The notes beneath the pieces are model-generated. The model did not search any database, was not told the origin of the DNA, and saw only the letters and a list, made by a program, of their open reading frames with translations. A program made the position numbers and the translations under genes. Positions 1 to 55,154 of a stretch of DNA of 55,154 nt are shown in pieces (position 1 is the first letter of the stretch; every line of letters begins with the position of its first letter). Source of the DNA: Thermodesulfovibrionales bacterium (GTDB lineage: Bacteria > Nitrospirota > Thermodesulfovibrionia > Thermodesulfovibrionales > JdFR-86). The stretch spans positions 1-55,154 of the forward strand of contig JAUXOF010000060.1 in NCBI GenBank assembly GCA_030682405.1. Reading direction: 5' to 3'.

Positions 1-686
1 CCCGCCTCAATAAGAAGGGGCCACTCCGCCCTTCCGCAGCAATGTATGCCTGAGACCGCGCCCGATGCCTTTATGGCATCCGAGGTCTCGCGAAGAAGCC
101 TCAGGGCCTCCTGCCTGCTTACCCCCATATAGGTCGTGCTCCCAAGCGCAGAGAGTATCGGCTCGTCCATGAACATTATCAGCCCTTTTGCATGCGGCCT
201 CAGGGTCTCGGCCTGCCACCTCACCTTTGCCTTAAGGAGCATCAGGCATATCTCCCTCAGCTCCTCGTTGAAATAAACCGGCCTTCCATTTGCGTCGTTT
301 AAGCCTAAGGAGAAGGTAAGCGGGCCTGTAACATGGCCTTTGAGGAACTCAAAACCCCTGCCCTGTATCTCGCCCAAAAACGCATAAAGGCCCCTTGCAT
401 GGTTCTCTGAGACGGCTATTAAGGTGTTATCGTTATAGCCTTCGTAAAACCTCTCAAGCTCCTCGCCGCCGGAATCATCAAGCCATACGGAGCCCTTCTC
501 AGGGTCAGTCCTTATAAAAGGCATTCCCTCCGAGTACTGGGCCACCATGCCCTCCATGAAGGAAAGCCTCGGAAGCTGCGGCCAGAACGGGATGTCAAAC
601 GTCTCAAGCACGGCCCTCGATGCCTCTACCGGGTCTGTGTGTGGGAGACTGCCTATGCCTGTGGTTGAATAAGGTTTTATCCGCAC
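1..686 (-). CDS. Cobalamin-independent methionine synthase-like (MetE C-terminal/UROD-fold) protein, 5' part; runs off the window
   Basis: Not in the ORF track. Manual translation from GTG at 686 gives MRIKPYSTTGIGSLPHTDP...DIPFWPQLP...QYSEGMP, the typical N-terminus of this family. Confidence 0.7.
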   Translation of the reverse strand, partial: MRIKPYSTTGIGSLPHTDPVEASRAVLETFDIPFWPQLPRLSFMEGMVAQYSEGMPFIRTDPEKGSVWLDDSGGEELERFYEGYNDNTLIAVSENHARGLYAFLGEIQGRGFEFLKGHVTGPLTFSLGLNDANGRPVYFNEELREICLMLLKAKVRWQAETLRPHAKGLIMFMDEPILSALGSTTYMGVSRQEALRLLRETSDAIKASGAVSGIHCCGRAEWPLLIEA

Positions 687-931
687 TATGGAAATCTTAC
701 AGTATAAGAGGGCGGGTGGTCAATAAAGAGGGGTCTGCGACATAAAAGTGGGGCAAGGCTGATTAAGGCTTTTAAACCCCACAAATCTAACGCAGGCCCG
801 TGCCGGAAACGGGGGGTGTTGCTTTGATTGGATGGATAGTAAATAAACCTCGCCGGTTTCTACATTCGCCAATAATAGCTATTTATGCGCAACGTACTGT
901 ATTTCGTTGGTGATGAATCTCTGCGGGGGCT

Positions 932-1780
932 TTATTTTCCTTGTGCAAACAGGTCAAATGTCTGAGTAAGCGTCTTACCGTTTTTTTGCCGAATAAAATC
1001 TAATCTGTATTCGTCTTTTATTTTTCCATTGTTGTCTAACCGGTTCAAAATCATTTGATAATAGTCAGGATGGATTTCGCAACTAATAAAATTTCTTTTT
1101 AGATTTTTACACAAAACAATTTCAGAGCCGCTACCGCCAAAGAGAATAAATACATCGTCATCGTCTTGTGTGCAAGATTTAATAAGCATTTCAACGAGAG
1201 GCAATGGAATTTGACAAGCGTGAAATGTCTTATCCTTAGAAACATTTTTTACAAGGTCAAAATAAAACCAAGAATAAGGCATACGCCCTTTGTGTCCTTC
1301 CGCAATTCGTTGTAAAATTCTTTTGTCTATCGGATTAAGATACGGCTGTGCAACATTGTCTTTGTAAAAATGATTGTCTTTGCTTTTTGTTGCGTGAAGA
1401 ATAGAACGGTGTGCAGTAGTAAATCTTTTGGGGCTATGTCCGACATTCGTGTTGTATGTCCAAACATAATCTTGCACATCATAAGCATTGTCATCCAAAT
1501 ATTTTACTCTTAAATGAGCGTTTTGCTTTGGATAATTCATCATAAATAAATTTCCAGTTGGCTTCAACACACGCATACATTCTTTCGTCAATTCAATATA
1601 CCAGTCAATGTATTCGTTCCATTTAGTTTTGTAATTTTTCCCAGCGTAGTTAATGCCGACATTGTAATCAGGGTCGCCATATACCATATCCAAACTTTTG
1701 TCAGGCAGTTGTTTTAAGATTATCAAAACATCTTCGTTGAATACTTTGTTTCTGAAATTATTTATTTTCTCAATCCTCAT
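932..1780 (-). CDS. Site-specific DNA methyltransferase, beta class (N6-A/N4-C)
   Basis: Catalytic motif DPDY (DPPY variant) precedes the SAM-binding motif LFGGSGS; HACQIP motif present. Start moved to ATG 1780, just after the upstream gene's stop. Confidence 0.9.
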   Translation of the reverse strand: MRIEKINNFRNKVFNEDVLIILKQLPDKSLDMVYGDPDYNVGINYAGKNYKTKWNEYIDWYIELTKECMRVLKPTGNLFMMNYPKQNAHLRVKYLDDNAYDVQDYVWTYNTNVGHSPKRFTTAHRSILHATKSKDNHFYKDNVAQPYLNPIDKRILQRIAEGHKGRMPYSWFYFDLVKNVSKDKTFHACQIPLPLVEMLIKSCTQDDDDVFILFGGSGSEIVLCKNLKRNFISCEIHPDYYQMILNRLDNNGKIKDEYRLDFIRQKNGKTLTQTFDLFAQGK

Positions 1781-1785
1781 ACGAT

Positions 1786-2595
1786 TCAACTTTCTAAATA
1801 TGGGTTTAAATCTTTCAACAATTTTCCATTTGAAAGCACACAAATACCTCTTGATTTTGCAAACATTTGAATTGTGGATGTAATTAACTTTACATCTATT
1901 ATTCCTTTCTTTTCTGTTTTATGGATAATGTCCAAAATGAAATTACTAATCATCAGCGGTGCGCTAATCACACTAAGTATTGTATTTACTCTGCCAACTC
2001 TTTTACCGTTTCTTTTGAAATCAGGTTTTCCCCTGACAGTGTGATATTTTACATCTTCATTCCAGCCAAGTAAATCTATAAAATGCAAATACTCCAGTAA
2101 TCCAATTTCTTTGGTTCTGAATTTATCCATAAATCCGTCTTTCAAGCCAAACTCAATTTTATCAATATAACTTGATAAATCCTTAGAAGGTAAATATCGG
2201 AATTTGCCTTCTTCAATTTCTTGATGGTCTATTAGAAAACAATTCCGATAAAGTATTACTAAAACTTTCTTGAAAGTAATTTGATTGATAATTGAAATCT
2301 TGATGAGATATTCCCAAATTTTTTCAAATGCCCAACTTTCAGTTTCGCTTATTCCGTTTGCGCCAACAGTGGGCGACATATCATATACATTTGGTCTTCT
2401 TCTTAAAATTTCCTTTCCAGGCTTAAAAAAGTATGCTTCTTTTTCGTTAGGCAAAGCGGATATTAAATGCTTTATAGGATTTTCTATTGTTCCACCTTCA
2501 AAAGCAATAGCTTCCTCAATCCTTTTTGTTCTTTTAGCAATAAACTCTTTATTGCTCTTAAAGATTTTTGTCGTTATTATGTCGTGTTCTGTCAT
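1786..2595 (-). CDS. Putative type II restriction endonuclease (family not recognised)
   Basis: AT-rich ORF directly upstream of and co-oriented with the MTase. Start set at ATG 2595 because the extension to 2694 lies in a repeat. Function inferred from context. Confidence 0.55.
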   Translation of the reverse strand: MTEHDIITTKIFKSNKEFIAKRTKRIEEAIAFEGGTIENPIKHLISALPNEKEAYFFKPGKEILRRRPNVYDMSPTVGANGISETESWAFEKIWEYLIKISIINQITFKKVLVILYRNCFLIDHQEIEEGKFRYLPSKDLSSYIDKIEFGLKDGFMDKFRTKEIGLLEYLHFIDLLGWNEDVKYHTVRGKPDFKRNGKRVGRVNTILSVISAPLMISNFILDIIHKTEKKGIIDVKLITSTIQMFAKSRGICVLSNGKLLKDLNPYLES

Positions 2596-2601
2596 ATTAC
2601 T

Positions 2602-2697
2602 GATGTTGTCCCTTCCTTTTGTTGCCAAAGGCTCATAGAGAAGCAGGAAGGACTCCGTTACACATATCCTAAGCAGCCGCCTCCTTCCTGTCAAGAT
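2602..2697 (-). mobile_element. IS256-like right-end remnant with outward promoter (copy 1)
   Basis: Near-identical to 37378-37486 apart from small insertions. Minus strand encodes ...NLDRKEAAA* and has TTGACA-N17-TAGGAT, ending in GGGACAACATC. Confidence 0.55.
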
Positions 2698-2832
2698 TTT
2701 TCTGCCCCAGATTTTTCTGCTGACGACAAACGAACGGCGGTCTTAGAAAACAAAACCCACTTTTATGACGCACACCCAATAATGATTGGGTCATTGACCC
2801 TTGGTTTATCCGTTAAGTTATAATAAGACATT

Positions 2833-3606
2833 GTGGGCAGGGTCATAGCAATAACGAACCAGAAGGGCGGGGTCGGCAAGACCACCACGGCAGTCAATCT
2901 GGCGGTTTCCCTTGCCCTCGCAGAGGAGGATATACTGCTTGTTGACTCGGACCCGCAGGGCAATGCCACAAGCGGGCTTGGGGCAGAAAGGGAGGGAAGC
3001 GGCCTTTACGGCGTCTACTCCGGGGACTTAAGCGCCTCGGCTGCCATAAGAGAGACCTCTATCTCGCGGCTGAGCCTGATACCCTCCACAGTAGACCTCC
3101 TCGGCGTGGAGCTGGAGCTTGTTGAGAAGACAGGGAGGGAGGCGGTTTTGTTTGAGAGGCTTGCCGAGGTCAGGGAAAGGTTCCGCTACATATTCATAGA
3201 CTGCCCGCCTTCTTTGGGGCTTCTTACCCTAAATGCGCTTGTGGCCGCCGACTCGGTCCTTGTGCCTGTTCAGTGCGAGTACTACGCGCTTGAGGGAATC
3301 GGCATGCTCTCAAGGACACTGAGCCTCGTAAGAAGCTCCTTCAACCCGGGGCTTTCCATAGAGGGCGTGCTCCTTACGATGTATGACTCAAGAAACGCCC
3401 TTTCCCATCAGGTGGCAGAGGAACTGAGGAAGCATTTCGGGGAGAAGGTTTATAAGACCGTGATACCGAGGAACATCACCCTTGCCGAGGCCCCGAGCCA
3501 CGGAAAACCCGCGCTCCTCTACGATGCGCGCTCAAGGGGGGCGCAGAGCTATCTATCGCTTGCAAAGGAGATTCTGAGTGAAAATGGCATTGGGCAGAGG
3601 GCTTGA
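2833..3606 (+). CDS. parA: Chromosome partitioning ATPase ParA/Soj
   Basis: Deviant Walker A QKGGVGKTT, DPQGN and DCPP motifs. Confidence 0.97.
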   Translation: MGRVIAITNQKGGVGKTTTAVNLAVSLALAEEDILLVDSDPQGNATSGLGAEREGSGLYGVYSGDLSASAAIRETSISRLSLIPSTVDLLGVELELVEKTGREAVLFERLAEVRERFRYIFIDCPPSLGLLTLNALVAADSVLVPVQCEYYALEGIGMLSRTLSLVRSSFNPGLSIEGVLLTMYDSRNALSHQVAEELRKHFGEKVYKTVIPRNITLAEAPSHGKPALLYDARSRGAQSYLSLAKEILSENGIGQRA

Positions 3607-4414
3607 CGCCCTAATACCGAAAAAACAGGAAGAGATAGCAGAGATAGACATAGAGAGGGTGCAGCCGGGGCATGGGCAGCCCCGCAAGATTTTCAGGGAC
3701 GAGGCCCTCAGAGAGCTTGCGGCCTCAATAAAGGAAAAGGGCGTGCTTCAGCCTATACTTGTGTCCCGCGAAGAGGGAGGCGTCTTCAGGCTCATAGCCG
3801 GGGAGCGGAGGCTGAGGGCATCGAGGCTTGCCGGCAAAGGGAAAATTCCCGCAATCATAAGGAGCACGACCCCGGAGGACTCACTTGAGGTCGCGCTCAT
3901 AGAGAACATACAGAGGGAAAACTTAGGGCCCATGGAGACGGCAAACGCATTCCACAGGCTCATGAAGGAATTTAAGCTCACTCAGGAGGAACTCTCCGCC
4001 AAGGTCGGCAAGGAAAGGGCAACGGTTGCCAACTACCTGAGGCTGCTTAAGCTTCCGGATGAGATAAAGGAGTTGATAAACGAAGACAAACTGAGCATGG
4101 GCCATGCGCGGGCGCTGTTATCCATTGAAGGAAGGCAGGCCCAGATAAAGGCCGCAGGAGCTATCCTCGGCAAGGGATTGAGCGTCAGGGAGGCAGAGGC
4201 CCTTGCAAAAAGGCTCTCTCCCGGACAGGAGCACCCTCAGGGCAAAGCGGCTGCCCTTTCCAAAGACCCGCAGATAGCCTCTCTTGAGCAGAAGCTCATA
4301 AAAAGCCTTGCAACAAAGGTCAGGATACACGCAAGCGGCAAGAAGGGCAGAATTGAGATAGAGTACTACTCTCTCGATGAACTTGACAGGCTCTTAGACA
4401 TTCTCACAGCGTAG
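3578..4414 (+). CDS. parB: Chromosome partitioning protein ParB/Spo0J
   Basis: N-terminal LGRGL, GERRLRA CTPase motif, ENIQRE, HTH; follows parA. Confidence 0.97.
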   Translation: MKMALGRGLDALIPKKQEEIAEIDIERVQPGHGQPRKIFRDEALRELAASIKEKGVLQPILVSREEGGVFRLIAGERRLRASRLAGKGKIPAIIRSTTPEDSLEVALIENIQRENLGPMETANAFHRLMKEFKLTQEELSAKVGKERATVANYLRLLKLPDEIKELINEDKLSMGHARALLSIEGRQAQIKAAGAILGKGLSVREAEALAKRLSPGQEHPQGKAAALSKDPQIASLEQKLIKSLATKVRIHASGKKGRIEIEYYSLDELDRLLDILTA

Positions 4415-4496
4415 GCATTAGAGCTTCCACCCGACCGGAAACCGGACAGGCCGTCTTATTTCCGTATATGGCCCTGTGTGCGGTTCCCTTTTCATG

Positions 4497-4675
4497 TAAC
4501 TTGAGACCCCTGAAAAAGTAGGTTTTTCAAATCCCCTCTTTGTCAAAGAGGGGTTGGGGGAGATTTTCTAAACAAAAATTATTTTAGTTTTCAATGCGTT
4601 TTCAAATCCCCCCTCGCCCCCCTTTGCCAAAGGGGGGAAATAAGAGGAAACAGTTAAACCCACAAATCTGACGCA
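4497..4675. repeat. MITE/REP-doublet element, copy A (right end replaced)
   Basis: About 140 bp closely similar to 6947-7087. Contains hairpins CCCCTCTTTG-T-CAAAGAGGGG and CCCCCCTTTG-C-CAAAGGGGGG. Ends in AAACCCACAAATCTGACGCA, similar to 774-795. Confidence 0.8.
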
Positions 4676-4755
4676 TAATTTAGACCTTTTTGTGGCATTT
4701 TTTTTGCATACATTATTGTAGGTTGCTATAATAATTTAACGAGGTATTAAGAACC

Positions 4756-5673
4756 ATGGAGATTAAGCCTTCAATATCCGGCAACCACTCCCTCTGTAAT
4801 TTCATCACAGACGGCATCCTGATAATCGGCAAAGACCTCAAAATCGTCTTTGCAAACAATGCGTTTCTGAAGTGGTGCGGAATGCCTGAGGACAAGGTGC
4901 TCGGCGCAAAATGCCATGAGATTTCCCACAAATCCCCCTCTCCCTGCAATGTCATATGCCCGCATGAAGAGGTCTTCTCAAAAAAAGAAGCCGTAAAGGT
5001 CACACACCAGCATAAATGCCCTGACGGAAAAGAGAGGTTTTTTGAGATAAATGCCTCACCTGTACTTGACGAAAAGGGCGAGGTGGCGCAGATGGTGGAG
5101 ATACTGAGGGATGTGACGGAAAGGGAAAAGGCCGAGGATGACCTGAAGAAAACCAGCGAGTTCTTCCACACGATAATAGATTCCCTTGCCGAAGGCGTTT
5201 TAGTCATAGACAGGGACATGCGCATCAGCATGGTAAACAAGGGGTATTTAGACCAGCTCCGGCTTGAAGACGCCATCGGCATGCACTGTTACAAGCTCTC
5301 GCACGGACTTGACAGGCCGTGCTATGAAGAGGGCGAGCCGTGCCCTGTGCATGAGGTGTTTGAGACCGGAAAGCCTGCCAAGGCCTTACACATCCACACA
5401 GACAAAAATGGGAATAAGGTCTACGTATCCATAGGCGCCCATCCGATAAAAGACAGCTCTGGAAGTGTGGTTCAGGTGGTGGAGACCATCAACGACGTAA
5501 CCGAGAGGAAAAAGGCAGAGATAGAGCTTAAGTTGAGGGTCAAGGAGCTTGAGGAGTTCTACGACATGGCAGTTGGAAGGGAGCTTAAGATGATGGGGCT
5601 TAAGGATGAGATAGAAAGGCTCAAAAATCTGGTCGGAAAACATGGAACCAAGGTTGACGAAAAAAACATCTGA
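4756..5673 (+). CDS. Tandem PAS-PAS protein with C-terminal coiled coil and no output domain
   Basis: Two PAS/PAC units ending DVTERE and DVTERK; tail VGRELKM. Confidence 0.85.
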   Translation: MEIKPSISGNHSLCNFITDGILIIGKDLKIVFANNAFLKWCGMPEDKVLGAKCHEISHKSPSPCNVICPHEEVFSKKEAVKVTHQHKCPDGKERFFEINASPVLDEKGEVAQMVEILRDVTEREKAEDDLKKTSEFFHTIIDSLAEGVLVIDRDMRISMVNKGYLDQLRLEDAIGMHCYKLSHGLDRPCYEEGEPCPVHEVFETGKPAKALHIHTDKNGNKVYVSIGAHPIKDSSGSVVQVVETINDVTERKKAEIELKLRVKELEEFYDMAVGRELKMMGLKDEIERLKNLVGKHGTKVDEKNI

Positions 5674-6943
5674 GCACGGCTCTTTTTCAAGGCTCGCCCT
5701 TTACGTCTCACTCCTCGGCTGGGGGGTGCTCGGCCTGTATGCCCTATCTGTCTATACATTCGCATACGAAGAATTCACCCGGCATTTGGCGGAGTTCTGG
5801 TCTCCGGAGTACACCGGCTTCAGGGTCAGGGCGCTGATACTCTTTGCGCCTTTCATATCCACGGTGCTCGGCTATCTCGTTAACGAAAAGGCAAAGCTCA
5901 TCAAAGAAAGGCTCAGAAACGACGAAACCATAGAGAAGGCTATCGGCCAGTGGAGGGCGACATTTGACTGCCTGCCGTACGGCATGATGATTATAGACCC
6001 TGACTGCAATATCCTCAGGGCAAACGACTATATCGCAAGGCTCTACGGAGTCCCGCATGTAAAGGAGCTCATAAATAAAAAATGCTCGGACATCGTCCAC
6101 AAAAAAGACGGCAGGCCCGATGCCTGTCCCATGAAAAAATCCCTTCAGACGCTTGAGACCGAGACCCTTGAGTATCATGACCAATCCCTTGGCCGCTGGT
6201 TTCTGCTTTCCACCGCGCCCACGGTCAGCGATAGCGGCATGACATTCGTGCACTCCATAATAGACATAACCGAGATTAAGGAAAAAGAACGGAAACTTGC
6301 AGAGGGCAAGGCTGCATTTTACAATATGCTCAAGGACCTTGACGTATCCTATAAGGAATTGAAATCCCTTTACGACGGCCTGATATTTGCGTTTGCCAGC
6401 GCGCTTGATGCAAAAAGCCCGTGGACAAAGGGCCATTCCGAGCGCGTTACTGCCTATGCCGTCTCAATAGCAGAGGAGATGGGCCTAAGCGAAAAGGACA
6501 TTGAGACCCTGAGGACCGCCGCTCTCCTGCACGACATAGGAAAGATAGGGACTTACGATGTGATTTTAGATAAGCCCGGCAGGCTCACAGACGAGGAGTT
6601 CGCCCTCGTGATGCAGCATCCGGCAAAGGGCGCCGAGTTTCTGAAGCACATAGACCAGATGAGCAAGGTCATACCCATAATCAGGCATCATCACGAGAGG
6701 ATGGACGGAAGCGGGTACCCGGACAGGCTAAACAGCGGGGATATACCGCTTATGGCGCGCATACTCTGCATTGCAGACTCCTTTGATTCCATGACAGCGG
6801 ACAGGCCGTACAGACCGTCGCCCGGCAAAGACTACGCAGTCTCTGAAATCAAGCGCTGCTCAGGCACACAGTTTGACCCTGAGGTCGCCGCCGCATTCCT
6901 AAGGCTGCTTGAAGGGCAGAAGGCCCTGAGCGGGAGCCTATAA
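5642..6943 (+). CDS. Membrane-anchored PAS + HD-GYP cyclic dinucleotide phosphodiesterase
   Basis: Two N-terminal hydrophobic helices, a PAS domain, TKGHSERV, LHDIGK, HHHERMDGSGYP. Confidence 0.93.
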   Translation: MEPRLTKKTSEHGSFSRLALYVSLLGWGVLGLYALSVYTFAYEEFTRHLAEFWSPEYTGFRVRALILFAPFISTVLGYLVNEKAKLIKERLRNDETIEKAIGQWRATFDCLPYGMMIIDPDCNILRANDYIARLYGVPHVKELINKKCSDIVHKKDGRPDACPMKKSLQTLETETLEYHDQSLGRWFLLSTAPTVSDSGMTFVHSIIDITEIKEKERKLAEGKAAFYNMLKDLDVSYKELKSLYDGLIFAFASALDAKSPWTKGHSERVTAYAVSIAEEMGLSEKDIETLRTAALLHDIGKIGTYDVILDKPGRLTDEEFALVMQHPAKGAEFLKHIDQMSKVIPIIRHHHERMDGSGYPDRLNSGDIPLMARILCIADSFDSMTADRPYRPSPGKDYAVSEIKRCSGTQFDPEVAAAFLRLLEGQKALSGSL

Positions 6944-6946
6944 GTT

Positions 6947-7130
6947 GAGACTGCTGAAAAAGTAGGTTTTTCAAATCCCCTCTTTGACAAAGAGGGGTTA
7001 GGGGAGATTTTATGAATAAAATTTCTTTTAGTTTTCAATACGTTTTCAAATCCCCCCTCGCCCCCCTTTTCTAAAGGGGGGAAATAATAAGGTTGTTTTA
7101 TATGATGAAAGGCACTTTTTCAGGGGTCTC
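6947..7130. mobile_element. Complete MITE (copy B) with 17-bp TIRs and 5-bp flanking direct repeat
   Basis: TIRs GAGACTGCTGAAAAAGT / ACTTTTTCAGGGGTCTC match 15/17. AAGTT lies on both sides (6942-6946, 7131-7135). Two internal hairpins; sits between convergent stop codons. Confidence 0.8.
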
Positions 7131-7133
7131 AAG

Positions 7134-7454
7134 TTAGGGCTGCTCCACAGGGGTCACAACCGCCATTACGACAAGCCTCTCTCCCTTGTCCGCACTAAAG
7201 CCGTGGGACACCAGCGGGTCGCAGAGTATGCAGGTCTTCTCGCCTGCCTCAATAGTCTCCTCGCCTACGGTAAAAGTCCCCCTGCCCTCAACGCAGTACA
7301 TCATAAGCCTGAGGGGCGCCTTGTGAGGAGGGAGGCTCTGCCCCGGCTCAAGGCACATGAGGGCAACCCTCATCTCAGGCTTATCAGACAGCATCTCCCT
7401 TCCTATCCTGTCGGGGTGAAATTTAATGAGTTTTTTTAAATCAAGTGTCTCCAT
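7134..7454 (-). CDS. Cupin domain protein
   Basis: LEPGQSLPPH...VEGRG...SHGF cupin_2-like pattern; SD AGGAGG. Confidence 0.85.
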   Translation of the reverse strand: METLDLKKLIKFHPDRIGREMLSDKPEMRVALMCLEPGQSLPPHKAPLRLMMYCVEGRGTFTVGEETIEAGEKTCILCDPLVSHGFSADKGERLVVMAVVTPVEQP

Positions 7455-7474
7455 TGAACCCTCCTTATAAGGAA

Positions 7475-7516
7475 ACTATACCAAATAAGGAAGGCGATTG
7501 GGATGAGATAAATCAT
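7475..7516 (-). promoter_or_regulatory. Class II CRP/FNR-family promoter of the cupin gene
   Basis: Palindrome ATGA-N6-TCAT (7503-7516) centred about -41.5 relative to an extended -10 TGgTATAGT (TATAGT at 7480-7475). Confidence 0.55.
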
Positions 7517-7561
7517 ATTATTGGGGCATGCAAATCTAATGTCCTATATCGGTGCAATCTT

Positions 7562-7644
7562 GTCATTGTCCGGCTTGACCGGACAATCCAGTGTTTTCTG
7601 GATTCCCTCCTGCGAGCCAGTGGCCGAACAAGTCGGGGAATGAC
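7562..7644. repeat. REP/RPE-like palindromic element
   Basis: GTCATT...AATGAC ends, internal hairpins TTGTCCGG-N-CCGGACAA and ATCCAG-N-CTGGAT. Confidence 0.7.
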
Positions 7645-7695
7645 GGAAGGGAACATTACTTATGCGTGAGTCAATAGTGGTCGGCAAGGGCGCGA

Positions 7696-7950
7696 TTATT
7701 CCCCGTAATGGGTCTTTGCCCTGTGGATAAAGATAATCCGGCGCTTCTCGTCAACGCTATAAACAACCCTGTCTTTAAAGGAAAGCCTTAGTGAAAAAAA
7801 GCCCGCCAAATCTCCCATGAGTTTTTTCCCGGCATAGGGATTATGCGCAAGCCGGCCTTCTATCAGTTCCCGCAGTTTCTTTTTAAGCCTTGGGGATAAA
7901 TTCCCGACGTCCTTGAACGCTACTTTTGAAAATCGGACATCATAAGGCAT
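7696..7950 (-). CDS. RelE/ParE family toxin
   Basis: 84 aa, basic; KKLMGDLAGFFSLRLSFKDRVVY; downstream of a Phd antitoxin. Confidence 0.88.
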   Translation of the reverse strand: MPYDVRFSKVAFKDVGNLSPRLKKKLRELIEGRLAHNPYAGKKLMGDLAGFFSLRLSFKDRVVYSVDEKRRIIFIHRAKTHYGE

Positions 7951-8210
7951 TAACCCTTTTCTCCGAAGACTTCCTCAAGGGAGTATGTTTGTCCTTTTTC
8001 AATCTGTTTGAGCGATTTTTTTATGCTTTCCCTGAAGCCGGGAATCGAAAGAAGCTCCAACGTCTCCTGAAGGCTTTCATATTCCTCTTCGGATAGAAGA
8101 ACCACGTCCCCCTCCCGATGATGGATGCGGAAGATTTTGTGTCCGCCGAGCGCATCTTTTATAAGTTCGAAAAACTCCTTTCGCGCCCGCGTCGCGTTCA
8201 TCACCGTCAT
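7950..8210 (-). CDS. Phd/YefM family antitoxin
   Basis: MNATRARKEFFELI...VVLLSEEEYESLQETLELL; start at ATG 8210 with SD GAGGTG. Confidence 0.9.
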   Translation of the reverse strand: MTVMNATRARKEFFELIKDALGGHKIFRIHHREGDVVLLSEEEYESLQETLELLSIPGFRESIKKSLKQIEKGQTYSLEEVFGEKG

Positions 8211-8227
8211 TTTCTCACCTCTCTTAA

Positions 8228-8247
8228 TGTACGTTAATATGTACATA
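8228..8247 (-). promoter_or_regulatory. YefM-type autoregulatory operator
   Basis: Two TGTAC(A) cores 12 bp apart (ATGTACGTTAATATGTACAT) just upstream of the antitoxin. Confidence 0.6.
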
Positions 8248-8319
8248 ATAACTGATGGGGGGGATTTTGTAAAGAGGTTTCCCGTTTTGACAAGCTCCGA
8301 TTCCATGTTAATCTAATCC

Positions 8320-8595
8320 ATGCGGAGATACAGGTTTACGTCGCGCTTTGAGAAATCCCTTGCCGGGCTGCCGGACGAGGCGGCGGCATTATTTGAAAAA
8401 AAGCTCTCCCTCTTTCTTGAGGATACGGCTCATCCGTCATTCAGGACAAAGAAAATACAGGGCGTAAGGAACCCTGAGATATGGGAGGCGTCCCTTACAA
8501 TGGACTACAGGTTTACTTTCCAGATGGAAAAAGACGGGGTAATCGTTTTCAGGAATATAGGGAAGCATTCGATTTTGGAGAAAAAGAAGTATTAG
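8320..8595 (+). CDS. RelE-superfamily toxin
   Basis: FTSRFEKSL...HPSFRTKKIQG...IWEASLTMDYRFTF...IGKH; own promoter TTGACA-N16-TAATCT. Confidence 0.85.
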   Translation: MRRYRFTSRFEKSLAGLPDEAAALFEKKLSLFLEDTAHPSFRTKKIQGVRNPEIWEASLTMDYRFTFQMEKDGVIVFRNIGKHSILEKKKY

Positions 8596-8906
8596 CGTTT
8601 TTTTGTCTTGTCTTTAAGTTCCTTGCGCCTTTTCCTTAGATATGAAATTCCTTTTTCGGCGGTAGAAAAAATCTTAGAGACGCGGCCCTTTCTAATATCT
8701 TCATCTGCCTCCTTCTCCGCCTCCTGCCAGTCCTTCTCCCAGAACCATGCCTGCTCGGCATCTATCAGTTTTTTGGCCTTGACGAGCACATTGCCCTCTA
8801 CGAACTCAAAATCAATGTAATCTCCGGTAGAGATTTTCAGCCTCTCCATAATCTCCTTCGGAATCCTCACCTGCCCGCCCGGGCTTATCTTAACGAGTGT
8901 TGCCAT
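8592..8906 (-). CDS. AbrB/MazE/SpoVT family antitoxin
   Basis: VKISPGGQVRIPKEIMERL swapped-hairpin motif and QAWFW tail; promoter TTGACG-N17-TAATAT. Confidence 0.9.
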   Translation of the reverse strand: MATLVKISPGGQVRIPKEIMERLKISTGDYIDFEFVEGNVLVKAKKLIDAEQAWFWEKDWQEAEKEADEDIRKGRVSKIFSTAEKGISYLRKRRKELKDKTKKR

Positions 8907-8978
8907 ATGTTTATATTAAACAATTAAACAAATATCGTCAATACCCCCGTGCGGAGCCAAAAATGCCAATAGAAACAG

Positions 8979-9959
8979 TCAGCGCTTAAAGCCCCCCTTC
9001 CTCTCCCAGTTCCAAGCGGTCTTTATTATGTAGGCGAGGTCGTCGTGCCGGGGCGTCCAGCCGAGCCTTTGCCGTATCTTATCGCTTGAGGCCACGAGCA
9101 CTGCCGGGTCTCCCGGCCTTCGAGCGGAATCCTCCACCTTAAAATCAATGCCGGTCGCGTTCCGGGCCGCATCCACGACCTCCCGAACCGAATAGCCGTG
9201 CCCGTAGCCGCAGTTAAAAACCTCGCTTCTTCCGCCCTCAAGGAGATGCCGGAGACTGAGGAGATGCGCATCCGAAAGGTCATCCACATGAACATAGTCT
9301 CTTATGCATGTGCCGTCAGGGGTCGGATAATCAGTTCCAAAAATCTTAATCCCCGGCAGTTCTCCCTTTGCAGCCTTAAGCACAAGGGGGATAAGATGGG
9401 TCTCAGGCTCATGGGCCTCGCCTATGCGGGCTTCGGGGTCTGCGCCTGCGGCATTGAAATACCTCAAAGAGACATATCTGAGGCCCGTCGCCGTTGAGGT
9501 ATCCTCAAGCATGTGCTCTATGCACGCCTTTGAGCGGCCATAGGGGTTTATCGGCCTTATCGGGGCGTCCTCTTTTATCGGGACGGCATCAGGCACGCCG
9601 TAGACGGCAGCCGTTGAGGAGAATATGAAGATATCCGTCTTGCTTTCAGCCATCGCCTCAAGGAGGTTCAATGTGTTGGCGGTATTGTTCCTGTAGTACT
9701 TTAACGGCTCCCGGACGGACTCCCCCACCTCTATGGACGCTGCAAAATGCATGACCGCATCCGGCCTGAAATCGGAAAAGACCTTCCCTACGGCATTCTT
9801 GTCCGCAAGGTCCGCTGTAACGAGCCTTCCCGAAAGCACCGCCTGCCTGTGGCCTGCGGAGAGGTTGTCGTAGGTCAGGACATCATAGCCTTTTTCGCCG
9901 AGCGCCCTTACGACATGGCTTCCGATATAGCCCGCACCGCCTGTCACAAGGACTTTCAT
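8979..9959 (-). CDS. galE: UDP-glucose 4-epimerase
   Basis: TGGAGYIG, SSTAAVYG, YGRSK, LRYFNAAG, RDYVHV. Confidence 0.96.
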   Translation of the reverse strand: MKVLVTGGAGYIGSHVVRALGEKGYDVLTYDNLSAGHRQAVLSGRLVTADLADKNAVGKVFSDFRPDAVMHFAASIEVGESVREPLKYYRNNTANTLNLLEAMAESKTDIFIFSSTAAVYGVPDAVPIKEDAPIRPINPYGRSKACIEHMLEDTSTATGLRYVSLRYFNAAGADPEARIGEAHEPETHLIPLVLKAAKGELPGIKIFGTDYPTPDGTCIRDYVHVDDLSDAHLLSLRHLLEGGRSEVFNCGYGHGYSVREVVDAARNATGIDFKVEDSARRPGDPAVLVASSDKIRQRLGWTPRHDDLAYIIKTAWNWERKGGFKR

Positions 9960-10666
9960 GCGCTCAAGTATCTTCTTATGACCTCAAGGTCAAGGTTCTT
10001 TCTGACCGCTCTCTCAAGGGTCTCTGTTTCCATGTCGTCAAGGTATGGCATCACCCCGATAAGCGGCACAGGCAGAAGCGCCCTCAGGGCATAGGCATTC
10101 GTCTCCTCCGCAAGCGAGCCATCGGGAGGGTTGCTGTAGTTTATTATAACGCCTGCCACATCAAGCCCTTCCCTAAGGGCATAGTTGACCGTAAGCAGGG
10201 TGTGGTTTATCGTGCCCAGAGAGGGCCTTGATACGACGACCACGGGCAGGCCGAAGTCGCGGGCCATGTCAAGCACAAAGTATCCCTTTTTAAGGGGCAC
10301 AAGCAGTCCTCCTATGCCCTCGACCACGGCAAACTCATATCTCTTTTTAAGCTCGTTAAACTCATGCATGACCCATAAGGGGTCTATTCTAACCCCCTCA
10401 ATCTCAGAGGCCGACATTGGCGAAAGTGGCGACTCAAAGCAGTAGGGCACTATGCGGTTTATCGCCTCTTCCATGCGGGATATTTTTTTCAGGAACGAGC
10501 CGTCCGCGGGGATGAGCACATCCCCCTGCCTTGAGCATCCGGTCTCAACGGGCTTCATCCCGCAGGCCCTTACGCCGAGCATGTAGGCGGCCCTTATAAG
10601 GCCGGCGGCAATGACGGTCTTTCCGACCCCCGTGTCAGTGCCTGTTATGAAGAAGCCTTTAGACAT
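9956..10666 (-). CDS. bioD: Dethiobiotin synthase
   Basis: TGTDTGVGKT, KPVETG, VEGIGG, LGTINH. Confidence 0.96.
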   Translation of the reverse strand: MSKGFFITGTDTGVGKTVIAAGLIRAAYMLGVRACGMKPVETGCSRQGDVLIPADGSFLKKISRMEEAINRIVPYCFESPLSPMSASEIEGVRIDPLWVMHEFNELKKRYEFAVVEGIGGLLVPLKKGYFVLDMARDFGLPVVVVSRPSLGTINHTLLTVNYALREGLDVAGVIINYSNPPDGSLAEETNAYALRALLPVPLIGVMPYLDDMETETLERAVRKNLDLEVIRRYLSA

Positions 10667-10671
10667 GTTAT

Positions 10672-11004
10672 TTAGGGTGCGGTCAGGTGCTTCGAGTTCT
10701 CCAACGCCTCTTGGAGAAACTGGTTCTTGTCTTTAGATTCTATCTCATCCGGGGTATAGCCTTTAGACTGAATGGGCTGCATTATCCTTGCGGCTGCGAT
10801 TCCGAGGATTTCGAGCCTTTCTCTGAGGTTCATGCCCTCAAAGTCCCTTGATACGATAATCAGGTCTATGTCGCTTTCCTCTCTCGCAAGCCCTTTGGCA
10901 TAAGAGCCGAACAAGATAACCCTCTCTACGGCGATGCCCATCTCGCCTAACTTTGAGAGGTATTTTTTTATTACTTCTTCAACCTCGTGTCTTGTTTTAA
11001 CCAA
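10672..11004 (-). CDS. Minimal nucleotidyltransferase (MNT) antitoxin
   Basis: LFGSYAKG...SDIDL motif; overlaps the HEPN gene. Confidence 0.9.
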   Translation of the reverse strand: MVKTRHEVEEVIKKYLSKLGEMGIAVERVILFGSYAKGLAREESDIDLIIVSRDFEGMNLRERLEILGIAAARIMQPIQSKGYTPDEIESKDKNQFLQEALENSKHLTAP

Positions 11005-11363
11005 CTCAGGGCCTCCTTTGTTCTGGCCAGATAGTCTTCAGCTATTTCTTTGGGATAAGCCGAAACGGCCATTGATAAGTCCTCGGGGTATCTTGTAACA
11101 ACGCTTGCGCTGTTTATTTTCCCTATAAAGTCCAGATTGCTTTCAGGGGGTTGAAGTTTTGCAAGGCTTGCAAGGTATATCAGGTCATGAGCCTTAGGAG
11201 GAAGCTTCCCGGTATCTTCGGAAATAATTGCCTTGAGCAATTTTTCTATAGACAAATGGCACACAAAAATCACATAGAGGTATCTGCCGCTTTTGAGCAT
11301 GTGCTCTGCCGTGTTCAGGTCATACTCTGAAGATGCGATCCAGTTTAAGGTTTCCTTTTTCAC
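10971..11363 (-). CDS. HEPN domain protein
   Basis: CHLSIEKLLKA, HDL, TRYP motifs. Confidence 0.9.
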   Translation of the reverse strand: MKKETLNWIASSEYDLNTAEHMLKSGRYLYVIFVCHLSIEKLLKAIISEDTGKLPPKAHDLIYLASLAKLQPPESNLDFIGKINSASVVTRYPEDLSMAVSAYPKEIAEDYLARTKEALSWLKQDTRLKK

Positions 11364-11407
11364 AGTCTCTATTTTACATTAAAAATTACATTTCCTGAGT
11401 TATTAAT

Positions 11408-12112
11408 TCACTCCCGCGAGTCCAGCACAAAGACCTGTCCCGTCACGCCCCAGGTTGAAAGAAGCCATAGGATACACCCCGCTATCTCTCCCGGCTCGGA
11501 GAGCCTTCCAAGAAGGCTCTGTTCCTTTGCCCTCCTCATCGCCTCCCCTGCCTCTGCCCCCATCTCCGTAGGCATATATCCGGGAAGAATTGCGTTAACC
11601 CTGATGTTAAGAGGCGCAAGCTCCTTGGCAAGCGATACCGTGAGGCCGATTAACCCCGCCTTTGACGCGCTGTAGGCCGCCTGCCCTGTCTTCCCCCTCA
11701 GGCCGGTTCGGGAGGAGATGTTTATTATATGTCCCCCGCCGGATTCGGCAATCAGGGGGGCGAATGTCTTTATCGTATTAAAGCACCCCTTGAGGTTTAC
11801 CCTCAAAACCGAGTCCCAATCTTCCTCGGAAGTCTTTAGGAGAAGGCCGTCCTTAGTAATCCCGGCGTTATTAATAAGCGCATCGAGCCTGCCCCATTTT
11901 TTTCTAATATCCCTTTCCATCTCTATGACCTGTCTTATATCTCCCACGTCCGCCTTGATTGCCACGGCGTTTTTAAGGCTCTTTGAAAGCGCAAGGGCTT
12001 CATTTTCGGATGCGTGATAGTTGACGGCTACGGCCCATCCCTTTTCGCTTAGGGATACGGCAAGCTCCCTCCCAAGACCGCGCGAGCCGCCGGTTATGAG
12101 GACGGTTTTCAT
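11408..12112 (-). CDS. FabG-like short-chain dehydrogenase/reductase
   Basis: TGGSRGLG, NNAG, YSASK. Confidence 0.9.
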   Translation of the reverse strand: MKTVLITGGSRGLGRELAVSLSEKGWAVAVNYHASENEALALSKSLKNAVAIKADVGDIRQVIEMERDIRKKWGRLDALINNAGITKDGLLLKTSEEDWDSVLRVNLKGCFNTIKTFAPLIAESGGGHIINISSRTGLRGKTGQAAYSASKAGLIGLTVSLAKELAPLNIRVNAILPGYMPTEMGAEAGEAMRRAKEQSLLGRLSEPGEIAGCILWLLSTWGVTGQVFVLDSRE

Positions 12113-13128
12113 TTAAGTAATGCCCGGAAAGGATGGTTTTTGTCAGAGGAGAACTTGACTATAGCTCTACCATTATTGATAACGGGTATCTCATCTATGC
12201 CGCAAGCCGTTAGGAATATGCCGTCGGCCTTTCCGAATTCAACGGTTGTAATAGGCAATTTTTTTAAATCTCTTTGCCTATTTAATCCCGTTTGGAAATC
12301 AGGGCTTAAAAGGTAGTTCACCGCAAGAATGTTGGGATGGTATTCTTCTAACTGGCTTTGCTTTGCTTTAATTGCTTCTCTAACAGCAACATCTAAATAT
12401 GCCTCCGGGTTGCCTTGGGCATTTGTGCTGGCAACATAATTGTCAGGGTTATTACCTTCCAAATAAATGCTAAAATTAAGTCCTCGATACAAAATTACAG
12501 GATATGCTCTCTCTGCCTCTTCCTTCATCTCTCTGAGAAATTCCTCGTTAAGAAACGGCTTGAATATTGTATGCAGAAAACATTCCACCTCATCTTTTTC
12601 ATTAGGGATACCGTGTTTTACATATTCTGAGCGCTCAATTCTCAGATTGCCGTCTATTTTACGAAGTAGTTCCCCTATGAAAAGTTCAACGGCAAAGGAT
12701 TTCCTGTAGCAAAAGTATTCGACGTAAAATTCCTTATTGTTGTAGGTGACTTTAAGGTCAGGCCCTTTTTCAGTCCATTCAACTTTTGCGCCAGAATTCG
12801 AAAGAGCCTTGGCCATTTGAAGTTCCCAAAGCAGGCTGAAAAACTCTGCATACTCGCATGTATTTAAAAGAGATTCCTTTTTGCTGTCCTTCCAATTTCG
12901 TAACGACATCGCATGTTCAAGAAGGTCATTGAAAAATTCAAAGATGTTTTCATTTATATATGTCCCAAGCCGCCAAGCAATATAGTGGCAGTAATAGGGA
13001 GGCGGACATTTTTTAAGTTGCTTCAATGTAAACGAATCCCTTATATGGGCATACGTGTTAAGGCGATTCTCAACTTTTTCCCAATCGAGGAATTTGTCAA
13101 CAAGTTGCTTATGAGCGGGTTGCTTCAT
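12109..13128 (-). CDS. AT-rich hypothetical protein with a possible PD-(D/E)xK-like motif
   Basis: 339 aa; WELQMA...GPDLKV...YVE pattern; composition differs from its neighbours. Confidence 0.55.
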   Translation of the reverse strand: MKQPAHKQLVDKFLDWEKVENRLNTYAHIRDSFTLKQLKKCPPPYYCHYIAWRLGTYINENIFEFFNDLLEHAMSLRNWKDSKKESLLNTCEYAEFFSLLWELQMAKALSNSGAKVEWTEKGPDLKVTYNNKEFYVEYFCYRKSFAVELFIGELLRKIDGNLRIERSEYVKHGIPNEKDEVECFLHTIFKPFLNEEFLREMKEEAERAYPVILYRGLNFSIYLEGNNPDNYVASTNAQGNPEAYLDVAVREAIKAKQSQLEEYHPNILAVNYLLSPDFQTGLNRQRDLKKLPITTVEFGKADGIFLTACGIDEIPVINNGRAIVKFSSDKNHPFRALLK

Positions 13129-13250
13129 CTCAGTCTAATATCATGTCAAAGGGGATGATTAGTCAAGAGGGAAGATAGACCTGCAAGGCTTCCAGAAAGG
13201 CTTGTGCTTGCCCTCCAACTGAAAGCGTAAACCTTTGTTATAATCAACCG

Positions 13251-14831
13251 ATGACCGAGCGCCGCAAAATTGCCCGCGCCGCAGGGCTGATGTCCATTGC
13301 CACGTTCATAAGCCGCATCTTAGGCTATGGCCGCGACATGGTGCTTGCCTTTTACTTCGGCGCAACCGGCGTCTCCGACACCTTCTTTGTGGCCTTCCGC
13401 ATCCCCAACCTCCTCAGGGAGCTTTTCGCCGAAGGCTCTATGACCGCCGCAGTCATACCGGTTCTTACGGAATACCAAAACACAAAGGGGTTTGAGGAAT
13501 CAAAGAGGCTACTTAGGGTGGCCTTCACATTCGTGCTCATAGCAGCAGGGGCAATCACGGTTTTGGGTATTGTTTTTGCGCCGGCAATAGTCTCGGTGAT
13601 TGCTCCGGGGTTTGTGAAGTCTCCGGAGAAGTTTTCAACCGCAGTGCTTCTTACGAGGATAATGTTCCCGTTCCTTCTGTTCATAAGCCTTGCCGCGCTG
13701 CTGATGGGCGGACTGAACACAAGGAGGATATTCTTCATCCCTGCGCTTGCGCCCGCAATGCTCAACATAACAATCATAGGAACGGTTTTCATTCTGGCCT
13801 CCAGGATTGCCGAGCCTGTGGTTGCGGTCGCATGGGGCGTGCTCTTGGGGGGGGTTGTGCAGTTTGCCTTTCAAGTGCCCTCTGCCCTAAAGGAGGGCTA
13901 CAGCCTCAGGCCGGATTATGATTTCAGGCATCAGGGGCTTAAAAAGATAGGCAGGCTCGTGGCCCCTGCCACGCTCGGGATGGCGGCGAATCAGGTGAAC
14001 GTCCTTATAAGCAGCATCCTTGCCTCGTTCCTTGCAGGGGGGAGCATCACATATCTTTTTTATTCGATGCACCTGATACAGTTCCCTGTGGGGATATTCG
14101 GCGTGGCAATGGGCATGGCAGTGCTCCCATCCCTTTCAGGGCATGCCCTTGCCGGAGACACGGAGAGGCTGAGGGAGGATTTTTCTTTTTCCCTGAGGCT
14201 CCTTTTTTTCCTCACGGTTCCCGCAATGGCAGGGCTTATAGCCCTCCGTGAGCCGATAATAAGCACTCTCTTCCAGAGGGGAAGGTTCGATTATGCGGCA
14301 ACAAAAGGCACGGCAGACGCCCTTTTATTTTACTCCCTCGGCATATGGTCCATGGTCGGGGTGCGGGTGGTTGCGGCAACTTTTTATTCCATGCAGGACA
14401 CGAAGACCCCGGCGCGGGTTGCGGTTGCCGCGCTGACGGCAAATATCGTCCTCAGCCTTCTTCTTATGGGGCCTATGAGCTATAAGGGGCTTGCCCTTGC
14501 AAACGCCGCTGCCTCGATGCTCAACTTCTCGCTGCTTTTTTATTTCTTAAGAAAAAAACTCCGCCGGCTCGGCTCAAGGAAGATACTGAATTCGTTTCTT
14601 AAGGTCTCTCTCTCATCCGCCGTCATGGCCGTTTCAGTCTGGCTCCTTCTGAGGGGGGGGCTTTGGGCGCAGACCGGCATGGCGGCAAAAAAGGCCGCAT
14701 ACCTCGGAGGCGCCATTACACTTTCAATAGGCGTCTATTTTATTATAAATTTACTGCTTAAGAGCGAGGAGGCGGAGTTCGTAGTGGGGATGATAAGGGG
14801 AAGGCTTAAAGGCCGCTCCCATGAGGGATGA
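13251..14831 (+). CDS. murJ: Lipid II flippase MurJ/MviN
   Basis: SRILGYGRD, AFRIPNLLRELFAEG; many TM helices. Confidence 0.96.
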   Translation: MTERRKIARAAGLMSIATFISRILGYGRDMVLAFYFGATGVSDTFFVAFRIPNLLRELFAEGSMTAAVIPVLTEYQNTKGFEESKRLLRVAFTFVLIAAGAITVLGIVFAPAIVSVIAPGFVKSPEKFSTAVLLTRIMFPFLLFISLAALLMGGLNTRRIFFIPALAPAMLNITIIGTVFILASRIAEPVVAVAWGVLLGGVVQFAFQVPSALKEGYSLRPDYDFRHQGLKKIGRLVAPATLGMAANQVNVLISSILASFLAGGSITYLFYSMHLIQFPVGIFGVAMGMAVLPSLSGHALAGDTERLREDFSFSLRLLFFLTVPAMAGLIALREPIISTLFQRGRFDYAATKGTADALLFYSLGIWSMVGVRVVAATFYSMQDTKTPARVAVAALTANIVLSLLLMGPMSYKGLALANAAASMLNFSLLFYFLRKKLRRLGSRKILNSFLKVSLSSAVMAVSVWLLLRGGLWAQTGMAAKKAAYLGGAITLSIGVYFIINLLLKSEEAEFVVGMIRGRLKGRSHEG

Positions 14832-14945
14832 GAGTGGGGCAAAGAGGGCTTACGCTTATTAACAAAATAGGACATTTCTACTTTGGCTGTACAGTCATAA
14901 AAGAATCATTGACCCGGCAGAACCCCGAGTTTTATCATATAGCCT

Positions 14946-16157
14946 ATGCTTAACCCGGAAAAACAGCTTGAGATTATAAAAAGGGGCGCGGTAGAGATAA
15001 TCGTAGAAGCCGAACTCCTGCTGAGGCTCGAGAAGTCCCACAAGGAAAAAAAGCCTCTCAGGATTAAGGCCGGTTTCGACCCCACCGCCCCGGACATACA
15101 TCTCGGTCACACCGTGCTCTTGGAGAAGATGAGGCAGTTTCAGGAACTCGGGCACGAGGTCATATTCCTCATCGGAGATTTCACCGGCATGATAGGGGAC
15201 CCCAGCGGAAAGAGCGAGACCAGAAAACCGCTTACGAAAGAGGATGTTAGGGAGAACGCAGGGACTTACCGCGAGCAGATTTTCAAGCTCCTTGACCCTG
15301 AAAAAACAACGATAGAATTTAACTCGTCGTGGATGTCAAAGATGACGCCGGACGGGTTTATCAGGCTTCTAAGCAGCTACACCGTCGCCCGGATGCTTGA
15401 GAGGGAGGACTTCAAGGAAAGATACCGAAGCCAAAGCCCCATAGGCATACACGAGTTCATGTACCCGCTGATACAGGGTTACGACTCCGTGGTTCTTAAG
15501 GCGGATGTAGAGTTAGGGGGCACTGACCAGAAGTTCAACCTGATTGTGGGCAGGGAGCTTCAGAAGGAGTACGGCCAGAAGCCCCAGTGCCTTGTGCTCA
15601 TGCCCCTTCTTGAAGGCACGGACGGGGTCAAAAAAATGTCAAAGAGCCTTGGAAATTACATAGGCATTACAGAGCCTGCGAGCGAAATGTTCGGAAAGAT
15701 AATGTCCGTGACCGACGGGCTTATGCTCAGGTATTACGAGCTTTTAAGCCGCATATCTCTTAATGAACTCAGCGCCCTGAAAGAGGGGATTAAGGCCGGC
15801 AGCGTCCACCCAAAGGAGGCAAAGGAGGCGCTTGCCGTTGAGGTAGTGGAAAGGTACAGGGGCAGGGAGGAGGCCCTGAGGGCGAAGGAGGAGTTTGAGC
15901 ATATATTCAAGGGCAAGGGGCTTCCGGATGAAGTGCCGTGCTTTAAGCTACGGTGGGATGAGGATGAATTGTGGGCGCCTAAGATTATGAAGCTGTCCGG
16001 GCTTGCATCCAGCACCGGGGAAGCGATAAGATTGATTACGCAGGGCGGGGTGAGCGTGGATGACGAAAGGCTTACCGACCCTGAGGCAAGACTCAGGAAG
16101 GGGAGCTATCTCTTTAAGGTGGGAAAGCGGAAGTTTATGAGGATAGAGGGACTATGA
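14946..16157 (+). CDS. tyrS: Tyrosyl-tRNA synthetase
   Basis: [19 protein letters not shown]-terminal S4 domain. Confidence 0.98.
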
Positions 16158-16825
16158 TATCAGCACAAGAGATGATTATAAGGCTTCTTCTGGGCGCGGT
16201 TCTGGGCGGCATCATCGGGTTTGAGAGGCAGTCCCACGGAAGACCGGCGGGGTTTCGGACACAGCTTCTTGTGTGCGTTGCCTCTGTGCTTTTTATGATA
16301 GTCTCCGAGTATTATTTTTACCTCGGAAACATAGACCCCTCTTACATGAGAATAGACCCGGGGCGCATTGCGCAGGGCGCGATAACCGGCGTGGGGTTTT
16401 TGGGCGCAGGCGTGATACTTAAGACCGGCCTTACCGTACAGGGGCTTACAACAGCCGCATGCATATGGATTGTCTCTGCAGTGGGCATCGCAATAGGCGC
16501 GGGCTTCTATCTTGCGGGCACGGCGGCCTCTGGCATCACGGTTTTTGCGCTGTGGGTGTTAAGGAGGGTTGAAAGCAGGATACCGAGCCTTACGTTTAAG
16601 CGCCTGACCGTCACCGGCGGAGAAGGCGTCACTCTTGATGCCGTATCCTCGGTCCTCAGAAGGCACGGGGCATCGGTCGGCAATGTGGATTACGAAAAGG
16701 ACATCGCCAAAAAAGAGGTGACCTATAACCTCACGGTGAGCTATAAAGCGAGGGTAGAGCTTAAAGGCCTCCTTGATGAGCTTTCCTCTTTAGAGTCCGT
16801 CCTCAGGGTTACGATAAGGGGTTAG
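16154..16825 (+). CDS. MgtC/SapB family membrane protein
   Basis: IGFERQ...[19 protein letters not shown]. Confidence 0.93.
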
Positions 16826-16835
16826 CCGCGCCCCC

Positions 16836-17099
16836 TCAGAAACTCTTGCCCACGCCGAGGTCTACGTTTTTCTTCATGGTCGCGATTATCCGGTCTTCGG
16901 CCTCTTTAAGCGCTTTTTCCTTGTCGTCCGAGACCTCCACTTCCCACGTCTCGTTGTCCGCCCTGTTCAGTTCGGTCATTATGGCTGAATGCAGGTTCTG
17001 GGAAGTGTAATGAGGAATGCCGTCTTTTTTGGCTGTTATGCGCTCCTTGACCAGTTGCAGGTACTTATCCCTGTAGTCATTGACATCCACCCTTGCCAT
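16836..17099 (-). CDS. Small hypothetical protein (87 aa)
   Basis: Strong SD AAGGAGG; upstream TTGACA-N17-TAGCTT; host-like composition. Confidence 0.7.
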   Translation of the reverse strand: MARVDVNDYRDKYLQLVKERITAKKDGIPHYTSQNLHSAIMTELNRADNETWEVEVSDDKEKALKEAEDRIIATMKKNVDLGVGKSF

Positions 17100-17289
17100 A
17101 GCCCCTCCTTTTCACCGTTATCATTCAGGGGTCAACGACCCCTAACTGACAGACCGATAGCCGCCCCTCGCTCCCTACGATAAAGCTATTACAGCCCGTG
17201 CGGTTTGTCAAGCCATTTATTCGGGACGGTTTGTTCATTCAGGACAGAGGGGTTCGGCTATTTCAGGGGAACGAATTGCGCGGGCAGGC

Positions 17290-18819
17290 TTAGAAATGCC
17301 CCCTGTCAAGCGTCCTGTACTGTATCGCCTCTGAGACGTGGTGTGAGAGTATCTCCTCTCCTCCGTCCATGTCCGAGATGGTTCTTGAGACCTTCAGTAT
17401 CCTCGTATACGCCCTTGCCGAAAGGGCAAGCTTCTCTATGGCGGTCTCAAGGAGGCTATGGGCTTGGGGCCCGAGCCTACAGTGCTTTTTCATGTGCCGG
17501 GTCTTCATCCGGCCGTTTGAGTAGATTTTGTCGGCATTGAACCTCTCCTGCTGCCTCTGCCTCGCCTTAAGCACCCTGCCTCTTATGTCGCTTGATTTCT
17601 CTCCGGTATAGTCGGTTGAAAGCTCTTTATAGGGCACGGCAGGCACCTCGATGTGTATGTCTATCCTGTCAAGGAGCGGGCCGGAAACCCTTTTTCTGTA
17701 CCTGTGTATCTGGCTTGCCGTGCATGTGCACTGGTGCCTTCCGTCCCCGTAATACCCGCAGGGGCAGGGGTTCATGGCGGCAATCAGCATGAAGCCCGCC
17801 GGGTATGTCGCAGAGGCCGCCGCCCTTGAGACCATCACCTCGCCGACCTCTATGGGCTGGCGGAGCACCTCAAGCGCGCCTCTTTTGAACTCCGGGAGTT
17901 CGTCGAGGAAGAGCACCCCGTTATGCGCAAGGCTCACCTCTCCGGGCTTTGGCGTCTGGCCGCCGCCTATGAGGGCGACGTCCGAGATTGTATGGTGGGG
18001 GGAGCGGAACGGCCTTGTGGCAAGAAGGGGCTGCCGGTCCCTGAGGATACCCATGATGCTGTGTATCCTCGTGGTCTCTATGGCCTCGTCAAACGTCATC
18101 GGCGGAAGTATCGTGGCAAGCCTTCTTGAGAGCATGGTCTTGCCGGAGCCGGGCGGCCCTATCATGAGGACATTGTGCCCGCCTGAGGCCGCAACCTCAA
18201 GCGCCCTCTTTGCGTGCTCCTGACCCTTTACGTCCGAGAAGTCCTCCTCGTACACCGAGTTCTCGGACATCACGCCGCTGAGGTCTACGCTCGTCAGGGG
18301 CAGGGCGGATTTTCCGTTTAAAAAATCTATCACATCCGAAAGGCTCTCCGCTCCGCAAACCGGGACCCCCTCCACAACCGCGGCCTCCGGCGCATTTTCC
18401 GCAGGCAGGACTACCTTCAGCCCGAGCTGCCTTGCGAGAAGCGCAATAGAAAGCCCTCCGCGTATCGGCTTTATCCTTCCGTCAAGCGACAGCTCGCCGG
18501 TGAAAAGAAACCCCTCTGAGGAGCCGGGCGCAAGCACACCTTCGGCTGAAAGAATCCCTATTGCTATGGGCAGGTCAAAGGCAGAGCCTTCCTTTTTGAG
18601 GTCCGCGGGCGCAAGGTTTATGGTAACCGGCTTTAAGGGAAAGTTAAACCCTATGTTTTTGAGGCTGGCCCTCACCCTGTCCCTGCTCTCCTTGACCGCG
18701 GCATCCGGAAGCCCGACTATGGAGAAATGAGGAAGCCCCCTCGTAGCTATGTCAACCTCCACCTCGACCGGATGGGCGTCTATGCCTATCAGGCTTGCGC
18801 TTAGAACCTTTGAAAGCAT
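17290..18819 (-). CDS. comM: YifB/ComM Mg-chelatase-like AAA+ ATPase
   Basis: INLAPADLKKEG, GPPGSGKT, PFRSPHH, NPCPCG, LDRID. Confidence 0.95.
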   Translation of the reverse strand: MLSKVLSASLIGIDAHPVEVEVDIATRGLPHFSIVGLPDAAVKESRDRVRASLKNIGFNFPLKPVTINLAPADLKKEGSAFDLPIAIGILSAEGVLAPGSSEGFLFTGELSLDGRIKPIRGGLSIALLARQLGLKVVLPAENAPEAAVVEGVPVCGAESLSDVIDFLNGKSALPLTSVDLSGVMSENSVYEEDFSDVKGQEHAKRALEVAASGGHNVLMIGPPGSGKTMLSRRLATILPPMTFDEAIETTRIHSIMGILRDRQPLLATRPFRSPHHTISDVALIGGGQTPKPGEVSLAHNGVLFLDELPEFKRGALEVLRQPIEVGEVMVSRAAASATYPAGFMLIAAMNPCPCGYYGDGRHQCTCTASQIHRYRKRVSGPLLDRIDIHIEVPAVPYKELSTDYTGEKSSDIRGRVLKARQRQQERFNADKIYSNGRMKTRHMKKHCRLGPQAHSLLETAIEKLALSARAYTRILKVSRTISDMDGGEEILSHHVSEAIQYRTLDRGHF

Positions 18820-18874
18820 GATAGATTATATTGGCCGTGGCGGAGAAATGCAACCACCGGCCTGCCCTTTTCTG

Positions 18875-20248
18875 TCAAGCCTTCCCTTTTACCTCTTTGA
18901 TGGCCGCAAATATCTCGTCAAGGTTTTGGTATCTCCTGCCCCTGTCCTTTTCCATGCATTTAAGCACAATGCCGTCAAGCCACGCCGGGACATCCACGCC
19001 TGTCTCCGAGGGCTTTTTAACCCCTGCGTTATCAAGGCTTCCGGTCAGCATCTCAAACAGTATTACACCCATCGAATATATGTCCGCCCCGGCATCAGGG
19101 CTTTTTCCTGATACCGTCTCCGGCGCGCTGTAAGCGAAGTCTATGAGTTCCGCTCTCCCCAACCGCACATTATTGTTTGCATCTATGAAAACAGCGTCTG
19201 GCTCTATACGGCCCATGAATATCCCGTTTTTGTGGCTTAAGGCAAGGGACTTAAGAGCCTGCACCCACAGCCTCATTGCGTGCCGCGGCTCCAGCCTGCC
19301 CTGTTGGATTATGCCCCTTAGCGAGGTCTCTCTTTTGCACGGCTCCTCCAAAGGAACTTCGGGGGTCCGGGCAGTGGCCTTCTCCACTTGGACTTCACCG
19401 GCCTCTGCCTGAGCCCCGGGAGGAGAGATGGCCTCAAGCCTTGCTCCTGCGTCCCTGTAATCCGGGGCTACGGCTATAATCCCCTTAAGCGCCTTTGCCG
19501 CCTCTTCCGTCTTTCCTGCGGCCTCAAGCAGCAAGGCATAGGCATAGTACTTGTCCGCATTGGACACGTCCACCTTTTTTTCTCCGGCAAGGGAAAGCCT
19601 GTACATCTCAGCCGCCTCTTTGGGCATACCCTCCTCCTTAAGCAGATACGCGGCCCGTGCATAATTGCCCGCCTCCCTGTATTCCCCGACCGCTGCAAGC
19701 CTGTTCCCTGAGTCCTCAAGCGCCTCCGCAGCCTTCATACCGTTTCCAAGCCGCTTATAAAACCTTGCGGCCGCGGCATAGTCTCCCACCATGACCGCAG
19801 TCTCTGCGGCATTGCCGAGGTCGCCCGCCTTCTCATACATCTCCATTGCCATGGCCGGCCTTTCTATGGCCTTATACAGGGCCGCGGCCCTCATGAAATC
19901 CCTTCCCTTCTCATAGAGGACTGCCGCCTGTTCAAGGTTTTTCAGTTTCTCATAGAGTAGCCCTGCGGAGACGAACTCGCCTGCGGCCTCGTATTGCTTT
20001 GCCTCGCTTTTCATCTCCTCTATGAGGCCCTTTTGCCTGCTCTCGGCAACCGCCCTCAATGTCTTTCTGATGACAAAAAACGCAACAGGCGCCCCGACGA
20101 TTGCAATCACACCCCAGAGGAGAGCGGAAAGTCCCCCTGAGGCATCCACAGGCCCTGCCGGCGGAGAGGGCATGAGAGGCTCCCCGGCAAAAATACTCAA
20201 TGCCCCGGCAGAAAGGGCGTAAAAGAATTTAAGGAGATGCATCTGCAT
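18875..20248 (-). CDS. Membrane-anchored helical-repeat protein with a degenerate Ser/Thr kinase C-lobe
   Basis: Signal peptide and TM helix, AAxLYEKAG repeats, YSAPE and DIYSMGVILFEMLTG; no HRD, DFG or Gly loop. Confidence 0.75.
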   Translation of the reverse strand: MQMHLLKFFYALSAGALSIFAGEPLMPSPPAGPVDASGGLSALLWGVIAIVGAPVAFFVIRKTLRAVAESRQKGLIEEMKSEAKQYEAAGEFVSAGLLYEKLKNLEQAAVLYEKGRDFMRAAALYKAIERPAMAMEMYEKAGDLGNAAETAVMVGDYAAAARFYKRLGNGMKAAEALEDSGNRLAAVGEYREAGNYARAAYLLKEEGMPKEAAEMYRLSLAGEKKVDVSNADKYYAYALLLEAAGKTEEAAKALKGIIAVAPDYRDAGARLEAISPPGAQAEAGEVQVEKATARTPEVPLEEPCKRETSLRGIIQQGRLEPRHAMRLWVQALKSLALSHKNGIFMGRIEPDAVFIDANNNVRLGRAELIDFAYSAPETVSGKSPDAGADIYSMGVILFEMLTGSLDNAGVKKPSETGVDVPAWLDGIVLKCMEKDRGRRYQNLDEIFAAIKEVKGKA

Positions 20249-20327
20249 GGTTGATTATATTTTGCAGGGAAAGGCAAATGCAAGGAAGCGCTTATTCAGG
20301 GGGGCTATGCAGAACCGGCAGACCGGT

Positions 20328-21293
20328 CTACGCATTTGGATGCGGCTTGGGGGATGCCTCGATATAAAAAAGAGGGCCCCTTGCGCCAATGAGCTTCAGG
20401 AGAAGCCAGAGGGGGAAGCTCAAGGCCATTACGAGGGCCATCTTTACCCTCCGCCTTTTGAGGAGTTCTTGCTCTTTCTCCGGGCTTGCCTCTTGCTTGG
20501 CCGCCTCTCCGCCCTTTCCCCTCATTGTGAGAAACGGCGCAAACTTGAGGGCATACTTATAGACAAGCCCGCGCATGTCCTGAAGAGGAAAGTTCTCCAC
20601 CTTGCACCGCCTGATATAAAACCCGTTGCGGTCAAGGAAATGCTCTACTGCCTTAAGCGACCACCTTGTCAGGTGGTGGGGGGGGTAATCTACCGACTCG
20701 CCCAGTATGTCCGGCCATCTATCTCTGAAGGGGAGCAATATCACCACGACAGAATCCCTATGCAGGAGCTCATGTATCTGCGACATCACTTCGTTTGGGT
20801 TTTCCAGATGTTCAAGGATATGGAACATCGTCACCACATGGAACTTCATATCCGGGAATTTTCTCCTGAGGCCCTCGCAGCTTGTCGCATAGAGGGTGTC
20901 CAGCTTGAAATGCTCCCTTCCCCTTTCAATGGCCCTCTCGCTAAAGTCAATCCCGTATGCATTAAACCCCAAGTCGGATGCCTTTTTCACGAAGAAGCCT
21001 GTCCCGCACCCTATATCGAGGAGGTTGCCTTTGCCTATGGGGTGATGCTTCAGGAACTCGTTTATGTCCCAGCGAAAGTCCCACTCGAGGGAATCCACTA
21101 CGACCGCATCCCTCAGGGCGTAATCCGCATCGGTAGAGTAAAATGCCTTGTCAGTCATCATCGGGTCGGCAAACACAAGGTCGCAGGCTTCGCAGAGATA
21201 CAGAGTGTAGTCCTTGTAGGTCTCTATGAATCTTTTCTTTTGCCCCAAGCACACGGGGCACCGGGCTTTATCGGGCGCACTCCCCACCGCCAT
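20328..21293 (-). CDS. Class I SAM-dependent methyltransferase with N-terminal Zn ribbon
   Basis: CPVC...CEAC, LDIGCGTG, HILEHL, PPHHL. Confidence 0.9.
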   Translation of the reverse strand: MAVGSAPDKARCPVCLGQKKRFIETYKDYTLYLCEACDLVFADPMMTDKAFYSTDADYALRDAVVVDSLEWDFRWDINEFLKHHPIGKGNLLDIGCGTGFFVKKASDLGFNAYGIDFSERAIERGREHFKLDTLYATSCEGLRRKFPDMKFHVVTMFHILEHLENPNEVMSQIHELLHRDSVVVILLPFRDRWPDILGESVDYPPHHLTRWSLKAVEHFLDRNGFYIRRCKVENFPLQDMRGLVYKYALKFAPFLTMRGKGGEAAKQEASPEKEQELLKRRRVKMALVMALSFPLWLLLKLIGARGPLFYIEASPKPHPNA

Positions 21294-21410
21294 AGCCTCA
21301 ACTATAGCAAGTCTAATTATTTCTTGTCAAACACGCGCGTAATTAAGGGTTAGACTAAAGTTCTCTTTTCCACGCTTTCTTTTTTTAGTCCGAATTTATA
21401 TAATAATCTG

Positions 21411-21782
21411 ATGCTTGTCGGATATAATACGAATATCACGCACAAGGGCATGACTTACCATGTCCAGACCGAAGACAGCGGCCCGAAAAATCCGGTTATC
21501 ATCACGCTGCTTTATCAGAGAGGGGCGATACTTGCGTCAAAAAAGACCAGCTATGCGAACCTGCTTGAAGACGCCGACCTGAAGCAGAAGATAGAGGCCC
21601 TGATGAAAAACCAGCATAAGGGCATGATAAAGGAGTTGACATCCGGCCGGTATACCGGGACACAGGAGGCGCAGGCCGAAGACGAACCCGAGCAGGTCGG
21701 GGCATCTCTCAGGCAGCCGGAAAGAAGCCTCGACGACATACTCATAGACTTCATAATCGGGAAGGAGAAAACAGCGCGGTGA
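21411..21782 (+). CDS. Conserved-looking hypothetical protein at the head of the ftsEX operon
   Basis: GYNTNI...YHVQTED N-terminus; overlaps the ftsE start by 4 bp. Confidence 0.75.
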   Translation: MLVGYNTNITHKGMTYHVQTEDSGPKNPVIITLLYQRGAILASKKTSYANLLEDADLKQKIEALMKNQHKGMIKELTSGRYTGTQEAQAEDEPEQVGASLRQPERSLDDILIDFIIGKEKTAR

Positions 21783-22438
21783 TAGAGTTTCACGGCGTCA
21801 CAAAGGCATACGAAAACTCCACCGCCCTCCGGAACCTCAGCTTCTTAATCGAAAAAGGCGAGATGGTCTTCATAACCGGGCCGAGCGGCGCGGGGAAATC
21901 CACAATGCTTAAGCTCATGTACATGGCCGAAAGGCCCGACGAGGGCAGAATCGTAATCAACGGCACGGAGATTGAGACCCTTGGGGATTCCGACATCCCG
22001 TATCTCAGGAGGAACATCGGTGTCGTATTCCAGGACTTCCGCCTCCTCCCAAGGAAAACCGCGTTTGACAACGTTGCCCTTGCCCTGAGGATACGGGGCA
22101 TGGGGGAAAGCGACATTAAACCCCTCGTAAACGAGACCCTGAAGATGGTCAACCTGAGGCACAAGACCGACAGCCTGCCGGCTGCATTGTCCGGCGGGGA
22201 ACAGCAGAGGGTCGTTATCGCGCGGGCCATTGTTTCGGAGCCTGCCATAGTGCTTGCCGACGAGCCCACAGGCAACCTTGACCCGGACACGTCATCCGGA
22301 ATCATGAGGATACTCAAAGAGATAAATGCGCGGGGCACCACCATAGTGATAGCCACTCACAACAGGGAACTGCTTAAGGACACAGGCAGAAGAATTCTCA
22401 GGCTTGACGGCGGCAACCTGCTTGAAAGGGGTGACTGA
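21779..22438 (+). CDS. ftsE: Cell division ATP-binding protein FtsE
   Basis: GPSGAGKS, VFQDFRLL, LSGGEQQR, ADEPTGNLD. Confidence 0.95.
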   Translation: MIEFHGVTKAYENSTALRNLSFLIEKGEMVFITGPSGAGKSTMLKLMYMAERPDEGRIVINGTEIETLGDSDIPYLRRNIGVVFQDFRLLPRKTAFDNVALALRIRGMGESDIKPLVNETLKMVNLRHKTDSLPAALSGGEQQRVVIARAIVSEPAIVLADEPTGNLDPDTSSGIMRILKEINARGTTIVIATHNRELLKDTGRRILRLDGGNLLERGD

Positions 22439-23318
22439 CAGAATGTCTGCGCCATATACGTTTAAGCTCGCCATGGACAGCCTCTGGAAGGAAAAATGGA
22501 TAAACCTGCTTTCCGCCCTGACCATTGCCACCGGCCTGCTGCTGATGGCTGTGGCATTGTCCGTGCTTTATAACATTCAGATTGCCACGCGAAAGCTGCC
22601 GGAGAGGTTCGTCATCACGGTTTTTCTCAAGGAAGGGCTCACCGAAGAAAAGATACGGGATGCGGTAAGCGGCATAAAAGCGAACCCGAAGGTAAAAAGC
22701 GCAAAATACATCTCCAAAGACGCGGCCATGAAGGAGCTGAAGGCCCTCATGAAGGATTCCGACTATATCCTTGAGGGCCTTGATGAAAACCCCCTTCCCG
22801 CATCGGTCGAGGTGGGCATTAACAAGGAAGCCGTCTCCGAACCGTCCGTGAGGGCCTTTTCGGACGAGTTGAGGGCCATAGAGGGGATAGAGGACGTCTC
22901 CTACGGGGAGAAGCTCCTTTCCTCCATACAGGCCATAAAGAGCGGGGCGGAAGGCATAGGCGCACTGGTCATAATCATCCTTTCGGCAGGCATCACATTC
23001 GTCTGCTACAGCACCGTGAAAATACTTTTCTACAGGAAAAAAGACGAGATAGAGACACTGCAGCTGCTGGGCGCGACAAAGGGATTCATAAGGGCGCCGT
23101 TCGTCCTTGAGGGGGGGCTAATCGGCCTTGCAGGCGGGCTTGCGGCGCTATCAGGCATTGCAGGGCTTAAGTACCTTATAAGCATAAAGCTCGCCTCTCT
23201 CGTGCCGGTACTGCAGTCATTCGCCTACCCATCGGCCGTAGCCGTTTACCTCCCTGTCGCCGGCCTTTTCGTGGGGCTTCTCGGCGCCCTGATAGCTATC
23301 GGCAGGCTGAGGTTTTAA
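22431..23318 (+). CDS. ftsX: Cell division permease FtsX
   Basis: ENPLPAS, EIETLQLLGAT...IRAPF; follows ftsE. Start approximate. Confidence 0.93.
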   Translation: MTDRMSAPYTFKLAMDSLWKEKWINLLSALTIATGLLLMAVALSVLYNIQIATRKLPERFVITVFLKEGLTEEKIRDAVSGIKANPKVKSAKYISKDAAMKELKALMKDSDYILEGLDENPLPASVEVGINKEAVSEPSVRAFSDELRAIEGIEDVSYGEKLLSSIQAIKSGAEGIGALVIIILSAGITFVCYSTVKILFYRKKDEIETLQLLGATKGFIRAPFVLEGGLIGLAGGLAALSGIAGLKYLISIKLASLVPVLQSFAYPSAVAVYLPVAGLFVGLLGALIAIGRLRF

Positions 23319-23324
23319 CCGGGG

Positions 23325-24485
23325 ATGCCCCCTCTTGCCTTGCGCAGAAAACTTTCCATGCGGCTTTTCGTGCTTAGCATCCTTTTTGCCGCGCTTCTGC
23401 CGTCATCTCCGGCATCCGCAGAGGATGCCAAACAGGAATTAAAAGAACTCCAGCAAAAGATACAGACACAAAAGAAAAAACTCATCAAGATAGAGAAATT
23501 AGAAAGCTCCGTCCTCAGCGACCTTGAAAAGACAAACTCCGAAATCATGGGCGTTGAAAACAACCTCAGGAAACAAAGGTCCCTGCTTGCGGAGACGGAA
23601 AAGAAAACCTCCGCTGTAAAGGGCGAGGTCTCGGTCTTAGAGGCAAGGCTCGGCAAGCGGAAGGACTGGATGAAGAGAAAGCTCCGGGCAGTATACAGGT
23701 ATGGGAGGGTCGGGGACGTTATCCTCCTTGTCAACTCCGCGGAAAACATCTCCCAGCTCATGAGAAGGCTTGAGTATCTCCAGAGGCTGGCAAAATATGA
23801 GAATAAGATAATCGAGGGTTTTAAGGCCGACCTAAGCGCGCTGACCGACAAGCAGAAGTCCCTCGACAGCCTTTATGCCAAGCTGAGAAGGCAGGAGGCA
23901 GGCATCAAAAAGACTGCCGAAACCCTTTCCATAAAAAAGACCCAGAAAGAAGACATCCTTGCCTCTGCCAAAAGGGAAAAGGCATCTTACGAGCAGTTGA
24001 TAAATGAGATGGAGGCGGCCTCCGAAAGGCTCATTGATGTTATCAGGAAATCAGAGGAGTCCGAGGTCCTGAGCGGCGATTTCCGCTTGCAGAAAGGGAA
24101 ACTCGGGTGGCCCGTCAAAGGCTCGCTGGCCATACCCTACGGCAGGCAGAAAGACTCCCAGTTCGATACAACGATATTCAGAAACGGCATTTACATAAGC
24201 ACGGCCGCAGGGGCCTCGGCAAAGTCCATATACAGCGGCAAGGTGGTCTTTGCCGAGTGGTTCAAGGGCTACGGCCAGCTCGTCATAGTAAACCACGGGG
24301 ACGGATACCACAGCCTCTATGCAAATCTATCCGAGATTTTTTTGAGCGTTGGAGATATAATAAAAGAAGATACGGATATCGGCAGGGTCGGAGAGTCGGT
24401 CATGCTCAACACCCCGTCGCTTTATTTCGAAATAAGATACAAGGGCAAACCCCTCGACCCTGCTCAGTGGCTCGGAAAGAGATAG
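23325..24485 (+). CDS. envC: Murein hydrolase activator EnvC (coiled coil + degenerate M23)
   Basis: Signal peptide, long coiled coil, WPVKG, GYGQLVIVNH, LYFEIR. Confidence 0.9.
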   Translation: MPPLALRRKLSMRLFVLSILFAALLPSSPASAEDAKQELKELQQKIQTQKKKLIKIEKLESSVLSDLEKTNSEIMGVENNLRKQRSLLAETEKKTSAVKGEVSVLEARLGKRKDWMKRKLRAVYRYGRVGDVILLVNSAENISQLMRRLEYLQRLAKYENKIIEGFKADLSALTDKQKSLDSLYAKLRRQEAGIKKTAETLSIKKTQKEDILASAKREKASYEQLINEMEAASERLIDVIRKSEESEVLSGDFRLQKGKLGWPVKGSLAIPYGRQKDSQFDTTIFRNGIYISTAAGASAKSIYSGKVVFAEWFKGYGQLVIVNHGDGYHSLYANLSEIFLSVGDIIKEDTDIGRVGESVMLNTPSLYFEIRYKGKPLDPAQWLGKR

Positions 24486-24501
24486 GCCCGGAGGTTAAAA
24501 A

Positions 24502-25800
24502 ATGCTCGGACACGGAAAAAAGCTCTTAGCCTTAACCCTGATATTGGCCATTGCGGCAACCGCGCTCTTCGTCGGCAGGTGGACGAATGCCGGCGCAGAG
24601 GCCGAATCGTACGAAGGGCTTAAGATATTCACGGAAGTCCTCTCCGTCGTCAAGCGCAACTATGTGGAGACTGCGGACACAAAGACGCTCATTTACAGCG
24701 CCATAAGAGGCATGCTCAGCTCGCTTGACCCTCACTCAGGCTTCCTCACTCAGGAGGACTACAAGGAGATGCAGGTTGACACCAAGGGCGAGTTCGGCGG
24801 CCTCGGCATCCAGATTGCAATTAAAAACGGGGTGCTCATGGTCATATCCCCGATAGAGGACACGCCCGCATGGGAGGCGGGCATTCAGGCCGGAGACAGG
24901 ATAATCAAGATAAACGGAGAGCAGACAAAGGATATGGGCCTCAACGACGCAGTCCGCAAAATGAGGGGGCCCAAGGGGACACCGGTGACCATCTCGGTGT
25001 TCAGGGAAGGGTGGAAGGAGTTGAAGGACTTTACCATCGTAAGGGACATCATAAAGATAAAGAGCGTAAAGTCCAAGGTGCTTGAGGGGAACATAGCATA
25101 TGTGAGGGTTATGCAGTTCCAGGAGGGAACCGCAGAGGAACTTGCCGGAGCCCTCAAAAAAATCTCGGCTGAGAACACTACATCCATAATCCTTGACCTC
25201 AGGAACAATCCAGGAGGTCTCCTACAGAGCGCGATTGACGTGACCGGACAGTTTATCCCGCCGGGCAAGCTCGTTGTCTACTTAAAGGGGCGGGTAGGAG
25301 ACAGGGTGGACTACAAAACAGGCGGAACCCGCCCGGTTTACTCCGACCCTATGGTAGTGCTCGTCAACCAGGGAAGCGCAAGCGCCTCGGAAATCGTGGC
25401 CGGAGCCCTCAAGGACTGGAACAGGGCAGTTATCCTCGGCATGCAGACCTTCGGAAAGGGCTCCGTGCAGAGCGTAATCCCGCTCAGCGACGGCGCCGGA
25501 TTGAGGCTGACCACCGCAAGGTACTATACGCCTAAGGGCACTTCCATCCAGACAACAGGCATTACACCCGACATCGCGGTGAAGATAGAGCCTAAAAACG
25601 GCCAGAAAGAGCATGTCATCATGAGGGAAAAAGACCTCGAAAGACATCTTGTAAACGAAAAGACCGGAGAGCCTGATGACAAAGAGGAGGCTGAAAAAGC
25701 CGTTATGTCCGAAGTCGAGGGAAAGGACGACACGCAGCTTCAGAGGGCCATAGACCTCCTTAAGACATGGCATGTCTTTAAAGAGCTTTCCAATAAATAA
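24502..25800 (+). CDS. ctpA: S41 carboxyl-terminal processing protease
   Basis: LDPHS, PDZ domain, DLRNNPGG, SASASEI, TFGKGSVQ. Confidence 0.95.
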   Translation: MLGHGKKLLALTLILAIAATALFVGRWTNAGAEAESYEGLKIFTEVLSVVKRNYVETADTKTLIYSAIRGMLSSLDPHSGFLTQEDYKEMQVDTKGEFGGLGIQIAIKNGVLMVISPIEDTPAWEAGIQAGDRIIKINGEQTKDMGLNDAVRKMRGPKGTPVTISVFREGWKELKDFTIVRDIIKIKSVKSKVLEGNIAYVRVMQFQEGTAEELAGALKKISAENTTSIILDLRNNPGGLLQSAIDVTGQFIPPGKLVVYLKGRVGDRVDYKTGGTRPVYSDPMVVLVNQGSASASEIVAGALKDWNRAVILGMQTFGKGSVQSVIPLSDGAGLRLTTARYYTPKGTSIQTTGITPDIAVKIEPKNGQKEHVIMREKDLERHLVNEKTGEPDDKEEAEKAVMSEVEGKDDTQLQRAIDLLKTWHVFKELSNK

Positions 25801-25801
25801 C

Positions 25802-26467
25802 GTGTCGAGAATTATTTTTGACATAGAGACAGTGGGCAAGGACTTCGAGCAGCTCGACGAGGCAACACAGGACTATCTCCTTAAATACGCAGAGAGCGAA
25901 GACGAAAGACAGGCGGTCAGGGACAGTCTGTCGTTCTATCCCCTCACAGGCGAGATAGTCGCCATAGGGATGCTGAACCCTGATACGATGAAGGGCGCCG
26001 TCTACTTTCAGGCCTCAGGCGACCTGATGCTGCCCTTCGAGGAAGAGGGCATAAGGTATGAAAGCGGCTCTGAAAAAGACATAATCGTTAAGTTCTGGGG
26101 CTCTGTCAAGGGGTATGAAGAATTCGTGACATTCAACGGCAGGGCGTTTGACTGTCCGTTCATACTCATCCGCTCCGCCATCCACAAGGTAAAGCCCACG
26201 AGAGACCTCATGCCGAACAGGTACAAAGACCAGCATATAGACCTCCTTGACCGGCTGACGTTCTTCGGAGCCTCAAGGAGGAAGTTCAGCCTTGACATGT
26301 GGTGCAGGACATTCGGGATTAAAAGCCCCAAGACGGACATCACGGGCTATGAGGTAAAAGACGTCTTCAAGGCGGGCAGGTATGCGGACATCGCAAGGTA
26401 CTGCGCAGGAGACCTCAGGGCCACAAAAGAGTTGCTGGATTGCTGGGAAAATTACATCAAGGCTTGA
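25802..26467 (+). CDS. PolB-like 3'-5' exonuclease (RNase H fold)
   Basis: FDIET, TFNGRAFD, YCAGD DEDDy motifs; probable GTG start at 25802. Confidence 0.88.
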   Translation: MSRIIFDIETVGKDFEQLDEATQDYLLKYAESEDERQAVRDSLSFYPLTGEIVAIGMLNPDTMKGAVYFQASGDLMLPFEEEGIRYESGSEKDIIVKFWGSVKGYEEFVTFNGRAFDCPFILIRSAIHKVKPTRDLMPNRYKDQHIDLLDRLTFFGASRRKFSLDMWCRTFGIKSPKTDITGYEVKDVFKAGRYADIARYCAGDLRATKELLDCWENYIKA

Positions 26468-26479
26468 CCAAAAGCGCAA

Positions 26480-26701
26480 TTACCCGCCCGTGTTCTTCTG
26501 CCTGACCTCAAGGCCAAGTCCCCTAAGCGCAAGGATTATCTTTTCCTCTTGGACCTCCACGGGGTCGTACTCCACATGCACAATGTTTTCCGCGTAATCC
26601 ACATCTGCCTTCAAAACACCGTCCATATTGCCGAGCACTGTCTCAATGTCCGTGGCGCAGCCAGCGCACGTAATCCCCTCCACGGTAAAATCAAGCGTCA
26701 T
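26480..26701 (-). CDS. Heavy-metal-associated (CopZ-like) chaperone
   Basis: GITCAGC HMA motif; start ATG 26701 overlaps the upstream stop. Confidence 0.88.
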   Translation of the reverse strand: MTLDFTVEGITCAGCATDIETVLGNMDGVLKADVDYAENIVHVEYDPVEVQEEKIILALRGLGLEVRQKNTGG

Positions 26702-27150
26702 CTTTCGTTGCCAGAACCAAGCCTGCTGAGTATAAACCCAAGACACTTGTTGACGGGGTGTGCCCTGCTTAAAAAAGAGAAGGCAGGCTTTCTCCTCGCC
26801 CCAAAACCGTTCAATTCATCTATAATCTCCTGATTTTGTCCCCGGCTTAAACCCTCCCTGAATGCCAGTATCGCATCCTCCTTTTGCCGTGCAAGAAGAT
26901 ACACCCTGCCCATGTTCAGGTACAGCGCCGTGTTGTCCGGCTCTTTCTCTATGGCCTCCCTGCAAAGTTCTATGGCTTTTTTAATCTGCCCCCGTTCCCG
27001 TGCGATGAAGTAGGCGAGGTAGGAATTATTGCGGGGGCAGGGGTCAATGCCTGAGGCCCGCTCGAAAAAACTGAGCGCAGACGGCAGATTCCCCTCCCTG
27101 AAGGCCTTTAACCCTTTGTCAAAAAGTTCTTCCGCTTCGCCGTCTTTCAT
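26698..27150 (-). CDS. Tetratricopeptide repeat protein
   Basis: TPR-like helices; YLNMGRVYL. Confidence 0.8.
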   Translation of the reverse strand: MKDGEAEELFDKGLKAFREGNLPSALSFFERASGIDPCPRNNSYLAYFIARERGQIKKAIELCREAIEKEPDNTALYLNMGRVYLLARQKEDAILAFREGLSRGQNQEIIDELNGFGARRKPAFSFLSRAHPVNKCLGFILSRLGSGNER

Positions 27151-27157
27151 CTTGAGG

Positions 27158-27808
27158 CTACTTCCCCTTGGGCACCTTCTCCCAGTCCTTGAGAAACTTC
27201 TCGATTCCTATATCCGTGAGCGGGTGTTTCGCAAGCTGAAGTATCACGGAATAGGGTATCGTTGCAACGTGAGCGCCCATCTTTGCCGAGGCGACCACAT
27301 GCAGGGGGTTTCTTATGCTCGCCACTATGACCGAAGTGTCAAAGGAATAGTTCTCGTATATGTCGAGAATGTCTGCTACGAGGTCCATGCCCGTATGGCT
27401 TATGTCGTCAAGCCTTCCCACAAAAGGGCTGACGTAAGTTGCGCCCGCCTTTGCCGCAAGCAGGGCCTGCGTGGGGGAGAATACAAGGGTCACGTTCGTC
27501 TTTATTCCCATGCCTGAAAGCGTCTTTACCGCCCTCAGCCCCTCCTCGGTCATCGGCACCTTGACAACTATATTCTTATGGATGGAGGCAAGGGACCCGG
27601 CCTCCTTCACCATCTCATCGGCCTTCATGCTTACCGCCTCTGCGCTTACCGGGCCGTCCACTGCGGAGCAGATTTCCCTTAAAAGCCCCACCGGCTCCCT
27701 GCCCTCTTTTGCAATGAGCGAGGGGTTTGTCGTCACACCGTCTATCACTCCGAGTTCCGCAGCCTTTTTAATCTCCTCGAGGTTTGCGGTGTCAATGAAA
27801 ATCTTCAT
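27158..27808 (-). CDS. fsa: Transaldolase / fructose-6-phosphate aldolase (TalC/Fsa)
   Basis: [25 protein letters not shown]. Confidence 0.95.
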
Positions 27809-27900
27809 AAGGCGCCTCCTGAAATTATTTTAAGTGAATCTATTGCTAACGCGCTTTTTAGAGGAAACAATACATCCCCGAAGCCCGCTACGGGACAGGT

Positions 27901-28716
27901 TCAAATATTCTTATCCCCTCCGGCAGGCACTCCCATTTTACCGCTTCTGAACCCCTCAAGGTCAAGGGAAACGAACCTGTAGCCCAGAGACTTTAATTCC
28001 CTGACTATAGACCCCCTCACCTCAGGGTCGAGCGCACGGGCGATATCCTTTTCAGGAATCTCAATCCGGGCCTCATCCCCCAGATGCCTGACCCTCAGCT
28101 CCCTAAGCCCCAGAGTCTTTAGAAACCTCTCCGCCTGAGACACCCTCCTTAAGGCGCCCGCGGTTATCCTGACGCCGTAGGGGAACCGAGAACCTAAACA
28201 CGGGGAGGAGGGCTTATCCCATGTCGGCAGGCCCATGCGCTTTGACTCTTTCCGTATCTCCTGCTTTGTAAAACCCGCCTCCTGAAGGGGGCTTCTCACT
28301 CCGTGCCTGATGCCCGCGTCCCTGCCCGGCCGGAAGTCTTCGGTGTCATCCGTAGTGCTTCCGTCTATGACGAAATTATATCCCTCCATTAAGGCTATTG
28401 CCTTGAGCCTGCCAAACAGCATGTCCTTGCAGTGAAAGCACCTCATGGGCGTGTTCCTGAGGAAGTCCTCGTTCTTAAGCTCATCCGTCATTATCACCCT
28501 GTGATCCATGCCGCATCCGGATGCGACCGTGGCCGCATCCCTAAGGTCGTCAAAAGGCATGGTCTCCGAGTCCCCTGTAACCGCAAGGCTTTTTATGCCT
28601 GCAAGCTTTATGACCTTAAGGAGGAATGAGCTGTCAACGCCGCCGGAGTACGCAAGCACGGCGCTCCCCATGTCCCTGAGGATTCCCGAAAGCCTATCCA
28701 GTTTTCTTTTCTCCAT
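27901..28716 (-). CDS. larE: ATP-dependent sacrificial sulfur transferase LarE
   Basis: AYSGGVDS, RCFHCK, DFRPG, PSSPCLGSRFPYG; start adjusted to ATG 28716. Confidence 0.92.
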   Translation of the reverse strand: MEKRKLDRLSGILRDMGSAVLAYSGGVDSSFLLKVIKLAGIKSLAVTGDSETMPFDDLRDAATVASGCGMDHRVIMTDELKNEDFLRNTPMRCFHCKDMLFGRLKAIALMEGYNFVIDGSTTDDTEDFRPGRDAGIRHGVRSPLQEAGFTKQEIRKESKRMGLPTWDKPSSPCLGSRFPYGVRITAGALRRVSQAERFLKTLGLRELRVRHLGDEARIEIPEKDIARALDPEVRGSIVRELKSLGYRFVSLDLEGFRSGKMGVPAGGDKNI

Positions 28717-28751
28717 GCCCCTTTTAAAGCCCTGTATTCGAGTGGCCGCGC

Positions 28752-30266
28752 CTACAAGCTCGAAATCTCGTAGTTTTCCTGATGCAGGGAGTGGTCCTCG
28801 GTAACTATAATCTTCACCCTGCACTGGGCCTCAAGCTCCTCAAGCCCCGGCCTCTCCTCGTCCGAGAGAAGCTCAGCCACAACCGGGTGAGCCCTTATGA
28901 TTATCTTCTGGCCTCTGGGTGAGGCCATCTTTCTAATCTTACGGAATATCTCATAGCAGAGAGTGAGCGGGGACTTCACAAAGCCCTTGCCTTCGCAGTA
29001 AGGACACTGCTCGCTCAGAATCCTGCCGATGCTCTCCCTTACGCGCTTCCTCGTCATCTGTATGAGCCCAAGCTCGGATATCTGGGAGATGGTGTTTTTG
29101 GCCCTGTCCTTGGACATCGCATCGGTGAAGGCATGCAGCACCTTCTGCCTGTTTTCATGCCTCTCCATGTCTATGAAGTCTATGATGATAATGCCGCCGA
29201 GGTTCCTGAGCCTTATCTGGTAAGCTATCTCTTTTACGGCCTCAAGGTTTGTCTTTAAAATAGTATCCTCAAGGTCTTCCTTGCCCACGAACTTGCCGGT
29301 GTTTACGTCTATTACGGTCATGGCCTCGGTCTGGTCGGTAACTATGTAGCCGCCTGATTTAAGCCAGACCCTTCTTCCGAGGGCCCTCGATATGTCTACC
29401 TCTATCCCGTAGGCGTCGAATATGGGCTCCTCCCCTTCGTAACGCTGTATCTTGTCTATCAGCTTCGGGAAGTAGGCGTTGACAAAGTCCCTGATGCCCT
29501 CATACTCGGCAGGGGAATCCACGACCAGCGCTTCGACGTCCTGCCCCATAAGGTCCCTTACGCTTCTGAGTATGATGTCAAGGTCGCTGTAAAGAAGGGC
29601 AGGGGCAATCGCCTTTTCCCTCTTGCCCTGTATGTTCTCCCATACCCGCACGAGAAATTCGAGGTCGCTTCTCAGTTCCTCGGTAGAGGCGCCCTCGCTT
29701 ACTGTCCTCACTATCAGGCCGAAGCCCTTCTGCCGTATCTCCTCGACAATGGCCTTAAGCCGCGCCCTCTCCCCGTCGTTCTCTATCCTTCTGGAGACGC
29801 CTACATGCTCCACATTCGGCATCAGGACGAGGTAGCGGCCCGGAATGGTCACATACGATGTGACCCTTGCGCCTTTTGTGCCGATGGGGTCCTTTGCCAC
29901 CTGCACGAGGAGGTCCTGCCCCTCCTGAAGTAGCTCGTCTATGTGGAGGTCATGCCTGCCCATAATCCTGTTCCTGGGAGCCGGCAGCTCGAGGGCCTCA
30001 TTTTCCTCTTCAAAGAACTGGGAGAAATCGTCCACAATGTCCGTCCTTATATCTCCCACGTAGAGGAAGGCCGATTTCTCAAGCCCGATATCCACAAATG
30101 CCGAGCGCATGCCCGGCAGTATCTTTACGACCTTTCCCTTATAGATGTTGCTTACGCTGCTTTGGTCCCTCTTTCTCTCTACGTAGACCTCAACCACCTG
30201 CCCGCCCTCAAGCAGGGCAACCCTCGTCTCCTGCCTCGTGACGTTTATAAGTATGGCGTTTGTCAT
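28752..30266 (-). CDS. rng: Ribonuclease G (Rne/Rng family)
   Basis: S1 domain, IDVNTG, LRNLGGIIIIDFIDM, CPYC. Confidence 0.96.
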   Translation of the reverse strand: MTNAILINVTRQETRVALLEGGQVVEVYVERKRDQSSVSNIYKGKVVKILPGMRSAFVDIGLEKSAFLYVGDIRTDIVDDFSQFFEEENEALELPAPRNRIMGRHDLHIDELLQEGQDLLVQVAKDPIGTKGARVTSYVTIPGRYLVLMPNVEHVGVSRRIENDGERARLKAIVEEIRQKGFGLIVRTVSEGASTEELRSDLEFLVRVWENIQGKREKAIAPALLYSDLDIILRSVRDLMGQDVEALVVDSPAEYEGIRDFVNAYFPKLIDKIQRYEGEEPIFDAYGIEVDISRALGRRVWLKSGGYIVTDQTEAMTVIDVNTGKFVGKEDLEDTILKTNLEAVKEIAYQIRLRNLGGIIIIDFIDMERHENRQKVLHAFTDAMSKDRAKNTISQISELGLIQMTRKRVRESIGRILSEQCPYCEGKGFVKSPLTLCYEIFRKIRKMASPRGQKIIIRAHPVVAELLSDEERPGLEELEAQCRVKIIVTEDHSLHQENYEISSL

Positions 30267-32728
30267 CCGGCAGCCGCCATGTTGAGGTTGAGTCCGCTTT
30301 CAATCCCTATAGGCATGAGCCACTGCTCCTTGAACCCGTACATCGCAACCCTCCTTACCTCAAGCCCGGAGGCAGGCACGCCGAAGAGCTCTCTGAGAAC
30401 CTCATCGAGCCTCACCTTCTTCATGCCGGTATCCCCCAGAATTATGTTCACCCTCGCACCCCCATCCGCCTCTTCCGCCTGTTCCACCAGTTCCCATAGC
30501 CCGGAGGGCGCTTGGCCCATCCGCTCTTTCCTTTGGCGGAAATAAAGCAGCTCTTTTTCATCAGGGCATATTATCTCATATTCGTACCTCGATATAAAGC
30601 TCTGAAGCGACGGCTCGCCCGGCCTTACCGGAACGATTCTTGCAATGCCGACGCCTTCTTTGAGCTTTGAATTTATGGCCTCGGCAAGCGCCTCAAGGTC
30701 ATATGCGGCCATCACCTCCATGTCAAAGTACTCCCTCAGGCCCGAAACCCCCACATTAAGCGGAGGGCCGAAGGCAAGCCTCGGCGCAGGATGAAAGCCT
30801 TTTGAGTAATGAAGCCTTATGCCCGCCCTCCTTAATGCACGGGCAAAGAGGTTCATAACCTCCCTGTGCGAAAGATAGCAGAGGGCGCCGGTCTTTGAGA
30901 ACTCGGCCCTGAGCTTAAGAGGCCTCTCCAGAGGGGCGCCGGGCGGAACCGGCTGAGCGCCCGTGGCCGGCCTTCTCCTTAAAACAGCGGCATCTTGCTC
31001 CCCTACCGGCTTGGCCTCAGGACACCCAAGCCCGCAGCCCGCACACGCCTTCCGGCAGTCCTCGGTTATGACCGCCTTCCGCGCCGACTCGAATTCCTCC
31101 TTTAGAAATCTCTTCTCTATGCCTATGTCTATTTTATCCCACGGAAGCGCCTCGTCCGTCCCGTACTCCCTCATCGCATATGCCGCCGCATCCACGCCTG
31201 TCTTTTCCATCGCCCTCTGCCAGAGTTCAAAATCAAAGCACTCGGTCCATGCGTCAAGCCTTGAGCCTGCCTCATGGGCGGCCAGAAGAAGTGCGGAGAG
31301 TTTTTCGTCCCCGCGGGCGAATGCGGCCTCAAGCATGCTCATGCGCTCGTCATGCCCTTTGATGTTTATCCCCCTCATCGCGCCCCTGAGATAATCCTTC
31401 TTCCGCTTCATCTCACCGGTAGCAGCTTGGGCGCACCACTGAAAAGGCGTGTGGGGCTTGGGCACAAACGGCGAGACTGAGACATTGATGTTTACGAACC
31501 TCTTTGTGTAGGTCTTTGCGATTTTAAGTGCCTTCATCGCCATTTTAGGTATGGCCTCTATGTCCTCCTCAGTCTCGGTCGGAAGGCCTATCATATAGTA
31601 GAGCTTAAGGGTGTGCCACCCTTCCTTAAACAGCGACTGAACGGCCTGCTCGTAATCCTCTTCCCTGAAGTCCTTGTTTATCACCGTCCTGAGCCTCTCG
31701 GTTGCGGCCTCTGGTGCAATCGTAAACCCTGTCTTCCTTACGGACTTTATCTCCCTCAGTATCCCTTCGCTGACTGCCTTGACCCTCAGAGAAGGCAGCG
31801 AGACCGAGACCCTCTCCTCTCGAAACCTCCTGTTGAACTCCCTTAAAAGCGGGATGAGCGGGCCGTAATCTCCCGCGCTTAAGGACGTAAACGAGACCTC
31901 CTCGTACCCCGTTGCCTTAAGAGAAACCTCGGCTATCTCAAGCGCCCTCTCAGGAGACCTCTCCCTTACGGGCCTATAAATCATACCGGCCTGACAGTAC
32001 CTGCAACCCATAGAGCAGCCGCGGGATACCTCCACATTGACCCTGTCGTGCACAATCTGGGCGTAGGGAACTACCGGGGCCAGGGGATAAGGGGCATCGT
32101 CAAGTGAGCTTATAAACCGTCTCTTTGCGCCGGATGAGACCGAAGGGACATACAACCCCTCTACCCGCACAAGGCCGCGGAGAAGGGATTCCTTCCTGCC
32201 GTCCCCTCCGGTCTTCCACATAGAGACGGTCTCAAGGATTTCCTTTATCGCATCCTCTCCGTCTCCTATCAAAAAGGCGTCCATAAAAGGAGACATCGGC
32301 ATGGGGTTAACGGTGCACGGCCCTCCCGCGATTATCAGGGGGTGTTTCGCCGTCCTTTCTTCCGACATAAGAGGGATACCGCCGAGAGAGAGCATGTTAA
32401 TGACCGATGTAAATGAAAGCTCGTACTGGAGGCTGAAACCCACAACGTCGAAATCCCCAAGCGGCCTTCCAGACTCAAGAGAGCAAAGCCGTAGCCCCTC
32501 CTGCTTCATGTGCCCCTCAAGGTCAATCCACGGATGAAAGACCCTTTCCGCCGAGGCATACGGAAGGTCGTTGATTATCTTATAGAGTATTTTAAGGCCC
32601 AAATGCGACATCCCGATGTCGTAGATGTCCGGAAACGCAAGTGCCACGGAAAGGGTAGAGTCCCTCCTTATTGCGTTGAACTCGTTGTTTATGTACCTGC
32701 TCGGTCTTTCGAAGCGGGAAAGGTTCAC
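30263..32728 (-). CDS. B12-binding radical SAM protein (TIGR03960-type) fused to a TIGR03936-like domain
   Basis: FPDIYDIGMSHLG, CSMGCRYC, APEAATERLR; C-terminal YLSHRE...GFHPAP. Confidence 0.92.
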   Translation of the reverse strand: MNLSRFERPSRYINNEFNAIRRDSTLSVALAFPDIYDIGMSHLGLKILYKIINDLPYASAERVFHPWIDLEGHMKQEGLRLCSLESGRPLGDFDVVGFSLQYELSFTSVINMLSLGGIPLMSEERTAKHPLIIAGGPCTVNPMPMSPFMDAFLIGDGEDAIKEILETVSMWKTGGDGRKESLLRGLVRVEGLYVPSVSSGAKRRFISSLDDAPYPLAPVVPYAQIVHDRVNVEVSRGCSMGCRYCQAGMIYRPVRERSPERALEIAEVSLKATGYEEVSFTSLSAGDYGPLIPLLREFNRRFREERVSVSLPSLRVKAVSEGILREIKSVRKTGFTIAPEAATERLRTVINKDFREEDYEQAVQSLFKEGWHTLKLYYMIGLPTETEEDIEAIPKMAMKALKIAKTYTKRFVNINVSVSPFVPKPHTPFQWCAQAATGEMKRKKDYLRGAMRGINIKGHDERMSMLEAAFARGDEKLSALLLAAHEAGSRLDAWTECFDFELWQRAMEKTGVDAAAYAMREYGTDEALPWDKIDIGIEKRFLKEEFESARKAVITEDCRKACAGCGLGCPEAKPVGEQDAAVLRRRPATGAQPVPPGAPLERPLKLRAEFSKTGALCYLSHREVMNLFARALRRAGIRLHYSKGFHPAPRLAFGPPLNVGVSGLREYFDMEVMAAYDLEALAEAINSKLKEGVGIARIVPVRPGEPSLQSFISRYEYEIICPDEKELLYFRQRKERMGQAPSGLWELVEQAEEADGGARVNIILGDTGMKKVRLDEVLRELFGVPASGLEVRRVAMYGFKEQWLMPIGIESGLNLNMAAAG

Positions 32729-32770
32729 AGTTTTAGAATATCATCCGGCAGTGATATTTGGCAAGGAAGC

Positions 32771-33808
32771 CTAATACACCATCCACTGCTCCGGCAGGAA
32801 GAGCCTCTCGTAGGTCATGAGTGCGAACCTATCGGTCATGCCTGCTATGAAGTCACAGACCATGCGCCTTTTGTTGGGCCTTTGTTCTACCGGTATGTCT
32901 TTAAATACCTCTTCCGGGTGCTCAAGGTAATAGGCGTAGAGGTCAAGGAGTATCTTCTTTGCCTTCCTGAACTCCTGCTTGGCCCTTGCGTTCTCATACA
33001 CCCGCTCGTAAAGGAAGTCCCTGAGCCTGTTGACCTGCCCGTAAACCGCATCGCTCATCCTGAGTTCATTAAGGTCAGTCTTAAGGGATGTGTATATGAA
33101 GTCCCTGACCATTGTGTCTATGCGCCTTGAATGGGTGTCTCCCAGCACTTTTGTTATCTCCGAAGGGATGTCGGACTTTTTTATGACGCCCGCCCTCTGT
33201 GCGTCGTCAAGGTCGTGGTTGAGATACGCTATGATGTCCGAGACCCTGACGACCTGCCCCTCAAGTGTCTCGGCGGCATCGGCCTTGGACAAGGGGATTA
33301 TAAGCCCCTTTCCCTTTGAGTGCTTCAGTATGCCGTCTCTGACCTCACCGGTAAGGTTAAGCCCCCTCCCGTCGTTTTCAAGGAAGTCCACCACCCTCAG
33401 GCTCTGCCTATAGTGCTCAAAGCCTCCGGGATGTATCTCCCTCATCACATCCTCGCCTGCATGGCCGAACGGGGTGTGCCCGAGGTCATGGCCGAGGGCC
33501 ACGGCCTCGGTAAGGTCTTCGTTGAGCCTCAATGCCCTTGCCGCGGTGCGGGCTATCTGGCTTACCTCAAGGACATGCGTAAGCCTCGTCCTATAGTGGT
33601 CTCCCTTTGGGGCAAGGAAAACCTGTGTCTTGTGCTTGAGCCTTCTGAACGACTTAGAGTGTATAATCCTGTCCCTGTCCCTCTGAAAGCACGTCCGTAT
33701 CTCGTCCTCTTTCTCCGGCCTGAGCCTGCCTTTGCTCTTTGAGCTAAGGCGCGCCTTGGGATGAAGGGTTTTTCTTTCTATCTCCTCTGTCTGCTCGCGA
33801 ATGGTCAT
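32771..33808 (-). CDS. dgt: dGTP triphosphohydrolase (HD family)
   Basis: [25 protein letters not shown]. Confidence 0.95.
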
Positions 33809-33855
33809 GTTATCACCAGTCTGAGTTTAAGTGAAAGGCGGCCTGATTTTCAATA

Positions 33856-34497
33856 TCAAGATATTTTCCTCAGCCTCGGCACAAACCCCGGCACTTCTTT
33901 CATGTACTTCCTGTACTCGTTCCCGAAGCGGCGGATGAGCCTCCTCTGTTCAATAAAAGCCCCAAAGATGAAATACATATCCGACAGGACGCTCACAGTG
34001 AGCCAGTTACGGGTGATTACGGGATTAAAAGAAAATATGATTATCCCGGCAAGATACAGCGGATGCCTTACTATGCCGTAAACCCCTGTTTTTATAAGCC
34101 CCTCTCCTGTCATGCCTTCGGCATCCCCTCCTGCCTGCCCTTTTACAATATACCTCCATGCCTGAGAAAAACCCATAAATTCAAACGGGTTTACGGCGCG
34201 GAGGGAAAGGATGCCTAATATGAAGCCCCCCGACTGGATGGCGTGCATGAGCAGCCTGAGCAGGAACGGGGCTTCATAGAGGGTGACATCAGGGATGCCG
34301 AGTATCAGATACACAGCGCCGAGTGTCGTAAGCGCACTAAAGCATGTGTATAGAAACCTGTAGAACGCCCTGACAAAGCCCCTGCCAAAAATCCTCCCTG
34401 TAAGGGCCTTGACGAAGCCTGCTGCAGAGAGGCTGTGCACAAAGGCAAATGAGAGGAATATGAGGGTTATGAGACCAACCGCTTCATGCCAGCCCAT
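33856..34497 (-). CDS. Isoprenylcysteine carboxyl methyltransferase/NnrU-like membrane protein
   Basis: FAFVHS, YGIVRHPLY, YRKYMKEVP. Confidence 0.85.
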   Translation of the reverse strand: MGWHEAVGLITLIFLSFAFVHSLSAAGFVKALTGRIFGRGFVRAFYRFLYTCFSALTTLGAVYLILGIPDVTLYEAPFLLRLLMHAIQSGGFILGILSLRAVNPFEFMGFSQAWRYIVKGQAGGDAEGMTGEGLIKTGVYGIVRHPLYLAGIIIFSFNPVITRNWLTVSVLSDMYFIFGAFIEQRRLIRRFGNEYRKYMKEVPGFVPRLRKIS

Positions 34498-34505
34498 GCC
34501 GGTTG

Positions 34506-35129
34506 TCAGGCCTTCGCCTTTTTGGCCAATGCCCTTAACTTCTTCGTTACAGCAGGGGATGCCAATGACTTAAGCAGCCTCTCCTTGAGCTTTTTGTCCT
34601 TAATCCCGGAGACGGCTCCGGCCCTCAATTTTCCGAGCGAGCCAAGATACGTGCCGAAAATATCCGGATAAAGAGTCTCAAGCTCCATCCTTATCGTCTT
34701 TGCCATGGCAGGGCTTGTGCCTGAGGTGGAGACTGCAATTACAAGCGGCCCTCTCCGGACTGTGGAAGGCACTATGAAGCTGCAAAGAGAAGGCGTGTCC
34801 ACGACATTGACAGGGGTATTTCCGGCATCGGATGAAACCCTCTTGTTCTCCTCATAAGAGTCCGTGGCCGCTATGACAAGGAACGCCCCCCTGAGGTCCG
34901 ATTTCCTGTAAGGCCGGCTTATGTGCCTGAACCTGCCTTTTGTTTTTTCCTTCTGGAGATTTACGCTCAGCCCGGGGCTTATGACCCTGACGGAAGCCCC
35001 AGCCTTAAGCAGGGCCATGACCTTTCTTCCGGCAACCCTGCCTCCGCCGACGACAACGCAGTCCCTGCCCTTGAGGTCAAGGAATACGGGATAGTAGCAG
35101 TTATTTGTCACTTTCCTTTGGCGCGGCAA
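34506..35129 (-). CDS. Precorrin-2 dehydrogenase / sirohydrochlorin ferrochelatase (SirC/Met8-like)
   Basis: YPVFLDL, VVGGGRVA, NVVD, STSGTSP. Confidence 0.93.
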   Translation of the reverse strand: MPRQRKVTNNCYYPVFLDLKGRDCVVVGGGRVAGRKVMALLKAGASVRVISPGLSVNLQKEKTKGRFRHISRPYRKSDLRGAFLVIAATDSYEENKRVSSDAGNTPVNVVDTPSLCSFIVPSTVRRGPLVIAVSTSGTSPAMAKTIRMELETLYPDIFGTYLGSLGKLRAGAVSGIKDKKLKERLLKSLASPAVTKKLRALAKKAKA

Positions 35130-35868
35130 AGGCCTTTTTCGCCTCCTCCAATGCCTTGCTTTCCGGGTATTTTTCGGAAAGGAGCTTCATGTACCCGTCC
35201 GCCTTTTCCCCCTCGCCGAGTTCCCTGTATGAAACCGCAATGCGGTATAGGGCATCAGCCTCCTTTTTATATTCAGGGAATTGCTCAAGCAGCCCCAGAA
35301 ACCTTCCGAGCGCCCCTTTATATACCTTCTTCTTGAAATAAAAATTGCCGACCATGAACTCGTAGTCCGCCATTATATCCCTGCACCTTTGCATCTTCGG
35401 CGCCACGTCCTCTGCATACGGGTTCCTCGGGTGCTTCCGCATGAGGGCCTCAAACTCCGCAAGGGCCTTCACAGTAGCGGCATACCCCCTTTCCATGTCT
35501 TCTATCTGGCCGTAGTAGACCATGGCGATTTGGTACTGGGCGTAAGGCGCAAACTTGTAATCGGGATAAAGCTCAAGAAAGGCCCTGAACTCTTCAACCG
35601 CAAGGTCGGACTCCTCCTCCTTAAGATACGAATCCCCTATCCTGAGTGCGGCAAGCGGGCCGTAGACCCCCATTGCATCCTTGCCTTTGACCTCGTTCAG
35701 GAGCTTCCTTGCCTCTTCAAATTTTTTCTTCTCCATGAAATCGTTCGCCTTCGTGTACGCCGCCTCCGGGTCGAAACTGACGGGTTTCACGCCTTTCTTA
35801 GCGCACCCGGCAAAGACAACAATGTGGAGGATAAGCGCGGCATAGGCCAGTAAGCGTAATTTCCTCAT
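35101..35868 (-). CDS. bamD: Outer membrane protein assembly lipoprotein BamD
   Basis: Lipobox FAGC after MRKLR; TPR repeats. The ORF extension to 35979 is judged non-BamD. Confidence 0.92.
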   Translation of the reverse strand: MRKLRLLAYAALILHIVVFAGCAKKGVKPVSFDPEAAYTKANDFMEKKKFEEARKLLNEVKGKDAMGVYGPLAALRIGDSYLKEEESDLAVEEFRAFLELYPDYKFAPYAQYQIAMVYYGQIEDMERGYAATVKALAEFEALMRKHPRNPYAEDVAPKMQRCRDIMADYEFMVGNFYFKKKVYKGALGRFLGLLEQFPEYKKEADALYRIAVSYRELGEGEKADGYMKLLSEKYPESKALEEAKKAFAAPKESDK

Positions 35869-35899
35869 CCTGTTATTAAAGCCTTTCAGAATTGTTTTC

Positions 35900-36067
35900 G
35901 TCAAGGACACCCCGCCGTCCCTCATCTCCCTGATCCTGCCGTTTACTTTTCTCTCCATTTTGCGGTATCTTTTCCCCATAGAAAGCGACCTCCTTTTGAT
36001 TTGTTTTCAGCGAATCATTTTAATCGGGGGTCGCTTCCTACTTCAACAACTTACAGGGACATCATCC
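35900..36067 (-). mobile_element. IS256-like left-end remnant with a truncated transposase start
   Basis: GGATGATGTCCC...GTTGAAGTAGGAAG repeat (36067-36034), an SD-sequestering hairpin (AAGCGACC...GGTCGCTT), then MGKRYRKMERKVNGRIREMR. The family call is recall-based. Confidence 0.5.
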
Positions 36068-37351
36068 ATGACCTGAGAGCGAGAAACGTTGAAAGTTCTC
36101 CTTATCAAGCTCGTTATCTATCTTCATTAAAGGCTCCGGCTCAAGATTAAAGAGAAAAGCTACGCCGAAAATATTCATTATAAAAGGCGTGCCCGGATTT
36201 AATATAAAATGAGTTCCTTCTATATGACCGCAGGGAGTGCATTGCTTGCTAATAAAAAGATTGTTTGGAAAAGAACGTTTGCCAAGAATGAAATCTCGTG
36301 CGGTATCGTATCTGCAATCTAACGCCATAGGCAGACCATTGCGTATGCAGATTATTCCTAGTGCAATTTTATAAAGAGACCGCCCCAGAAGCTTAGGGTC
36401 GAATTTCTTTCTGCCTTGCATAGATAATGTGCCTCTAACATGTTCACCGGTTTCTTCCATGTTGAGTCCAAACTTAGGATTATTCTGCTTGATTATTATT
36501 TCCCTTGGACTAATTTTCTCAATAGCCATGTTCTGATACCGTGCTGTCAGAAATTTACCCGTCTTAGGATTGTAAGGTAGAACCAATGTCCTTAAGAAAG
36601 ATATAATGTCGTGTTCTACTAACTGCTGGTCTAATTCTGAAAGGACACCATTGTTACAATTATCACATACTTGACCTGGCGGAAGGATTACTTCAGTATT
36701 TCCCAAAGACTCGGGATAAACATGTTCTTCAGATTTAAAGCTTCCAGTTTTAGTTAAGCAATATATGCACTGATGAGATTTGACATTGTTGGGCTCTGGA
36801 ATGTGCTTCGTTTTTTCAGCTTCTCTTATAATGTTGTATAAATACTCACATAACTTGTAGACATCAAAGCAGTATGAATAAAATGCATATATCATATATT
36901 GAGGAATTATAAGATATCCGTGAAGGTCTTTAATTCTATTAGCTTCAATTTCTTTCTCGTCAAAAAACTCACCCTTAGAGTAAATAAGGTAAAAGTCCAG
37001 TCCACGTAATCGTTCGCCAGTTTTCTTGAGCTCTAATAGTATTGGCCCCGTTTCTAACAATTGAACTTCTTTATCGAAAAGTTCCTTATCCGATGAAGGA
37101 ATGAAACCATTTTCGAGTAAGAGAGTAGCAATATCTTTATAATTCAATCTGCTTCCTGGATCAGCTAATGGTTTAATGACTGTAGCAAAACGTGCAATTT
37201 CGTGTTTCGGGGGAAGCCGCAAATTTATATTCGCGCCCTTATTAATTTCGAAATTGAAACTAAAGCCAATGTCTTTCTTGGGCATAGCTTCAACCGCACT
37301 TCTCACAAGATGAAATTGGTTCTTGAATTTTTTTAATTTATCCCAATCCAT
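36062..37351 (-). CDS. HNH endonuclease (HNH_5-like) fused to an unknown N-terminal helical domain
   Basis: CIYC...EHVYPESLGN...VCDNCNN; AT-rich. Confidence 0.85.
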   Translation of the reverse strand: MDWDKLKKFKNQFHLVRSAVEAMPKKDIGFSFNFEINKGANINLRLPPKHEIARFATVIKPLADPGSRLNYKDIATLLLENGFIPSSDKELFDKEVQLLETGPILLELKKTGERLRGLDFYLIYSKGEFFDEKEIEANRIKDLHGYLIIPQYMIYAFYSYCFDVYKLCEYLYNIIREAEKTKHIPEPNNVKSHQCIYCLTKTGSFKSEEHVYPESLGNTEVILPPGQVCDNCNNGVLSELDQQLVEHDIISFLRTLVLPYNPKTGKFLTARYQNMAIEKISPREIIIKQNNPKFGLNMEETGEHVRGTLSMQGRKKFDPKLLGRSLYKIALGIICIRNGLPMALDCRYDTARDFILGKRSFPNNLFISKQCTPCGHIEGTHFILNPGTPFIMNIFGVAFLFNLEPEPLMKIDNELDKENFQRFSLSGHG

Positions 37352-37377
37352 TTGATAATTCCTTCTTACGAGCGTTT

Positions 37378-37486
37378 GGATGTTGTCCCTTCTTTTCGTT
37401 GAAGTAGGAAGGACTCCGGCCTGCCTGTGCGATGCACGCAGACAGGTTACATTATACTAAGCCGCCTCCTTCCTGTCAGGAGATTT
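37378..37486 (-). mobile_element. IS256-like right-end remnant with outward promoter (copy 2)
   Basis: 34-bp inverted repeat partner of 36034-36067 (27/34). Minus strand has CTGACA-N17-TATAAT and encodes ...DRKEAA*. Homologous to 2602-2697. Confidence 0.6.
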
Positions 37487-37528
37487 TTTGCTGCAACCGC
37501 CCGCGAATAGATTCATCCACAGGTCTCT

Positions 37529-37855
37529 TCACCCTCTTTTCCTGAAGACCTTCATGCCCGGCATAACGAGTTCAAGCCCGTTCATGAGACGCTGGGGTAT
37601 GGTCTCGGCCTCTCCGAGCACAAGGCAGCCGTTTTTGGAAAGGCAACCGGAGAGGTATTTCAAAACCCTTTCGTTGAGTTCCCGCTCGAAGTATATGAGG
37701 ACATTACGGCAGAGGATAAGATGATAATCCGAAAATATCCCCTCCCTCGGAGGAGTGCGGCTTGCAAGGTCGTGGTATATGAATGTCACCATAGACCGTA
37801 TCTCGTCCTTAAGCCTGCAAGCATCGCCATTTTACCTGATAAAATATTTATCCAT
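37529..37855 (-). pseudogene. cheR: CheR methyltransferase C-terminal fragment
   Basis: ILCRNVLIYF and LVLGEAE motifs. In-frame TAA at 37832-37834 within DKYFIR*NGD...LKDEIRSMVTF. N-terminal part absent. Confidence 0.8.
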
Positions 37856-37899
37856 CGGGCATATTCGTCTCCCCGCAGGCATCTTCGTCTCCCCGGTCG

Positions 37900-39012
37900 T
37901 CAGCTTAAAAACTCCCTGAAGATGTTCATGTATGAAAGCAGTGCCTTTCCGTCCATCTCCTTGTTAAGCCAGAGCCTCATGGATGCCTCTTTTACAGAGG
38001 GATTCCGGTGCATCGAGATGAACTTCTCTATCAGCCCTTCGCTATTGCCAAAAAGCGACCAGAGCTTTTTCATGAAGAGAAACCTTGCATAGAACCTCTT
38101 CCTCCAGAACTTTTTATATGCGTCCGGCCTTCCTGAGGCCACGGCCTCTGCTGCAAAACTTCCCGCCTTCATCGCATAATAAATGCCTTCAAAAGTAAAG
38201 GGCATCACCTGCCCTGCCGCATCACCTGCAAAGAGTATCCTTCCTCTGTTAAAAAGCCCGCCTCCCCATAGCGGCATCCTCCACCCCCGTAAGGGGGCGG
38301 CGACTGAACCCTGGTGGCCGGGTTCGTAACCCCTTCTTGAGAGGAAATTTTCAAGAAGGCCCCTGAGGTTTTCCGGCCTGACGCTTCCCGTGCCTATGGA
38401 TATTCCTCCGGCTGCGGGAAAGACCCATGAATAAAACTTAGGCGCATGGGACTGCCCGAACCAGAACTCGCATGCGTCCTGCTCGCCCGGAAGGATTTTT
38501 GAGAGCGTAAAGATGGAGGCAGGGGGTTTAAGCCCCAAGGATGCAAGGGACTTTGAGCCTGCCCCGTCTGCGGCGATAACATAATCCGAAGTTATCGTCC
38601 GTAAGAAACCGTTTATCACAACCTCGGAGACAACCTCATCCCCTGTCTCGGCAAATCCCTTGAACTCCGCCTCAATGACCTCTGCGCCCGCCTTTTTTGC
38701 CTCTTCCCTCAGGCAGGAGTCGAACCCCCCGCGCTCCACCATGGCCATGAAGCCGCCCTCAAGCTCAAGCTCCGCCTCTTTGCCCTTTGGAGAGACAACC
38801 CTGATTTTTCTGACCTCCCTTTTAATCAGATGCCTGGGCAGGTCGAGTTCATTAAATGCGCTTGAGGGCATTACCCCTCCGCAGGGCTTTACGAACGAGG
38901 GGTTTTTCTCTATGAGGATTGTGTCTATGCCGCTTCCTGCCAGATGCCTTGCTGCGGTGGAGCCTGAAGGCCCTCCGCCTATGACAAGGGCTTTTGTACG
39001 GATGGGCTTCAT
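37900..39012 (-). CDS. Geranylgeranyl reductase family flavoprotein
   Basis: GGGPSG, KPCGG, ADGA, YSWVFP, GDAAG...EGIYYAM. Confidence 0.92.
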   Translation of the reverse strand: MKPIRTKALVIGGGPSGSTAARHLAGSGIDTILIEKNPSFVKPCGGVMPSSAFNELDLPRHLIKREVRKIRVVSPKGKEAELELEGGFMAMVERGGFDSCLREEAKKAGAEVIEAEFKGFAETGDEVVSEVVINGFLRTITSDYVIAADGAGSKSLASLGLKPPASIFTLSKILPGEQDACEFWFGQSHAPKFYSWVFPAAGGISIGTGSVRPENLRGLLENFLSRRGYEPGHQGSVAAPLRGWRMPLWGGGLFNRGRILFAGDAAGQVMPFTFEGIYYAMKAGSFAAEAVASGRPDAYKKFWRKRFYARFLFMKKLWSLFGNSEGLIEKFISMHRNPSVKEASMRLWLNKEMDGKALLSYMNIFREFLS

Positions 39013-39067
39013 AAATTCAGCGCCCCGGCCCATTGCTCAAGCGGACGGTAAAGGGGCACCGTGCCTC

Positions 39068-39577
39068 TCAGAACCCGGGCGGGAACGGGCAGTGTATACG
39101 CGCCTTTCTGGCGCTGAGGCTGCCGTTAAGGAAATAAGCCGAAATCTTGAAGAAAAACCTCCCCACGCTGCCTGAGACCGTTCCGTCCCTGTTTTCCCCC
39201 CAAATCATCGTCTTTTCGTTGTTGTTTATGGCGATTATGAGGTATATGTTTTCGGCCTTCATCCCCTTTATGTCCTCTTCGCTCGGGATGGACAGGCCCT
39301 TTGTATCTCCGAACTGGGTGTGAGAATGAAAATCCCCCACGATTTCAAGCTTGTCGAACTTATCAAGGATAGGCTCTATCTTCCTGTGGTTTTTGTGGTG
39401 GTATATGACCCCCTTGTGCCTCCTGCTTGCCGTCTGGAAACTAAAGGCATGCTCCACTATGAACCTGTCCTCGAGCCTGTAGCCGAGAAGATAGCCGAGG
39501 CACTCCCTCTTATAGACCTCAGCCGAGCTCAAGAGCAGGTCTATGAAGGCATTTTCGGAGACATACACCCTCTTCAT
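39068..39577 (-). CDS. JAB/MPN+ (JAMM) metalloprotease domain protein
   Basis: RECLGYLLG...GDFHSH...PSEED; start adjusted to ATG 39577. Confidence 0.85.
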   Translation of the reverse strand: MKRVYVSENAFIDLLLSSAEVYKRECLGYLLGYRLEDRFIVEHAFSFQTASRRHKGVIYHHKNHRKIEPILDKFDKLEIVGDFHSHTQFGDTKGLSIPSEEDIKGMKAENIYLIIAINNNEKTMIWGENRDGTVSGSVGRFFFKISAYFLNGSLSARKARIHCPFPPGF

Positions 39578-39588
39578 GGAAACAGCGC

Positions 39589-40038
39589 TCACTTTGCGGA
39601 AGGCACCCTCACCGTAAGCACCGGGCACGGAGCGTTTCTTACGGCCTTTGAGGCCGTGCTCCCGAAGAGCACCCTGTCAAGCCCCTTTCTGCCGTGAGTG
39701 CCCATCACAAGGAGGTCAATGCCGTTTCCCACGATAAATTTGACAATCTCCTCGTGAGGTATGCCCTTTACTGTAACGCGCTCGATGTCCTTATGTCCCC
39801 TCAGTTCCTCCACGCAGCACTTCTGAAGCTCCTTGCCCGCGGCAATCTCCATGTCCTTATAGACCTCATCCATGCTGGTATGAGGGACATACCAGCCCGA
39901 GGCCGTGGCGATGTCGTAAATCACGTGGAGGATATAAAGTTTTGCCCCGTACTTTTTCACGAGGTCGGCCAGCAAAGGCACAGCCACCAGAGAGCCCTCC
40001 GAGAAATCGGTCGGGTAAAGAATCCTTTTAATTTCCAT
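39589..40038 (-). CDS. Universal stress protein
   Basis: PTDFS, MGTHGRKG...LFGST, PCPVL. Confidence 0.95.
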   Translation of the reverse strand: MEIKRILYPTDFSEGSLVAVPLLADLVKKYGAKLYILHVIYDIATASGWYVPHTSMDEVYKDMEIAAGKELQKCCVEELRGHKDIERVTVKGIPHEEIVKFIVGNGIDLLVMGTHGRKGLDRVLFGSTASKAVRNAPCPVLTVRVPSAK

Positions 40039-40039
40039 A

Positions 40040-41056
40040 TCAAGCCTCCTTCAAGTATTTTGCCGCGTCCTCCGGCGTTGTAGTCAGGACGTAGAAGTCC
40101 GAACCCCACTCAAAGCCCGATGACCTTACAAGCCTCGGCGTAACCTCTATGTGCCAGTGGAAATCGTCCCCGAGCGTATGCCAGTGGTCCCTTCTGGGAA
40201 TCCTGTTGGGCGCGGTGTGCACAACGTAATGAAAGGCCGGCTCATCCAACACCCCCCTGAGCTTCTTAAGCAGCGAGGTCATCAGCACGCTGAGGTCGTC
40301 CAACTCATCGCCGCTCATATCCTGAAACGCACAGCTATGCCTTTTCGGCATCACCCAGAAGTCGAACGGGAACTTCGGGGCATAGGGGCAGAAGGCTATG
40401 AAATGGCCGCTGTCGGCTATCACCCTTGCGCCTGCTCTCTGCTCCTCGGTCATTATGTCGCAGAATATGCACCGCTCCTTATAGGCGTAATAATGCTTTG
40501 CGCTGTCAAGCTCCTCCTTCAGAAGCTTTGGGATTACAGGGGTTGCGGTAATCTCGGAATGGGAATGGGAGTACATCGCCCCGGCGCCCCGGCCTGAGTT
40601 CTTGCAGATGAAGATGTATCTCATGCGCGCGTCTTTTTCAAGGTCCGCCATCCTTTCCTTATAAAGGGAAAATACCTTCTTCACCTGCTCGCTGCCCATG
40701 TCCTCGGCCCTTAGTCCGTGTTCCGGGGTCTCTATTAATATCTCGTTTGCGCCCACGCTGTTCATCCTGTCATACATGCCCACGCCCCTTCTGTCAAGGT
40801 CGCCCTCTATATGGAGAATCGGCTTGGGGTTCGGTATCACCCTTGCGGCCCAGCCCGGCGTATTGGGCTCGGTGCCGTTGGCCCTTATGGCCGCAATCTC
40901 CGGAGGTGTTTCAGCCTCCCTGCCGGCGCAGAAAACGCAGGACGCCTTTTCCTCGGCCCGGCGCGTCATCTTTCTCGCATAGTCCTCGGGCTTTAAGGAG
41001 TAATCAAGTATCGCCACCCACCTGTTTAACAGCGGGTCTTTTCTCAGCTCATGCAT
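40040..41056 (-). CDS. galT: Galactose-1-phosphate uridylyltransferase family protein
   Basis: ELRKDPL, CVFC, HSHSE (HxHxQ variant), CIFCD, HWHIE. Confidence 0.88.
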   Translation of the reverse strand: MHELRKDPLLNRWVAILDYSLKPEDYARKMTRRAEEKASCVFCAGREAETPPEIAAIRANGTEPNTPGWAARVIPNPKPILHIEGDLDRRGVGMYDRMNSVGANEILIETPEHGLRAEDMGSEQVKKVFSLYKERMADLEKDARMRYIFICKNSGRGAGAMYSHSHSEITATPVIPKLLKEELDSAKHYYAYKERCIFCDIMTEEQRAGARVIADSGHFIAFCPYAPKFPFDFWVMPKRHSCAFQDMSGDELDDLSVLMTSLLKKLRGVLDEPAFHYVVHTAPNRIPRRDHWHTLGDDFHWHIEVTPRLVRSSGFEWGSDFYVLTTTPEDAAKYLKEA

Positions 41057-41813
41057 CGCTGGTTTCCCTGCATATAGACCTCAGGCCCTTGAGGACAAGA
41101 TGGGGCTCGATGAAATCGAACCTTCTCAGATAGGGCGCTATAAGGCCGCAATTGCCGCCGGTAAGCACAACCTTGTATGTCTCAGCCTCCATCTCCTCGG
41201 TCTCGGATATAATCCTCTCTACGGCTCCGGCAGTCCCGTATACGATGCCTGAAAGCATGGAGCCGGACGTATCCGTGCCGAGCACAGAGGACGGCCCCCT
41301 GAGGGGGATTTCAGGCAGCCCTGCCGTATGCTCGTAAAGACAGTCCCTCATAAGCCCGACACCCGGCAATATCGCCCCTCCCTTGAAAATATTCCCCAAG
41401 CCTATAAAATTAACCGTAGTGGCCGTACCGAAATCAACAACAGCCACAGGCGCGCCGTAAATCTCTATAGCAGCCGCAGCAGCCGCTATCCTGTCCGCCC
41501 CAAGTTTGTCCGGCTCACTAACGCCGAATTTAAGCCTCCCTGATAAGGCAGAACTTACAATCAGGGGCTCCATTTTGCACACCTGCCTGCATGCCTCCAT
41601 AAGGGCGGCAGTGTGTCCCGGAACCACAGTTGATATTATACAGGCTTCAGGGGTTTTTTCCACATTATTTTCTTTCAGAACCTGCCTGAAAATGCCTGCA
41701 TATTCCAAGGGCAACTTTAAGGGATATACGTCCATTTTATGGACAATGAGCTCCTCCCCGATAAAAAACCCCATATTTATAGAGGAGTTGCCTATGTCTA
41801 TTGTTAGAAGCAT
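41049..41813 (-). CDS. coaX: Type III pantothenate kinase
   Basis: IDIGNS, LGADR, VDFGTATT, GGAILPG. Confidence 0.95.
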   Translation of the reverse strand: MLLTIDIGNSSINMGFFIGEELIVHKMDVYPLKLPLEYAGIFRQVLKENNVEKTPEACIISTVVPGHTAALMEACRQVCKMEPLIVSSALSGRLKFGVSEPDKLGADRIAAAAAAIEIYGAPVAVVDFGTATTVNFIGLGNIFKGGAILPGVGLMRDCLYEHTAGLPEIPLRGPSSVLGTDTSGSMLSGIVYGTAGAVERIISETEEMEAETYKVVLTGGNCGLIAPYLRRFDFIEPHLVLKGLRSICRETSDA

Positions 41814-41817
41814 TCTG

Positions 41818-42777
41818 TCACCTGAGCACTGTCAAATCCCCTGCGCTTATCTTAAGAGGGCCATCCGCTGTGCTTAAAATGAGCCTCCCCTCCCTGTCTA
41901 TGTCCTCTGCAGTTCCCCTGATGGTAATATCACCTGTGGTGACGATGACATCACGGCCTAATGTTGATGAAAGCCCGCGCCACATCTGAAGAAGAAGAGA
42001 AATCTTGCCTTGTTTAAGCAGGTTCAGGTTATTCTCCATGCCGGTTAGTATTTCCGCCGCAATCGTCGTCCTTTTAGCCTGGTCTCCCGTCTCCTCAAGA
42101 ACCGAGGTTGCAATGTCCCTTATATCAGGAGGAAAGGCCGAAGACCTGATATTTACGTTTATTCCCACGCCGACGACTGCAAAGAGTATTCTGTCCGGCT
42201 CCGAGCGCATCTCAAGGAGTATGCCTCCGAGTTTTCTGCCTGAGACGATGAGGTCGTTGGGCCACTTTATGGTCACATCAAGCCCTGTGGTCTTCTTCAC
42301 CGCTTCTGCTACTGAGACTGCGCTCATGATTGTAAGGAGCGTGGCGTCCTTTGGGGCTATTTCCGGCCTCAGGATTACGCTCATGTATATGTTTACTCCC
42401 TGAGGGGATGACCATCTCCTTCCGAGCCTTCCCCTGCCATTTGTCTGGCTGTCGGCTATGACAACCGTTCCCTCTGGGGCGTGGTTCTGGGCCAGTTCCA
42501 TTGCAAGGTCGTTTGTGGAGGCGGTCTTTTTAAGGAAGATTATCTCTTTTCCGAAGCGGCCTTTGAGGAGCGCTTGAAGCTCCTCCACTGAAAACTCAGG
42601 GGCGCTCAAAAGCCTGTAGCCCTTGCCTGATGAGGCCTCGATGATGAAGCCTTTTTCCCTTAGGCTGCGGATTCTCTTCCAGACGGCAGCCCTCGTCAGC
42701 CCCAGTTCGCCGCTTATCTTTGCGCCCGAAACAAAGCCCTCCGCTTCTTTAAGAATCCCTATAATCCGCCCGGACAT
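41818..42777 (-). CDS. birA: Bifunctional biotin ligase/repressor
   Basis: N-terminal HTH, GRGRLGRRW, KWPND, KLGGIL. Confidence 0.96.
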   Translation of the reverse strand: MSGRIIGILKEAEGFVSGAKISGELGLTRAAVWKRIRSLREKGFIIEASSGKGYRLLSAPEFSVEELQALLKGRFGKEIIFLKKTASTNDLAMELAQNHAPEGTVVIADSQTNGRGRLGRRWSSPQGVNIYMSVILRPEIAPKDATLLTIMSAVSVAEAVKKTTGLDVTIKWPNDLIVSGRKLGGILLEMRSEPDRILFAVVGVGINVNIRSSAFPPDIRDIATSVLEETGDQAKRTTIAAEILTGMENNLNLLKQGKISLLLQMWRGLSSTLGRDVIVTTGDITIRGTAEDIDREGRLILSTADGPLKISAGDLTVLR

Positions 42778-42830
42778 AACCCTCCATATAAGTATGGGTT
42801 TAGTATAACAAAAAGGGGGAGGGATGATGC

Positions 42831-42886
42831 GCCTGAGCCGTAAGGCCCGAAGGGGTTTGCCGAAGGCTCGTAGAGCGGAAACAGGC
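42831..42886. repeat. Short multi-hairpin REP-like element
   Basis: GCCTG...CAGGC outer stem enclosing GCC-GTAA-GGC and GCC-GAA-GGC hairpins. Confidence 0.45.
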
Positions 42887-44110
42887 CTATCGGGGAGGCG
42901 TTAGAGGCCCCATCGCGATGGCCGCAGGCGCAATGGATGCGAGGGCCTCGTCCATCACGGATTTCAGTTTCTCAAACTCGGCCATGAGGGGCTTGGGCAC
43001 GCTCCTGCCGCGGGGCATCTTGAGCCTCAGCGGGTTTACGAACCTGCCGTTAAGCTTTATCCTGTAGTCCAGATGCGGCCCTGTAGAAAGCCCGGACGTG
43101 CCCACATAGCCTATGACCTGTCCCTGCCTGACCTTGGATCCCCTGCGCACTCCTTCTGCAATACGGGACAGGTGCCCGTAGTATGTCACATATCCGCCGC
43201 TGTGCCTCAGTGCCACCATCCTGCCGTTCTGTCCCTTATAGCCGGAAAACTCCACCCTGCCGTCGCCGACCGAGGAGACCGGAGTCCCCGCAGGCGCGGA
43301 GTAGTCAACGCCGAGGTGCGGCCTGAATATCCTCAAGATGGGGTGGAACCTCTTGTTTGTAAACCCCGAGCTTATGCTCCTGTAGCTTAATGGCGACTTG
43401 AGAAACGCCCTTCTTAATGAGTTTCCGCCTTCGTCGTAATAGTCCGCATCCCCGTTGTGTTGGAACCTGTAGGCATGGTATGCCTGCCCGTTGTTTCTGA
43501 ATTCCGCGGAAAGTATCCTGCCGTATTTCCTGAACTCCCCGTCGAGCCAGAGCTCCTCGACAAACGCCTTGAATGTGTCGCCTTCCCTGAGGTCGGTCGT
43601 GAAGTCTATGTCCCATGCGAATATGTCGGAAAGCTCAAGCGCAAGGGCAAGGTTATCCATGGCGGAAACGAGGTTGTCCTTTATTGTGCCGGATACATTG
43701 CCTGTCCTCATGTCGTAGACGATGTTGGTTTTCTCGGCCTTGAAGCCGTTTTCGGTCTTTGTGACGGTGAGCCCGGAATCGTCGTTTATGGAGTACCAGA
43801 ACGACTGAATACGGTTTGCGCTGTCCACGCAGAGGCTATAGGGCCGGCCAGGGATAAGCCTCCGCATTATATCCAGTCCCCTACAGGCATCGGTTAAAGA
43901 GACAAGCTCTTTCATGTCCAGCCCGCGCCTCTTGAATATCCCGGACAGGGTTTCCCCCTGTCCTATGACCCCTGCCATCTCTATCAGGGCGGACTCCTCG
44001 GCCCGCGCACGCCCGGAACTCATGCGGTCCATGATGCCTGTGTCCGTCAGAAAGAATGCCGCGGCTGCAATCAGCGCCGAGGAGACGGAGGCGAGAAGAA
44101 GTTTTTTCAT
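42887..44110 (-). CDS. M23 family peptidoglycan endopeptidase (MepM-like)
   Basis: HLGVDY, YGHL, TGPHLDY. Confidence 0.92.
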   Translation of the reverse strand: MKKLLLASVSSALIAAAAFFLTDTGIMDRMSSGRARAEESALIEMAGVIGQGETLSGIFKRRGLDMKELVSLTDACRGLDIMRRLIPGRPYSLCVDSANRIQSFWYSINDDSGLTVTKTENGFKAEKTNIVYDMRTGNVSGTIKDNLVSAMDNLALALELSDIFAWDIDFTTDLREGDTFKAFVEELWLDGEFRKYGRILSAEFRNNGQAYHAYRFQHNGDADYYDEGGNSLRRAFLKSPLSYRSISSGFTNKRFHPILRIFRPHLGVDYSAPAGTPVSSVGDGRVEFSGYKGQNGRMVALRHSGGYVTYYGHLSRIAEGVRRGSKVRQGQVIGYVGTSGLSTGPHLDYRIKLNGRFVNPLRLKMPRGRSVPKPLMAEFEKLKSVMDEALASIAPAAIAMGPLTPPR

Positions 44111-44200
44111 CGGTATATTTTATCTATTCGGCGGGCCTTAAGGCAACCTCCGGGGCGGGCATTGAATTTTACCCGGATAAGATACTACTATATTAGTATT

Positions 44201-44899
44201 TTGGTTAAGGCTGGGCTTATCGAAAACATAAGCGGCATTTATAAAAGGCTCTCTCATGCCGCCATGCGCGCGGGCAGAAATCCCGGGGACGTCCTGCTCA
44301 TTGCGGTCTCAAAAGGGGTAAGCGTTGAACTCATGAGAGAGGCCGCCGAGGCAGGACTGAGGGTATTCGGGGAAAGCAGGGTGCAGGAGGCCGTTAAAAA
44401 AGCGGCGGAGCTTGAAACCGCATCCTCAGGCATAAGGTGGCATATGATAGGGCATCTACAGAAAAACAAGGCCGGGGCTGCGGTCGGGCTTTTCGAGCTT
44501 ATCCACTCGCTCGATTCCGTGGAGCTTGCCTCCCTCATAAACAGGCACGCTTCGGGCAAAGGGAAGGTGCAGAGGGTTTTGATGGAGGTAAACCTTTCGG
44601 GAGAGCGGAGCAAGCACGGCATAGGAAAAGATGAAATCGGAAGCCTTATTAAGGCAGCGGCTAAGATGGAAAACATCAGTGTCGAGGGGCTGATGACGAT
44701 TCCCCCTTATTCGGATGACCCGGAGGCCTCAAGGCCGTATTATAAGGAGCTTAAAGAACTGGCCGATGGATACGGCCTCAGAGAGCTTTCAATGGGCATG
44801 ACCGGCGACTTTGAGGTCGCTGTTGAAGAGGGCGCGACTATGGTAAGGGTGGGGACGGCGATTTTTGGGGAGAGAATAAAGGCAAATATTGGAGAATAA
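44201..44899 (+). CDS. yggS: PLP homeostasis protein YggS
   Basis: IAVSK, WHMIGHLQKNK, LSMGMTGD, VRVGTAIFG; start uncertain. Confidence 0.95.
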   Translation: MVKAGLIENISGIYKRLSHAAMRAGRNPGDVLLIAVSKGVSVELMREAAEAGLRVFGESRVQEAVKKAAELETASSGIRWHMIGHLQKNKAGAAVGLFELIHSLDSVELASLINRHASGKGKVQRVLMEVNLSGERSKHGIGKDEIGSLIKAAAKMENISVEGLMTIPPYSDDPEASRPYYKELKELADGYGLRELSMGMTGDFEVAVEEGATMVRVGTAIFGERIKANIGE

Positions 44900-44906
44900 A
44901 AATTAA

Positions 44907-45425
44907 GTGCGTATTTTAACCGACCAAGAAATTGCAGCCTACATCTCCGAACCAAAGGTAGTGCCTAATAACTGGTACTCCGGACTTGGATTAAAAGACA
45001 AATCACAATATCAGCATAGAGAAAAAGAGCTTGAAATTGAGGGTCGGGAAAAAAATCTTTTCCGGGTCATCATTAGACAAAATAAACTCAATATATTGGA
45101 TTTTTCTATCATCCTTACTTTAAGGGAAAAAGACTCAAATGTTGAATATAACTTATTAAGGGTAAATGGGAAGCACCCTTCAAGGCATACAAATAAATGG
45201 GAAAAGGAAAATAAATTGCCCGGCCATACTTTCTGGCCTCATTTCCATATCCACAAGGCAACACAACGGTATCAGGAAAGCGGCTATAATATCGATGGCT
45301 ATGCCGAGGTAACTCCACACTATTCGGATTTTCATTCGGCGCTTAACCAATTCCTGTTAGAATGTAATTTCAAGAGAGAAGATGAGGGACAGTTCTCTTT
45401 ATTTAAAGGAGGTGAAACGCTATGA
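44907..45425 (+). CDS. DUF6978-like His-rich hypothetical protein
   Basis: LLRVNGKH...HTN...HFHIH; AT-rich; coupled to the next gene. Confidence 0.6.
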   Translation: MRILTDQEIAAYISEPKVVPNNWYSGLGLKDKSQYQHREKELEIEGREKNLFRVIIRQNKLNILDFSIILTLREKDSNVEYNLLRVNGKHPSRHTNKWEKENKLPGHTFWPHFHIHKATQRYQESGYNIDGYAEVTPHYSDFHSALNQFLLECNFKREDEGQFSLFKGGETL

Positions 45426-46195
45426 ATATCGAGCACATAGAAAAAGATTTTAAGAAAAAAATATGTGACGAAATCACTATTGAGCAAGAAGGATTAAATA
45501 GGTTTATTGTATTTAACCCTTTTATGTTTGATGACGGGGACCATCTCGTGGTTTTGCTGAAAGGCGTGGAAGGAAAATGGCTTTTCACCGATGAAGGACA
45601 TACATTTATGCATGTGAGTTACGATGATATTGATATTGACAAGGGAACAAGAAAGAAGATTATCGACAATGTTCTTTTGAGTTATGGCATAAAAAATCAG
45701 GAAGGAGAACTAATAGCGGAAATACTGGACAATCACTTTGGCGACGCATTGTACAGCTATTTACAGGGGTTGATAAAAATAACTGATATTAATTACCTGA
45801 CAAGAGAACGCGTCAGATCAACTTTTATGGAAGATTTCAAAGCTTTCATCGAAGACAAAGTGCCTTCTGAAAGGCGCATCTTTAATTATTATGATAAGCA
45901 CCACGACCCCGATGGTAAATATATTGTTGATTTCAGAATCAACGGCATGAAACGCCCACTTCTCGTATTCGGTGTCCCAAGTGATGCTCAGTGTCGTGAC
46001 GCAACCATTACTTGTCTGCAATTTGAGAAATTCAATGAGCCGTTCAGGTCAATGGCCATATTTGAAGATCAGGAATCTATTAATCGCAAGGTCTTGGCAC
46101 GATTCAGTGATGTTTGCGACAAACAATTCTCTTCGCTGGCGACAAATAGGGACAGAATTGATAAGCATCTCCATGAAATAATGGAAGAAAAATAG
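45422..46195 (+). CDS. DUF1828/DUF1829-like protein
   Basis: PFMFDDGDHL...FTDEGHT N-domain, then STFMEDF...YIVDF nuclease-like C-domain. Confidence 0.75.
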   Translation: MNIEHIEKDFKKKICDEITIEQEGLNRFIVFNPFMFDDGDHLVVLLKGVEGKWLFTDEGHTFMHVSYDDIDIDKGTRKKIIDNVLLSYGIKNQEGELIAEILDNHFGDALYSYLQGLIKITDINYLTRERVRSTFMEDFKAFIEDKVPSERRIFNYYDKHHDPDGKYIVDFRINGMKRPLLVFGVPSDAQCRDATITCLQFEKFNEPFRSMAIFEDQESINRKVLARFSDVCDKQFSSLATNRDRIDKHLHEIMEEK

Positions 46196-46218
46196 ATGAT
46201 TGCAATAGGGAAATTAAA

Positions 46219-47001
46219 ATGACCGGCTTTATAGGCGGGGGGAACATGGCGGAAGCCCTGATAAAAGGGATGGTCTCTCACGGCATGAGGGATATAATGG
46301 TATCCGAGCCGAGGGAGGAAAGGCGGGATTATCTTAAGAAAACTTACGGGGTAAAAACATCCGCAAGCAATCTTGATACGGTAAAGTCATGCAGGATAAT
46401 AATACTTGCCGTAAAGCCCCAGCAGATGGCCGCAGTGCTTGATGAGATAAAAGATTATGTCACTGAGGATAAGGCAGTCGTCTCCATAGCCGCGGGCATA
46501 ACCCTTTCTTTCCTTCAGTCAAGGCTTAGCACCAAAAAGATAGTGCGCGTCATGCCTAATGTGTGCGCCCTTGCAGGCGAGGGGATGTCCGTAATCTCGC
46601 TCTGTGAGTGTTTTTCAGACAAAGACATAGGTATTATAAGGGACATATTCATGTCCGTGGGGAAAGTCCTGACCCTGCCAGAAAGGCAGATAGATGCGGT
46701 TACGGCTCTTTCAGGGAGCGGCCCTGCTTTTATCGCCCTTTTTCTGGAGGCTATGATTGAGGCCGGTGTTAGGCTTGGACTCAGAGAGGATGACGCCTTT
46801 AGTCTTGCCTCCCAGACCCTTTTGGGGACCGCGGCTCTCATAGACGGCGGGATGCCGCCCCGGAGGCTGAGGGAGATGGTTACGTCCCCCGGCGGGACAA
46901 CCGCAGAGGGCTTGAAGGTGTTTAACGAAAAGGGGCTTGGGGCAATCGTGGCCGAGGCCATGGAAGCGGCGGAAAAAAGAGCAAGGGAACTGGCGAAATG
47001 A
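46219..47001 (+). CDS. proC: Pyrroline-5-carboxylate reductase
   Basis: FIGGGNMA, AVKPQ, RVMPN, SGSGPA, TSPGGTT. Confidence 0.97.
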   Translation: MTGFIGGGNMAEALIKGMVSHGMRDIMVSEPREERRDYLKKTYGVKTSASNLDTVKSCRIIILAVKPQQMAAVLDEIKDYVTEDKAVVSIAAGITLSFLQSRLSTKKIVRVMPNVCALAGEGMSVISLCECFSDKDIGIIRDIFMSVGKVLTLPERQIDAVTALSGSGPAFIALFLEAMIEAGVRLGLREDDAFSLASQTLLGTAALIDGGMPPRRLREMVTSPGGTTAEGLKVFNEKGLGAIVAEAMEAAEKRARELAK

Positions 47002-47014
47002 CAGTGGAGGCAGG

Positions 47015-47323
47015 ATGTTCATATTAGGGAATCTACTGCTCGGCATAGCAAAGGTACTTGACATAGCCCTTGAGGCTTACATGTGGATTATCATCATAAG
47101 GGCGTTAATAAGCTGGGTCAACCCGGACCCCTATAACCCGATAGTAAGGTTCCTTCATGCCGTTACCGACCCTGTTCTAAGGCCGGTGAGGAAGGTCATA
47201 GGGTTCGGGATGGGCATAGACATCTCGCCGGTGGTGGTGATTCTCGGCATAATGTTTTTGAAATATTTCATAGTGGCGTCTCTATCAGAACTCGCTGTCA
47301 GGATTAAAGGAGGGGGCATTTAG
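47015..47323 (+). CDS. yggT: YggT family membrane protein
   Basis: ISWVNPDPYNP...TDPVLRP...IDISP; SD GGAGG before ATG 47015. Confidence 0.93.
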   Translation: MFILGNLLLGIAKVLDIALEAYMWIIIIRALISWVNPDPYNPIVRFLHAVTDPVLRPVRKVIGFGMGIDISPVVVILGIMFLKYFIVASLSELAVRIKGGGI

Positions 47324-47791
47324 ATGAGGATAACGCCTTTAGACATTCAGCAGAAACATTTTCCGATGAAGTTCAGGGGTTTCGACGTGGAGGAGGTGCT
47401 CGCTTTTCTTGAGGTGATAAGGGACGAGATGGAGGACCTCATGAGGGAGAACGCCTCACTGAAGGAATCCATTGCAAGGACTGAAACACAGGTAGGGGAG
47501 TACAGAGACATGGAGGGCACGCTCCGCGAGACCCTCATGACCGCCCAACTGATGGTCGAGGAGTACAAGACGAACTCAAGGAAGGAGGCCGAACTCCTGA
47601 TAAGGGAGGCGGAGCTGAAGGCCGACTCCCTGATGAAGGATGCGCAGGAAAAGGTCATTAAGATACACGAGGACATCACTGACCTCAAGGGCATAAGGCG
47701 ACACTTCAAGGAGGAGGTGAAAAGGCTCATAGAGTCCCACCTGAGGATGCTTGATTTCGACAAGGAGAGAGAGGAGTCGGAGGGCATTTGA
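47324..47791 (+). CDS. divIVA: DivIVA domain protein
   Basis: ITPLDIQQKHF...RGFDVEEV followed by a coiled coil. Confidence 0.92.
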   Translation: MRITPLDIQQKHFPMKFRGFDVEEVLAFLEVIRDEMEDLMRENASLKESIARTETQVGEYRDMEGTLRETLMTAQLMVEEYKTNSRKEAELLIREAELKADSLMKDAQEKVIKIHEDITDLKGIRRHFKEEVKRLIESHLRMLDFDKEREESEGI

Positions 47792-49056
47792 GCCCCGCAA
47801 GATATCCCGGAGTAAAGGGGGTGGAGGACATCCTGCCTCCGGACACTTATTTGCTTCAGGAGATGGAGGCCGCCATGAGAGAGGCATTCTCCCTCTACGG
47901 CTTCAAGGAACTCAGGATACCCGTAATAGAGTTCACGGACGTCTTCACAAGGAGCATCGGCGAGACCTCGGACATAGTGGAAAAGGAGATGTACACCTTC
48001 CTTGACAGGGCCGGAAGGAGCATAACGCTCCGGCCCGAGGGCACGGCATCCGTGGTCAGGTGCTATGTGGAAAAACACCTCTACAACCTCCCGGCCCCCC
48101 AGAAGTTCTTTTATTCCGGCCCGATGTTCAGGTACGAAAGGCCGCAGAAAGGCCGTCAAAGGCAGTTCTATCAGATAGGCGCTGAGGCGTTCGGCGTTGA
48201 GGAGCCGAAGATGGATGCCGAGGTGATCTCCATGCTGGTGATGTTCCTTAAGGGGATAGGGCTTGAGGGTTTCAGGGTAGAGTTAAACTCCATCGGGTGC
48301 AAAAACTGCAGGCCCGCCTACAGGGAGGCGCTGAGGGGCGCCTTTGCTCCCGGTCTCGGCTCCCTCTGCCCGGACTGCCAAAGAAGATATGAGCTAAACC
48401 CCCTCCGCATACTGGACTGCAAGGTGGACAAATGCCGGGAGTTGCGCAAGGGAGCGCCCCTCGTTACGGACTCCTTATGCCCCGAATGCAGGGAGCACTT
48501 CAGGGAGCTTAAGTCCCTCCTCGATATGCTCGGCATCCGTTATGAGCTTAACCCGGAGATGGTCAGGGGGCTTGACTACTACAGCCGGACGACCTTTGAG
48601 GTGACGAGCGACCGGCTCGGAAGCCAGAGCGCGGTTGCCGCAGGAGGCAGATACGACGGGCTTGTGGAGGAGTTCGGAGGGCCGGCCACTCCGGCCATAG
48701 GATTTGCAATAGGCGTGGAGAGGTTGATTTATCTTCTGAAGGAAAGGGAGTTAGACATTCCCCTGCCGGATGTCTTCATAGCAGCGATAGGCCCTGCCGC
48801 AAACAGGGAGGCCGTCAGGCTGGCCGGGAGGCTCAGGGCGGAAGGGGCATGGGTTGAGCTCGGCTATGGGGGTGCGTCGCTTAAGAGCCAGATGAGGAGG
48901 GCCGACAGGCTCGGGGCGGCCTATGCCTTCATAATCGGCGACGATGAGCTCGGCGCGGGCGTGTTTAAATGGAAGTCACTTAAAGATGGAAGCGCCGGGG
49001 AAATATCCGGGGCCGATGCGCCCGGGTTTATAAAAAGCCGAAAAAATAGGCTATAA
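47788..49056 (+). CDS. hisS: Histidyl-tRNA synthetase
   Basis: LRPEGTA, FRYERPQKGR, RGLDYY, GGRYD. Confidence 0.98.
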   Translation: MSPARYPGVKGVEDILPPDTYLLQEMEAAMREAFSLYGFKELRIPVIEFTDVFTRSIGETSDIVEKEMYTFLDRAGRSITLRPEGTASVVRCYVEKHLYNLPAPQKFFYSGPMFRYERPQKGRQRQFYQIGAEAFGVEEPKMDAEVISMLVMFLKGIGLEGFRVELNSIGCKNCRPAYREALRGAFAPGLGSLCPDCQRRYELNPLRILDCKVDKCRELRKGAPLVTDSLCPECREHFRELKSLLDMLGIRYELNPEMVRGLDYYSRTTFEVTSDRLGSQSAVAAGGRYDGLVEEFGGPATPAIGFAIGVERLIYLLKERELDIPLPDVFIAAIGPAANREAVRLAGRLRAEGAWVELGYGGASLKSQMRRADRLGAAYAFIIGDDELGAGVFKWKSLKDGSAGEISGADAPGFIKSRKNRL

Positions 49057-49069
49057 TAGGCATAATCCT

Positions 49070-50026
49070 ATGGGAAAACTGAAAGGCATATTTCCGGGTC
49101 TGACGGTAACGCTTCTTGTAGCGATAATATCCTTTCTGACGTCCTCCCTGCACCAGTCTTTTGACCTTCTGGTCATATCCATAGTATTCGGGATGCTTGT
49201 CTCAAGCCTGCTCGGTGAAAAGGAGGTGTTTTTGGACGGCATAAATGCGGCCCTCAGGTTTTTCCTGCCGATAGGCATAGGCATTTACGGGCTGCAGCTT
49301 GAATTCGGCGGTGCGGAGATGAAGTTCTGGCCGATAGTGGCCGGTGTTTTCATCGTTGCCTTCTTCACCACCTATTTCGTATCAAGGGCCTTCGGCCTTG
49401 ACAGGACGCTATCGGTGCTCTTGGGCTCGGGGATGTCCATATGCGGGGCATCGGCCATTGTCGTAGTGGCGCCGCTTCTTGATTCCAAAAAAGAGGATAC
49501 ATCCATAGCCCTCATATCCATACTTACGGTCGGGCTTACCGGCATGCTCATTTACAAGTTTCTTCCCCAGATGACGGGTATTTCGCCGCTGAAATTCGCA
49601 ATCCTTTCCGGCACGACGCTGCCCATGTTCGGTCAGGTAAAGGTCGCAGCAGCAGCCCTCGGCCCTGAGGTCCTTTCGCTTGCGGTAAAGCTGAAGCTCC
49701 TCAGAATATCTTTTCTCATATTTCTTGCCTGCGGGGTCCTCTTTTTTATGGGGAGGCGGAAAAAGAGGTTCTATATCCCGTGGTTTATGGTATTGTTTTT
49801 CGTGCTCGCGGCTGCGGTGAATTTTTCGGAAACGGTTGCCGGCATCAGGGGGGCAGTTGAGCCTGTCGGCAGGTTCTCCCTCGCCACGGCGCTTGCCGCC
49901 ATAGGGCTTTCCATAGATGTGGATTCAATAACCGACAAGGGCGCAAGTCCCCTGCTGGTTGTCTTCCTCTCATGGGGCATAATTGTGACAATGGTTTTCC
50001 TTATACTGAACGTAATCAATGTTTAA
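49070..50026 (+). CDS. YeiH / putative sulfate exporter family membrane protein
   Basis: SICGASAI and KLLR motifs; about 10 TM helices. Confidence 0.85.
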   Translation: MGKLKGIFPGLTVTLLVAIISFLTSSLHQSFDLLVISIVFGMLVSSLLGEKEVFLDGINAALRFFLPIGIGIYGLQLEFGGAEMKFWPIVAGVFIVAFFTTYFVSRAFGLDRTLSVLLGSGMSICGASAIVVVAPLLDSKKEDTSIALISILTVGLTGMLIYKFLPQMTGISPLKFAILSGTTLPMFGQVKVAAAALGPEVLSLAVKLKLLRISFLIFLACGVLFFMGRRKKRFYIPWFMVLFFVLAAAVNFSETVAGIRGAVEPVGRFSLATALAAIGLSIDVDSITDKGASPLLVVFLSWGIIVTMVFLILNVINV

Positions 50027-53000
50027 AAACAGGCTGGCATATAAGCTCCTTGTGGTGTTCCTCGTGTTTGCGCTTGCGGTCATAGCGCCCCTCTCCCTTA
50101 TCCTCTATTACGATTCGGTCAGCATGATACAGGACATCGAGAGGGTTGCGTTCCTTCTGCCCGAGCAAAAGGCCATCCACGACGGCTTTGAAACTCAGGT
50201 GATAGACACCTTTGTTTCGCTCGTTTTTTACATATTCATCCTCTCCTTCATAGCCTCCCTTTTTCTTTCCCGCAGGTTCCTCATGCCGGTAAGAGAGCTT
50301 TACAGGGGGGCAAAGGCCATTGAAGAAGGCGTCCTCGATATGAGGCTCGATGTCAAATCCGACGACGAACTGGGGGCGGTGACAAAGGCGTTCAACGACA
50401 TGGCCGCCGGCCTTAAGGAAAAGACTAATGCGCTCATGAGAAAGGACATCTATGTCAATTCCATGCTGGACCCGCTCTGGGTCGTGGATATGGATAATAT
50501 AATAACCGACATAAACCCCGCTTTCACGAGGCTTTTGGGCTACACCATAGATGAAGTCATAGGCGCCTCTATATTCGATTTCCTCGACGAAGAAAACGAA
50601 AAGGTTATGAGGACCCAGCTTTCAAAAAGAGACGAGGGGATTTCTTCGAGCTACGGCATATCCATAATCTCCAAAAACGAGGGTCTCATTCCTGTGCTGA
50701 TAAGCGGCGCCCCTGTGGTGGAGAACGGGGAGGTGGTCGCAAAGATAGGGATAATCAAGGACTTCAGGGCGGAGGTTGCCCTTAGGGACGCCCTCAAGGA
50801 GGAGAAAGACCACAGCGAGGCAATCATGGACAGCCTCGTGGACGTGCTCGTTGTCATCAACAGGGACATGAGGATAATAAAGGCCAACAGGGCGGCCATA
50901 GCCACGGCCGGGGAGGATATTACCGGGAGGTTCTGCCACGAGATATTCCATAAGCTACCGGAGAGCTGCTTTATACGGGGCATGGACTGTCCCGTAAAGG
51001 TGGTGTTTGAGACCGGCCGGAGTTATAAAACCGTTCATGAGCATGTAGAGGCAGGAAATGTTAAGGTGTTCCACGAGATAACAGCCTTCCCGGTAAAAAG
51101 CAGCGGCAGCGAGATTATAAATGTCGTCGAACTTATAAGGGACATAACCGAAAAGAAGAGCTTCGAGGACGAGATAGCCCAGAGGAACAAAGAGCTTGTA
51201 ACCTTAAACAGCATCTCAAGGATGCTGAGCCATTCCCTGAGGGCGGAGGACATATTCAACAATGTCCTTGAAAAGGTGATTGACATGCTCCGCATGGACG
51301 GAGGCGGAATATACTTCCTCGACGAGGCAGGCAGGGAGCTGATATGCAGGTATCAGAAGGGCGCCTCGGAGGATTTCATGCGGGGCGTAGCGAGGGTCAG
51401 GGTGGGAGAGGACATCCCGGGCAGGGTTGCGGTCACGGGCCAGAGCATAGTCTCGCCCGATATACTGAAGGATGAGAGGGTGGAGAAGTCCATACTGAGG
51501 CATTCTGGCATCAGGGGGCTGGCCGCCATCCCGGTGAAGGGCAAGGAAAAGCTTATGGGCGTCTTTTATATATTCAGCTTCAGCCCGCGCATATTCACGC
51601 CTGAGGACGAGAGGATACTTGATTCCGTAGGCGAGATGGCGGGCATGGCGTTTGAGAACATCAGGCTTTATGAAAAGATGCGCGAGCTTTACGAGCACCA
51701 GAGGAAGCGCAGGGCCGCCGAACAGCAAAACCTCCTCATGTTTGCCTCGCTGCTTTCAGACACGCTGGATATAAATACCGTGCTTGATTCCGCGGTCTCG
51801 GCCATAAAGGATACGAGCAAGGCCGATTTTGTGTGGCTTCTTCAGGCGGATGAGACAGGGAATCTCCTCTTAAGCAGCGCCTCTCAGGAGGCCGGGGCAA
51901 AAGGGGGGATGGTATATTCCCGTGATACAAGCTCGATAGAGAGATATTCCATGGAAAAGAGAAAGCCCATCGTCTTTTCGGAGCTTGTAACGGAGTCGAG
52001 ATTCTATCTCTCGGAATACCTGAGCGGCTACAACACCGCGTGCTCCATCCCGGTGTACGTGGGCAATAAAACGCTCGGCGCCTTCACGCTTTATTTCAGG
52101 GGGTTCACCATACTGCCGGAGGAGGATATCTTTTTCCTTCAGACCGCCGGGAATATCCTTGCGGTCTCCATGGAAAGGGCAAGGCTCTACGAGGAGGTAA
52201 TAATAGAAAAGGGAATGGCCGATGCCATACTTCAGAGCATCGCCGACGGCATAATGACGGTTGATACGGACGGCAGGGTCGTTTCTATGAACAGGGCGGC
52301 CAAGGCCATGACCGGTCTTCCCTATGCCCTTGATGAACCGGTGGGGAGGCCGTGCTGCGATATCTTCGGCTACTCGCCCGAAAATACCGAGCTCAGATGG
52401 GCGCTCGGCGAGTGCCTTGAGGAGGCCGTCTTAAAGAGGGTCTCGGCGCGGGAGGCCGAACTCTTCACCGCGGGCGGGAGGAAGCTTCCCATAGAAATAA
52501 ACAGCGCGCCTGTGACGGACAAGGAGGGAAAGGTCGCGGGGGTCGTTTACGTCCTAAGGGACAAGAGCAGGGAAAAAGAGATGGACACGATGAAAACCGA
52601 ATTTGTCAGGGCGGTGTCCCACGAGTTCAGAACCCCGCTTTCCGCAATTGTGGGCATGGCCGAGATGCTTATGGATGGGGAGGTCGGGCGGGACCGGCAA
52701 AGGGAATACCTCAACACCATACTGCTTGAGGGCAGGAGGCTCTCCGATATGGTCTCCGAACTGCTTGATGTCGCAAGGATAGAAAGCGGCAAGGAGGTCT
52801 TCAGGGAAAGCGAGATTGACTTTAAGGCCGTGCTTGAGGACATAAGGGAGGCGTTCAACCCTGTTATACTCAAAAAAGAAATGAAATTTTCCACAAGGCT
52901 TGAGGAGGAAATAAAAGGCTACAAGGGAGACAAGGACAAGATAAAGCAGATGCTCATGAATCTCGTGGACAACTCGCTGACATACTCGGACGGGGGGTGC

Positions 53001-53267
53001 GCGGTAGAGGTGAACGTCGGAAGGCACGGCGATGCGGTCAGGATACAGGTAAGAGACGAGGGATGGGGGATACCCGACGAGGACATGGGGCATTTAGGCG
53101 AAAAGTTCTACAGGGGCAGACACGGCTTATCCACCAAGGGGACAGGGCTTGGGCTTTCCCTATGCAGGGAGATTGCAAAGATGCACGGCGGGGACTTGCA
53201 TATAGAAAGCGCTGCCGGAGAGGGCACCACGGTTACCGTGGAAATTCCATTAAGGAGGAAAGAGTGA
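50019..53267 (+). CDS. Sensor histidine kinase (TM-HAMP-PAS-PAS-GAF-GAF-PAS-HisKA-HATPase)
   Basis: DELGAVTKAFN HAMP, SHEFRTPL H-box, N box, DEGWGI, GTGLGL. Confidence 0.95.
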   Translation: MFKNRLAYKLLVVFLVFALAVIAPLSLILYYDSVSMIQDIERVAFLLPEQKAIHDGFETQVIDTFVSLVFYIFILSFIASLFLSRRFLMPVRELYRGAKAIEEGVLDMRLDVKSDDELGAVTKAFNDMAAGLKEKTNALMRKDIYVNSMLDPLWVVDMDNIITDINPAFTRLLGYTIDEVIGASIFDFLDEENEKVMRTQLSKRDEGISSSYGISIISKNEGLIPVLISGAPVVENGEVVAKIGIIKDFRAEVALRDALKEEKDHSEAIMDSLVDVLVVINRDMRIIKANRAAIATAGEDITGRFCHEIFHKLPESCFIRGMDCPVKVVFETGRSYKTVHEHVEAGNVKVFHEITAFPVKSSGSEIINVVELIRDITEKKSFEDEIAQRNKELVTLNSISRMLSHSLRAEDIFNNVLEKVIDMLRMDGGGIYFLDEAGRELICRYQKGASEDFMRGVARVRVGEDIPGRVAVTGQSIVSPDILKDERVEKSILRHSGIRGLAAIPVKGKEKLMGVFYIFSFSPRIFTPEDERILDSVGEMAGMAFENIRLYEKMRELYEHQRKRRAAEQQNLLMFASLLSDTLDINTVLDSAVSAIKDTSKADFVWLLQADETGNLLLSSASQEAGAKGGMVYSRDTSSIERYSMEKRKPIVFSELVTESRFYLSEYLSGYNTACSIPVYVGNKTLGAFTLYFRGFTILPEEDIFFLQTAGNILAVSMERARLYEEVIIEKGMADAILQSIADGIMTVDTDGRVVSMNRAAKAMTGLPYALDEPVGRPCCDIFGYSPENTELRWALGECLEEAVLKRVSAREAELFTAGGRKLPIEINSAPVTDKEGKVAGVVYVLRDKSREKEMDTMKTEFVRAVSHEFRTPLSAIVGMAEMLMDGEVGRDRQREYLNTILLEGRRLSDMVSELLDVARIESGKEVFRESEIDFKAVLEDIREAFNPVILKKEMKFSTRLEEEIKGYKGDKDKIKQMLMNLVDNSLTYSDGGCAVEVNVGRHGDAVRIQVRDEGWGIPDEDMGHLGEKFYRGRHGLSTKGTGLGLSLCREIAKMHGGDLHIESAAGEGTTVTVEIPLRRKE

Positions 53268-53641
53268 GCAAGGTTATTATCATTGACGATGAGCCGTTCA
53301 TACTGATGATGGTGGAGGACAAGCTCAAAAGGGCGGGGATTAAGGTCGTCACCCTCAGGGAAAGCGTAAATGCCGTAGATGTCATAAGGAAAGAGTCCCC
53401 TGACCTCATAATACTGGATTGGATGATGCCAGAGGTAAGCGGCATAGAGGTTTGCAGAAGGCTCAAGGCGGACCCCGACCTTGCGGCCATCCCCATCTTC
53501 ATGCTTACCGCCAAAGGGCAGGAGGAAGATGAAAAGCAGGGGCTCATCTGCGGGGTGGAAAGATACATAACCAAACCCTTCAGCCCCAAGGTGCTTCTTG
53601 ACCATGTGCTTGAGACGCTCGGCAGGCAGGGAAGCCGGTAA
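53264..53641 (+). CDS. Single-domain response regulator
   Basis: IIDD, LDWMMP, LTAK, TKPF; GTG start overlaps the kinase stop; SD AGGAGG. Confidence 0.93.
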   Translation: MSKVIIIDDEPFILMMVEDKLKRAGIKVVTLRESVNAVDVIRKESPDLIILDWMMPEVSGIEVCRRLKADPDLAAIPIFMLTAKGQEEDEKQGLICGVERYITKPFSPKVLLDHVLETLGRQGSR

Positions 53642-53678
53642 TCTCTCTTGATTTTCACCCGCGTGGGGACAGGGCTGG

Positions 53679-55058
53679 CTACCCCACGATATCGAGTTTT
53701 CTAATCCTCAGCTTGACCCCGAGTTTCTCCGTAATCTCCCTGCACTTCCCTATGTCAACGCCTTCTCCTTCCACAACGCTTGCCTCGACATCGGGTATGT
53801 ACTGCTTTGCATCCTTTATGAATTCCACCACCGCATCGAATGCGCGGTCAAACACCGGCCTGCACAGCCTCTTGTAAGTCTCCTCGTCATGGGCATCAAG
53901 GCTTACGGATATGGCATCCACGATGCCCTTAAGCTCCGGGAGTATGTTTCTTTTGTGTATCAGGTTCCCGTGGCCGTTGGTGTTTATCCTCACCCTCCCC
54001 CCCGTCTTTTTAATCCATGCGGCCGTCTCCTTCACCGCATCAAGCCTCAGAAGCGGCTCGCCGTACCCGCAGAAGACAACCTCCCTGTATCTCTTCGGGT
54101 CGCCGATGGCTGCCTTAAGTTTTCTAACGGATGGCTCCTCCGCAAGCCTCAGGCGGTGTCCCTTTACGTAGTCCGAATGGAGACTGATGCAGAAGGAGCA
54201 CCGGTTCGTGCACCTGTTGGTGATGTTCAGATACAGGCTGTCCCGTATCCCGTAGGCTATCTCGCCCTCCTCAGGCATTTCCCCTATGCCGAAGAGCCTC
54301 CTTGCATTGAGCGTCGTAATGCGGGCGATGTCCCTTGCGCTTACTCCCCTGAGCCTTGCCAATTCCCCTGCTATGTGCATCACATATGAAGGCTCGTTTC
54401 TTTTTCCCCTCAGAGGCTCCGGCGTAAGATAGGGCGCATCCGTCTCTATCAGGAGATAATCGTCCGGTATCTCAAGGGCAATCTCCTTAAGCCCCTTTGC
54501 GTTTTTGAATGTGACCGGCCCTGCAAATGATATATAAAAGCCCATTGACATTGCCTCCTCCGCCGCCTTCATGCCGCCGGAAAAACAATGCATCACCCCC
54601 TTTGTCAGCCCGGATTCCTTGAGTATGGCCATGGTGTCGGCCTCGGCCTCCCTGCTGTGGACTATGACCGGAAGGCCCTTTCTAACGGCAAGGGCTGCCT
54701 GCCTTCTGAAGACCTCCTGCTGCTTTTCTTTGGGCGAGTGCATGTAGTGGTAGTCAAGCCCTGTCTCTCCAACTGCAACGGCTTTTTTGTGCGATGCCCA
54801 TTCCGAAAGCCGATTGAAGACGTCCTCGTTGAAGTCCTTTGCATCATGGGGGTGAAGCCCCGCGGAGCAGTATACAAAGTCGTGTTCTTCGGCAAGTTTT
54901 ATGGCAAGCGGGTTGCTTTGGAGGTCGGATGCGATTGTGATTACAGCCTCAAGCCCCGCATCCTTGGCCCTTTTTATGACCTCTCCGCGGTCAGGGTCGA
55001 ACTGCCCCATCTCAAGATGGCAGTGGGTGTCTATCAAAGATAATTCTTCATCGGGCAT
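53679..55058 (-). CDS. tatD: TatD nuclease fused to a TatD-associated radical SAM domain
   Basis: DTHCH, GETGLD, ETDAP, then YLNITNRCTNRCSFC and FCGYGEP. Confidence 0.95.
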   Translation of the reverse strand: MPDEELSLIDTHCHLEMGQFDPDRGEVIKRAKDAGLEAVITIASDLQSNPLAIKLAEEHDFVYCSAGLHPHDAKDFNEDVFNRLSEWASHKKAVAVGETGLDYHYMHSPKEKQQEVFRRQAALAVRKGLPVIVHSREAEADTMAILKESGLTKGVMHCFSGGMKAAEEAMSMGFYISFAGPVTFKNAKGLKEIALEIPDDYLLIETDAPYLTPEPLRGKRNEPSYVMHIAGELARLRGVSARDIARITTLNARRLFGIGEMPEEGEIAYGIRDSLYLNITNRCTNRCSFCISLHSDYVKGHRLRLAEEPSVRKLKAAIGDPKRYREVVFCGYGEPLLRLDAVKETAAWIKKTGGRVRINTNGHGNLIHKRNILPELKGIVDAISVSLDAHDEETYKRLCRPVFDRAFDAVVEFIKDAKQYIPDVEASVVEGEGVDIGKCREITEKLGVKLRIRKLDIVG

Positions 55059-55154
55059 GAAAAATTATAACACGACAAAACCGCCTGAGTGGTTAATGAA
55101 TTTGCCAAGAAAGTTGCTCCTGTTCTATCCCCCTTTACACTTCCCTGAAATCTG

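Follow-up and report, generated by a model that had tools for sequence, protein, structure and literature searches.

IS256-family remnants flank a foreign HNH nuclease gene in a Thermodesulfovibrionales genome, with a recurrent tail that may act as an outward promoter

In a 55,154-nt stretch of DNA from a Thermodesulfovibrionales bacterium (here called the window), we observe a foreign, horizontally acquired HNH nuclease gene lying between two remnants of an IS256-family insertion sequence (IS) (Table 1). These flanks are probably what pruning has left of two copies of the element, with the upstream remnant (the tail, on the IRR side) retained as an outward promoter unit, a reading to which we assign a probability of roughly 0.6. 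The tail would supply a promoter and a structured 5' leader to genes that arrive without a usable promoter of their own, and deletion in a small genome would have removed the IS body, which serves no purpose, leaving only the minimum needed for promoter function. About half of such tails stand at borders between native-GC and low-GC DNA, pointing into the foreign side. The downstream remnant (the head, on the IRL side) is truncated and much younger, and derives from the IS that is currently active; this copy would have inserted where the HNH reading frame finishes and would now provide its stop codon. Both the selection for retaining the tail and this order of events are what we infer from the features laid out below.

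Table 1. Features of the locus and of a second tail-led locus in the window
Feature	Position	Strand	Remarks
bamD (YfiO) lipoprotein gene	35101..35868	-	Pfam YfiO 2.3e-32
5' head remnant	35914..36066	-	IS positions 1 to about 145-153; BLAST 96% over 153 nt
Head hairpin	36041-35978	-	Predicted fold; spans Shine-Dalgarno sequence (SD) 35993-35989
IRL	36034-36066	-	Within head remnant
HNH_5 nuclease gene	36062..37351	-	429 aa, intact; sole Pfam match HNH_5 (PF14279) 3.5e-8
3' tail remnant	37379..37496	-	IS positions 1327-1444 (118 nt); BLAST 84.3% over 121 columns
IRR	37379..37411	-	Terminus ...GGGACAACATC at 37379
Tail stem-loop	37415..37441	-	At predicted transcript 5' end; insert found in only some tails
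Putative sigma-70-like promoter CTGACA-N17-TATAAT	37451..37479	-	11/12 consensus positions; would run through IRR into HNH
CheR methyltransferase pseudogene fragment	37529..37792	-	C-terminal 87 aa only; Pfam CheR 1.9e-13
Second tail's cargo	932..2595	-	269-aa ORF without family match + type II N6/N4 DNA methyltransferase
Second solo tail	2602..2720	-	Putative promoter + IRR

The two arms of the inverted repeat around the cargo (36034-36068 and 37377-37411; 35 nt, 80% complementary) include an exact 14-mer, CTTCCTACTTCAAC, which occurs 12 times across the 2.03-Mb genome and each time within one of two conserved end types. The repeat is therefore not due to chance, and its arms are the termini of an IS that is intact elsewhere in the genome. 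That they might be the termini of a transposon carrying the HNH gene is likewise ruled out, since the termini point inward and the homology to the IS continues beyond the arms over 120-150 nt. Both remnants are directly oriented with their IS termini pointing toward the HNH cargo, the junctions with the cargo are precise at these termini on both sides, and GC content is 0.34-0.41 along the HNH gene versus 0.49-0.58 in the flanks. An earlier note on this DNA had described a 34-bp imperfect inverted repeat with a perfect 14-bp core, a single AT-rich HNH gene between its arms that stops within the left one, a ...DRKEAA* coding tail with a promoter motif directed at the cargo, and, beyond the downstream repeat, an SD-occluding hairpin with a short ORF start. 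We recover all of these elements, the hairpin as a predicted fold.

The parent element occurs intact in the same genome as a 1444-bp copy (C50:1-1444). Its single ORF (C50:88-1368, 426 aa) matches Pfam Transposase_mut (PF00872, 2e-34) and the NCBIfam IS256-family model NF033543 (226.8 bits, cut-off 150), begins MGKRYRKMERKVNGRIRE and terminates DRKEAAA*, and its IRL and IRR share 27 of 34 positions, including a perfect 14-bp core. Members of the IS256 family are 1.2-1.5 kb long, have imperfect terminal inverted repeats of roughly 24-41 bp, produce target-site duplications of 8-9 bp, and transpose via a circle with abutted IRR and IRL. The parent IS resembles them in its length of ~1.4 kb, its single DDE (Mutator-type) ORF and its imperfect inverted repeats of ~33 nt, whereas the locus has kept no more than 153 nt and 118 nt of it. 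The flanking remnants thus belong to an IS256-family insertion sequence, and the IS256-like identity that had been suggested for both arms and their terminal peptides is borne out by BLAST to this copy. Complete copies of the IS sit at contig ends, so that both flanks of a single copy are never visible together for comparison of target duplications. Related genomes also hold internally deleted derivatives, one fusing IS positions 4-56 to 1231-1444 (about 270 bp, MITE-like; G009:C13) and one fusing positions 1-37 to 934-1444 (G004:C87), neither with a target duplication around it, and together they show that loss of the IS body is common in this family.

The tail retains about the last nine C-terminal codons of the transposase (...SPDRKEAA*) with the putative outward promoter embedded in them, then a hairpin and the IRR, and is 90% identical to another solo tail (C2:51015-51130). 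A promoter scan of the region returned three sites, compared with 4.6 +/- 2.6 in shuffled sequences. This number does not exceed the chance expectation, and the tail promoter is instead supported by site quality and conservation: a complete -35/-10 pair faces outward inside the IS end, with a 17-nt spacing that falls within the 16-18 nt defining a mobile promoter. The predicted transcript would begin in a structured leader (fold of 37340-37452 on the minus strand, -31.3 kcal/mol, z -1.93), and the stem-loop insert near its 5' end recurs in the tails of contigs C2, C50 and C77 and of G004:C81. Contigs bearing other copies of the tail diverge from the window at 37377-37379. Among Rfam families (E <= 1), one chance-level small RNA match was the only one obtained for the tail, the head and a further repeat, RepX.

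The head is much closer to the active IS, with 140 of 143 positions identical ahead of the break (about 98%). It retains the transposase ATG at 35979 and 19 codons, in frame with bamD. A predicted hairpin pairs the GGAGG SD and extends up to the ATG of MGKRYRKMERKVNGRIREMR (-30.6 kcal/mol, z -2.18; equalled by 2 of 200 shuffles), and may thus hide the SD in read-through transcripts, leaving the transposase-bamD fusion frame untranslated. The sequence past the head resembles the 3' end of RepX in two of four comparisons (0/300 and 3/300 shuffles; 13/300 and 61/300 in the others), a resemblance that we dropped as too weak a basis for any reading.

The unequal identities of the head (about 98%) and the tail (84%) to the active IS indicate that the two ends differ in age, and two separate events fit this better than one decayed composite. 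A composite transposon, in which one IS-HNH-IS unit delivered the gene and later lost its bodies and outer ends, would explain the direct orientation of the remnants, the precise junctions at both IS termini and the native-GC DNA that starts just outside them, and a comparable foreign segment at C62:54703-56457 likewise lies between two inward-facing IRR ends. We nevertheless consider it rather unlikely, as the ends are of different subtypes, the 9 bases adjoining the two termini differ, other low-GC cargoes are each bordered by a single tail, and neither outer ends, a target duplication nor a second copy of the unit was found. What is left of the IS is confined to positions 1-153 and 1327-1444, and reading of the sequence at 35914 and 37496 revealed no direct repeat. 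Tn4001 is a composite transposon bounded by IS256 copies, and the locus is like it in having cargo between two IS256-type copies with their inner ends toward the cargo; it is unlike it in that intact copies, outer ends and signs of mobility are all missing and the ends differ in age. The difference in the bases adjoining IRR and IRL also rules out cointegration of a small circular donor with one IS copy as the origin of the arrangement. Nor do the remnants form a MITE, whose termini would face outward; here, both face the cargo. Of the proposal that the arms are inner ends of two directly oriented IS256-like copies, identity and orientation therefore hold, whereas a common origin of the two ends fits their divergence less well than two events.

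The HNH protein is full length against homologues of 429-441 aa and its gene is single copy, at a sequencing depth in the source run equal to that of its flanks. The Pfam match (33.7 bits, cut-off 27.5) covers residues 195-247, with C195, C198, H210, C229, C232 and N233 invariant among 26 aligned sequences. The cargo segment (36067-37378) begins with 27 nt that precede the HNH ATG and include an SD, and at its other end the IS terminus completes the last codon and the stop of the gene, the TGA (36064-36062) being contained in the five bases with which the terminus GATGATG begins. We find no match to the HNH part of the query among the 30 relatives searched. At 19 of 20 loci elsewhere, the homologue is lower in GC than the DNA around it, and at about half of these loci restriction-modification (R-M), HEPN, Mrr, integrase or transposase genes lie nearby, a defence-island-like context that suggests a role in defence. 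No partner gene is conserved around the 20 homologues and a PADLOC search gave no family at E <= 1, so that neither a curated model nor a conserved partner places the gene in a known anti-phage system. NCBIfam and families of solved structures add nothing past the HNH motif. The AF2 model is confident (pLDDT 91.5) and returned nothing from the PDB at E <= 0.001 in Foldseek; in a VIA wide search of structures, residues 1-187 gave weak helical-bundle matches below the level counted as meaningful, the best being a HEPN toxin (8xdj_A; Z 7.1, rmsd 3.4, 115 aligned). Ends of this IS family were absent from 160 related loci, whose HNH homologues are at most 50% identical; another homologue, P0002, is 79% identical.

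Across the genome we observe about 20 IRR tails versus only four IRL heads, three of which terminate complete (collapsed) IS copies, leaving the head in the window as the sole solo head. The two-ended cassette is thus neither a repeated nor a demonstrably mobile unit, and the idea that it recurs as such is not supported. It is the tail that recurs. The promoter motif TTGACAGRAAGGNGGNGGCTGCTTA has 16 sites in this genome (G000), 8 in G004 and 7 in G009, which represent three genera, and is absent from the other 8 genomes of the family (reversed control, 0). The unit stands upstream of unrelated genes, and a co-directional gene or toxin-antitoxin-like operon starts 5-178 nt downstream of 14 of 18 IRR termini. 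In the 1 kb after the IRR, GC content is below 0.43 at 9 of 18 termini compared with 3.0% of 3920 genome windows, and upstream of the IRR it is 0.46-0.59 at all 18. The genes behind the tails include AbiLi/AbiLii, MTase_II with REase_II, a second MTase_II unit and a PDC-S37/Mokosh-like helicase-nuclease, whereas 5 of the 14 tail-led genes are ordinary and of native GC (a sugar transferase, a hydrogenase small subunit, two lipoproteins and a GGDEF protein). Many of the genes following the tails are foreign and of defence type, in line with the recurring route to defence-gene expression that the earlier note had suggested.

A second such case lies in the window itself, where the first ATG is located 6 nt past the IRR terminus of another solo tail and GC content is as low as 0.31 in the 269-aa ORF and 0.34 in the methyltransferase gene. 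The C62 segment encodes a TIR protein, identified by scanning, along with ORFs named BrnT/BrnA-like from reading by eye. Several tails have nearly equal left boundaries and three share an identical junction to RepX, neither of which random decay predicts, and some tails have thus probably been copied as units. RepX has 36 copies, and seven tails adjoin it. We also considered the tails as two-ended miniature elements and dropped this, as neither a left end resembling IRL nor target duplications turned up with any consistency around solo tails.

The recurrence of the tail at such borders raises the question of whether it actively captures genes. A one-ended IS256 derivative might act as a landing pad to which promoterless foreign DNA, mainly defence genes, is joined and at once expressed, through action of an IS256-family transposase on the solo end or recombination at the 14-bp core. 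In favor of this are the 9 of 18 termini placed exactly at a native-to-foreign GC boundary with native DNA upstream in every case, the near-uniform tail boundaries, IS ends that are near-identical among the three genera, and a tail in G004:C10 that finishes in an IRL-type terminus, evidence of exchange at the common core. However, the cargo side displays no conserved site or repeat, target-site duplications were not found at the tails, the distance to the cargo start varies, the ordinary native-GC genes are tail-led as well, and the GC asymmetry is weaker in relatives (downstream GC lower at 12 of 15 tails, by small margins). We therefore regard capture by the tail as very unlikely, and its analogy to the integron Pc-attI arrangement is functional only: in both, a fixed promoter would lie directly upstream of promoterless foreign genes, but cassette arrays are missing here and capture at the IRR terminus is hypothetical.

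Retention of a promoter-bearing tail, the reading that we prefer, has several precedents. In the sections of the literature drawn on here, IS256, ISPaes3 and relatives are described as able to switch on adjacent genes, through hybrid promoters with the -35 in the IS end and the -10 in the target (PMC9330008, PMC3281130), while in the tail both the -35 and the -10 belong to the element and fall among the final codons of its transposase gene. That IS termini can carry complete outward promoters and so activate neighboring genes is itself well established, and ISEcp1, the ISPme1 "transposable modules" and the IS1380 family express adjacent captured genes from an IRR-proximal promoter (PMC9330008). 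The tail appears similar to these, in that its promoter would read through the inverted repeat into foreign genes beginning just past the terminus. As described there, however, those elements are intact and mobilize adjacent DNA with outward-facing surrogate right ends, whereas here the IS body is lost and any IS end on the cargo's far side faces inward. Putative mobile promoters are near-identical promoter stretches before unrelated genes, common to several genera, of which some match IS (PMC3575422). The tails share with these and with Correia elements, which are miniature, two-ended and carry promoters, their near identity, their position upstream of unrelated genes and their presence in several genera, and differ in being one-ended, traceable to one end of one IS, and concentrated at native/foreign borders before defence-type genes.

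Activation of neighbors by IS is textbook knowledge, and the locus alone would be an ordinary example. Less ordinary is the genome-wide reduction of one IS256-family end to a ~120-nt unit comprising putative promoter, leader and terminal repeat, which marks the native/foreign border before roughly 50% of the genes that follow it. Many of these genes encode restriction, abortive-infection or nuclease functions. Should the promoter work, this would be a natural case of a small, deletion-prone genome expressing horizontally acquired defence genes, and the tail a compact candidate promoter part for a little-studied groundwater lineage. Should tails prove to be capture sites instead of leftovers, they would represent a new, integron-like route of gene acquisition derived from an IS end.

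The neighborhood of bamD and the HNH gene also bears on whether the assembly is correct at this point, since the join of bamD, head and HNH crosses a 143-nt multi-copy repeat that contigs do not independently bridge. A mis-join through the head, with bamD and HNH not true neighbors, would fit the depth of the head unitig (53.5 versus about 9 for its neighbors) and the fact that, among the source-run contigs listed, none spans 35953-36040 with the three variants of the window. We consider this the least probable explanation, given that depth is even on both sides (7.2-9.9), that the head bears three private differences from the consensus copy, that its truncated junction with bamD is unique, and that the repeat is shorter than ordinary read pairs. 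Even with a wrong join, HNH would still lie between an IRL and the tail, as in unitig 36040-37433. Contigs from groundwater runs X2, X3 and X5 cover the bamD, CheR-fragment and GGR portions and leave out that of HNH, with none joined across this interval.

The CheR fragment, 33 nt upstream of the tail, covers profile positions 119-181 of 195 and has no close paralogue in the genome. On the other side of the cargo, the true start of bamD is likely MRKLRLL... at 35868, and its pairing with a sirohaem-synthase gene is kept in four other genomes (G003, G004, G005 and G007).

The HNH locus is built of remnants of an IS256-family insertion sequence (IS), an intact copy of which is present in the same genome (G000; 2.03 Mb, 87 contigs, 52% GC, the window being contig C52). 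The repeat finder returned a single long inverted pair, and the exact 14-mer CTTCCTACTTCAAC contained in it occurs 12 times genome-wide, each time within one of two conserved sequence types. Contig C50 opens with one of these end types and reaches the other 1.4 kb on; the complete element so delimited carries one 426-aa ORF, which begins MGKRYRKMERKVNGRIRE, ends DRKEAAA*, and is a Mutator/IS256-type transposase (Pfam PF00872, 2e-34; NCBIfam “IS256 family transposase,” 226.8 bits against a cutoff of 150). Transposase, inverted repeats, and size are all those of the family. On the strand of the HNH gene and bamD, a CheR pseudogene fragment is followed by the IS 3′ remnant (tail), 27 nt with a Shine-Dalgarno (SD) sequence, the HNH gene, the IS 5′ remnant (head), and bamD. 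Both IS termini abut the cargo, with their interiors directed away and the remnants in direct orientation, so that the “inside-out” arrangement described in the earlier note is correct. The inverted repeat with a perfect 14-bp core and the IS256-like ends claimed there are likewise present, and its single AT-rich HNH gene is borne out by the ORF, an HNH_5 match, and a drop in GC (0.34 to 0.41 over the gene versus 0.49 to 0.58 on either flank). The five outermost bases of the IS complete both the last sense codon and the stop codon, which the same note placed within the left repeat. The CheR methyltransferase pseudogene lacks a close paralogue in the genome and has two direct repeats just upstream.

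Features of the HNH locus, of the second tail in the window, and of related IS copies
Feature	Position	Detail
Intact IS	C50:1-1444	complete element
Head	36066->35914 (-)	IS positions 1-153, 96% match; left terminal repeat (IRL), hairpin over SD, 19 transposase codons
Tail	37496->37379 (-)	IS positions 1327-1444, 84% match; transposase C terminus with embedded promoter, hairpin, right terminal repeat (IRR)
Inverted pair	36034-36068 / 37377-37411	35 nt, 80%
HNH gene	36062..37351 (-)	429 aa, sole ORF between the arms
Promoter	37479->37451 (-)	CTGACA-17-TATAAT
Frame joining head to bamD	35868-35979 (-)	transposase codons run into bamD, giving a 292-aa ORF
CheR pseudogene	37529..37792 (-)	last 87 codons only
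Direct repeats	37858-37875, 37878-37895	18 nt each
HNH unitig, source run	36040-37433	IRL terminus on one side, 55 nt of tail on the other
Second, solo tail and cargo	932-2720 (-)	promoter + IRR, terminus 2602; gene pair 932-2595
Foreign segment L217	C62:54531-56717	low GC, between inward-facing IRR ends
IS deletion derivative L180	G009:C13	IS 4-56 joined to 1231-1444
IS deletion derivative L017	G004:C87	IS 1-37 joined to 934-1444
Transposase beside HNH homologue	L028:2860-5317; L110:3995-7489	metagenome contig and MAG contig

The two remnants appear to differ in age. The head shows 3 differences from the active IS over the 143 positions before its break, while the tail groups with a solo tail in contig C2 (90%) and with one in the relative G004 (contig C81), with which it also has a hairpin variant in common. 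A sensitive search with both termini located IRL heads at four places only, namely, the window and the end of C14, the start of C17, and the start of C50, the last three being edges of collapsed full IS copies. The two-ended cassette proposed earlier as a recurring unit is, on this evidence, not a unit; of the two deleted IS copies proposed with it, the direct-orientation remnants stand. The simplest history would be that an older tail-HNH unit came first and that the active IS later inserted into its 3′ edge and lost everything past position 145-153. In favor of delivery of the HNH gene by a composite transposon, since decayed, a foreign segment in contig C62 is likewise bracketed by two inward-facing ends, both of the IRR type. 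Such a delivery nevertheless seems unlikely to us: head and tail have diverged differently from the active IS, and no outer ends, target duplication, or second copy of the two-ended unit were found in G000. As the locus stands, a composite transposon was rejected on the absent outer ends and target duplication, and a MITE because both IS termini face inward onto the cargo. The C62 segment encodes two small ORFs, BrnT/BrnA-like by our reading, and a TIR protein, the only one of its proteins scanned, which matches PADLOC bSEFIR; this cargo is flanked on one side by a diverged IRR, ahead of which stand a repeat termed RepX and part of a transposase gene, and on the other by a second tail in inverted orientation.

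In the source run, which covers 96% of the stretch, the 143-nt head is a multicopy unitig (depth, 53.5 versus approximately 9), and none of the contigs listed from that run bridges it with the window’s own variants. Bracketing of the HNH gene by IRL and IRR holds regardless, since the HNH unitig contains the IRL terminus and part of the tail; that this IRL belongs to a truncated copy beside bamD rests on the deposited assembly.

The promoter noted earlier is present as a full −35/−10 pair in the last transposase codons of the tail, matching 11 of 12 consensus positions in a promoter scan. Promoter-like sites across the region (3, versus 4.6 ± 2.6 in shuffles) show no excess, and the case for this one therefore rests on its quality and conservation. 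From this promoter, a transcript beginning near 37444 is predicted; it would open with a stem-loop and run through the IRR to the HNH SD 27 nt past the terminus. On the other side of the gene, the SD-occluding hairpin and short ORF start reported earlier reappear in the predicted RNA fold, which pairs UAGGAAGCGACC.CC with GG.GGUCGCUUUCUA, buries GGAGG, and extends to the AUG of MGKRYRKMERKVNGRIREMR (−30.6 kcal/mol; z, −2.18; equally stable folds in 2 of 200 shuffles). In IS10/IS50-type control, hairpins stop read-through transcripts from translating the transposase; the head hairpin looks to be of the same kind and would hold an in-frame transposase-bamD fusion silent. The 19 remaining transposase codons continue in frame into bamD, but the lipoprotein signal peptide begins at M38 (35868), and the long form is thus probably not made. 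Promoter action by the tail, selection in loss of the IS body, and silencing by the head hairpin are all readings that we infer from the sequence.

The tail recurs. Its promoter motif TTGACAGRAAGGNGGNGGCTGCTTA (up to 2 mismatches) was found 16 times in G000, 8 times in G004, and 7 times in G009, and in none of the family's remaining 8 genomes, while a reversed control gave zero anywhere. Approximately 20 IRR tails are present in G000, diverged copies included; the start of most lies no more than about 15 nt before the −35 element, and several reach further into the transposase 3′ part, starting at IS positions 1244-1301. At 14 of 18 IRR termini, a codirectional gene (≥100 aa) or small TA-like operon starts 5 to 178 nt downstream, the exceptions being C25:18156, C50, C56, and C62:56599. 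GC over the next 1 kb is below 0.43 at 9 of 18 termini, compared to 3.0% of 3920 genome windows (binomial p about 7e-10, the copies not being fully independent), and upstream GC is 0.46 to 0.59 at all 18. The tail thus marks where native DNA gives way to foreign DNA, and it is directed into the foreign side. Tails of G004 and G009 show a weaker trend of the same sign (downstream GC below upstream in 12 of 15).

Defense-type cargo behind the tails comprises AbiLi/AbiLii, an Eco57I-type methylase with a BsuBI/PstI endonuclease, a 1669-aa SF1 helicase with an MTES_1575/DUF559 nuclease domain (PADLOC PDC-S37, MkoC, Hhe), and an ankyrin protein matching PDC-M72A; an HSDR_N_2 nuclease-like protein, an SDH-type ClpP-like protease, and a DUF2281/weak YafQ-like pair are defense-like, and a sugar transferase, a hydrogenase small subunit, two lipoproteins, and a GGDEF protein are ordinary. 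The defense-type group also includes the cargo of the window’s second tail, which ends 6 nt upstream of a 269-aa ORF without family match (GC, 0.31), paired with a type II N6/N4 DNA methyltransferase (GC, 0.34); the pair is probably a restriction-modification system driven by that tail. The recurring route to defense genes suggested in the earlier note thus survives in the tail and in part of its cargo, but not as a two-ended cassette.

Loss of the IS body is frequent in this IS family, as the internal-deletion derivatives in G009 and G004 show, and retention of the tail would fit selection for the promoter, the genome being small. Several features do not follow from this account. Certain tails were evidently duplicated as whole units: those of C2, C53, and the window have a common subtype and boundary, and those of C59, C87, and C3 have an identical junction to RepX. 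This repeat (about 75-90 nt, ending in GGTTCGGTCAAACGAGGACAG, without match in Rfam) occurs at 36 places in G000 (e.g., C59:11476, C7:31084, C85:11871) but none in the window, directly upstream of 7 tails and in many copies at contig ends. In G004, three copies of a larger repeat of its own likewise terminate in a tail, and the terminal half of the C10 tail (L188) is of the IRL type, which indicates exchange at the 14-bp core. Because of these copied units, junctions, and exchange, and because no target duplications were found for tails or for the two deletion derivatives, we give a low probability to the bolder reading, in which foreign DNA becomes joined at the tails. Palindromic GGGGAGG/CCTCCCC units often stand before RepX, and the 45 nt between head and bamD weakly resemble RepX-end-plus-promoter units (nearly all shuffles scored lower in 2 of 4 comparisons).

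Complete outward IS-end promoters reading through the terminal repeat into neighbors are well documented in several families, and the IS256-family promoters named in the same sources are hybrids with the −35 in the IS end (PMC9330008, PMC3281130), whereas here the complete pair lies inside the element. Closest to the recurring tail are such IS-borne promoters and the “putative mobile promoters” of Nijveen et al. (PMC3575422), from which, as they are described there, the tail differs: it has a single end, can be traced to one IS, and is concentrated where native meets foreign DNA, ahead of defense-type genes. Outward IS promoters are already known; what differs, judging from these sequences, is the solo-tail pattern at such borders, which was not found in a narrow search of the published literature, a thin basis for “undescribed.”

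The HNH gene is single copy in G000, with a depth equal to that of its flanks in the source run, and its only Pfam match is HNH_5 (3.5e-8; 33.7 bits, cutoff 27.5). It is intact, since the protein aligns end to end with a family of ~430-aa proteins, the best relative being 79% identical and all others at most 67%; C195, C198, H210, C229, C232, and N233 are invariant across 26 sequences. Searches of PADLOC and NCBIfam gave no matching model, sequence comparison gave no matching solved chain, and no known defense system could be assigned. With a confident AlphaFold model (pLDDT, 91.5), Foldseek returned nothing at E ≤ 0.001, and a wide structural search aligned HEPN-like helical bundles weakly with residues 1-187 (best Z, 7.1, under the tool’s meaningful level). 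Homologues are spread over many phyla; GC is lower than in the flanks at 19 of 20 loci examined, about half of these have restriction-modification, Mrr, HEPN, T5orf172, integrase, or transposase genes nearby, and no conserved partner gene was seen among them, all of which argues for a putative stand-alone nuclease of the defense-island type. In two unrelated records (L028 and L110), an IS256-family transposase gene or fragment adjoins a distant HNH homologue, in L028 as a codirectional 3′ part directly upstream; this could be coincidental.

A 4.6-kb query spanning the locus matched somewhere in 26 of 31 genomes, and its HNH part was matched by G000 alone. The bamD and sirohaem-synthase pair is conserved in G003, G004, G005, and G007 and the GGR block in G004 and G005, where the two features lie on separate contigs with different neighbors. 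By this comparison, the HNH gene is not a vertically conserved resident of the GGR-bamD interval, the case that the earlier note had set against its own reading; the relatives belong to other genera with short synteny, too distant to date the gene’s arrival. Finally, a contig (record 12) from another groundwater run, X2, matches the HNH 3′ end (window 36075-36184; 7 differences in 110 nt) and extends 169 nt beyond the match with sequence absent from the window.
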